Of a DNA stretch of 40,474 bases, positions 1 through 40,474 are shown in pieces. The stretch comes from a virus (lineage: Duplodnaviria > Caudoviricetes). A program made the translations under genes and the position numbers. A model generated the notes under the pieces. It was not told the DNA's origin and did not search any database. It was given only the letters and a program-made list of their open reading frames with translations. The first letter of the stretch is position 1. Each line of letters opens with the position of its first letter. The stretch lies in the IMG/VR virus record IMGVR_UViG_3300006127_000031, positions 1-40,474 of that record, one strand, 5' to 3'.

Positions 1-75
1 CTCAAACTTTATACCCAATCCAACAACAGGTACTGCAACAGATGTCGTGCCTGGTTTAACAACTAAGAATCAATA

Positions 76-453
76 ATGGCAAATTTTTATAATAACATTC
101 CCTCTGTGTCAAGCACAGATAGTGCAAATGTAACACGAAACAATCTTAACAATTTCTACGGTATCAACATCCAAGTTGATGCTAACGCTTGGGATGCACT
201 GTTAGGGTTTTTTGAAAGCAATGGATTTAGTAAATCTTCTTCCGAAGTAATCGTATATCAGATTTTTTATCAATCGAATATCGATGGCTACGATCCGATG
301 GCCGTCGTACAAAATATCAAATCATTAAATCAAGTAGCTCTAAATGAATTGGTGACTGCTATTTTGAATTTCAACAGATATAAAACTAGCGTCTTAGGGT
401 TAAGTGTCACGTACAAGGCAACACCTGCGGTATCTAGAGAGATTGTAGCGTGA
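76..453 (+). CDS. hypothetical phage protein (125 aa), probably virion-associated
   Basis: Clean ORF whose stop overlaps the next start (GTGA); lies in a morphogenesis cluster. Confidence 0.6.
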   Translation: MANFYNNIPSVSSTDSANVTRNNLNNFYGINIQVDANAWDALLGFFESNGFSKSSSEVIVYQIFYQSNIDGYDPMAVVQNIKSLNQVALNELVTAILNFNRYKTSVLGLSVTYKATPAVSREIVA

Positions 454-887
454 GCTTAAAATTTGCCAAAGGTCCTTTCAAATTAAAAAATCCAGAAAAG
501 TACATAGGTACAGGAACTCCTTTTTATCGCAGTAGTTGGGAGTTAGCAGTTATGCGGATGTGTGACAACAATCCCAGTATACAAGAGTGGGCCAACGAAA
601 GCATAAAAATTCCCTACAAAGATCCATTAACAGGAAAACAGTCAATTTATGTTCCTGATTTCCTTGTAGTATTCCTAGACAAGAACATGCAACGTCATGC
701 AGAGCTCTGGGAAATCAAACCATCAAATCAGCAGATAAAAGAAAAGGTTGGTAAGAATCCCTATAATCAAGCACAGTTTGTGCGCAACATGGCCAAATGG
801 CAAGTGGCCAATCAGTGGTGTGCCGCGAAAGGCCTAAAATTCCGAGTTCTAAACGAGAACGATATTTTCCATACCGGTAAGAAATAA
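450..887 (+). CDS. gp4: T4 gp4-like head completion protein (PD-(D/E)xK, TnsA-like nuclease fold)
   Basis: Motifs NPEKY, YRSSWE, W..E.IKIPY, YVPDF, EIKP..Q and AKW typical of gp4 homologues. Confidence 0.85.
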   Translation: MSLKFAKGPFKLKNPEKYIGTGTPFYRSSWELAVMRMCDNNPSIQEWANESIKIPYKDPLTGKQSIYVPDFLVVFLDKNMQRHAELWEIKPSNQQIKEKVGKNPYNQAQFVRNMAKWQVANQWCAAKGLKFRVLNENDIFHTGKK

Positions 888-900
888 AATAAGTAATATT

Positions 901-1380
901 ATGACTAAGAAACTCGAAGAACTCTTAAACATAGCACCTGCTGAAGAAACCCCGGTTGAATTACCCCCTGCAGAACCAGCACCTACACATGTTGATTTAC
1001 AACAAAGCCTAGCAGAATTTGATAAAATTAGTGCGGCACTGCCACAAGTCCGTGGACTGGGCGATATCAGTGACGCAGAGCTAGATGCGCTAGCTTCAAA
1101 AGCAGAACAAGCCTATGACGATTTGATGGATTTAGGTATGAATGTAGAAGCACGTTACGGTGCCAGAATGTTCGAAGTTGCGGGCAATATGCTTAACGCC
1201 GCTATTACTGCTAAATCCAATAAAATCGACAAAAAGCTAAAGATGATAGATCTACAGCTTAAAAAACTAGCGATAGATAAAAAGGATGCAGGCGAGAATA
1301 ATGGTGTTGTCGCAGGTGAAGGATACGTGCTTGCAGACCGTAATAGTATCATCGCAAAACTCAAAAGCATGGATAAATAA
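901..1380 (+). CDS. probable terminase small subunit (gp16-like)
   Basis: Helical 159-aa protein with an 'ARMFEVAGNML' segment resembling the gp16 'PRxxEV' motif; upstream of TerL; late-type promoter TAAGTA at 890-895. Confidence 0.55.
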   Translation: MTKKLEELLNIAPAEETPVELPPAEPAPTHVDLQQSLAEFDKISAALPQVRGLGDISDAELDALASKAEQAYDDLMDLGMNVEARYGARMFEVAGNMLNAAITAKSNKIDKKLKMIDLQLKKLAIDKKDAGENNGVVAGEGYVLADRNSIIAKLKSMDK

Positions 1381-1396
1381 AGAGTAGGAATTACTT

Positions 1397-2008
1397 ATGA
1401 AAACATTAAAAGATTATCTAACCGAAAGTAAGAAAGTTTACGATTTTAGGATTAAAATCGCAGGCGAACTTTCGGCTGAAAAAGAAGCTATCATGAAACA
1501 ATGCCTCGAGCGTTTTTCAGTAGCCAGTTTTAAGAAGTCAGGCACAAGCCCAATTCAATCACTACCTTTGGATTTCCCAAAGATTAGAAATCAGCAAGTT
1601 TCAGTATTTGAAGTTGCATTGGATTATCCAACAACTCCTCAGGAACTACACGAATACATTTCATCATCAATCGCCTTAGGCCCCGATTATCTTGTTGTTC
1701 GCAAACCAAACGAGCCAACAGAGTATTATCAACAACCAGGAGAGGCTAGAGACGGCACATTACTACAGGATTCAAATTATACAGAAGCACCTAAAGTAGA
1801 TTCAAAAGACTACTACGGTACAGAATATAACATTAGCTTTGTAAAAGCATTAAATGATGAACTAAAGGCTAATCGTAAAGAAAGAGGCGAAGTCATTCCT
1901 AACTCAACAGCGGATGACGTTATTAAAAATCCAGGCCAAACATTAAACGATATAGCAACAACTAACCAAAGTCCGATCCAGCAATCGGATTATGACCCAA
2001 GGAAATAA
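1397..2008 (+). CDS. probable internal head/prohead protein (203 aa)
   Basis: N-terminus MKTLKDYLTE resembles the T4 capsid-targeting peptide; TAAATA at 1374-1379 and an SD upstream. Confidence 0.5.
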   Translation: MKTLKDYLTESKKVYDFRIKIAGELSAEKEAIMKQCLERFSVASFKKSGTSPIQSLPLDFPKIRNQQVSVFEVALDYPTTPQELHEYISSSIALGPDYLVVRKPNEPTEYYQQPGEARDGTLLQDSNYTEAPKVDSKDYYGTEYNISFVKALNDELKANRKERGEVIPNSTADDVIKNPGQTLNDIATTNQSPIQQSDYDPRK

Positions 2009-2011
2009 ACC

Positions 2012-2788
2012 ATGCAAATGATCGACGTACTCAAGAGATTAGCCGAACTAGATGAAGCAAGTCCACCTCAGCCACAGGTCCAGATGGCCAATGACCCAGC
2101 ACTAACAGTTATTACTGAAGGTGTCATGATGCCTGCTCCGGAAGGAACACAGGCTCCTGCACCACAAGTTCCAGCTTCATTCAGCCTTAATGCATCTGCA
2201 TCATCAGGCAGCGAAGTTGCTGACATGCTAACACAGATTATGAACCTAGCTGGTGTTAAAACAGTAGGCGACAAAGATATCAATCAGCCAGAAAAACCAA
2301 TGACTGCCGAACCAATGCACAGCGACATCAAATCTGCACTACAAGCAGTTGACGGTATCGAAGACGAAGAAGCCGCAATGGGTGCAGAAATTACAGGTGG
2401 CGAGCCTCCAATGACTACAGACATGGATGGTGAGCACGGTGCTGCCGCTACATTAGCAGGCGGAAGTAATGGCGATATCGGCGACATGGCTGACCAAGTA
2501 CGCGATATGGCTAAAGAATTAGGCGCAACAGACAAAGAAGAATTAGGCTTAGAAAGTTTACGTCAATTTGATAACAGTCCAGAAGAACATACACGTTCAT
2601 TTAATCCAAACGATTTTGCTAATATCATTAATAAAGTAAGAGGATTTGATCAAGTTCCTGCTCGTGGCGGTGATAACCCACTTCCAGAGAGCGTAGAACA
2701 GTATCAACCTGCTGAACAACAAGGCAATCTTTTAGATGCTACTGCTAAACTTTATCAAGAATATCAAAATTTTATTAAAAATATCTAA
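2012..2788 (+). CDS. acidic low-complexity protein (258 aa), probable prohead core/scaffold component
   Basis: Acidic and P/A/M-rich with several (I/L)xE motifs; SD AGGA; followed by a terminator. Confidence 0.5.
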   Translation: MQMIDVLKRLAELDEASPPQPQVQMANDPALTVITEGVMMPAPEGTQAPAPQVPASFSLNASASSGSEVADMLTQIMNLAGVKTVGDKDINQPEKPMTAEPMHSDIKSALQAVDGIEDEEAAMGAEITGGEPPMTTDMDGEHGAAATLAGGSNGDIGDMADQVRDMAKELGATDKEELGLESLRQFDNSPEEHTRSFNPNDFANIINKVRGFDQVPARGGDNPLPESVEQYQPAEQQGNLLDATAKLYQEYQNFIKNI

Positions 2789-2804
2789 TTAATTCAGGCA
2801 TACC

Positions 2805-2832
2805 AAATAGGCTCTTCGGAGCCTATTTTTTT
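2805..2832 (+). terminator. rho-independent terminator with a UUCG tetraloop
   Basis: AAATAGGCTC-TTCG-GAGCCTATTT followed by a T-tract. Confidence 0.9.
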
Positions 2833-2835
2833 CAG

Positions 2836-2841
2836 TAAATA
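2836..2841 (+). promoter_or_regulatory. T4-like late promoter core (TAAATA) 5 nt before the terL ATG
   Basis: TAAATA-AACGC-ATG; the same geometry recurs at 4440, 15344, 19271, 22440 and on the minus strand at 19260-19265 and 25841-25846. Confidence 0.7.
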
Positions 2842-2846
2842 AACGC

Positions 2847-4439
2847 ATGGCATTATCGCAAACAAACTCGCTAATCAAAACCGCAAATAAGACTCTGAAA
2901 TTTTCAGAGCAGGATATTATTGATTTGCAACTGTGTTCAGACCTTGATACTGGGCACAAGTATTTCTTAAAAAAATTCTTTGCCATCCAGCATCCTACTA
3001 GAGGACAAATCCAATACCAAGCATACGGATATCAAGAAGCTCTTGTAGATAGTTTACATAACTATCGATTCAACGTTAATATGTTACCACGCCAAAGTGG
3101 TAAGACAACAACTGCGGTGGGTTACTTGTTGTGGTATGCTATGTTCAAGCCCGATCAAACTATTCTTATCGCGGCGCACAAATATACAGGTGCTCAGGAA
3201 ATTATGCAACGTATTCGTTACGCATACGAGTTATGTCCTGATCATATTCGCTGTGGTGTTACCAGTTATAACAAACAGTCAATTGAGTTTGACAACGGTA
3301 GTCGTATTGTTGCACAAACAACAACAGAAAACACAGGTCGTGGTATGTCTATATCACTACTATATTGTGACGAGTTTGCGTTCGTTCCAGTTAATATCGC
3401 TAAAGAATTCTGGACTTCGATATCTCCTACACTAGCAACTGGTGGTAAGGCGATTATTACATCAACACCTAACTCGGACGAAGATCAGTTCGCTGAAATT
3501 TGGTTCGGTGCTATCAAAAACGAAGATGAGTTTGGTAACAAGCGAGAGGACGGATTAGGCATTAACGGATTCTTTGGCTATAAATCCAACTGGTGGGATC
3601 ACCCGGACCGTGATGAAAAATGGAAAGAAGTTGAGATGGGTCGCATCGGTGAAGAGCGGTTCCGCCGTGAGTACGGATGCGAGTTCTTAGTCTACGATGA
3701 AACACTTATCAGCAGTATTTTCCTATCAACGATGGAAGGTAAAGATCCTATCGTAAAAATGGGGCAAGCCCGCTGGTATAAAAAGATTGATCCCAAGTGT
3801 ACCTATATCATCGCATTAGACCCTGCGCTAGGCACAGGAGGCAACTATAGTGCTATCGAAGTTATTGAATTACCTACGCTAGTACAAGCGGGCGAGTGGC
3901 ATCATAATCTAACTCCTATACAAAGCCAAGTCAAGATCATGCGTGATATCTGCAAATACATTGACGATGCTTGTTCAGAACGCGGTGCCAGCAGTAGCAT
4001 CTATTATTCAGTAGAAAATAATACCGTAGGTGAAGCGGCTTTGGTGGCGATTAGTGAGCTAGGAGAAGAAACTTTTCCTGGAATGTTTCTAAGTGAGCCT
4101 ATTAAGAAAGGGCACGTAAGACGCTATCGCAAGGGCTATAATACCACAGAAAAAGCCAAAGTTGCTACCTGTGCGAAATTAAAACACCTAATCGAAAATC
4201 GCAAATTAACGATCCATTCGCAAAGTTTTATCAGTCAGCTTAAAACCTATATCGCCCAGGGTGTTAGTTTTTCAGGTAAAAACGAAGAGCCAGATGACTT
4301 AGTAGCTTCTATGCTGGTAGCACTACGCATGATTATGCAGTTACAAGAGTGGGATCCGCAGGTTTATGACACTATGCACGACTATGTAAACGACGAAATG
4401 GAGCTTCCGCTACCCATTTATATAAGCAACAGTTTTTAA
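2847..4439 (+). CDS. terL: terminase large subunit (gp17-like)
   Basis: Walker A PRQSGKTT, Walker B LLYCDEFAF, coupling motif TSTP, nuclease motifs ALDPALG and DDLV. Confidence 0.97.
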   Translation: MALSQTNSLIKTANKTLKFSEQDIIDLQLCSDLDTGHKYFLKKFFAIQHPTRGQIQYQAYGYQEALVDSLHNYRFNVNMLPRQSGKTTTAVGYLLWYAMFKPDQTILIAAHKYTGAQEIMQRIRYAYELCPDHIRCGVTSYNKQSIEFDNGSRIVAQTTTENTGRGMSISLLYCDEFAFVPVNIAKEFWTSISPTLATGGKAIITSTPNSDEDQFAEIWFGAIKNEDEFGNKREDGLGINGFFGYKSNWWDHPDRDEKWKEVEMGRIGEERFRREYGCEFLVYDETLISSIFLSTMEGKDPIVKMGQARWYKKIDPKCTYIIALDPALGTGGNYSAIEVIELPTLVQAGEWHHNLTPIQSQVKIMRDICKYIDDACSERGASSSIYYSVENNTVGEAALVAISELGEETFPGMFLSEPIKKGHVRRYRKGYNTTEKAKVATCAKLKHLIENRKLTIHSQSFISQLKTYIAQGVSFSGKNEEPDDLVASMLVALRMIMQLQEWDPQVYDTMHDYVNDEMELPLPIYISNSF

Positions 4440-4450
4440 TAAATACACAC

Positions 4451-6646
4451 ATGAACGCTATAGAACTAATTGCACAGGACTTATTTGACAAAGTACGCAG
4501 TCGGTTTTCTAACCTACAAATGGGCGACGAGAACGGCGGTGTTACAGTAGACCCAACAGAAGCAAGATTTTTTGATTTTGACTTCGTTGTTGAAGGTAAT
4601 AATCTGGGTCGTGTTAGCATGAGCATTAACAATTTAGGTACACTAAAATTATTTTATAGCCAAGGAATTTTAGAAGGACACGATCCAATTACTACAGAAT
4701 ATTGGTACGACTTCTTAAAAGAAATGAGACAATTTGCAATGCGTAGAATTTTACGATTCGACGCAAGAGATATTTCTAAAGGCAATTTAGAAAAATCTGA
4801 TTTTCAATATCTAGCACAAAACGGATCCAAGGAAGACAACATGACTGAAGCACAAATGTACGGTAGCTCAAAGAGCTCATATCGCCCACTAGAGAAAACA
4901 CTATTAATCATACGTCATAATCAAAAGGTTGGCGAAGACAGAGGTGCTCGTAGCCGCGGTAATAATATCAAGGCAATCTTCATCCAGAATGAAGCCGGCG
5001 AACGTTTTAAATATCCGATGGCACATCTAGCCGGTGCTCGTGCTATGCAACGTCACGTAGCCAATGGTGGTGCTCCATACGATGTGACTGGTAGTGAAAT
5101 TATCAAGATGAGCGAGCAAATCAAAGCTCTAAGTACATTCAAACGTCAAGTTGGCAATACAGAACAATTAACAACAGAAGCACGTGGCATCGTAGATCGT
5201 GTTGGTAGTAAATTAAACACCTTGCGTTCTACACTAGAATCCATCACCAAGCAAACACATTACGAATCTTGGAGAGAGTCATTAGAAGCTGCCGATCTAA
5301 TCGAACAAACTGAAATCGATCCAGCAACATTAGAAGACTACAAATCTAAATTTACAGTTAGCTCTTTCAAAGAAGATCTAGCACAATATTTCCCATTAGT
5401 ATATTCAATCATGCAAGAAGCAGGCGAACTTGATTTAGAAGATTACGTTGGAGAAGATTCAAAAGACGACGAACACGATTGCGGATGCGAAGACGAATGC
5501 ACCTGCGACGAAGTTAAAGAAGATGTGTTTAGCAAATTTGAATCATGGGCCGATGAGGTTGCATTAGAACATGTCCAAGAAGAACCATCTCTAGAAGAAA
5601 GCTGGGCATCAATGACTCCAGATGTTGCCGGACAAATGATCGATGCAATTAGCGATTACTATCCACGTAGATTAGAAAAACATGGTGATTCAACATACGC
5701 TAAAAACCTATACATGGATTTGGCAAAAATCGCTCGTGCAAATAAACAAACAAACGAATTTGACAAGATGTGCCGTGCCGCTCAACACAGCGCACACATG
5801 GATTACGATACAAATCCAGGCGGATTTGAAAATTGGTTTTGGTATTTGATTCCGATGGTAAATCGTATCGCCAAAGCACACGGTCGTCACGATGTTAAAC
5901 AAGCACACGACGAGACCGATGAAGGACAAGTCGAAATGGAAAATTTAAAAGATAAATCCGACAAGACATGGCTAAAGTCAGCAGGTAAAAAGCCCGGCAT
6001 CGGACACAAAATGAAAGATGCTCTAAAAGGTGTGAAGGCATTTGCCACCGGCGATAAAGAAGCTGAAAAGAAATTAGATACGTATGAAGATATGAAGCAA
6101 CCTAGATTGCCACAAGAAGCGATGACAGAAATTGCTCGCATCGTAATGACAAGTATTAATCGTGGCGATGATCCAGATATGGTTGGCACAGTACCACGCG
6201 GCGACGAATCCATCAAGATTGAAGTTACTAAGAAATATGGAGAGAAGGCCGGCGAACTAGCAGAGCAACTACTCCAAATTAAAAAAGAAGAAGTTAAGCG
6301 TGAGTTTGAATCACGTCAGCAGATGGCAGAAATGCGCCGTCTTGCTGGTTTACCGATTACTGAGGCCGATGCTTGGAAAAAAGAAACACCTTGGATGAAA
6401 GCAACTAAAAAAGATCCACGTGGTAAAGTCACCAATCTAAGTGACAAGGCACGTAGAGAAACTGAAAAACACACAGCAAAAGATACAAAAGAATCTACTG
6501 GTGACTATTCTGCTAAGAAGGCAGCCGCTGGTAAAGACATTGGCAAACCTGGTAAAAACTTTTCTAAGATTGAAAAATCAGCAGGTGGCGGTGCAAAAGG
6601 CAAACGTATTGCTGGTAAAGTATTGGCAAACCTTCGCAACAAATAA
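4451..6646 (+). CDS. 731-aa late protein, probable protease-processed internal head protein
   Basis: Late promoter at 4440-4445; globular-looking N-terminal half, acidic linker, basic modular C-terminus, RRLAGL motif. Confidence 0.55.
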   Translation: MNAIELIAQDLFDKVRSRFSNLQMGDENGGVTVDPTEARFFDFDFVVEGNNLGRVSMSINNLGTLKLFYSQGILEGHDPITTEYWYDFLKEMRQFAMRRILRFDARDISKGNLEKSDFQYLAQNGSKEDNMTEAQMYGSSKSSYRPLEKTLLIIRHNQKVGEDRGARSRGNNIKAIFIQNEAGERFKYPMAHLAGARAMQRHVANGGAPYDVTGSEIIKMSEQIKALSTFKRQVGNTEQLTTEARGIVDRVGSKLNTLRSTLESITKQTHYESWRESLEAADLIEQTEIDPATLEDYKSKFTVSSFKEDLAQYFPLVYSIMQEAGELDLEDYVGEDSKDDEHDCGCEDECTCDEVKEDVFSKFESWADEVALEHVQEEPSLEESWASMTPDVAGQMIDAISDYYPRRLEKHGDSTYAKNLYMDLAKIARANKQTNEFDKMCRAAQHSAHMDYDTNPGGFENWFWYLIPMVNRIAKAHGRHDVKQAHDETDEGQVEMENLKDKSDKTWLKSAGKKPGIGHKMKDALKGVKAFATGDKEAEKKLDTYEDMKQPRLPQEAMTEIARIVMTSINRGDDPDMVGTVPRGDESIKIEVTKKYGEKAGELAEQLLQIKKEEVKREFESRQQMAEMRRLAGLPITEADAWKKETPWMKATKKDPRGKVTNLSDKARRETEKHTAKDTKESTGDYSAKKAAAGKDIGKPGKNFSKIEKSAGGGAKGKRIAGKVLANLRNK

Positions 6647-6682
6647 TTGGTTAAAATAACCAGAAATTATCCTAGATAAACA

Positions 6683-6711
6683 TTGACAGGATAAATAAAC
6701 TAGCATACAAT
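6683..6711 (+). promoter_or_regulatory. sigma70 promoter for the gp32 operon with a nested late TAAATA
   Basis: TTGACA(6683-6688)-17 bp-TACAAT(6706-6711); TAAATA at 6692-6697. Confidence 0.8.
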
Positions 6712-6735
6712 TAAACGTATGCTAGTTTTTTCTTT
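6697..6735 (+). terminator. hairpin/terminator overlapping the gp32 promoter
   Basis: AAACTAGCATAC-N8-GTATGCTAGTTT followed by a T-rich run. Confidence 0.65.
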
Positions 6736-6800
6736 ATGTAGTTGCATGGAGAAAAGAGGCATAGAAGCAAAACAAAGGCATATTATTAAGGAGAAAAATT

Positions 6801-7817
6801 ATGGCATCTTTGGCAGAAATCCGCGCTAAACTTCAAGAAGCGCAAAATAAATCAAGTGGTCAATCCACAGGCGGCGGCGACAACGCAATTTATCCACACT
6901 GGAATATCCCAGAAAATTCAGAAGCAGTAGTACGTTTCCTACCAGACGCAGACGGTGATAACACTTTCTTTTGGGTAGAACGTGCGATGATTAAATTACC
7001 TTTCGCAGGTATCAAGGGAGAAACCAATTCCAAGCCAGTTACTGTACAAGTTCCTTGTATGGAAATGTGGGGCGAAACTTGTCCAATCCTAACTGAGGTA
7101 CGCCCTTGGTTCAAAGACAAGAGCTTAGAAGACATGGGTCGTAAATATTGGAAGAAGCGTAGTTACTTGTTCCAGGGCTTTGTAGTTGATGGTCCATTAA
7201 AAGAAGACAAAACTCCAGAGAATCCAATCCGCAGATTCATCATCGGTAGCCAAATCTTTAACATCGTTAAAGCGGCACTAATGGATCCAGACATGGAAGA
7301 TCTACCAACAGACATCTTACGTGGTGTTGATTTCAAAATCACTAAAACATCAAAAGGTGGTTACGCTGACTACAGCACATCTAAGTATGCTCGTCGTGAA
7401 CGTGCATTAGATGATGCAGAACAAGCGGCTCTCAAAGAGCATGGTTTGTTTAATCTCAAAGACTTCCTACCTAAGAAGCCAGGTGAAGTTGAACTCAAAG
7501 TCATGAAAGAAATGTTTGAAGCATCAGTAGATGGTGAAGCATTTGACATGGAACGTTGGGGTCAATACTTTAAACCAGCAGGAATGGGTGGTAGTGGATC
7601 TGCAACAGGTTCAAATACACCAGCGGCAGCCCCAAAGGCAGCTCCTGTAGTCGGGGAAGATGATGACGCCCCTTTTGAGCCAGCGGCATCAGCACCCGCA
7701 CCTCAAGTTGCTGAATCTGCTCCTGTGGAAGCGAAAGCTACACCAGCGGCTGGCAGTGAAGCAAGTGCAAGAGCACAAGACATTCTTGCAATGATCCGTA
7801 ACCGTCAAAAACAATAA
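6801..7817 (+). CDS. gp32: single-stranded DNA-binding protein (T4 gp32 family)
   Basis: AVVRFLP, C..M.GE.CP, YWKKRSY and Y..Y..S motifs; low-complexity acidic tail; SD AAGGAG. Confidence 0.92.
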   Translation: MASLAEIRAKLQEAQNKSSGQSTGGGDNAIYPHWNIPENSEAVVRFLPDADGDNTFFWVERAMIKLPFAGIKGETNSKPVTVQVPCMEMWGETCPILTEVRPWFKDKSLEDMGRKYWKKRSYLFQGFVVDGPLKEDKTPENPIRRFIIGSQIFNIVKAALMDPDMEDLPTDILRGVDFKITKTSKGGYADYSTSKYARRERALDDAEQAALKEHGLFNLKDFLPKKPGEVELKVMKEMFEASVDGEAFDMERWGQYFKPAGMGGSGSATGSNTPAAAPKAAPVVGEDDDAPFEPAASAPAPQVAESAPVEAKATPAAGSEASARAQDILAMIRNRQKQ

Positions 7818-7831
7818 TTAGGAGATAGACT

Positions 7832-8902
7832 ATGGGAAAAGCCTTCGATGTTTCGAAGTTCCGTAAGTCTATCACTAAGTCAATTGACGGCTTAGGTATA
7901 GGCTTTAACGATCCAACAGACTGGATCTCAACGGGCAATTACGCACTCAACTACCTTATTTCTGGTGACTTCTTTAAAGGAGTTCCACTAGGTAAAGTAA
8001 CGGTATTTGCAGGCGAATCAGGTGCAGGTAAATCATATATCTGTTCTGGTAACATTATTAAAGCCGCACAAGAACAAGGTATTTTTGTTGTCTTAATCGA
8101 CACAGAAAATGCTTTGGATCAAGCGTGGTTAGAAGCATTAGGTGTTGATATTTCAGAAGAAAAACTTTTGAAACTCAACATGGCGATGATTGATGATGTT
8201 GCTAAAACTATCAACGAGTTCATGAAAGAATACAAATCAATGCCAGACGAAGAACGTCCAAAGGTATTGTTTGTAATCGACTCACTTGGTATGTTGCTTA
8301 CTCCGACTGATGTAAATCAGTTCGAAGCAGGTGACTTAAAAGGTGATATGGGCCGTAAACCTAAAGCACTTACAGCATTGGTTCGTAACTGTGTAAATCA
8401 GTTTGGTAACTATAATGTTGGACTTGTTTGTACTAATCATACATACGCATCACAGGATATGTTTGATCCAGATGACAAGATTTCAGGTGGTCAAGGTTTC
8501 GTTTATGCAAGCTCAATCGTTGTTGCTATGAAAAAACTCAAACTCAAAGAGGATGAGGATGGTAATAAAGTAAGTGATGTATTAGGTATTCGTTCAGCGT
8601 GTAAGATTATGAAAACACGTTATGCTAAACCATTTGAAAGTGTACAAGTTAAGATTCCATATTCAACAGGTATGGCACCTACTTCCGGACTAGTTGACAT
8701 GTTCGAAAAGATGGGTGTATTATCTAAGGTAGGGAATAAATTAGCATACACAGACAAGGAGTCTGGAGAGATTATTGCCGAATTCCGTAAAAACTGGACT
8801 GAAGATAAGTTGCACATTATCATGAAACAGTGGGATACAAAGGCGGCAGAATCTTTAACTACAACGACCGAACCGGTTGAAACAGAGGAAGAAGAAGCAT
8901 AA
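7832..8902 (+). CDS. uvsX: RecA-like recombinase UvsX
   Basis: Walker A GESGAGKS, IDTENA, VIDSLG, NHTY, SGG.G motifs. Confidence 0.95.
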   Translation: MGKAFDVSKFRKSITKSIDGLGIGFNDPTDWISTGNYALNYLISGDFFKGVPLGKVTVFAGESGAGKSYICSGNIIKAAQEQGIFVVLIDTENALDQAWLEALGVDISEEKLLKLNMAMIDDVAKTINEFMKEYKSMPDEERPKVLFVIDSLGMLLTPTDVNQFEAGDLKGDMGRKPKALTALVRNCVNQFGNYNVGLVCTNHTYASQDMFDPDDKISGGQGFVYASSIVVAMKKLKLKEDEDGNKVSDVLGIRSACKIMKTRYAKPFESVQVKIPYSTGMAPTSGLVDMFEKMGVLSKVGNKLAYTDKESGEIIAEFRKNWTEDKLHIIMKQWDTKAAESLTTTTEPVETEEEEA

Positions 8903-9156
8903 TGGATGAACATCTAATCATTACTGTTTGGGATATGTTCCGTGAATATATTCCAGAAAAAAATCGTGAAATGGCCGCAAATCAATACGTTGATTTCTTG
9001 TTGGGTCACGATATTGATGCAGACACATTATCTGGTTATACTGGATATGATCCGCATTTAGATGAAGCAATTAAAACCGTAGTTGCCGAAGAGGGAGTCG
9101 ACGATGACGAACTTAACGACGAAGATAATTATGGTTACGAAGACGAGGATTACTAA
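8902..9156 (+). CDS. small acidic hypothetical protein
   Basis: Translationally coupled (TAATG) on both sides, between uvsX and uvsY. Confidence 0.7.
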   Translation: MDEHLIITVWDMFREYIPEKNREMAANQYVDFLLGHDIDADTLSGYTGYDPHLDEAIKTVVAEEGVDDDELNDEDNYGYEDEDY

Positions 9157-9608
9157 TGTGGTACAGTAAGGTTAGTCGAGATATTTCTCACTTGCCCGAT
9201 TGTATTGAGTATTATTATTCTCAATTAGAAGAGGCTAGGAAGGAAGTAAAAGTCTACGGAAATCTCGAAAAGGCTAGTGCGGCTCTTCCTGGCATCGTCG
9301 AACAACGTTTCAACCAGCTTCAAGAAATTGAAGCTGTGTTGGAATACCTAAATATCGAACTTAGACGCACTAAATCAAAAGCGTTTAAGAAGTATCTTGA
9401 AAATTATCAACGAGCTCTAAGCAGTAGAGACTGCGAAAAGTATGTTGAAGGTGAGGCCGACGTAGTTGACCTAGAAAAGATTATCAACGAATTTGCATTG
9501 TTGCGTAATCAGTGGTTAGGAATTATCAAAGGCCTTGATATCAAACAATGGCAAGTTTCTAACATCATTAAACTTAGAACAGCCGGAATGGAAGATGTAC
9601 AAATATAA
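9156..9608 (+). CDS. uvsY: recombination mediator UvsY-like
   Basis: Coiled-coil of 150 aa ending in 'IIKGLDIKQWQVSNIIKLR.AG', as in UvsY; synteny with uvsX and uvsW. Confidence 0.8.
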   Translation: MWYSKVSRDISHLPDCIEYYYSQLEEARKEVKVYGNLEKASAALPGIVEQRFNQLQEIEAVLEYLNIELRRTKSKAFKKYLENYQRALSSRDCEKYVEGEADVVDLEKIINEFALLRNQWLGIIKGLDIKQWQVSNIIKLRTAGMEDVQI

Positions 9609-9610
9609 TC

Positions 9611-10840
9611 ATGTACGTAGAAGAACTAATACTCCGGTTAGCCTGCGAAGGCAAGTACCTGTTTGATACCCCACTAATGCCCCAAGTCGGTTGGGAATAC
9701 AACTTTTTAAATTCAGTCGGCGTACAGATACATTTAGGAAACGCCCTCACAGAAAAGCAAGCTACCCAATGTTTAAAAATTATCAAGCGTTATAAAACAC
9801 AATTAGAAGTATCGTTCAACACATCAATAGATTTAGACAATCCTGTTTACCAACAAGGATTTAGATTAGTCAGCCAGAATAAATCTGTACAGATAGCAGA
9901 CTACAAAGGGTCTAATGCGATAAAAGTTAAATTTCCTTACGATGAACAATTAATCAAAAAAATACACGATTACATAAACAGCACCAATTGGCGGTCTGTG
10001 CAATGGAACACAGCATTGAAGGAATTAGTAGCCAAATGGGATCAAGATGAAAAGGCTTGGATTTTTTCTCTTAAAGAAGAAAACATTATATGGATTTCTC
10101 TAAATCTTGTTCCGTTAGGATTCGAGCCCGATACTAAATTTAAAGATTATGTTGCAGAAATAAACACTGTATTGGACAATATAAACGATCACGCTCCTAT
10201 GGTTATTAAGGACGGCTCAACTTACGGATTTAAAAACGCATCTAGCAAAATAGCGGCATACGATACTGATAATGTGATAGATTTTTTATTCTATGCCAAG
10301 CATCGGGGGATTACTACCTGGGACGAATCTGTTGATGAAGATTTTAAAAATGCATCAGATTCTCCTGTCATTCGTAGTATCCTTAATAGTATCAACGCAC
10401 TATACATCGACAGTAATACATACGAAATTGCAGAATTTAATGATGTTTTAAAATTCAGTGGTCCAACACTAATCATTATCCCCGGCGGTAGTGAAATTGA
10501 GCACACAGTTAAATGGCATCAACACGCATTAGATTGCGGAATCACCAATGATCAAATCGCGGTTTTATTTAGGACTCCTAATCAAAGTAGTGGCGGGTTT
10601 AATCAGTATGTACGTGAAAATAATTTAAACAATGAAATCAGTGAGAATACTAGGCTAGTATTTGTCAGTACAAAAATTCCTAAACCTTTGGTAAAATCCG
10701 GTATTAAAATCAACACAATTATTAACTTAGGTTACTATAGTCAGATACATTTTTCTATGAGTGTGCTCTTGCAATCACCACCTAATATAGTGTATTATAA
10801 CAATAAGCAACCACACGGAGTAAACGTTGTCAACAGCTAA
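9611..10840 (+). CDS. hypothetical protein with a HARP-like segment
   Basis: VKFPYDEQLIKKI...AKWDQDEKAWIF resembles the HARP signature; overlaps the uvsW start. Confidence 0.55.
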   Translation: MYVEELILRLACEGKYLFDTPLMPQVGWEYNFLNSVGVQIHLGNALTEKQATQCLKIIKRYKTQLEVSFNTSIDLDNPVYQQGFRLVSQNKSVQIADYKGSNAIKVKFPYDEQLIKKIHDYINSTNWRSVQWNTALKELVAKWDQDEKAWIFSLKEENIIWISLNLVPLGFEPDTKFKDYVAEINTVLDNINDHAPMVIKDGSTYGFKNASSKIAAYDTDNVIDFLFYAKHRGITTWDESVDEDFKNASDSPVIRSILNSINALYIDSNTYEIAEFNDVLKFSGPTLIIIPGGSEIEHTVKWHQHALDCGITNDQIAVLFRTPNQSSGGFNQYVRENNLNNEISENTRLVFVSTKIPKPLVKSGIKINTIINLGYYSQIHFSMSVLLQSPPNIVYYNNKQPHGVNVVNS

Positions 10841-12278
10841 ACTAATAATAAAAGACGAAGTTAACGTAAAAATTGAAGGCTTAGATTTAGATACTAGGAA
10901 AGAACTAGTTAAAAAATTCAAGTACTTTGATCCAGCGGCAAGATACATGCCGGCGTACAAACTTGGACGTTGGGATGGTTGTACTACGTTTTTTGGACTA
11001 GGCGGAACTACGTATGTTAGCCTACTTGATCGCATCCTTCCACTGTTAGAGCAATGGGGGTATTATATCGAAGTCGAAGATCACAGAGTATCTGAGTCGC
11101 TAGCATTTAGTCAAGTAGGCGAGGACTATTGGGGCGATACTTGCTGGCCAGAAGGTCACATGATGGCTGGTCAGCCTATCAGATTGCGTGACTATCAGTG
11201 TGAGGTTATTAATAATTTCTTAGGTGCACCACAGGCTCTACAGGAAGTTGCTACAGGGGCAGGAAAAACTATTATCACAGCCACGCTGAGTAAGATATGC
11301 GAAAAATACGGCAGGACGATGACCATCGTACCAAATAAAAGTCTTGTTGAGCAAACTGAAGAAGATTTTAGAAATTGTGGATTAGACGTTGGTGTGTACT
11401 ACGGCGATAGGAAAGAATTAAACAAAACTCATACTATTTGCACGTGGCAGAGCCTAAACATCTTAGATAAGAAATCACACAACGATGATTCTGTATTGAC
11501 CCTTGCAGAATTTTTAGACAATGTTAAAACCATCATCATAGACGAAGTACATCAAGCCAAAGCAGAAGTATTAAAAAAATTATTAACAGTTAATTTTGCT
11601 CATGCGCCGATTCGCTGGGGATTAACTGGAACAGTTCCTAAAGATGACTTACAATTTGAAAGTATTCGATGCAGTTTAGGCGACGTGATTAATCGTGTAT
11701 CTGCACATGATTTACAACAAAGAGGGGTATTAAGTGCTTGTCATGTTAATATCATACAATCGCAAGAGCTTCGAGAATTTGAAAGTTACCCGGCAGAATT
11801 AAAGTATCTTGTTACCGACGAAGATCGCATGCTGTGGGTATCTAAGATGATAAAAGGAATTGCAGACAGCGGAAATACGTTAGTCCTAGTTGACAGGATT
11901 GAGTCAGGAAAATTTTTAGTTAACGAACTTCCAGAGTCTGTTTTTATCAGCGGCGCTGTTAAAACTAAAGATAGAAAAGAAGAATATGATGAAATTAAAA
12001 CCAGCGATAACAAGATTATTGTGGCGACTTATGGTGTGGCCGCTGTGGGTATTAATATCCCTAGGATTTTTAATTTGGTTCTTTTGGAGCCCGGAAAGAG
12101 CTTTGTACGAGTTATACAAAGTATTGGACGAGGTATTCGAAAGGCAGAAGATAAAGACTTTGTCCAGATCTGGGATGTCACAGCAAACACGAAATATGCT
12201 AAACGTCATCTCACTGAACGGAAACGGTTCTATAAAGAAGCGAAGTATCCGTTCGCTATTGAAAAGGTAAAATACTAA
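10827..12278 (+). CDS. uvsW: SF2 DNA helicase UvsW
   Basis: LRDYQ, ATGAGKT, IIDEVH, GLTGT, QSIGRGIR motifs. Confidence 0.95.
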   Translation: MSTAKLIIKDEVNVKIEGLDLDTRKELVKKFKYFDPAARYMPAYKLGRWDGCTTFFGLGGTTYVSLLDRILPLLEQWGYYIEVEDHRVSESLAFSQVGEDYWGDTCWPEGHMMAGQPIRLRDYQCEVINNFLGAPQALQEVATGAGKTIITATLSKICEKYGRTMTIVPNKSLVEQTEEDFRNCGLDVGVYYGDRKELNKTHTICTWQSLNILDKKSHNDDSVLTLAEFLDNVKTIIIDEVHQAKAEVLKKLLTVNFAHAPIRWGLTGTVPKDDLQFESIRCSLGDVINRVSAHDLQQRGVLSACHVNIIQSQELREFESYPAELKYLVTDEDRMLWVSKMIKGIADSGNTLVLVDRIESGKFLVNELPESVFISGAVKTKDRKEEYDEIKTSDNKIIVATYGVAAVGINIPRIFNLVLLEPGKSFVRVIQSIGRGIRKAEDKDFVQIWDVTANTKYAKRHLTERKRFYKEAKYPFAIEKVKY

Positions 12279-12279
12279 G

Positions 12280-12783
12280 ATGCAAATATTAACATTAGAC
12301 AACAAAACATTCTATCTAAATGATTTACCAGATGAGATTGATGAAGATTTTAGATTTTCTGTTTTAGATAACAGCGACAATCAAAATCCTGATTACTTCT
12401 TTCTGCCATTAATCTTTTTAGAATCATTTACAGGACCCGCCGCTGTACTTAAAGTGGGCCCACATGAAATTACTATGCCGTTAGATTGGTGCACCATTGT
12501 AGGCGACCCAACTGGCCCAGAAATGGAAGTGTTGCCACTTACTAGCTTGAACGATAGAGGATTTAAAACATTTACATTTAATCCGTTAAGTAGTTTCCGT
12601 CCTGAGTTTTTTGAAATTGATATCATTAACATTTACCAAGATGTTAAATGGTATTTTCCAAAGATGAAACCGGGACAGTTGTTGACCACGCCATTACACG
12701 GTGGAGATAAACCGGCATGTGCGTTCTTTGTCAAAGAAGTTAGCCGACAAAGTGAGATCGTTGACTATTCTAGGTGTTGGTAA
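12280..12783 (+). CDS. hypothetical beta-rich protein (167 aa)
   Basis: Clean ORF directly after uvsW; possible degenerate Hint fold (see findings). Confidence 0.7.
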   Translation: MQILTLDNKTFYLNDLPDEIDEDFRFSVLDNSDNQNPDYFFLPLIFLESFTGPAAVLKVGPHEITMPLDWCTIVGDPTGPEMEVLPLTSLNDRGFKTFTFNPLSSFRPEFFEIDIINIYQDVKWYFPKMKPGQLLTTPLHGGDKPACAFFVKEVSRQSEIVDYSRCW

Positions 12784-12784
12784 T

Positions 12785-13081
12785 ATGGGAAATCTTAAAC
12801 CAGGTGCAACCTATATACATGAACGTGTAGACAACGTAGTCTATGCTAGAGAGTTTGGTTCCGATCCTAGCACTAGGCAAGTAGTTGGCTGGGATTATGA
12901 CAAGGACGATCCAAATTTTGACCCACGCACAGCAGATGGCCGACCATTAATTGATCAGATGCGAGAAGATCAGCTCTGGGCAAACATCCGTAGGGAAGCA
13001 AAGACAAATCCCACTTTGCAGGCGGCCATGGAACGTGTTAAAATGTTATATTATTTGAGTAAAGAAAAAGATGGCACTTGA
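12785..13081 (+). CDS. hypothetical protein (98 aa, MGNLKPGATY...)
   Basis: ATG at 12785 just after the upstream stop is a better start than the track start at 12701. Confidence 0.7.
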   Translation: MGNLKPGATYIHERVDNVVYAREFGSDPSTRQVVGWDYDKDDPNFDPRTADGRPLIDQMREDQLWANIRREAKTNPTLQAAMERVKMLYYLSKEKDGT

Positions 13082-13526
13082 TATTAAACGTGAATTAAAT
13101 GCAGTTGATAAGAGAGATTATGATTTCTATGATAAACTGTCTGACGAAGAGAAGAAAGAATTCTCACCCTATATCCTGATGAGATATGTATCAAATGTAC
13201 AAGGTGATGCCGACACCCAAGAATGGTTCTTAGAACACACTAACGAACATGTGAACAAACACCATTGGGTATTATCAAAAAATCATAAAGCACTGTTGTG
13301 GAAATTATTTGCCGGATGTGGCACTGGTATTACTGCATATCATCCATATCTTAAAGCTAGCACGAAAGAAAAAGCAGTTAAGATTGAAAAGCTGTTAGCA
13401 GAGTTATATCCAGCGATGAAACTTAGAGAAATCAAGCAGTGGGCCAAGATGCTGTCTAAAGAAGACAAAGAAGAACTATTTGACAAGATGGGATTTGACA
13501 AAAAACAACGCAAGGAATACGAATAA
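13071..13526 (+). CDS. gp62: clamp loader small subunit (T4 gp62-like)
   Basis: FSPYILMRYVS and KIEKLLAELY...IKQWAKML align by eye with gp62 (YSKFMVENALS; IIKLLAKRY...AINYKSIL); promoter TTGCAG-17-TAAAAT upstream. Confidence 0.6.
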   Translation: MALDIKRELNAVDKRDYDFYDKLSDEEKKEFSPYILMRYVSNVQGDADTQEWFLEHTNEHVNKHHWVLSKNHKALLWKLFAGCGTGITAYHPYLKASTKEKAVKIEKLLAELYPAMKLREIKQWAKMLSKEDKEELFDKMGFDKKQRKEYE

Positions 13527-13699
13527 TGTGGACTGTTGGAGTTACAAAAGACGATCAAGTATTTTTAGAAACCGATGACTTCACACATGATGTAAGATTG
13601 TATGTCAACGGCGATTTTGCATCTAAGGAACAAGAAATAAAATACGCAAGCGATCTAGCGAGAAAAATTAACGGTACATTGGATGATGCAACTAGCTGA
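13526..13699 (+). CDS. small hypothetical protein (57 aa, MWTVGVTKDD...)
   Basis: Not in the ORF track; TAATG-coupled to gp62 and fills the gap. Confidence 0.6.
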   Translation: MWTVGVTKDDQVFLETDDFTHDVRLYVNGDFASKEQEIKYASDLARKINGTLDDATS

Positions 13700-14378
13700 A
13701 CAGCCTTTCACCTGCACACATTGTGGTAAGAGTTTTATGAAAGAGAAAACTCTGTTTGCTCACATGTGCGAACCTAAACGTAGGTTCATGCAGAAAGATG
13801 AAAAGCGTGTTCAAACAGGATTTTATGCGTTCAATCAATTCTATAAAATCCGCCAAGGCTCAAAAATACAAAAAACCTATGACGAATTTTGCAAGAGTGC
13901 GTACTATAATGCATTTGTAAAATTTGGCAGTTTCATGAATAATGTAAATCCGTTATATCCAGAAAAATTTATCGAATTTGTGATTAAAAGTGATGTTAAA
14001 CTTGATCACTGGTGTAGAGATGAACTGTACGAAACATATCTGTATGAGATGTTGAAAATAGAGCCAGTAGAATCTGCGTGTCGTCGGACTATCACTACAA
14101 TGATTGAATGGGGTGACACTAGCGGAGCACAATGGAATCATTATTTCAACTATGTGAATTTTAATCGAGCGGTGCATGACATTAAAGATGGAAAAATCTC
14201 AGCGTGGGTCATTTTAAACTGTTCATCTGGCAAGAAAATGCTTGAAAGTTTCAATGATGAGCAACTTGACTTAATCAGCAAGTCTCTAGATATTCCATAT
14301 TGGATCAAGCACTTCAAATCAAACAAAGAAGACGTTGCTGTAGTGAGAGAAATCTGTGAAGGTTCAGGAATCGAATAA
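13683..14378 (+). CDS. C2H2/C2HC zinc-finger protein, possibly a gp59-like helicase loader
   Basis: FTCTHCGKSF.....LFAHMC zinc finger; weak by-eye similarity to gp59. Confidence 0.55.
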   Translation: MMQLAEQPFTCTHCGKSFMKEKTLFAHMCEPKRRFMQKDEKRVQTGFYAFNQFYKIRQGSKIQKTYDEFCKSAYYNAFVKFGSFMNNVNPLYPEKFIEFVIKSDVKLDHWCRDELYETYLYEMLKIEPVESACRRTITTMIEWGDTSGAQWNHYFNYVNFNRAVHDIKDGKISAWVILNCSSGKKMLESFNDEQLDLISKSLDIPYWIKHFKSNKEDVAVVREICEGSGIE

Positions 14379-14953
14379 TGCCAGATATTGATATTGACTT
14401 CGCTAATCGAGATTTAGTCTTAGATAAGATTAAACATGCTGTGGCTGCGAGGATTGAAGGCAACGATGCTAAAAAACATAACACTGGTGTGTATTGTCAT
14501 GAAATTCCAGTCAATCCTCTTACAGGACTTGCTAGCATTGATTATGACGAAGCCGAAAGTCGAGGATATTTTAAAATAGATTTTCTAAATGCCAGCGTCT
14601 ATAATGACATCCGAGACGAAAATCATATCATTGAATTATTAAAGGTAGAACCTTTGTGGGATTTGTTAGAACAGAAAGATTTTTGTGACATGATATTCCA
14701 TGTTAACGGATATCATGAACTAGTTGCCAAACTAAAACCAAAAAATATTGAACAGTTGGCTATGTTTCTAGCCTTACTCAGACCGGGTAAAAAACATCTC
14801 ATCCCAATATGCCAAGAAAAAGGCTTCGATGCGATCAAAGACGAAATTTGGGTGAAAAATGAAGATGCTTATACGTTTAAGAAGAGTCATGCTGTTGCGT
14901 ATGCCCATGCTATCGTTGTACAAATGAATCGGATTTGTGAAAGTCTTAGCTAA
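14378..14953 (+). CDS. dnaE: miniature DNA polymerase III alpha (family C) catalytic core, 191 aa
   Basis: PDIDIDF, HNTGVY, GYFKIDFL, LKP..IEQLA..LALLRPG and YTFKKSHAVAYA motifs in DnaE order. Confidence 0.85.
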   Translation: MPDIDIDFANRDLVLDKIKHAVAARIEGNDAKKHNTGVYCHEIPVNPLTGLASIDYDEAESRGYFKIDFLNASVYNDIRDENHIIELLKVEPLWDLLEQKDFCDMIFHVNGYHELVAKLKPKNIEQLAMFLALLRPGKKHLIPICQEKGFDAIKDEIWVKNEDAYTFKKSHAVAYAHAIVVQMNRICESLS

Positions 14954-15335
14954 TCCGGCGTTTAGGATTACGTACTAGTTGTATCGACTTGCGTTTGATC
15001 CGTTTTTCTGCAATTTCGCTCAAATTTACCGTAGGACCAAAAATTATAGTAATGTCTTTGCTATTGAAAGTTTTGATATAAGGTCTAAAAGCAAACATTT
15101 CATTTTTTAAGAAAATATTAATTGGGATTTTACGATTTGACTCCCACCACCATGTTTCGCCGAGCTCTAAAAAGTTAGATTTTTCAAATTCTGTGCGGAT
15201 TATGCCAAAATCGTAAATGCTTGTAACATTAGAATCGTAGTTTATAACTATCCCTACATATTCGTCCTCGTTAGAACGTATGCAGGTGATAAATGGAAAT
15301 TTTTCTTGAAATTCTTGGTCTTTGTTTGACTTCAT
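14946..15335 (-). CDS. hypothetical protein (129 aa)
   Basis: Clean ORF filling the gap, with a distinctive WWWESNRKIPINIFL segment. Confidence 0.75.
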   Translation of the reverse strand: MKSNKDQEFQEKFPFITCIRSNEDEYVGIVINYDSNVTSIYDFGIIRTEFEKSNFLELGETWWWESNRKIPINIFLKNEMFAFRPYIKTFNSKDITIIFGPTVNLSEIAEKRIKRKSIQLVRNPKRRIS

Positions 15336-15354
15336 ATACCTTATAAATATGCTT

Positions 15355-16263
15355 ATGCAGAAATTACCTGTCTATTTATATACCAATCTATATGACATTA
15401 TACTAGATTTGGACAACTCACGAGGTGTTAACAACGTCATGTACCAGCGCAACCTAATTTTTCAAAAGGGCCTCAAAAATCAGGTCCAGATCCAGTTTAA
15501 AAACTCGGATCAAAAACCAGTACCAATCACAGGTGGCACATATTTTTTCAGAATGTTTGATAATTCAAACGTAATGCCATTTGAACCAAAAAAATTAGAC
15601 ATCATCGATGACGGTGTGACCACAAGCACACGTGGCTTGGCACTTTTGACCTTAACTGAAAGCGATACTATTGACGTACATCCACAAACTTACACATTCA
15701 GCATCACCGCGCTAGGTGCTGACGGTAGTTATGTACCAACCTACTCAAATACATATTATGGTGTTAATGGTGTAGCAGAAATCCGTGATGACGTACAACC
15801 ATTTTTAACCGAAAGTTTTTCAACTGAAACATTTACCTACTACAGAGATCAACCCATCGACAGATTTGGACAAGTTCAATACAACTGGTGGACATTTAGC
15901 TCAGGCACCCTCGAAGCCGACCCTGCACTCAACACAAATAATGGACTGCAAACCTTTGCTCTATACCTCGATAACTTCAAAGGTCATGTGGACATTTATG
16001 GTACACTCCAAAATACTCCAAGTGGCATGGGCAATGCCAACGAACAGTATGCCCTATTGAAAACAATCAATTATGATAAGAATTTTACCGGTGTAGATTA
16101 CCTCAATCTATATGGTAATTTTACCAATTTCAAAATCAAATACGTACCAGACGGCGACGTTACTGGTTCTAATTGGTATGGCGCATCTCTTCCTGGCAAC
16201 CCAGAGACAGGACAACCGTACTGGCCTAACGGAAAACTTGACAAAGTCCTATTTAGAAGCTAA
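15355..16263 (+). CDS. probable virion/baseplate protein with a BppU-like Ig domain
   Basis: Full late promoter TATAAATA at 15342-15349 supports the ATG at 15355; beta-rich 'IQFKNSDQKPVPITG...LTLTESDT...YTFSI'. Confidence 0.6.
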   Translation: MQKLPVYLYTNLYDIILDLDNSRGVNNVMYQRNLIFQKGLKNQVQIQFKNSDQKPVPITGGTYFFRMFDNSNVMPFEPKKLDIIDDGVTTSTRGLALLTLTESDTIDVHPQTYTFSITALGADGSYVPTYSNTYYGVNGVAEIRDDVQPFLTESFSTETFTYYRDQPIDRFGQVQYNWWTFSSGTLEADPALNTNNGLQTFALYLDNFKGHVDIYGTLQNTPSGMGNANEQYALLKTINYDKNFTGVDYLNLYGNFTNFKIKYVPDGDVTGSNWYGASLPGNPETGQPYWPNGKLDKVLFRS

Positions 16264-16266
16264 AAT
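16238..16266 (+). promoter_or_regulatory. sigma70 promoter for primase-helicase
   Basis: TTGACA-17 bp-TAAAAT, 6 nt before the ATG at 16273. Confidence 0.75.
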
Positions 16267-16272
16267 AGTTGC

Positions 16273-17274
16273 ATGAACCTGATTCAGGCAACCTTTTTAA
16301 ATTTCTTACCTCCGAAAAGAAAACAGACACCAAGCGGCTGGATCAGCTTCAATGCGCCCTGTTGTGTACACAACGGCGACAGAGTAGACAAACGGCAACG
16401 CGGTGGAGTAAAACTAAGCGGAGATGACGGTTTTCAGTATCATTGCTTCAATTGTGGTTTCAAAGCCGGTTGGATGCCTGGAAAATTGCTCAGTAAAAAT
16501 ACCAAAAGTCTCATGCGTTGGTTAGGCATGCCAGACGACGAAGTTAACAAACTTTCACTGGAAGCACTCAAGAACAAGGATGAATTAGACAAAACACCTA
16601 TACCACTAAATTTCGCATTAGAACCGAAAAATTTGCCAGAAAATTGCCTTTCTATCGAAACTTGGATCGATGAAGGTTGTGAGGATCCTGATTTTTTAAA
16701 TGTCATTGGTTACATCCTTGACAGAGGTATGCAACTTGATTGGTACGACTGGATGTGGTGTCCTGAAGCAGGATATAAGGATCGTGTTATCGTGCCATTT
16801 TTCCACGAAAATGTGGTCGTAGGCTGGACAGCCAGAAAAATCAAGGACGGCAAACCAAAATATTTGACATCGAGTCAACCAGGCTATGTTTTTAATTTAG
16901 GCGCACAAGCACACGACAGGAAATTTGTCATCGTAGTCGAAGGACAGTTTGATGCTATCGCGATAGATGGTGTGGCGATCGGTCATAATGAGCCAAATGA
17001 TGCCCAAATTATGAGAATTACTTCGTTAGGCCGAGAAGTTATCGTAGTTCCAGACAATGACAAGCCGGGAGCAAAATTAATCAAAGCGGCCATCGATAAT
17101 CGTTGGTCAGTGAGCTTGCCAGACTGGGGACCAGATGTAAAAGACGTTGCAGATGCAGTGAAGAAATTTGGCAGGATTTACACATTTTTCACGATTTTGA
17201 AGTATAGAGAGTCGGGAGAGATAAAAATTAAACTACTCAAAAAACAATTAGAAAACAAACATGACGACAGATAA
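16273..17274 (+). CDS. gp61: DNA primase (gp61/DnaG-type, Zn-binding + TOPRIM)
   Basis: PCCVH...HCFNCG zinc site; VVEGQFDA, PDNDKPG and KDVAD motifs. Confidence 0.9.
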   Translation: MNLIQATFLNFLPPKRKQTPSGWISFNAPCCVHNGDRVDKRQRGGVKLSGDDGFQYHCFNCGFKAGWMPGKLLSKNTKSLMRWLGMPDDEVNKLSLEALKNKDELDKTPIPLNFALEPKNLPENCLSIETWIDEGCEDPDFLNVIGYILDRGMQLDWYDWMWCPEAGYKDRVIVPFFHENVVVGWTARKIKDGKPKYLTSSQPGYVFNLGAQAHDRKFVIVVEGQFDAIAIDGVAIGHNEPNDAQIMRITSLGREVIVVPDNDKPGAKLIKAAIDNRWSVSLPDWGPDVKDVADAVKKFGRIYTFFTILKYRESGEIKIKLLKKQLENKHDDR

Positions 17275-18697
17275 TATACCAAACTACAGCGCCGAGATAC
17301 AGAGGTTATATCTCGAAATGTTCATGAGTGATGCTGAGACATTTGTGCGTTGTCAGAACATATTTGACCCCGAAAATTTCGACAGGAAACTCCAGGATGT
17401 TGCGGCATTTATCAATGCCTATGTGAATGAATATAAAATTATGCCAGAGGCACAGATCGTCAATGCGTCTTGCGGCACAGACCTAAATCCGGTAGAATTA
17501 CCTAAGGAAAACTATGATTGGTTGATGGCAGAATTTGAGACATTTTCACGCCATAAAGCACTTGAAAGGGCGATTTTAAAATCAGCTGATTTGTTGGACA
17601 AAGGCGATTATGGTCCAGTAGAAAAGATGATTAAAGACGCTGTACAAATCAGTCTACAGCGTGACATGGGTACAGATTACTTTGAAGATCCTAGACAGCG
17701 ACTTGAAGCATTGAAGAACTCAAATGGGCAAATTAGCACTGGTTGGCCGTCGATCGATAAGAAATTGTATGGTGGATTTAATCGAGGTGAATTAAACATT
17801 TGGTGTGCGGCATCAGGAGGCGGTAAGAGTTTGTTCCTTGCAAACTTGGGCTGTAACTGGGCATTGAACGGATTAAACGTCTTGTATCTAACATTTGAGT
17901 TGAGCGAAAATTTAGTGGCTATGCGTATGGATAGTATGATGACTGATGTACCGACTCGTGAAATTTTTAAGAATCTCGAAGACGTCGAACTCAAGGTTAG
18001 GATGCTAGGCAAGAAAGCAGGAAGCATACAAATCAAGTATATGCCTAGTGGTAAGACTGCGAATGATATCCGTGCATATCTAAAAGAATATCAAGTGAAA
18101 AAAGGATGCAAACCTGACATTTTATTGATCGACTATTTGGACTTGATGATGCCGATGTCAGTTAAAGTTAGTCCAAGCGATCTTTTCGTCAAAGACAAAT
18201 ATGTGTCAGAAGAACTGCGTAACTTGGCTATGGAAACGCAAGCGATTGTGTGTACAGCTAGTCAGTTAAATCGTGCGGCAGTGGAAGAAATTGAGTTTGA
18301 TCACAGTCATATTTCAGGTGGCTTATCTAAGATCCAAACAGCAGATAATGTGATTGGTATTTTTACAAGTCGTGCAATGAAGGAACGTGGACGCTATCAA
18401 ATCCAGTTTATGAAGACTCGTTCTAGTAGCGGAGTTGGACAAAAAGTTGACTTGGAATTTGACGTTGATACTCTGAGAATTAAAGACTTGGGTGACGAAG
18501 AAAGCGGCGACGGATTCAAGAAACCCGGAGCATCGATTTATGATAGCTTGAAAAAATCAAGCACAGTTGTAAATCAAGATACAGGTGAAATTAAATCTGA
18601 TCCTACTGAAGGAATTCCTGTGAGCAAAATCAAAGGTGTAACAGGTAATTCAAAGATTAGAGAACTACTGGCAAATATCAATCCAGAAAAAGATTAG
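17261..18697 (+). CDS. gp41: replicative DnaB-like helicase (gp41)
   Basis: STGW..ID, AASGGGKS, TFEL, IDYLDLM, ASQLNR, KTR motifs. Confidence 0.95.
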   Translation: MTTDNIPNYSAEIQRLYLEMFMSDAETFVRCQNIFDPENFDRKLQDVAAFINAYVNEYKIMPEAQIVNASCGTDLNPVELPKENYDWLMAEFETFSRHKALERAILKSADLLDKGDYGPVEKMIKDAVQISLQRDMGTDYFEDPRQRLEALKNSNGQISTGWPSIDKKLYGGFNRGELNIWCAASGGGKSLFLANLGCNWALNGLNVLYLTFELSENLVAMRMDSMMTDVPTREIFKNLEDVELKVRMLGKKAGSIQIKYMPSGKTANDIRAYLKEYQVKKGCKPDILLIDYLDLMMPMSVKVSPSDLFVKDKYVSEELRNLAMETQAIVCTASQLNRAAVEEIEFDHSHISGGLSKIQTADNVIGIFTSRAMKERGRYQIQFMKTRSSSGVGQKVDLEFDVDTLRIKDLGDEESGDGFKKPGASIYDSLKKSSTVVNQDTGEIKSDPTEGIPVSKIKGVTGNSKIRELLANINPEKD

Positions 18698-19254
18698 AAC
18701 AAGCTAGATATTTTTTGATTAACACAGTGACTGATCGCACGTTGCCACTGTTCTTCGCCTGTGCCGCTTAGGCAAACATCAATCGAGGCAGGCGCAGTAA
18801 GCCAACGATGATCCGGAGTCCACGGACTTATACCGCTCATTTCTCCGTCCAGTTGTCCTGCACTCCAAGCCGCTAGTCCAATACCAGGTCGCCAAATAGC
18901 AGGTCCATCATTTCCGGCTATAGCAGCCAAGATACTGATATCTCCAGTGATACCCAGATCGGGTGTAATTTGTAAGGTGCTCGGACTGGACCAATCCATC
19001 GTGTGTACTACGTGTACCCTGGCAGGCTCAACAGGCCCGCCTACGTAGACATTCGAAAATCCATCGTACTCGATCCCAGCGGCCTGCATGACTGTTTTCA
19101 TAGTTACAGCATTAGCTTCTTTATTCACTACTACTCCCCATGCACCATTAACTCCGTGTTGCGCCAGCAGGATAACCGCTTTGGAGAAGTGGGGGCTGTT
19201 GTTTTTCGGTTGGGAAACTAGTACATTTCCCATGAGTGAATTAAAACTGGTCAT
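18694..19254 (-). CDS. yqgE: YqgE/AlgH family protein (DUF179)
   Basis: P.....F.KAVILL..H...GA.GVVVNK, VYVGGPVE, G.AAW.AGQL..E, WL.APA motifs. Confidence 0.92.
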   Translation of the reverse strand: MTSFNSLMGNVLVSQPKNNSPHFSKAVILLAQHGVNGAWGVVVNKEANAVTMKTVMQAAGIEYDGFSNVYVGGPVEPARVHVVHTMDWSSPSTLQITPDLGITGDISILAAIAGNDGPAIWRPGIGLAAWSAGQLDGEMSGISPWTPDHRWLTAPASIDVCLSGTGEEQWQRAISHCVNQKISSLF

Positions 19255-19283
19255 AGTGATATTTACGCAATAAATAACAGTCT

Positions 19284-19976
19284 ATGTACATCTTTGAGTA
19301 TAATCCGCCGATCGAACTGCATGATAAGCTAAACCCTGTTCTATGGAACGACGAGGAAATTAGACGTCAAATCCAGGTCAAACTGCTTCAAATCGCCAAG
19401 GAATTCTATCATTTTTTGTCGGTTTCGGCGCCGATCGAAGACGTTTTGATAACCGGGTCTCAATCCAACTATAACTACACAAACTGGTCTGATATAGACC
19501 TACATATCGTATTAGATTACGATAACATCAGTTGTGAAGGAGAAGCCAAAAATCTACTGGATGCCAAACGTAAACTGTGGAAACGCGAGCACGATATCAA
19601 ACTCAAAGGTATTCCGGTAGAGTGCTACGCTGAAGATCTAAATCAACCAGCAGTTACAGCCAGCTACAGTCTAATACACAACAAGTGGGTCAAACGCCCA
19701 GGCACACCTATAAAAAACTACGACGTCGAAGGTGTTAAGGAATTGTACGGCATGTGGAAAACAGTGATCAAAGATGCTATCAAATTCCGCGAAGCAGGAC
19801 TGTTAAAACGTGTCAAAGAACTACTGGCCACATTTAGGAGAAAGAGTCTTGCCAAAGATGGTGAATTCGGTAACGGCAATCTAGCTTTTAAAGCACTGAG
19901 AAATTCTGGATGGATAGAACGATTAATGAAAGCAGTTGATGATCTAGAAGATCAGGAACTGAGTTTAAAGGATTAA
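19284..19976 (+). CDS. Pol-beta superfamily nucleotidyltransferase
   Basis: ITGS..NYNY..WSDIDLH motif and a third acidic residue in PVECY. Confidence 0.8.
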   Translation: MYIFEYNPPIELHDKLNPVLWNDEEIRRQIQVKLLQIAKEFYHFLSVSAPIEDVLITGSQSNYNYTNWSDIDLHIVLDYDNISCEGEAKNLLDAKRKLWKREHDIKLKGIPVECYAEDLNQPAVTASYSLIHNKWVKRPGTPIKNYDVEGVKELYGMWKTVIKDAIKFREAGLLKRVKELLATFRRKSLAKDGEFGNGNLAFKALRNSGWIERLMKAVDDLEDQELSLKD

Positions 19977-19977
19977 C

Positions 19978-20004
19978 AAGCCCACAGATACGTGGGCTTT
20001 TTTT
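19978..20004 (+). terminator. rho-independent terminator between convergent genes
   Basis: AAGCCCAC-AGATAC-GTGGGCTT followed by T-tract. Confidence 0.85.
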
Positions 20005-20362
20005 ATTGTACCCAGGGTGGTACTTGTACTGTGATTTTTACTTCTTCTTCCAACTGTTCTAATTGGACCTTGAGCTGATCTGTCATGCGCACTAGCTCGT
20101 CTTCACCCAGGGCATTTTCTAGTAATTCTTCTACATGCTCTTTGGTAAGACTAGCATACTCGACCCAGTTTTCCACAATGGCGTTTTGGAATTCGGCTGT
20201 TGGTATATCTGTCGAACCGTACATAGGAACACGATTGCCTTGGCTATCACTGCCCCACATGGTCCAATAGACTTTGGTAACTACGTCTGAGTGATTGCCA
20301 ATCTTAGATGTAGTTTCTAGTTTGGTAAAATCCCAGTCGAAATAATATTGTATAGTTGTCAT
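20003..20362 (-). CDS. tail-fibre-associated small protein
   Basis: 'DVVTKVYW...YGS...Y..LT.E.V...LE.ALG' pattern seen in tail-fibre accessory proteins; in the tail fibre operon. Confidence 0.55.
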   Translation of the reverse strand: MTTIQYYFDWDFTKLETTSKIGNHSDVVTKVYWTMWGSDSQGNRVPMYGSTDIPTAEFQNAIVENWVEYASLTKEHVEELLENALGEDELVRMTDQLKVQLEQLEEEVKITVQVPPWVQ

Positions 20363-20368
20363 GGTTGA

Positions 20369-20671
20369 TTAATTTCTGGAACGCTGTCCTGGTGGATAAT
20401 CTTTTTCATTGTATGGGCCCAGGTCTGCTAACCATTCATCCATTTCTGCAACGTTCTTAACCATAGTACCGTCAGGCAACTGTATCACCGGCAGTTGGCT
20501 CCAGTTAGGACTGGCCGCTCTAAACTGTTCCCACTTCCATGCGCCACCGTCAACACATCTTTCCTCAAATTGAACTTTTTGATTTTGTAAACGATGTATA
20601 ACCCATCTGCTGAGTGTGCAGTGTACACGTGTCCATACTACGCATTGTTTTGGTTGTGTGCTTAATGACAT
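20369..20671 (-). CDS. glutaredoxin-like protein (CxxS)
   Basis: VVWTR..CTLS, F.ER.V, QLPVI..PDG fit the Grx fold. Confidence 0.65.
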   Translation of the reverse strand: MSLSTQPKQCVVWTRVHCTLSRWVIHRLQNQKVQFEERCVDGGAWKWEQFRAASPNWSQLPVIQLPDGTMVKNVAEMDEWLADLGPYNEKDYPPGQRSRN

Positions 20672-20682
20672 TTTTAATCCTC

Positions 20683-22407
20683 TTATACGTTTGATCTAAT
20701 TAACCAGCTGTATTTAATTGACTGTACCACGCTGGCTGATTTTGTTATGTTGTTATTCTGACTGTTCCTATCACCGTTATGGATAGGGATAGCGATGCTG
20801 TTGGCATTAGTAAATGTACCAACACCATTGGTTAATCCTACAACCAGTTTGTCTGTTTTGTTTCCAGCAACGTTCGGATGGATCGTGTAGGTATTGTCAG
20901 GATAGACAAATACTTCGACAGTTCCTTTGTAGTATTCTGTTTCGGTTAGATCTTGAAAACTAAATGCTAGTTCACCATAGGTAATATTAGAGCAATCAAG
21001 GATAGCGAGATTGTAGGTAGTACCATAAGCTTCACCCAATGGCATGGTTATGGTGTTGTTTTGATTGACTACAGCATTGCCCTGCACAGAAGCGTTGATA
21101 GCTCCAGCATGATCCATCTCTGGTAGTCGTGCCCAACTGTCGCTGGTTGCGATATAGAATGTGTCGTTGATATTGTAAGTAACGTTACCTTGGATAGTAA
21201 AGAACGCAGTGGCCTGATTTGGCACTGTTGCTATACTGGTCACTGGATAAGCATGTTGCTTTGTTGAATCGTATATTGTCCAACTGCCAGGAACATATGA
21301 TGACTGGTAAGTGTTTACCTGTGAATACCATTGGCTGGCCATAGTGGTAATCACGTTAGTGACAGTGTTGGCTGTTTGGCTGGCTGAGAAACCGCTTGGT
21401 GAAAAATTTGAAGTAGCTACATACAGATAGTTATTGTCTACTAGGACCTGTCCTGGAACTTGATTTAGTTGTCCCTGTAGGCTCTGTGGAGCTCCAATAC
21501 CTAGGATAGTAGTCACAGTAGCAAGGCTAACTGTACCGTCTGCAGGGTTAACTGTCAAACCAAAACCGACTCGGATACCACCTAGTACGCTTGAGCTAGC
21601 GATAGGTACCGAGAATGTTGATGGTAGATCACGTAGGTCGTTGTAGCTACCAGATACTGCTACAGTGGCCAGGCCAAGATTTGAAACACCGATGGCTTTT
21701 TGCTGTGTGGTATACGTAGTAACTGTGCTGATATCCAGCTTGTGGCCGATGTTGTCAGTTAGGGTTTGTAGTGTATTAGTGTTGGTTAGTGCGGCGGCCA
21801 ATTGACTAATAACTTGGAATGTAGTTCCCGATGAGCCAACCAAATTGCCCAATGCGGCAGACACAGCGTTATTCAGTGTACCTGTGGTCACATAAGAACT
21901 CAGTGTGGCACTGGTCAAGTAGCCCATGTTGTTGACGAATGAGCTGATAGCAGTTGGATAGTCTAGCAAGCTATAGTAGCTGCCTGAAGTTGATACCTGT
22001 GCCAATACTGGTCGGTGTGTTAGATCGTTGTAGTCGCCTGTGATAGCCACGGTACTGAGATTAGGCAGTTGTCCTGCGTCAAATGGCTTGACCCAAGTAA
22101 ATCCACCATAGGGATTGGCGCTCAATAACCACGTAGCTGTAGCCGCAGAATCTGTGCGTAGCATGGTGTTGATGATAGTGCCGCTGGCTATTTGGCTTTC
22201 TGAAAGCTGTCCAGTTATCTGCTGGAAGCTGGGGAAACCGCCACCACCACCTCCACCGCCGTTGTGTATGGCTACTCCGCCTGGAGTTACCCCATCGCTG
22301 ATGGCAAATGTTAGTGTGTCTAAATCGACGAAAATTTCGCCTCTGTGCGGTACTAGTGTGCTACCTTGGGCAATAATGTCTTTACCCTGGAATATTCTTG
22401 TGGCCAT
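20683..22407 (-). CDS. tail fibre / receptor-binding protein (574 aa)
   Basis: Repeats LxTVAxSGxYNDL, PIASSSVLGGIRVG.GLTV..DGT, N-terminal GEI..D......ISDG.TPGG; T/S/G/N-rich. Confidence 0.8.
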   Translation of the reverse strand: MATRIFQGKDIIAQGSTLVPHRGEIFVDLDTLTFAISDGVTPGGVAIHNGGGGGGGGFPSFQQITGQLSESQIASGTIINTMLRTDSAATATWLLSANPYGGFTWVKPFDAGQLPNLSTVAITGDYNDLTHRPVLAQVSTSGSYYSLLDYPTAISSFVNNMGYLTSATLSSYVTTGTLNNAVSAALGNLVGSSGTTFQVISQLAAALTNTNTLQTLTDNIGHKLDISTVTTYTTQQKAIGVSNLGLATVAVSGSYNDLRDLPSTFSVPIASSSVLGGIRVGFGLTVNPADGTVSLATVTTILGIGAPQSLQGQLNQVPGQVLVDNNYLYVATSNFSPSGFSASQTANTVTNVITTMASQWYSQVNTYQSSYVPGSWTIYDSTKQHAYPVTSIATVPNQATAFFTIQGNVTYNINDTFYIATSDSWARLPEMDHAGAINASVQGNAVVNQNNTITMPLGEAYGTTYNLAILDCSNITYGELAFSFQDLTETEYYKGTVEVFVYPDNTYTIHPNVAGNKTDKLVVGLTNGVGTFTNANSIAIPIHNGDRNSQNNNITKSASVVQSIKYSWLIRSNV

Positions 22408-22452
22408 TTGTGATCTTCCTTGCTCTCTAACGTATTGGTTAAATATACGACT

Positions 22453-22890
22453 ATGACATTATTTACCGTTAATGTAGAAACTTCCGATATACCCGCAGCC
22501 ATGCTACTCAGCCGTTTGAGCACGGGCTACGGCGCCGAAAGCGCACTGTTTAATCTAAATGCTGGCGAGTTTGACTGGCCCTTTGACCTACCAGTCGAAA
22601 CCAGCTCAGGGCGACAGATCCTCCCAGGAGAAGCAGAAATGCAGATGCTGATACACCTGTTCGATCGGTGCATAATGGCGGTAGATGTCAAACAGGTAGT
22701 AGATCAAGGACTGCGTGATTTTGCCTGGCCCGGACACGTTTTCATGGACGAATCCATAAGGGTGCGCTACACTGTGACTAGGCTCAAACCCAGACTGGGC
22801 TGTACAGACGTAGACTGGCAGTGCGAGTTAGTGTCAGCAGATGATCGTGTGGCCTGTAGTTTTGTCAAACAACAACGTTGGTACTTATGA
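22453..22890 (+). CDS. MaoC/NodN-like hot-dog fold protein
   Basis: GLRDFAWPGHVFMDESIRVRYTV...V.W.CEL pattern; start set at the ATG 7 nt after TAAATA (22440-22445). Confidence 0.6.
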   Translation: MTLFTVNVETSDIPAAMLLSRLSTGYGAESALFNLNAGEFDWPFDLPVETSSGRQILPGEAEMQMLIHLFDRCIMAVDVKQVVDQGLRDFAWPGHVFMDESIRVRYTVTRLKPRLGCTDVDWQCELVSADDRVACSFVKQQRWYL

Positions 22891-23447
22891 CCGTATATTT
22901 CAGTTCAACCGCAAGTGTTTTTAGCTCTACCCAATTTACCACAGGCATAGACAGCTGGACAGTCACACCGCAGGTCTATGTTACTACAGCCAGCAACGTA
23001 CCGCCCACTACTTTTGCCAATGTAGTTACCAGTGTCAGCTGGCACATGCAGGGCGTAGAAACACTTACAAACCTAACCAGCTACTATTTTACCGCTACCA
23101 CTGTGACTGTGTTCGTGCAGACCATGAGCGGGGGCATACTCTACAGTTCAGTGATAGATCCTGCTACGGGCGGTGTCAAGCTCACAGACAACAGCCAGCG
23201 CAGTGGTGAAGGTTTTGAGCTAGGTGTCAGCGATTCGGCAACAGCTACCCCCGAACAGGTCCTAGGTTGGATCGTAAACGCCAGCCCCTTGGGCTATGCC
23301 AACACTGTGGCCTATCTCACAGCCACTATCTGTACCGACATACTCACACAGAGCCAGCGCCAGCTGAGCATCGCTTCTAGCCCGAGCCAGCAGACTCCTC
23401 CATTCGCCCAAATCCAACCCTATTCCACGAGTACACAGCACATTTGA
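22887..23447 (+). CDS. T/S-rich tail-fibre-associated protein, possibly related to 20003-20362
   Basis: NVVTSVSWH...ATPEQVLGWI resembles DVVTKVYW...LTKEHVEELL; ATGA-coupled start. Confidence 0.55.
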   Translation: MTVYFSSTASVFSSTQFTTGIDSWTVTPQVYVTTASNVPPTTFANVVTSVSWHMQGVETLTNLTSYYFTATTVTVFVQTMSGGILYSSVIDPATGGVKLTDNSQRSGEGFELGVSDSATATPEQVLGWIVNASPLGYANTVAYLTATICTDILTQSQRQLSIASSPSQQTPPFAQIQPYSTSTQHI

Positions 23448-23472
23448 CACCGATTCTTAAATATGCTATTAT
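23444..23472 (+). promoter_or_regulatory. sigma70 promoter with a nested late TAAATA
   Basis: TTGACA-17 bp-TATTAT with TAAATA in the spacer; same dual design as the gp32 promoter. Confidence 0.7.
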
Positions 23473-23493
23473 ATTAGCACTTAAAGGATCATT

Positions 23494-24324
23494 ATGTACA
23501 AGTTTAAACCAGGCCCATACGAGCCAGCAGCCATCGAACCGGGCAAGCCCCTAACATTCTCACAAACATGGACGTTTGGTGACATCATCTACTCCATGAT
23601 TCCCATACGCTTGCTAGGCGGTGGCGAGTTTTATCTACGCTTGGAAAATCTAGACAACTTGTGTAAGACAGTCATAGGTTGGCCCGACGGGGGCACACAC
23701 TCAGGACGCATGCGCCAGAAAGATTTCGACTTGCTCAAACCTCTAATCGAAGCACAGGACTATATCACCAAATGGGCAGTATGGAACGGTGAAGCCATCA
23801 CACATCCTCTAGACAATATCTGTTGCTGGTTCTACGGCAATCGCATAGACAAAGGACATTACGGACGGCTCTACGCATTAGCAGTGGGCTTGGACCCAGA
23901 TCAGTGGGAACCTGCGATCACCCAACCATGGCTAACCTTGGGCAACAACGAACCAATACGTGTGCCAGGAAAACACATAGTGATATCTAAAACTGACAGA
24001 TACGGTAACGGACAAGTACATCAGGTATGGCGCAACATGGTTGAACAGCAGTGGAACGAGCAGGCCCTATTCGTAGGCACTGCCGAAGAACACGCGGCAT
24101 TTGAGCAGGATTTCGGCATCAAGATCCAGTACTATCCAACTCGGGATCTGCTAGAACTAGCACAGGTCATAGCGGGCTCAGAACTGTACTTGGGCAACCA
24201 ATCAGTGGGCATGGCTATAGCACAGGGTCTGGGCGTAAACTTCTGGTGCGATCACCGCAAGGACAACTGTACACTAGAAGGTTGTGAAACTTACTTTAAA
24301 CGAGAAAATGGCTATTATTTCTAA
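23494..24324 (+). CDS. glycosyltransferase, GT9 (heptosyltransferase-like, GT-B)
   Basis: FGDIIYSMIPIR and LLELAQVIAGSELYLGNQS.GMAIA.GLG motifs. Confidence 0.8.
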   Translation: MYKFKPGPYEPAAIEPGKPLTFSQTWTFGDIIYSMIPIRLLGGGEFYLRLENLDNLCKTVIGWPDGGTHSGRMRQKDFDLLKPLIEAQDYITKWAVWNGEAITHPLDNICCWFYGNRIDKGHYGRLYALAVGLDPDQWEPAITQPWLTLGNNEPIRVPGKHIVISKTDRYGNGQVHQVWRNMVEQQWNEQALFVGTAEEHAAFEQDFGIKIQYYPTRDLLELAQVIAGSELYLGNQSVGMAIAQGLGVNFWCDHRKDNCTLEGCETYFKRENGYYF

Positions 24325-24384
24325 GAGTTACACATGGGTGCTGATCCTATTTGTCGTGGTATTCGTCCTAGCCCGAGCTGTTAA

Positions 24385-24540
24385 ATGGCACGTGTTCTAA
24401 CACAAGCACTGGCACAGATAGCCGAGCTCAGAGCCGCCCAGGCACGCCGGCGCAAGCAGAAACAGTTGGAGCGACTGACCAAGCTGATGGCTAATAAGCC
24501 CAAGCCACGTCCGGCAGCTAAGTCAGTTAAAAAGAGGTAA
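24385..24540 (+). CDS. small basic protein (51 aa, MARVLTQALAQ...KSVKKR)
   Basis: Not in the track; K/R-rich helical ORF. Confidence 0.45.
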   Translation: MARVLTQALAQIAELRAAQARRRKQKQLERLTKLMANKPKPRPAAKSVKKR

Positions 24541-24732
24541 TTCCGGGCGGCACTCTACAACCCTCTCCCGCGAAGCGGCTCGCAAAAAAATTTTGCTAGA
24601 GTTCAGGGACAGTAGGTAAACCATCTGCACCAAGTCCACATCCAGCGTCGCTCTACGTAGAGTAACGCTATCAATAGAACTAGTACCAGGGTTTCGCGCC
24701 AAGAATAGCGAACAGGTTCGGGTGTCCAATCG

Positions 24733-24909
24733 TCAAGCACGGCGTCCCCATGCCAAGCGCAACCATAAGCGTTCGTGAACATAGTGTACCGCAGTCAAGA
24801 TTAGGTGTATGATGACAGCATCGCTGAGTCCAGTCCAAATGGCTGTTATAAGCAGTGCGATGATCCTATAAGTAACTGCTCTTAGAACAGTGCGTGAATG
24901 AGTTTCCAT
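24733..24909 (-). CDS. DUF2061-like small membrane protein (58 aa)
   Basis: Not in the track; METHSRTVLRAVTYRII...HYVHERLWLRLAWG fits the DUF2061 pattern. Confidence 0.7.
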   Translation of the reverse strand: METHSRTVLRAVTYRIIALLITAIWTGLSDAVIIHLILTAVHYVHERLWLRLAWGRRA

Positions 24910-24913
24910 ATGT

Positions 24914-25171
24914 CTACTTAGCCCACGCTAGCAGGAACATGGTTTTATCCTGATTCCATTTGAACGCTACGCAAGCCTGCCAGTATTCCTGCTCGTGTAC
25001 AGTATGATAGCACCAACGAGTCCAGTGACAGCCCACGTGTGAGCATAGCCATGATTCTAGCACATCTATAGAGTTGACCCAGTCGATCTGTCCTGCATCC
25101 AGTAGTGGCCATGGTGCTAGTGCTATGTGTGGAAAGTCTGGATGTACAGGATGATCTGGTAAGAATCGCAT
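24914..25171 (-). CDS. hypothetical protein (85 aa, W-rich)
   Basis: ORF in a minus-strand run; C-terminal 'VAFK..QDKTMFLLAW' is a common small phage protein pattern. Confidence 0.65.
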   Translation of the reverse strand: MRFLPDHPVHPDFPHIALAPWPLLDAGQIDWVNSIDVLESWLCSHVGCHWTRWCYHTVHEQEYWQACVAFKWNQDKTMFLLAWAK

Positions 25172-25172
25172 G

Positions 25173-25382
25173 CTAAAAGTATTTTATAGTACGTATCTCA
25201 AAATCTTCACGATCTATATACTGCGTTCGCCCGCCGCGTGTAGTATAGCTATAATACTTGCCGAGCCATATGAACTGGCGTCCAAAATCCCAGCGATCGA
25301 TCCACGTGGGCCAAACAGCCCAGTATTCAGTGTAGTTGACACCGTTCAAGCGGAATGTGCGAGTGATTGGATTAGCGTACAT
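25173..25382 (-). CDS. hypothetical protein (69 aa)
   Basis: ORF with TAAATA/TATAAT elements upstream at about 25395-25408. Confidence 0.5.
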   Translation of the reverse strand: MYANPITRTFRLNGVNYTEYWAVWPTWIDRWDFGRQFIWLGKYYSYTTRGGRTQYIDREDFEIRTIKYF

Positions 25383-25682
25383 ATACAGTCGTTATTATAC
25401 ACTATTTACAGTGGCGATTGCATATCCACCGCGGTCAGTGGGGAAAATAGCGAAGACGTATGTGTAGTGCAAAAAAAATTACTGCGCAAAAATTTTTGAA
25501 CCAAAAAATCGGGATATGAGGAGCATTTTTACTCTAGTGTGTAAGTATATATGTAACACAAGGAGAATACAAATGACCCAGTTACAGCACACTATTAGAG
25601 AGTTACACGGAGAGAATCCGCCCTAATTGACTGTGCAGACAATTTGACGCAGTGTACAAGTCGCAGGACTATAAATTACTCA

Positions 25683-25706
25683 AGCTCTATTCGTAGGGCT
25701 TTTTTT
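25683..25706 (+). terminator. rho-independent terminator (UUCG loop)
   Basis: AAGCTCTA-TTCG-TAGGGCTT followed by T-tract. Confidence 0.75.
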
Positions 25707-25833
25707 GTGGGTCGTTTAATCCTAGCCAATCTTGTAGCCAGTAACCAACCCAATATATAGGGGGGATCGATAAGGGTGTAGCAACGCAGGTTACGACAAT
25801 CCAAAATAACTGTTCTTGTAGAGAGTATTCCAT
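25687..25833 (-). CDS. small membrane protein (48 aa, MEYSLQEQLFWIVV...)
   Basis: Not in the track; hydrophobic; TAAATA 7 nt upstream. Confidence 0.5.
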   Translation of the reverse strand: MEYSLQEQLFWIVVTCVATPLSIPPIYWVGYWLQDWLGLNDPQKKPYE

Positions 25834-26064
25834 AGTCGGATATTTAAGCCGGTCTATACATATAGTAAAAAAATCTTGTGCGCAAAAAGTTGGATGGGTG
25901 GAGAACCTGACCCCTGGTGATTACATCTAACTGGGGGGTGATTTTAGGAAAGATTTGGCATGCGCTTTATTGCGCAAGTTAGTGCTTGCTAACATAGTGA
26001 CCTGGGTACCCCCACCATACCCCCAGGCCACCATGTCTAAGCATGCTTTAAGCATGCTTACCAT

Positions 26065-26364
26065 CTAGAGCTCTAGCTCTCCCTCCGCTTCTAGCTCGGC
26101 TACTACATCGTTGAACAAGCTGTTGATATCCTGTATGCTGGCCGCACGTCGGATGTCTGCATGCCTCCGGCGTAGAGCTGTACCTTTGCTGTAGACTAGC
26201 TCTACATGCTCTGCACAGTACAAGGTGTCTGCTACTAGATCCTTACAAGCACAGTAGGGTGTAGGCCCTAGCCACTTGCGGCTGTCATAGTCTGGGCCTA
26301 GGTATGTGCATCCATACTGTGCCAGTGCTTGCTGATCTGTATGCATTAGATCCTCCGCATACAA
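26065..26364 (-). CDS. hypothetical Cys/His protein (99 aa)
   Basis: C...C...YCAEH possible Zn site; overlaps the ATPase stop. Confidence 0.65.
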   Translation of the reverse strand: MYAEDLMHTDQQALAQYGCTYLGPDYDSRKWLGPTPYCACKDLVADTLYCAEHVELVYSKGTALRRRHADIRRAASIQDINSLFNDVVAELEAEGELEL

Positions 26365-27212
26365 GTAGTCTTAGCCATAGCAGTCCACGTTAGGGGGAAT
26401 GCCTTCTTCAAGTCTGCTACCTTGAGCACCATGCGCAGGCTTAGCTCACGTAGCTTTGATGCATTGTCTACTATGAAGTTGACTATCTCCTGCTTGACCA
26501 CGGGCTCGAACTCGTATGCATCCAACATGCCATCTTCTACGATCTGCTTGATGCGCAAGATCTTCTCGCGATCTGTGTCCATCTGCAGGTCTATGTAATG
26601 GCAACGGCTTTCTAGTGCGTCCAAGTGATCTCTGAGTCGCTTGCTCTTGACGTGCTCAAACTTGATGTTGGTGATAAAGATAGCGGCACCCTTGAACTCG
26701 AAACGATCTGGGATACCTTCTGATCTGAGTAGACGTGAATCAGTATTCCAAGCGATGAAACGCTTCTTGCTAGAGTCTAGTGCGCCCTTGAGGATGTTCA
26801 AGCTCAAGTCCTCCATTAGGATGCTATCACAGTCGTCAAACACTAGCACGTGATTGGCATCTGAATGCTCGTATAACTTAGCATACAAGCCTAGGGCTGA
26901 CATTGCGCCCTTTACGATCTCGTACTTGGGCTTGCGCTCACCTAGAACATCGAATAAGCCATCTTTGCTCAGTACTTCTTCTACACCGAAGCTTTTACCA
27001 ACTCCGGGAGGGCCACTAACGATCATAGCACGTACATCACCTGCACGTACAGCACGGGTCATGTCTGTGAGGATCTGGAAACGCTCTTTGAGTCTGGAGA
27101 CGATCTCTTCGTCTGATTCACGTGCTACTGCCATTTCGTTAGCACGGATAGCTTCTTTGTCGAACTCTAGTACTGTAGCGACGCCTGAGGGTTTGTGTGA
27201 TGCTTTTGCCAT
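26346..27212 (-). CDS. AAA+ family P-loop ATPase
   Basis: SGPPGVGKS, VLVFDDCD, FITN, ALESR motifs; own promoter at 27242-27270. Confidence 0.9.
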   Translation of the reverse strand: MAKASHKPSGVATVLEFDKEAIRANEMAVARESDEEIVSRLKERFQILTDMTRAVRAGDVRAMIVSGPPGVGKSFGVEEVLSKDGLFDVLGERKPKYEIVKGAMSALGLYAKLYEHSDANHVLVFDDCDSILMEDLSLNILKGALDSSKKRFIAWNTDSRLLRSEGIPDRFEFKGAAIFITNIKFEHVKSKRLRDHLDALESRCHYIDLQMDTDREKILRIKQIVEDGMLDAYEFEPVVKQEIVNFIVDNASKLRELSLRMVLKVADLKKAFPLTWTAMAKTTCMRRI

Positions 27213-27247
27213 ATGTGTCCTTTAAGTGTGTGTAAATCAGTATTATA

Positions 27248-27481
27248 CTAGACTGCGCGAGCTTTGTCAATCACTTTGGCGACATCCGCTGTATATTTCT
27301 CCAGCTCGCCTTCGTGCTCCAAGCTCTCATCGATAGCTATCTTCAGCAGGCCCATAGCGTCGATGCGATCCTTGTAGGGCAAGGCCGTGATGAACGCATT
27401 TACCTGCTCGAGGTTCTCGATGTTCCACATGACGTCCAAGAGCATCTTCTGCTTGGGGGTTAGGTTGGGGATGCTGATCAT
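27248..27481 (-). CDS. hypothetical protein (77 aa, MISIPNLTPKQ...)
   Basis: ATGA-coupled to the upstream ORF; start corrected from the track. Confidence 0.7.
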   Translation of the reverse strand: MISIPNLTPKQKMLLDVMWNIENLEQVNAFITALPYKDRIDAMGLLKIAIDESLEHEGELEKYTADVAKVIDKARAV

Positions 27482-27681
27482 TGTGCGAAGATGTCCTTGC
27501 TTAGGATCTCGTCCTGTACCAGCCGGTGGGCCAAGTTCAGCGCCAGCATAGCACCATACCAAGCCATACGCTGTTCTTCAGCACTACCGCACTCGGTTAG
27601 CAAAACTGTCAAATGATCTAAGTCTGCAGGTGTCATCCACAAGCCGGATTTTGGAATAGGGTTATTAACGATATCGTACAT
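27478..27681 (-). CDS. hypothetical early protein (67 aa)
   Basis: Promoter and AAGGAGCG SD upstream. Confidence 0.8.
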   Translation of the reverse strand: MYDIVNNPIPKSGLWMTPADLDHLTVLLTECGSAEEQRMAWYGAMLALNLAHRLVQDEILSKDIFAQ

Positions 27682-27741
27682 ATTTCGCTCCTTTAGTGTT
27701 TAAGTGTGTAGTATAACAGGTTTTACCGGGCCTGTCAACCC

Positions 27742-27960
27742 CTAGTCCCAATCTTTCTTGCCACCGAACCGTTCATTGTGTTCGTAGCCCGCATGGTAAG
27801 CACGGATCTGGTCTGCTGTCATCATCACTTCGATGACTTCGTTGCCCGTAGGGGTCATGTAATGTGGACGACGGCCACGGCTATACCAACTGTCAGCACT
27901 GCCCCTATCAAAAGGTGACCCGTGGCTCGTATCAAACTCAGTAATTTCGCTTTTAAACAT
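27742..27960 (-). CDS. hypothetical early protein (72 aa; HGSPFDRGSADSWY motif)
   Basis: SD GAGGAG before the ATG at 27960; the track start is the TTG of the -35 box. Confidence 0.8.
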   Translation of the reverse strand: MFKSEITEFDTSHGSPFDRGSADSWYSRGRRPHYMTPTGNEVIEVMMTADQIRAYHAGYEHNERFGGKKDWD

Positions 27961-28017
27961 ATCTGCTCCTCTAGTGTATGTGTACATTATAACACAGGTT
28001 TTACCTGTTGTCAACCC

Positions 28018-28380
28018 CTAGATGAACTCACAGACAAATCCATCTGGCTCTACTTCTGCTAGGGGTTGCAACATCACAGCAGGGTAGGCAATTGAGCCTT
28101 CGTACTCCAACTGGCTCTTCTCGAAGGATGTCATAAATGAATCCTCCACTACACCGTAGCCTACAATGTACTGGCGACTGCCAACATCATCCCACTCAAT
28201 GCGGGTACGGAGAGCATGTAAGAGCTCTTCAACGTGCTCGGCGCTAGGCTCTTGGGCACCTAACTGGTAGAAGTAGTCTTCACCGCCTTTGAACTTCCAG
28301 TGCTGGGGGCACTCACCCTCGCCATCCCAATCGTGGGCACCATAGTTTTCCATGTATTGCGTAACGATATGTAGTTTCAT
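28018..28380 (-). CDS. hypothetical early protein (ENYGAHDWDG.GECPQ.WKFKGG motif)
   Basis: Own promoter; motif recalled from T4-like phage hypothetical proteins. Confidence 0.8.
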   Translation of the reverse strand: MKLHIVTQYMENYGAHDWDGEGECPQHWKFKGGEDYFYQLGAQEPSAEHVEELLHALRTRIEWDDVGSRQYIVGYGVVEDSFMTSFEKSQLEYEGSIAYPAVMLQPLAEVEPDGFVCEFI

Positions 28381-28423
28381 CTAGTAGCTCGCTTTCTTAG
28401 TGTATACAAGTATTATAGCAGAT

Positions 28424-28552
28424 TTATTTGGTTTTGTCAACCTCTGCGTTGTAGGCCTTAATAAACTCTTCTACAGAGCCAAAGACTTCTACGGCTGTTT
28501 CTTCAACGATAACGCGGTACTCTTCTAAGAACTGTTTTACTGGAATTGCCAT
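28424..28552 (-). CDS. small early protein (42 aa, MAIPVKQFLEEY...)
   Basis: Not in the track; promoter and AGGAG SD upstream. Confidence 0.7.
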   Translation of the reverse strand: MAIPVKQFLEEYRVIVEETAVEVFGSVEEFIKAYNAEVDKTK

Positions 28553-28757
28553 TTTGTGCTCCTGTTTTGCTAGTGTATGTGTACATTATAGCACAGGTTT
28601 TACCGTTTGTCAACCGGTTTACGAACTAAATCCCAGTCGGTGAAAGGTTGTGGCTTTTTTACAACACAATAAGGGAACACCCCGTATCTCACGATAGGGG
28701 GTGTTTTGCTACGTTGCCTAGGGGACACTACCCCGCCTAGGACTTTGGAGCGACTGA

Positions 28758-29027
28758 TTAGAGTGTGATGCCCATTGCTTTGGCTTTGTAACCTAAAGCA
28801 ACGATTTCACGTGATGGGCGACCAATCTCGTATTCTGTTACAGTAACACCATTACCAGCTACACGAGAGTTCGCATAGATAGCATAGCCAGCTTGACGAA
28901 GGCGTGATGCTTCGGCAGCTAAGTTGCCAATACCAAATTTCTTAGCTTGAGCAACAGTCAGTTTCTTACCAGCTTGGAACAATTGGAATGCCTTGCCAGT
29001 TTTAGTTTCTAAGTTAATACGTTTCAT
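28758..29027 (-). CDS. winged helix-turn-helix DNA-binding protein (89 aa)
   Basis: LT..QA.KFGIGNLAAEASRLR.AGY.I followed by a beta-wing. Confidence 0.7.
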   Translation of the reverse strand: MKRINLETKTGKAFQLFQAGKKLTVAQAKKFGIGNLAAEASRLRQAGYAIYANSRVAGNGVTVTEYEIGRPSREIVALGYKAKAMGITL

Positions 29028-29086
29028 TTAAATTTTCCTTTCGGTTTAAGTGATGTGCGTTCACATCGTACAACTATTATAACACC

Positions 29087-29479
29087 TTATGCCAGCCCTA
29101 GTCTAGCCTTTTGGACTTTTTCCTCACGTGCCTTTTCCCAACTGCGTTCTAGATTGGAATTACCAGTAGCATCCATGAGCATGCGTCCCAGGTTATCCAG
29201 AAGGGGAATGCCTACTGCTACTTCTTCTGATCGTTCCCACCAGAAGTAATCGATCTTGGAGTAGAAGCTGTTAGGACCCTGCTGTTTCATGCCAGTGTCT
29301 CTGAGCTGTATGGTTCGGATCCATTTGGTATACAGGCGATCAGCCGTGATGCTCCAGTAGTCTCGGGCCCACTTGCTCCGGGCTTCTGCTAGAGCGGCTC
29401 GGGCTTGATCTAGTCGGACTCCCAGGTGCTCGATCTCCCAACCAGCATCGCGCCAGTCTTTGATCGCCCCAATGGGCAT
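29087..29479 (-). CDS. hypothetical protein (130 aa)
   Basis: ORF in an operon; start set at MPIGAIK. Confidence 0.7.
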   Translation of the reverse strand: MPIGAIKDWRDAGWEIEHLGVRLDQARAALAEARSKWARDYWSITADRLYTKWIRTIQLRDTGMKQQGPNSFYSKIDYFWWERSEEVAVGIPLLDNLGRMLMDATGNSNLERSWEKAREEKVQKARLGLA

Positions 29480-29489
29480 GTACTCAGTA

Positions 29490-29696
29490 TTAGTCTTTTT
29501 TCTTGATGGAAACATTGGCACGGAAGAAGGCTCCTAAAACGATAACAGCAAACCAAGTGGGTAAGTTATAAGGTACAGCTAGGCTGGGAAACAGGGTATT
29601 GAACGCCCAGATCGTCAGCAACGGACCAACAAGGACGACAACTACTACAACGCCTACAACGCCTATGAGTCCTACTACGGTTAATAAAGTCTTCAT
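29490..29696 (-). CDS. small membrane protein (68 aa)
   Basis: Two hydrophobic segments; SD GGAG. Confidence 0.75.
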   Translation of the reverse strand: MKTLLTVVGLIGVVGVVVVVVLVGPLLTIWAFNTLFPSLAVPYNLPTWFAVIVLGAFFRANVSIKKKD

Positions 29697-29759
29697 ACTA
29701 TCTCCAAAGTGTTAGTGAGGGCTCTCTCGTTGGCCCTCGCCACGTTACTACCAACGTCC

Positions 29760-30161
29760 TTAGAAAGGAGCGTCTTCTGGATACTTCTCAGCAAACTGCT
29801 TCATCAAGCTAGCGTTTGCTTCTTTTACAGACATCACTGGCTCAGCTTCTGCTTTCTTGGCTGTAGCCTTAGGCTTCATAACGCCTTTTGCGGCGGGCTT
29901 GCTCTTGGCAACTGCTTTTGTTACACCGCGCTTGTCTGCGGCTGCCTCTAATGCTGCCTGTACGTCCTTGTTACCATCTGCAAAGTTGATAGACAACAAG
30001 TAGGCAACTGCATCTTCCTTGCTCATTGGAACCTTCAACTCTACGATGTCGATATCCTTGTGTCCGTTCTTGGCTAGTACTTTGACACGCAATGCATCAT
30101 TACAAAAACGTACCTTGAACTCACCATTTAAACGTGAAACACCTGCATGTGAATAAAACAT
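29760..30161 (-). CDS. hypothetical protein with a K/A-rich linker and C-terminal EDAPF
   Basis: Own promoter and AAGGAG SD. Confidence 0.8.
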   Translation of the reverse strand: MFYSHAGVSRLNGEFKVRFCNDALRVKVLAKNGHKDIDIVELKVPMSKEDAVAYLLSINFADGNKDVQAALEAAADKRGVTKAVAKSKPAAKGVMKPKATAKKAEAEPVMSVKEANASLMKQFAEKYPEDAPF

Positions 30162-30206
30162 ATAAAACTCCTTCTGTGTGTAATTAATATTATACTACCA
30201 AACTGC

Positions 30207-30365
30207 TCAAAAGTCAACCAATTTCTGGTTTAACCAATCAATGATATCTGCGGGCTTCTCTTGCTTCTGCGACGCATCATCGATCCAATCCCCTTCGTCC
30301 GACTCTAAGCTGTCTGCCCAATCCTCGTAGTCGGGGTCCTCGTAGACCACAGCGAAGCGGCTCAT
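30207..30365 (-). CDS. small acidic protein (52 aa)
   Basis: Not in the track; ATGA-coupled. Confidence 0.6.
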   Translation of the reverse strand: MSRFAVVYEDPDYEDWADSLESDEGDWIDDASQKQEKPADIIDWLNQKLVDF

Positions 30366-30490
30366 TTGCTCAACTCCACTGACTGCGTCTTCACAGTCTC
30401 TACGCCCTTGTCCAACATCTTAGCGATACCGGTAAAACCAACAGTCGCCAGCACTAGACCAAAGATAGTTCCAAAGATAAAACCCTTCAT
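30362..30490 (-). CDS. small membrane protein (42 aa, MKGFIFGTIFGLVL...)
   Basis: Not in the track; ATGA-coupled with GGAGG SD. Confidence 0.65.
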   Translation of the reverse strand: MKGFIFGTIFGLVLATVGFTGIAKMLDKGVETVKTQSVELSK

Positions 30491-30948
30491 GCTACCTCCT
30501 TCTCTTTACAAAAGTCCTCGGCCTTAGCCAGGATACCGTCAAAAATAACTTCGTTAGTGTCGCTCATAGTAAGGCCAAACATGTTGCACCCTTTGTTGAC
30601 AACCTTAACGCGGAATGTCGGACCGTTAGCATAGATGTGATACTCGTAGTCCTGTCCACAGTCCTTAGTATCAGTAGGGTACAGATAAAACTGCCCTGCT
30701 TCGTTGCCTTTGAAATTGCTGACCAGCTGTGCGGCCAAACAGCCCATGCCGTTAGCTGTACGAGCCTTAGACTCGCCGCCTAGGCCGTTAACCAGTTTAA
30801 ACTGCTTGAGGAATTCAACAAGCTCTGCACCGTGTCCTTCTGGATAGCCGTCGTACTGGCGATAGAGATTAATGATTGGACGATGTACTGCGCGACCGTT
30901 ACGTGCTTTGTACGTGTCGTATACGAATGTTAATGATCTAGTTCCCAT
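30487..30948 (-). CDS. hypothetical early protein (MGTRS...YDGYP..HG motif)
   Basis: Promoter and SD; motif common in large-phage early proteins. Confidence 0.85.
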   Translation of the reverse strand: MGTRSLTFVYDTYKARNGRAVHRPIINLYRQYDGYPEGHGAELVEFLKQFKLVNGLGGESKARTANGMGCLAAQLVSNFKGNEAGQFYLYPTDTKDCGQDYEYHIYANGPTFRVKVVNKGCNMFGLTMSDTNEVIFDGILAKAEDFCKEKEVA

Positions 30949-31007
30949 TTGTCGCTCTCCTTAGTATGTGTATATTATAGCACAGGTTTTACCAAATGTC
31001 AACCACT

Positions 31008-31337
31008 TTATTCCGTTTCGCACTCGCCATCGTGCTCCATTAAGCACTCAATAGCATCAGCGATACGGCTACATTCTGCGGAGTAAAACTTATAGTCACC
31101 GATCGTTTTAACAAGATCCTTATCAACATACTCAAAGCCACCATAGTAGTCAAAACGGTTGCTGGCGTAGCATACGATCCAGTCCTCATCAACCCAAGCC
31201 ATGCCACAACGAGGGTCTAGGCCCAACTGGCTAGCTTCAACCTTGCGCATACCCTGGATATGGCGCTCAACAACATGCTCCACATCATCCATCAAGTCTG
31301 CTACACAATCAAATTCTGTATCAGTAAAGTAACCCAT
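31008..31337 (-). CDS. acidic hypothetical early protein (109 aa)
   Basis: SD AAGGAGCG before the ATG at 31337. Confidence 0.8.
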   Translation of the reverse strand: MGYFTDTEFDCVADLMDDVEHVVERHIQGMRKVEASQLGLDPRCGMAWVDEDWIVCYASNRFDYYGGFEYVDKDLVKTIGDYKFYSAECSRIADAIECLMEHDGECETE

Positions 31338-31411
31338 AATTCGCTCCTTTTGTTTAAGTGTACGTGTAGTATAACACAAAGAGGGGCCGTTGTCAACCCC
31401 CCCTGTTGTTT

Positions 31412-31789
31412 TTATTCCATACTCGCCATGCCGTCGTCTTGCATACCCTGCTCTGTAAAGTACACTTCAAAGCCTAGTAGCTCGCTAACAGTAGCTTCAA
31501 AGCCGCTGTCTGTGTACAGTCTCCACGTGTCTTCTAGTGCTTCTACGTCGTCAAAGCCGTTTACTGTGTAGTATACATTAATGCTTCTGTAGCTGTCGTA
31601 GTCGCCACCTGCTACTCCCTCTGTAACGCAAATTGTCGTAATGCGTACATCGTCTGTGTCTGTAAGCGCACAGTCCCAAATGCTGTCGCCAGCAATGTCT
31701 GCACGTACATCGCATGTGTAAGTCGTAGTAACAAAGTCCTCGTCTGTCTCAACGCTTGTTTGTGTTAGTTGTTTGCTTATTGTCTGCAT
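31412..31789 (-). CDS. acidic hypothetical protein (125 aa)
   Basis: SD AAGGAGCG; C-terminal 'YTDSGF...FTEQGMQ' motif. Confidence 0.8.
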   Translation of the reverse strand: MQTISKQLTQTSVETDEDFVTTTYTCDVRADIAGDSIWDCALTDTDDVRITTICVTEGVAGGDYDSYRSINVYYTVNGFDDVEALEDTWRLYTDSGFEATVSELLGFEVYFTEQGMQDDGMASME

Positions 31790-31798
31790 GTTCGCTCC

Positions 31799-31990
31799 TT
31801 ATTCAGTTATTTGCATTTCAATCAAATTGTCCGCATAGTCCTCTAGTGTACTTTCTAAGTCCTCTAGCGCACAATGCACTTCGTAGCAGTTGTCGCTAGC
31901 CCCTAGTGCCGCTTGTACAATAGCGTCTGCTTCGTTTAGTAGTTTAATTGCTTTGCGTAGTTCAAACGCTTTTGCGTAATTGCTTGTCAT
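31799..31990 (-). CDS. hypothetical early protein (63 aa)
   Basis: Promoter and SD. Confidence 0.8.
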   Translation of the reverse strand: MTSNYAKAFELRKAIKLLNEADAIVQAALGASDNCYEVHCALEDLESTLEDYADNLIEMQITE

Positions 31991-32026
31991 CTTTGCTCCT
32001 TTTAGTGTATGTGTAGTATAACATCT

Positions 32027-32254
32027 TTAAGCCCAGTTGTCAATATATTCTACAACATATTCCTCCAAGCTAATGCACTCCGCCCAATCGTGTTCGTACA
32101 CCTCGTTCTCGTCAAAGCACTCACAGCAACGCATTACACGCATTTCGCCTGTTTCATCTTTAAGCACAGCGTCAAACAGTTCGTTGCCGTCCATTTCTTC
32201 GTTCCAACTAATTTGTTTTAGTAGTGTAACTTTTTTCTTAGTCCAGTTTACCAT
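32027..32254 (-). CDS. acidic hypothetical protein (75 aa)
   Basis: TAATG-coupled with GGAGG SD. Confidence 0.75.
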   Translation of the reverse strand: MVNWTKKKVTLLKQISWNEEMDGNELFDAVLKDETGEMRVMRCCECFDENEVYEHDWAECISLEEYVVEYIDNWA

Positions 32255-32454
32255 TACACTACCTCCAATGTATTAAAATCGTGTTTAGTAAACACTTCCA
32301 TGTCGCACAGTATACACTCGTCTAACAAGCGCACTTCGCCTGTTTTAGTGTCCTCAATGTAATAGTTCATCGCAGTATGTCCGTTATAGCTAGTATTTTC
32401 TCCAGCTTCGTTTACATACAGTTCCTGTGCTACAACTTTAAAACGTTTTTGCAT
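32254..32454 (-). CDS. hypothetical early protein (66 aa, MQKRFKVV...)
   Basis: SD AAGGAG; start corrected from the track. Confidence 0.75.
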   Translation of the reverse strand: MQKRFKVVAQELYVNEAGENTSYNGHTAMNYYIEDTKTGEVRLLDECILCDMEVFTKHDFNTLEVV

Positions 32455-32510
32455 ACATGCTCCTTTTAGTGTACGTGTAGTATAACACACGTTTTCCAAA
32501 ATGTCAAGCA

Positions 32511-32723
32511 CTATTTTACAATTAATCCTACTGCGTAAATCGCCAGCAATGCACCATTAATCACAATCAAATTCGCTTCACGTATACGTACAGCCCACAG
32601 CAAGTACAGTGCCGCCCCAACAGCAAATAATAGTCTATTGTACGCAAGTACTTCAAAACTAGTAAGTAATGCCGCTGTTAACGTTACTGCGCAAGCTGTC
32701 CATTTTAAAATATTATTCAACAT
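32511..32723 (-). CDS. small multi-pass membrane protein (70 aa)
   Basis: Hydrophobic; promoter and SD. Confidence 0.75.
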   Translation of the reverse strand: MLNNILKWTACAVTLTAALLTSFEVLAYNRLLFAVGAALYLLWAVRIREANLIVINGALLAIYAVGLIVK

Positions 32724-32776
32724 ATGGACCTACTCCTCTCACTATAACACAAGTATAACACAGGTTTTACCAAATG

Positions 32777-33298
32777 TCAAGCTCTTTTATAAAATACGTG
32801 CTGTCCAATCTGTTGTATTCGAGCCACACTCTTGGCCCAGACTGGGGGCTTGATGTAGTCCGCATGATACAGGGTGCTGTCCTCTAATCCCGATACCCTA
32901 TAGCCCTTGGCTAGGACAGCATGAGCAACCTCACGGCTTTCTGCCCACAGCTGACCTTTAGGAGTCTCCGTGCGTTTCTTCGTGTAAAGAGTCCACGAGA
33001 ACTGCGCCGGGGCATATACCACCTTACATATCGTCTTGCCATAGCGACCCTCACGCAACCGGTTGATAGTTACCTGGGCCACAGCGAACTTTCCCAGTTT
33101 GGATTCTACGCCAGCCTCATGATAGATGTTACGGGCTAGGCAGTCTTCATCAGCAGGTGTATACTTGATCATATGGTTGGTCTTGATGATGTAGGCTTTG
33201 ATGTCCTGCACATCCTCATGGACCGTGGCGATCTCCATCTGCATAAAGCCTAGGGCGGCTGCCACCACCGCCACTAGGACCCACATTGACTTATTCAC
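32777..33298 (-). CDS. cell wall hydrolase, SleB/Hydrolase_2 family, with N-terminal membrane anchor
   Basis: CLARNIYHEAG.E, AVAQVTINR, VVY...QFSW, YHADY..P.W, IG.H.FY; start at GTG 33298 or ATG 33286. Confidence 0.9.
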   Translation of the reverse strand: MNKSMWVLVAVVAAALGFMQMEIATVHEDVQDIKAYIIKTNHMIKYTPADEDCLARNIYHEAGVESKLGKFAVAQVTINRLREGRYGKTICKVVYAPAQFSWTLYTKKRTETPKGQLWAESREVAHAVLAKGYRVSGLEDSTLYHADYIKPPVWAKSVARIQQIGQHVFYKRA

Positions 33299-33917
33299 TC
33301 TTGGCCTTTTCTTCTGCACCTTCTTTAACCCAGAGGTATAGATCTTCATCCTGCTCGTTCTCTGCTTCATACTCAGCCATACCTTCAGAGATACAGAACA
33401 TATCATCTAACACTGCGGGCAGGGTATCTGCAACCTCTGTTGAATTACGGCAGTCGCTCAAGTCATAGAAGTCATCGTAGCCATCTTCCCAAACACCAGC
33501 GAAGCACATACCACCTTCATAATAGTAGGCACGCACTGAGAATCCTAAGTCACACATCTTACCATAGAACTCCAAGGGCGGGCTCCATGCTGAATCAAAG
33601 CTCATAGCCAAGCGTCCATCTTCTAGGACATCAGCAGTCATACCATCACCACCTACATCCCACTTGGTGCCCCACTCGTTGACACAGTAGTCATACCAAT
33701 TGCCGTAGCCGTGTTCTGCAACATTGCGAGCAGTATCTTCTTCCAACTTCTTCTGCTCTGCTTCGTCTGAAACACAACCAGCAACGATATGCAAGCTCGC
33801 AGGCACAGGAACGAACTCCTCGCACAAGCGACCATCGTTGAAAGCCACTCGGGCTCTCTCGATCATTGCTGGGTCTTCGTGTTGCAATTCTAATGTGTTA
33901 TTGCACCAATTAGGCAT
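33291..33917 (-). CDS. DUF1281/YubB-like ferredoxin-fold protein
   Basis: MPNWC.N.L, WY.Y...WGTKWD, F.SAWSPP, Y.E.G..F.G motifs. Confidence 0.8.
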   Translation of the reverse strand: MPNWCNNTLELQHEDPAMIERARVAFNDGRLCEEFVPVPASLHIVAGCVSDEAEQKKLEEDTARNVAEHGYGNWYDYCVNEWGTKWDVGGDGMTADVLEDGRLAMSFDSAWSPPLEFYGKMCDLGFSVRAYYYEGGMCFAGVWEDGYDDFYDLSDCRNSTEVADTLPAVLDDMFCISEGMAEYEAENEQDEDLYLWVKEGAEEKAKSE

Positions 33918-34089
33918 TCTCTTCTCCTAGGTTAATTACTTGGGTTGTTTGATATTCGTAACTCTTGGCCAAAGGATTAACGTCTCCCAAAGACAGGGCA
34001 AAGATCTCCTCTGCCTCGTCTTGATACTCTGCTTCTACCACACCTTCGTAGTAGACTTCTTCATAGGCTGTGACCTTGAACTTAGGCAT
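33910..34089 (-). CDS. small hypothetical protein (59 aa, MPKFKVTAYEE...)
   Basis: Not in the track; TAATG-coupled with GGAGG SD. Confidence 0.7.
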   Translation of the reverse strand: MPKFKVTAYEEVYYEGVVEAEYQDEAEEIFALSLGDVNPLAKSYEYQTTQVINLGEENA

Positions 34090-34352
34090 TAGGCCTCCGA
34101 AAACTCGTAGAACTTGACATCTGGGTCAACCTTCTTCAACTGCGCCGCCGCTGTGGTCAATTTCTTGTATTTGAGTTGAACAACGCTACGGCTCAACTCA
34201 CCATCACAAGTCAAGTTCTCAGGGCTCAAGTCACCGTCAATCATGTCTGCGATACGCTGACGATCTGCGGCGATTGCCAAGCTCAAAGGTGCCTTACCGA
34301 AGATGGCATTGAAACGGTTACGCTGTTCTACATAGTCTGTTAGTGCTGACAT
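34089..34352 (-). CDS. hypothetical early protein (LSPENLTCDGE motif)
   Basis: Promoter and GAGGAGCG SD. Confidence 0.85.
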   Translation of the reverse strand: MSALTDYVEQRNRFNAIFGKAPLSLAIAADRQRIADMIDGDLSPENLTCDGELSRSVVQLKYKKLTTAAAQLKKVDPDVKFYEFSEA

Positions 34353-34414
34353 ATTCGCTCCTCTTATCTAACTAAAACATTAGTATAGCATCAAATGGTA
34401 AAACCGTCAACCCC

Positions 34415-34651
34415 TTAATAGTCTGCTATGGGCTGTTCGTCTGTATCCAAGTCTACAAACACCTTATTAAAAACATCCTCGCCGAATCTGTTGTCAAAAT
34501 ACAACACCTCATAGCAGAACTGCTTGCCGTTAGTGATACCTAAGAACTTGGTTTCTTTGATCGTATCAGTATGCCCGTTCTTGGCCAGAGCCCGCATGAT
34601 AGCCGCAGGGTCTAGGGATCTCAGCTTGTCGATCTTATAGTAGGTAATCAA
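34415..34651 (-). CDS. hypothetical protein (78 aa)
   Basis: ATGA-coupled operon member. Confidence 0.75.
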   Translation of the reverse strand: MITYYKIDKLRSLDPAAIMRALAKNGHTDTIKETKFLGITNGKQFCYEVLYFDNRFGEDVFNKVFVDLDTDEQPIADY

Positions 34652-34857
34652 TCGTATGCCTCCTCACCTAGCTCTAGGACTTCTTCAAACACAACCTCGA
34701 CGTCTGTGATACGCATAGTCTGCTCTGCATCACTAACACCTTCGAACGCATCTCTGAAGCTTTGGTTCTCAGCTAGGAAGTTGAATACATCCTGCTTGTC
34801 AGTGCCCTCTGGCACTTCAATCCACTGTATGATTGTGGTCTCTACTTTGGCTTTCAT
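34648..34857 (-). CDS. acidic hypothetical protein (69 aa)
   Basis: ATGA-coupled with AAGGAG SD. Confidence 0.75.
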   Translation of the reverse strand: MKAKVETTIIQWIEVPEGTDKQDVFNFLAENQSFRDAFEGVSDAEQTMRITDVEVVFEEVLELGEEAYD

Positions 34858-35036
34858 ATCTTCAACTCCTTAAAGGTTCTGTATCGTGTGCTGAACTTGA
34901 TAGGCTTGCTGAACATCCTAGGCTCATTACGGCTGGCAGTTATCATAGCATACAGCATATCTTTGGCATCATTGACATAGTAGATATGGTTGGGCACTGA
35001 GCCCTCCCATACCGTTGTTTCTTGTAGTATCTTCAT
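34854..35036 (-). CDS. hypothetical protein (60 aa, MKILQETTVW...PNHIY)
   Basis: TAATG-coupled; start corrected from the track. Confidence 0.75.
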   Translation of the reverse strand: MKILQETTVWEGSVPNHIYYVNDAKDMLYAMITASRNEPRMFSKPIKFSTRYRTFKELKI

Positions 35037-35245
35037 TAGAAGTGTGGGTCCAAATGTTCGTGACGGCCTTTGCTCATCCAGCAATACTTGTTACCAGTCA
35101 TTCTGTAATGATCGCCGATCTTAGTGAACTTGTAACCGTTGTCTACGAAGATGAACTTCTTTGTGATGCGAACGATCTTGCCCGCATAATAAGAGTCACA
35201 GTTGATACCGTAACTCACATCATCTCCTACATTATATTCTACCAT
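35036..35245 (-). CDS. small SH3-like hypothetical protein (69 aa, ends DPHF)
   Basis: Promoter and AAGGAG SD. Confidence 0.8.
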   Translation of the reverse strand: MVEYNVGDDVSYGINCDSYYAGKIVRITKKFIFVDNGYKFTKIGDHYRMTGNKYCWMSKGRHEHLDPHF

Positions 35246-35563
35246 ATCACTCTCCTTTTGTTTCAGTGTAAGTGTATTATAGCACAGGTTTTACCAAATG
35301 TCAACCACGGACCGTTGTAAAAGTGCCACAGGGTTAATAAGTCTCAGTGGCTTCGACTCGCAGGTTTCGTAGAGGGTTTATATAGCGGCGGACTTACAGT
35401 CTGCTCTACAGGATGGCATCACCCTACCCGCTAATCCGTTACAAAAAACTCCCCGGGTCGTAACCCTCTTGCGTGGCCCAGTGCCGTTATACGGGAGGAA
35501 CCTTGGCGTCATAGTCCGGCGCCCGGGGATAAAGTTGGGAGGGCACTACCCCTCCCGGAGCAA

Positions 35564-35884
35564 TTAGTCTAGTCTACTGCAACCGTAGGCCTTCAAGCCC
35601 AAGCTCTCTAAGTAAGCCGCATAGGCATAGGCGCCCGCTTCTTTGACTGAGATGCTTTGGGTTGGAACACCTGCTGGGTCCCAATAGGTTAGGCATTTTG
35701 GTTTGTAGTCCTTGCGGAAGCCTGCCTTGATCAACTCCTGGGCCTGCTTGCTGTTGGTACGGTCCACATACACTTCTACCCAACCAAACCCGCAAGCGTC
35801 ACGCTCGCCTACTTGTTGATACATGGCTTGGGCGGCGCCTTTAGCTAGTTCCAAACCTGCTGTGATGAATTCTGCTGTTACCAT
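35564..35884 (-). CDS. hypothetical early protein (CGFGWV...QS...KEAGA.AYA..L...G motif)
   Basis: Promoter and SD; recurrent phage motif. Confidence 0.85.
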   Translation of the reverse strand: MVTAEFITAGLELAKGAAQAMYQQVGERDACGFGWVEVYVDRTNSKQAQELIKAGFRKDYKPKCLTYWDPAGVPTQSISVKEAGAYAYAAYLESLGLKAYGCSRLD

Positions 35885-35944
35885 AGTTCGCTCCTTAAGT
35901 GTTTAAGTGTATAGTATAACATCAAAGGTAAAACCAGTCAACCT

Positions 35945-36121
35945 CTTTGTTGCGCTAAAGCAACATGGTGATCTTCGGGCTATCGCTCCTTAGCAGACAG
36001 ATCACTGCCGTTCGCTAGTGCAAGGTGACCCTAGCTAGCTCTAGGGATAAAAGACCCGGGTGGGCGAGTTCCGGACGGGCTCCTGCTTCCCGAATGAATT
36101 AATGCCCAAAATCTCATTATG
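35945..36121 (-). ncRNA. candidate structured small RNA (about 175 nt)
   Basis: Dedicated boxed promoter at 36127-36155; no SD-ORF pair; several hairpins. Confidence 0.55.
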
Positions 36122-36236
36122 AATACAGTATAACAGGTTTTACCAATCCTGTCAACCCCTTAATGACCCTGGCAATAGCCCGGCTTCTCGTGGGTGTTTT
36201 CCTTTAGTTTCAGTTTACAGATCAGGCAACGATACT

Positions 36237-36563
36237 TCATGCGTACTCCCGTTGGCTATAGAAGTTGATACCAGCGAGGATACGCTGATAGACTTCTCGC
36301 TTGCTCATATAGTAAGCATAATCCTTATCAGCAGGCGTAAAGTTATACCAATTGTTGGCACGGGCATTGTCTAGGATATCTTTCTCCAGGCTATAAGTCG
36401 TGTAGTGGCCTTTGAACCCGTTGATACTGTAATGGGCTATGAATCCGGAGCATAGGTACAGGAAATTGTAGCCCGTACGGTTCAGCTTTTCGATATCCTT
36501 GACGGCCCTGAGTACATTGGCAACGATAAGGTCCTGCTGTCTTTGAGTTAATGGTTCGATCAT
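36237..36563 (-). CDS. hypothetical protein (108 aa; GFIAHY motif)
   Basis: ATGA-coupled with AAGGA SD. Confidence 0.8.
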   Translation of the reverse strand: MIEPLTQRQQDLIVANVLRAVKDIEKLNRTGYNFLYLCSGFIAHYSINGFKGHYTTYSLEKDILDNARANNWYNFTPADKDYAYYMSKREVYQRILAGINFYSQREYA

Positions 36564-36685
36564 TCTGATTCCTTTACGATATAGCCCATAGATTCATAAT
36601 AGCCCCTACGAGCCGCCAACTCCCACCCTTCTAGGTACCGGGTACGGAGCAAGTGGAAGCCTGCCTGGGTATAAACACTCAGCAT
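36560..36685 (-). CDS. small hypothetical protein (41 aa)
   Basis: Not in the track; fills the gap in the operon. Confidence 0.55.
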   Translation of the reverse strand: MLSVYTQAGFHLLRTRYLEGWELAARRGYYESMGYIVKESE

Positions 36686-36687
36686 CT

Positions 36688-37398
36688 TCATGCCACTTCC
36701 TTGATACGGATTACGAAACCGCTATAGTCCTTCTTAGCACGGCCTTTGGCTTTCAAACCAATAACACCTACCTTAGGATCTAAGAAGCGCAGGTCGCTTT
36801 CATCAGCGGAGTACATGCCTTCTGGGATCTTATCATATACTGCCGCAACATTCATACCAGCCGCAAGCGCCTGCGCTACATCATTGTCATTAGACTCAGC
36901 ACGGCTAAAGGTAAGATGATAGTTTGGAATATGCGCAACCTTACGCCCTAAGACCTTAGTATAGTCATAGAACTGTACATTAGGGAACAGCTCAAAGATG
37001 TTCTCTGTACAGAACACTGGAACTTCGTACTTCTCCCAGCTCAAGTCTGAAGTACCATTCAAACGGAACACGGGGATGAAGCCTTTGCGTTCTGCTTGCT
37101 TGATGGCTTTCATGATGTCATAAGCAAGATCCAGCATAAAGCCTGCGCGATCTTCGTAGAAGTACTTGGTCTTACGCAGGCGCGCCTTCTGTATAGCATT
37201 AGTGGTCTCACCGCGCTTGAACATACCGCCACGTCCGGCAGTGTTAAGACAGCTAGCAATGCACCCTGCTGTCGCTTTAGGGCATACATTATGTCCGCTC
37301 AAGTCGCTAGGTGCAAGATGCAGGATATAGGTCATATAGCCCTGCGCTTCGCCTTTGAGCGTCTTAGGGTTGCCAGTGCTTAATAGTTTGAATGTCAT
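36688..37398 (-). CDS. GP88-family protein (Cys-cluster, radical-SAM-like)
   Basis: NPK..K, LAP, CP.AT.GC...CL, RLNGTSD..WE, FYDYTK, YHLTFS, D..DLRFLD, GL.AKG motifs. Confidence 0.8.
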   Translation of the reverse strand: MTFKLLSTGNPKTLKGEAQGYMTYILHLAPSDLSGHNVCPKATAGCIASCLNTAGRGGMFKRGETTNAIQKARLRKTKYFYEDRAGFMLDLAYDIMKAIKQAERKGFIPVFRLNGTSDLSWEKYEVPVFCTENIFELFPNVQFYDYTKVLGRKVAHIPNYHLTFSRAESNDNDVAQALAAGMNVAAVYDKIPEGMYSADESDLRFLDPKVGVIGLKAKGRAKKDYSGFVIRIKEVA

Positions 37399-37448
37399 TG
37401 CTCGCTCCTCTTAGTGTGCCTACAGTATAACACGGTTTTACCACTTTG

Positions 37449-37673
37449 TCAACCAAGCCAACAATCCCTGGCTAGCTCTGTGGTTATTTCCTCCCCACCT
37501 ATATATGCGCCCTCAAAGCCATAGGTGCTCTGTAGCGTAAGAGCCACACCCATATAGGTCTTTTTAATATCCACGATAGTACCGCATTGTTCGATATCGC
37601 TCTTAAAGCAGACTTCGTCACCGATGCCCACTGTCTGCCCATCTACTACCGCTGTCTTGTTCATGTTGATCAT
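37449..37673 (-). CDS. small SH3-like hypothetical protein (FKSDIEQCG motif)
   Basis: Promoter and SD; its stop codon lies in the next -35 box. Confidence 0.8.
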   Translation of the reverse strand: MINMNKTAVVDGQTVGIGDEVCFKSDIEQCGTIVDIKKTYMGVALTLQSTYGFEGAYIGGEEITTELARDCWLG

Positions 37674-37728
37674 ATTCGCTCCTCTCAGTGTCCGTGTAGT
37701 ATAACATAGGTTTTACCATTTGTCAACC

Positions 37729-37759
37729 AAAAAAATAGAGCACTCAAAGAGTGCCCTAG
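37729..37759 (-). terminator. rho-independent terminator
   Basis: Minus strand TAGGGCACTC-TTT-GAGTGCTCTA followed by T7. Confidence 0.85.
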
Positions 37760-37761
37760 GG

Positions 37762-37965
37762 TTATCTCAAACGGACCCAGCCGCAGAAGTTCTCGTAGTC
37801 GTATACGACATTGTCGCTATAGACTATGAGCCCGCCTATGTCCTCGCCGTCTGCTACATGAAACTCCCGTTCAAAACGCTCTGTAAGCGTCTCAATTGGG
37901 TCCTCAATGCCCTCGTAAGCATAGCGAACGCTGGGATGTGTATCGTTAATCCAATCTATATTCAT
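37762..37965 (-). CDS. acidic hypothetical early protein (67 aa)
   Basis: Promoter and GGGAG SD. Confidence 0.8.
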   Translation of the reverse strand: MNIDWINDTHPSVRYAYEGIEDPIETLTERFEREFHVADGEDIGGLIVYSDNVVYDYENFCGWVRLR

Positions 37966-38130
37966 ATAAGCTCCCTGTAGTGTTTAAAGAACGCAGTAAT
38001 AACTTCTTACTGTATGCATACAGTATAACATGATTTTACCAAACTGTCAACCCCCCAGGAAAGACCCTACAGACCACCGGGATATAGATCTAGGGGTTGA
38101 CTTTTGGTAAAACCTGTGCTATACTATATG

Positions 38131-38510
38131 CATAATAAGAAAGCAGGTAAACTGTATGAGGCGTCGATGGGACTTGTCCGGGGTGGACGTGGAGGGTGCG
38201 CGAAGGGTTTGGCCCCGGCGCTGAGGTCAAGGAAACAGGCCCAAAGGGCCCATTTCCAGTATGTGTCTCTGCTGAGGTCCAGTCCACATCCCCTGCGGTT
38301 ATTGGGTAACGAATACGTCTCAGTCCGGCTGAACACCGGCTACCGCTTCGCTTAATCGTCCGCGACAGCAAATACTCCTGCCCGGCTAGCAGAGCGTCTC
38401 TCGACGATTCTGATCACTGCCGTGTCTACGACATGTCCATTAGTCCAGTGGTCTCCAGCATGTGTTCAGCACCTGGTGTTCCTTCCCTCTGGATTCGCTT
38501 TCAGCTTAGG
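38131..38510. ncRNA. candidate large structured non-coding RNA (about 350-380 nt)
   Basis: Boxed promoter on + at 38097-38125; GC-rich; many nested helices; no credible ORF. Confidence 0.6.
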
Positions 38511-38518
38511 GTTTAACT

Positions 38519-38593
38519 TGGTGGGCCCTGAAAGAGTCGAACTTTCTTCTGACGATTATGAGTCGCCGGCATCTACCGATATGCTAAAGGCCC
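38519..38593 (-). tRNA. tRNA-Ile2 (CAU anticodon, lysidine type), CCA encoded
   Basis: Cloverleaf GGGCCTT/AGGGCCC-A-CCA, D stem GCAT/ATGC, anticodon arm GGCGA-CTCATAA-TCGTC, T arm GAAAG-TTCGACT-CTTTC; resembles bacterial ileX more than tRNA-Met; extended -10 TGCTATAAT at 38602-38610. Confidence 0.92.
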
Positions 38594-38613
38594 TATATGT
38601 TATTATAGCAGGT

Positions 38614-39615
38614 TTACTTGCGTAATCCTAGACTCGCCTGTAGCTGTTGTGCGGCATTGAGCTTTTTCACATGCTCGTTCTGCCCTTGCTTGGTAGCACT
38701 CATAAAGCTGGTAGGAACCCCACCCTTGGTCTGCCCAAAGGGTGTGTAGGTTTGCCCTGAGCCCGCACCATTGGGTTTTTGGCTAGACTCCTGCTGACCT
38801 GCAACGGGGTTTTGCTGTGGTGCACGATTCAACCCTGTGTCCGCTAGTGAACCCACTTGTTGACCCGCTGGATCCGCTACATCGACGAACTCCCACGGCC
38901 CTAGCAGTACTGGATTGCCATCTACACGGCGATTCCACTTGCGTAGGTAAAACAGTTCAGGCCCCGTCCATAGCTTGAGCTGATCGATCAGGTTAGCGAA
39001 CACTGAGTCAATGAGGATACACTGTTCCGCACCCTCGATGATCTTGAGCCAATCGAATACGCTATCAGTGATCTCGGTAATCTCTATCAGCTGTACATCT
39101 GGCTCGATCATAGATAAGTCTATGTCATAGCGCAGGTCACTGGCTTGATTCTGGTAAACCATGTAACGGGGTTTTTGTACTAGTTGCTTATACAGTGCGT
39201 CCTCACGGGCAGGATCCCGTACTATACAGCGATCTAGTTCCCACTTTAGACTGAACGGTAAATTCATAGCCGCATACTTGTACTGATCGAACTTGCACTG
39301 TGCGAACAGGCTAGGGTTGGTCTTCTCTGGATGTGAGCTGAGATACTGATATAACCATAGTATATCCGCCTCAGCAATGCCTAGTGCCCGCAACTGTTTA
39401 ACGGGGTTTTCATAAAAGAACTCGCCTCTCTCATCTACGGGCACAGCCAACCATGAAACCCAGGGAGCGGCCCGCATCATCTGCTCATAAAAGGGCTCAC
39501 ATACGGGCCAATAGACTTCATAGCCCTGGTCCTTGTAATGTCGAGCGATTGGTAGTGCTATAATGATATCACCAAGTCCTCGACTCTGTATGATACCTAC
39601 TTTGTTGTTCTGCAT
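38614..39615 (-). CDS. GT9-like glycosyltransferase with a disordered Q/G-rich C-terminal tail
   Basis: IIQSRGLGDIIIALPIA..Y...GYEV.W and DWLKIIEGA...ILIDS motifs. Confidence 0.75.
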   Translation of the reverse strand: MQNNKVGIIQSRGLGDIIIALPIARHYKDQGYEVYWPVCEPFYEQMMRAAPWVSWLAVPVDERGEFFYENPVKQLRALGIAEADILWLYQYLSSHPEKTNPSLFAQCKFDQYKYAAMNLPFSLKWELDRCIVRDPAREDALYKQLVQKPRYMVYQNQASDLRYDIDLSMIEPDVQLIEITEITDSVFDWLKIIEGAEQCILIDSVFANLIDQLKLWTGPELFYLRKWNRRVDGNPVLLGPWEFVDVADPAGQQVGSLADTGLNRAPQQNPVAGQQESSQKPNGAGSGQTYTPFGQTKGGVPTSFMSATKQGQNEHVKKLNAAQQLQASLGLRK

Positions 39616-39617
39616 AC

Positions 39618-39812
39618 TTAACACCTTTCTGGATATTGTGAACAGTACTTACCGCCCCATCCATCAGGTGCCCGTACATATTGACGCTGTTGCCCAGAGT
39701 ACGGACACACATCCCACGTACGACACTGCGGATAATAGCGAGCTATCTGCATGTCAGCACAACCTGTAAGAGCTAGTATACAACTTAAAGTGAAAAGATA
39801 TACTATACGCAT
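39618..39812 (-). CDS. small lipoprotein (64 aa)
   Basis: Signal peptide with lipobox LTGC. Confidence 0.7.
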   Translation of the reverse strand: MRIVYLFTLSCILALTGCADMQIARYYPQCRTWDVCPYSGQQRQYVRAPDGWGGKYCSQYPERC

Positions 39813-39946
39813 ACTAGCTGTACGAGCCTTTCTCCATACTGGCTTTCAGCTATGAGACGGGCTTCATTGTAGTTGAGAGCACGTATAGTGACTGTGTTAA
39901 CACCGCCCCATAGAGTCTTTACACTGGCTTGATATGTATTGTTCAT
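39803..39946 (-). CDS. small hypothetical protein (47 aa, MNNTYQASV...)
   Basis: Not in the track; ATG 7 nt after TATAAT; A.N..EA...AE.QYG motif. Confidence 0.65.
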   Translation of the reverse strand: MNNTYQASVKTLWGGVNTVTIRALNYNEARLIAESQYGERLVQLVCV

Positions 39947-40172
39947 AGTATATATTATACTGGTATTACCGTAGAAAGTCAATCAGATATGGTCCAAAAC
40001 GGTGAAGATTGGTGGAGTTACGGTGGGGGATTCTGGCGGATTTGGCACCAAAATGGACAGTTTTTGGTGAATTTTAGGTAAAAAAATTTTGGAAGGGTGG
40101 ACGGGTGACAGGCTATAATAGAATACTTTCTGTTATATTACCATCTTTTCTAACGTTTCACTAGCGTGAGAT

Positions 40173-40454
40173 CTATCCCCACAAGCTCGCTAGAGCTCTA
40201 GTTATAGTGCCACCTGTTAGACTGTTTACTGCGCTCAGTACACCCAACAGTAAAGCGATCAAGCCTACGCCCTTGTAGCGTTTGAGTCTTTCTTCCTGCT
40301 CACTTATAGTTGAGTCTTTACTAGCCACTAGCTGTTTTAGGTCACTGACTTCTTGCTTGTACAGTCTGCGTTCTTCTAGTGCTCGAGTTTCTACTACATG
40401 TACCAGTTCGGCAGCCAGCTGATCTACTGAGTCTATATCGTGTGGTTTTTTCAT
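40173..40454 (-). CDS. coiled-coil protein with a C-terminal TM helix (93 aa)
   Basis: SD GAGGAGCG; hydrophobic C-terminus. Confidence 0.75.
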   Translation of the reverse strand: MKKPHDIDSVDQLAAELVHVVETRALEERRLYKQEVSDLKQLVASKDSTISEQEERLKRYKGVGLIALLLGVLSAVNSLTGGTITRALASLWG

Positions 40455-40474
40455 TGGCTTCGCTCCTCATAGTG

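Follow-up and report, generated by a model that had tools for sequence, protein, structure and literature searches.

A conserved, uncatalogued structured RNA sequence beside a CAU tRNA of large phages, and a separate promoter-linked element facing it

The window analysed here, that is the whole stretch of 40,474 nucleotides of IMG/VR record IMGVR_UViG_3300006127_000031, is a linear virus record, 11% complete, that carries terminase and T4-type single-strand-binding genes. Genomes of its relatives are up to 345-356 kb long in records of 94-96% completeness. Over the part of the window beyond about 26 kb the genes lie on the minus strand, with consensus promoters ahead of most of them, and 19 of the 21 strong consensus promoter sites in the window face the same way. 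The sole tRNA of the window bears a CAU anticodon and is much more diverged, in the D-arm, anticodon stem and T-arm, than the mutually close tRNAs of the relatives. Its putative promoter, which has no consensus -35, lies just past the stop of an upstream 336-aa gene. The protein encoded at 38614-39624, the usual upstream neighbour of the tRNA and of the RNA sequence described below, gave no match in Pfam or PHROG; like the protein at 23494-24324, it begins with a G-x-G-D-I motif, presumably as heptosyltransferase-like enzymes do. Further away, a 186-aa ORF (18694-19254), without a PHROG match, encodes what we take to resemble a YqgE/AlgH-family protein.

A preliminary description of the 388 nt beyond the tRNA had drawn attention to a lone boxed promoter facing the other way and to several possible helices, and had proposed a single large structured RNA read on the plus strand toward the tRNA. 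Its raw observations hold. The promoter, TTGACT-17-TATACT with GGTAAAACC, is present and is the only boxed plus-facing site among the 21; the second plus-facing site (9014) lies inside coding sequence and has no box. The complementary stretches named are all there, with GCTGAACAC at 38328-38336, one base from the position quoted, and the direct repeat GCTGAGGTC occurs at 38220 and 38271. The absence of a match to a known family was also borne out, an Rfam search of the window giving nothing over the region. On the other hand, the idea of one structured piece did not survive comparison with shuffled sequences, the fold being no better than chance on the plus strand (z=-0.18) or the minus strand (z=-1.33). 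Since neither the single-sequence fold nor Rfam was informative over the region, homologues became decisive.

Loci were fetched by means of two neighbouring proteins, then by sequence patterns and then by model search. The protein-fetched loci match the region in two non-overlapping ways, either over its first 80 nt only or over 38215-38517 only, and the second set, read in the tRNA direction, begins with AAACC a few bases after the CCA end. The conserved unit so delimited, here called RNA B, starts in the window 4 nt past the CCA end of the CAU tRNA and has a terminator-like hairpin at its other end. A profile built from six relatives, with the window excluded, recovers window positions 38514-38260 with E=3.9e-17. 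The first internal pattern yielded three true relatives among 14 loci, and a metagenome pattern yielded 22 loci, made up of two identical to the window, one repeat of L013, four new members and 15 chance matches; relatives of RNA B are present in one run recorded as a lake water metagenome. The resulting set holds 33 distinct sequences in three sequence groups. L373, nearly identical to L381, was left out, as were L124 and L160, which carry after their CAU tRNA another structured-looking non-coding sequence of about 230 nt with an AAACC start that does not fit the family descriptor presented below.

Thirty of the 33 members follow a CAU tRNA at a distance of 2-47 nt, a count biased upward by the tRNA-anchored patterns through which many members came to light; another member lies behind a Leu tRNA and two have no tRNA. 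RNA B is patchy among the relatives, many CAU tRNAs being followed by other sequence. A group-2 covariance model, which detects group 2 only, gave three matches in the whole records of 50 relatives and none in the two records that are at least 90% complete. In the part of the bacterial and archaeal genomes that was scanned (41 of 64 parts), none of 120 pattern loci matched this model. In a search of a cultured-phage collection, the best 20 of 127 records showed tRNA matches only, none of them spanning 80% of the query. The literature searched held no description of RNA B; fragments may sit in the alignment archive or supplements of PMC10690425, which lay outside the search, and the candidates listed in the part of that paper used here are 30-151 nt long (Fremin et al., PMC10690425).

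Several features indicate that RNA B is read in the tRNA direction, and not on the plus strand that the preliminary description had favoured. In the paired columns of group 2, its six later-added members included, G-U cells number 99 against 11 A-C cells when read this way, and the GNRA loops are correct on the minus strand only. The two tRNA-free copies point to the same orientation: L379 has its own TTGACA-17-TATAAT promoter upstream and a clear hairpin and U-tract terminator downstream, and in L384 an extended -10 box stands 18 nt ahead of the RNA. In 30/33 members the unit is preceded, at the matching place, by a -10 box that points in the tRNA direction. By comparison, only 13/33 have a reverse-facing consensus promoter within 400 nt downstream of the RNA end and 3/33 have the element, named A below, that this promoter precedes in the window. 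Read-through from the tRNA promoter, which the preliminary description had kept as a fallback, is therefore the version that the evidence supports. By comparative criteria, the minus strand of the window from 38514 to 38257 is a real, conserved, uncatalogued structured non-coding RNA sequence of about 260 nt. The preliminary description had thus correctly placed a large structured RNA beside the tRNA, in a setting like that of the phage RNAs GOLLD and ROOL, but was mistaken about its strand and its driver.

Table 1. Features of the tRNA-RNA B region and of the facing promoter element (window coordinates).
Feature	Position	Strand	Basis or remark
Extended -10 promoter (TG-n-TATAAT), putatively for tRNA and RNA B	38602..38610	-	Sequence; activity presumed
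tRNA, CAU anticodon, CCA encoded	38593→38519	-	ARAGORN calls Met; Ile2 is the label of the preliminary description
RNA B core, ~258 nt, AAACC to ACUG, group 1	38257..38514	-	Leave-one-out HMM, architecture descriptor
P1 (38511-38508/38294-38291), P5 (38346-38342/38299-38295), P2 (38505-38503/38352-38350)	38291..38511	-	Per-member helix table
P3 arm with first kissing loop (38493-38489/38448-38444; 38476-38473/38458-38455)	38444..38493	-	Helix table
Pseudoknot 1, loop-loop kiss: CUGAAC 38469-38464 with GUUCAG 38334-38329	38329..38469	-	Compensatory changes
P4, 3-bp stem and NUA triloop (GUC-GUA-GAC)	38424..38432	-	Conservation
GNRA-capped hairpin (CGUC-GAGA-GACG), then variable arm	38395..38406	-	Loop conservation
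P6 (38339-38336/38328-38325)		-	Loop holds GUUCAG of the kiss
P7	38319-38308	-	
Pseudoknot 2: CUGAG 38323-38319 with CUCAG 38276-38272 in P8 loop	38261..38323	-	Compensatory changes
P8, bulged A	38289-38285/38265-38261; 38282-38280/38271-38269	-	
Terminator-like hairpin, short interrupted U-tract (GUUUCCUU)	38229..38257	-	-19.8 kcal/mol on minus
Boxed consensus promoter, reverse-facing	38097..38125	+	Would drive element A, not RNA B
Element A core: TCGAT (TCGAA in the family) followed by GGGGTGGACGTGGAGGGTGC	38164..38199	+	Conserved instances

The predicted fold runs, from the 5' end, through AAA, P1, P2, the P3 arm with its loop, P4 with its NUA triloop, P2', AA, P5, P6, P7, P5', P1', P8 with a bulged A, ACUR and the terminator. 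Between P4 and P2' a GNRA hairpin is inserted in groups 1 and 3, followed in group 1 by a variable arm. P1 is continuous with P5 on the 3' side. Two pseudoknots tie these elements together: in one the P3 loop pairs with that of P6, in the other the bases that immediately follow P6 pair with the P8 loop. Beside P2 lies a loop, GAA/AUUA in the window and GAA/AGUA in four relatives, the latter form being what we take to be a bulged-G pattern. The unpaired bases that do not vary are the 5' AAACC, the NUA loop, the AA before P5, AGGAA, the bulged A in P8 and ACUR.

In group 1 (the window and six relatives, seven sequences from about four lineages), a hand-made table records compensatory changes in P2, P5, P6, P7, P8 and both pseudoknots. 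To illustrate this, P2 occurs as GCU/AGC, GCC/GGC and ACC/GGU, the kiss as CUGAAC/GUUCAG in the window and as CUGAUA/UAUCAG in five relatives, and pseudoknot 2 as CUGAG/CUCAG, CUAGG/CUUAG and CUGU/ACAG. The GNRA hairpin is capped by a GAGA, GCGA or GUGA loop in 7/7 sequences. Group 2, the largest (initially n=16, 66% column identity), is richer: over 63 pairs, 91.9% of the cells are paired against 35-39% in slid controls, and 55 of the 63 pairs show double changes. Its kiss is 100% paired with double changes in 6/7 pairs, three of them significant, and its second pseudoknot varies between AGG/CCU, AAG/CUU and GAG/CUC, with one significant pair. The U and A of the P4 loop are invariant in 16/16 sequences, a pair of the stem is significant, and the same hairpin recurs in groups 1 and 3. 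The six later-added members pair in 329 of 355 cells. When group 2 with these six included, as distinct from the group of the window, was submitted to an all-pairs G-test against our own tree-aware null, 16 of the 16 column pairs with E<=0.05 were pairs of the model, three belonging to pseudoknot 1 and one to pseudoknot 2. The covariation among homologues that the preliminary description had named as a check was thus found, in group 2. At the level of such comparisons the conservation and orientation of RNA B and, through covariation, its paired helices are established.

The three groups are united by architecture, start word and position, because neither the covariance model nor the profiles gave a significant match between groups. 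The group-2 model scores 5.5 bits on RNA B of the window (E~1, P8 only) and, among 23 other loci, finds only P8 of L013 (E=0.001); sequence profiles gave no cross-group match at all. The best window match of this model (17257-17456, 16.6 bits) lies inside a helicase-like ORF and was set aside as chance. An architecture descriptor, written with the window in view, fits 22 of the 30 sequences tried, from all three groups, and none of 1500 shuffles; it misses L049, five group-2 members, L124 and L160. The same helix order and both pseudoknots thus recur in groups 1-3, with the closing helix, the loop-loop kiss, the NUA triloop and the second pseudoknot as their common layout. On the window the descriptor starts at 38514 of the minus strand, with looser starts at 38513 and 38528. 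By eye, group 3 (L121, L088, L048, L049) combines a long P2 as in group 2 with the GNRA hairpin and the CUGAC-type kiss of group 1.

With this fold at hand, the helices proposed earlier can be placed. The 9-bp helix of GCTGAACAC and GTGTTCAGC is real, but it corresponds to the loop-loop kiss of the minus-strand family. Likewise, the hairpin at 38231-38257 exists, but looks like the end of a minus-strand transcript, being more stable on that strand than on the plus strand (-15.2 kcal/mol). The AATCGTC/GACGATT helix competes with the conserved GNRA hairpin. As for GGGGTGGACGTGGA/TCCAGTCCACATCCCC, it bridges two elements that adjoin in only 3/33 members of the family, and on the B side the six closest relatives have a different sequence. 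In this genome only, 38180-38193 (the element A core) and 38278-38293 (the P1'/P8 strand) form an imperfect inverted repeat; according to the predicted minus-strand fold, a transcript extending past the terminator could pair back through these segments and unfold P1 and P8.

The 3' end of RNA B varies in quality. A U-rich tract follows the core in 25/33 members, a crude test that the window fails, and a clear terminator is absent in four group-1 relatives; a terminator scan of the window did not call the hairpin listed in Table 1. Concerning expression, one lake-water metatranscriptome contains two contigs, of 309 and 338 nt, that join tRNA sequence to a group-1 relative of RNA B. With 22 differences, the former matches the end of the tRNA plus 175 nt of the L013 RNA, and the latter consists of the tRNA followed by a group-1 start. 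Their lengths weakly suggest a tRNA-plus-RNA unit, as they come from relatives in one study, give no strand, ends or level, and may include DNA. Run X1 contained 0.07 of the RNA words of the window and zero contigs over the RNA body, which has no bearing on expression either way.

The plus-strand promoter is, to judge from its conserved surroundings, real but part of a separate short conserved element, element A (TCGA…GGGRTGGACG). In loci L001-L105 a consensus promoter stands 15-75 nt ahead of 38 of the 62 distinct GGRTGGAC words, for a background of 3.5% of positions; each of these 38 promoter-linked instances has TCGA 12-19 nt on its upstream side and carries a G-rich tail. In 32 of 37 cases among the relatives the element is oriented against the neighbouring genes, as in the window. 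Five larger records hold 1, 1, 2, 0 and 0 copies of its 10-mer, at promoter-linked places or near-identical counterparts; the count alone is not enriched, because a reversed control word also occurs twice. Folding of 38132-38260 gave z=-1.05, with no convincing structure, and no conserved fold was seen by eye. At least two DnaA-box-like 9-mers lie within 500 nt of 7 of the 38 instances, against 0.7% of random windows, and no such array was found near element A in the window.

By analogy with phage T4, the transcript of element A may be a short, G-rich, unstructured RNA that primes a T4-type R-loop replication origin, a tentative proposal that we hold at somewhat under even odds; the remainder is shared by two other readings, a small RNA that acts by base pairing and a site in the DNA that follows the promoter. 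T4 origins such as oriF, oriG and oriE rely on R-loop RNA made from a promoter, an early one in the case of oriE, and are described as having an A+T-rich unwinding element and no common sequence motif (PMC3016281). Element A would resemble them in a promoter whose short RNA primes replication. It differs in its fixed G-rich core and its frequent DnaA-box-like neighbours, and where T4 R-loops form in A+T-rich DNA, the window offers only about 30 A+T-rich bases after the promoter and then G+C-rich DNA. A CsrA-type GGA sponge was rejected, the element having only 1-2 GGA words and no hairpins. In this genome a transcript of element A would meet RNA B at the hairpin 38231-38257.

Other repeats were noticed around these elements in relatives. 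Arrays of two to nine DnaA-box-like 9-mers, candidate origins or DnaA sinks, lie in the same intergenic region after RNA B (L379, L398, L391, L397) or after element A (L033, L038, L061, L063, L066, L079, L084). The palindromes TGTGGC-N7-GCCACA and TGTTG-Nn-CAACA and the word AAAGACCC stand beside early promoters (L013, L015, L047, L050, L063 and others) and look like operator sites. Just past the RNA of L121, the opposite strand carries tandem GGATGT/GGACGT words that amount to a repeated version of the element A core.

RNA B was then compared with known RNA systems. Rfam 15, run on the window and 23 member loci, gave tRNAs and sub-gathering chance matches only, none over RNA B; covariance models of ROOL, raiA, manA, tmRNA, RNase P, group I and II introns and riboswitches did not match it, and ARAGORN found no tmRNA. 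A circularly permuted RNase P and a group I intron, suggested by short words, were also rejected by eye, the pairings that their consensus requires being absent. The closest parallel is GOLLD, a phage RNA found near tRNAs, with a Met tRNA upstream of its solved example (Kretsch et al., bioRxiv 10.1101/2024.12.08.627333) and with a structure that includes kissing loops, pseudoknots and bulged-G motifs (bioRxiv 10.1101/2024.12.08.627333; PMC12286853 supplement 1). RNA B shares with GOLLD (RF02032) the phage location near tRNAs, the kissing loops and the pseudoknots, but GOLLD runs from several hundred to more than 800 nt and is divided into a 5' and a 3' domain, whereas RNA B has a core of 206-285 nt and then a terminator. 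RF02032, which models the conserved 3' domain, matched none of 30 records including the window, and recovered 18/18 control GOLLD loci at 231-326 bits. Profiles of the 5' or whole GOLLD regions and of the RNA B groups did not match in either direction, and the RNA B model reached at best 7.7 bits (E>=0.1) on 10 GOLLD loci. As far as these searches tell, RNA B is not GOLLD. A remote kinship appears rather unlikely to us; on its side are a match of model R1 to L534 that starts at the GOLLD AAAC (6.5 bits, E=0.28) and short junction words that, by eye, the GOLLD 5' region has in common with group 2 (AAAC, GAUAWA, UGAG, AUAGGAAUAA). GOLLD-type loci are themselves common in IMG/VR (L526-L645), with about 310 stretches bearing one 5' motif, and tmRNA genes adjoin 3 of 18 checked loci.

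ROOL, another phage and prophage RNA near tRNAs, likewise has multistem junctions and pseudoknots (PMC5737381) and forms cages through kissing loops (bioRxiv 10.1101/2024.12.08.627333). At 581 nt on average it is larger than RNA B, it has six junctions as well as three pseudoknots (PMC5737381), and its Rfam model does not match. The manA motif of cyanophages, under 200 nt, is also reported to form cages through loop-loop kisses (bioRxiv 10.64898/2026.07.01.735769), so an RNA of the size of RNA B could assemble; manA sits in 5' UTRs, whereas RNA B ends in a terminator and has no Rfam manA match. In GOLLD, ROOL and manA the loop-loop contacts are formed between molecules (bioRxiv 10.1101/2024.12.08.627333; bioRxiv 10.64898/2026.07.01.735769), and in alignments a covarying loop-loop pairing looks alike whether it is intra- or intermolecular. 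Finally, theta ribozymes are minimal HDV-like RNAs at the 3' ends of phage tRNAs whose cleavage site adjoins the tRNA (PMC10879173). RNA B has only this place in common with them, being about 260 nt long, with another helix order, a gap of 2-47 nt to the tRNA and no Rfam HDV-like match. Judged by its predicted architecture, RNA B represents a new structural class in a setting of a familiar kind.

What could such an RNA do? We propose, with a probability of roughly 0.55, that RNA B is a conserved RNA of about 260 nt, likely co-transcribed with the CAU tRNA, that adopts the two-pseudoknot fold and acts in trans as a binding or self-assembling RNA. Transcription of the tRNA and RNA B would start from the extended -10 box, ordinary host 3' processing would free RNA B from the tRNA, and its 3' end would lie at the 38257-38229 hairpin. 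Locked by the two pseudoknots into the predicted compact shape, RNA B would be stable in the infected cell and would bind a partner or assemble with itself. Its putative partner might be a host translation factor or an anti-phage factor, a guess suggested by the tRNA linkage and the patchy presence. A trans-acting accessory role would fit a sequence that is non-coding, lies outside genes, carries start and end signals of its own, has a patchy distribution and gave no group-2 match in the 41 of 64 parts of the bacterial and archaeal genomes scanned. Among the possible activities, the analogy with GOLLD, ROOL and manA leads us to rank binding or self-assembly first; the invariant junction bases place catalysis second, and ligand binding comes third.

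RNA B could alternatively be a ribozyme of a new fold that cuts itself, the tRNA precursor or another RNA. Two pseudoknots, several junctions with invariant unpaired bases and a location at the tRNA 3' end like that of theta ribozymes (PMC10879173) would suit this role. We consider it unlikely, given that the gap to the CCA end is so variable, that two copies are tRNA-free and one follows another tRNA, that no Rfam ribozyme or intron model matches and that RNA B is not inserted in a gene. One could also think of a ligand-binding aptamer, working either as an attenuator of the riboswitch type or as a sponge that soaks up a host signal molecule. A kissing loop, a loop of bulged-G type and a terminator immediately after the fold are indeed features that recall riboswitch aptamers. 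However, the downstream genes have their own consensus promoters, no common downstream gene was seen and an unsystematic look revealed no common antiterminator, so that this proposal appears improbable.

Another reading would have the structure act as single-stranded DNA, in an origin region common with element A. The DnaA-box-like arrays after the RNA in 4/33 members and the abutment of element A on RNA B in 3/33 speak for it; nevertheless it is very improbable, since the 99 G-U cells, the GNRA loops, the promoter and the terminator all suit an RNA and two near-complete relatives carry element A without a group-2 match. The single RNA of about 390 nt read from the plus-strand promoter up to the tRNA, as initially proposed, is more improbable still. 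The full-consensus promoter could read on antisense to RNA B, and many helices pair on either strand, but the descriptor fits no plus-strand start, the G-U cells would become A-C, the promoter is missing in 20/33 members and the plus-strand fold is no better than its shuffles. That the region encodes the 83-aa ORF 38104-38355, whose frame is open in the window, or another small protein is scarcely credible, since the start lies inside the promoter, Pfam has no match and none of the six frames stays open in any of the seven group-1 sequences.

Few bacterial and phage RNAs combine multistem junctions with pseudoknots, and those that do have been argued to perform sophisticated biochemistry (PMC5737381). 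For GOLLD and ROOL there are structures and no assigned function, and RNA B adds to the same tRNA-linked setting a class that is much smaller. Its 33 natural variants, a fold backed by covariation and a length that is cheap to transcribe, probe, image and assay for catalysis make the function of such phage RNAs more testable. A bolder picture, which we regard as possible but doubtful, is that of a new class of double-pseudoknot RNAs of about 210-290 nt in large phages, co-transcribed with a CAU tRNA, catalytic or cage-forming and maybe a free-standing cousin of the GOLLD 5' region, with the plus-strand promoter and its G-rich primer marking the unmapped origin of the phage group. Element A would in any case be a starting point of its own in the search for the replication origin of these phages of about 350 kb.
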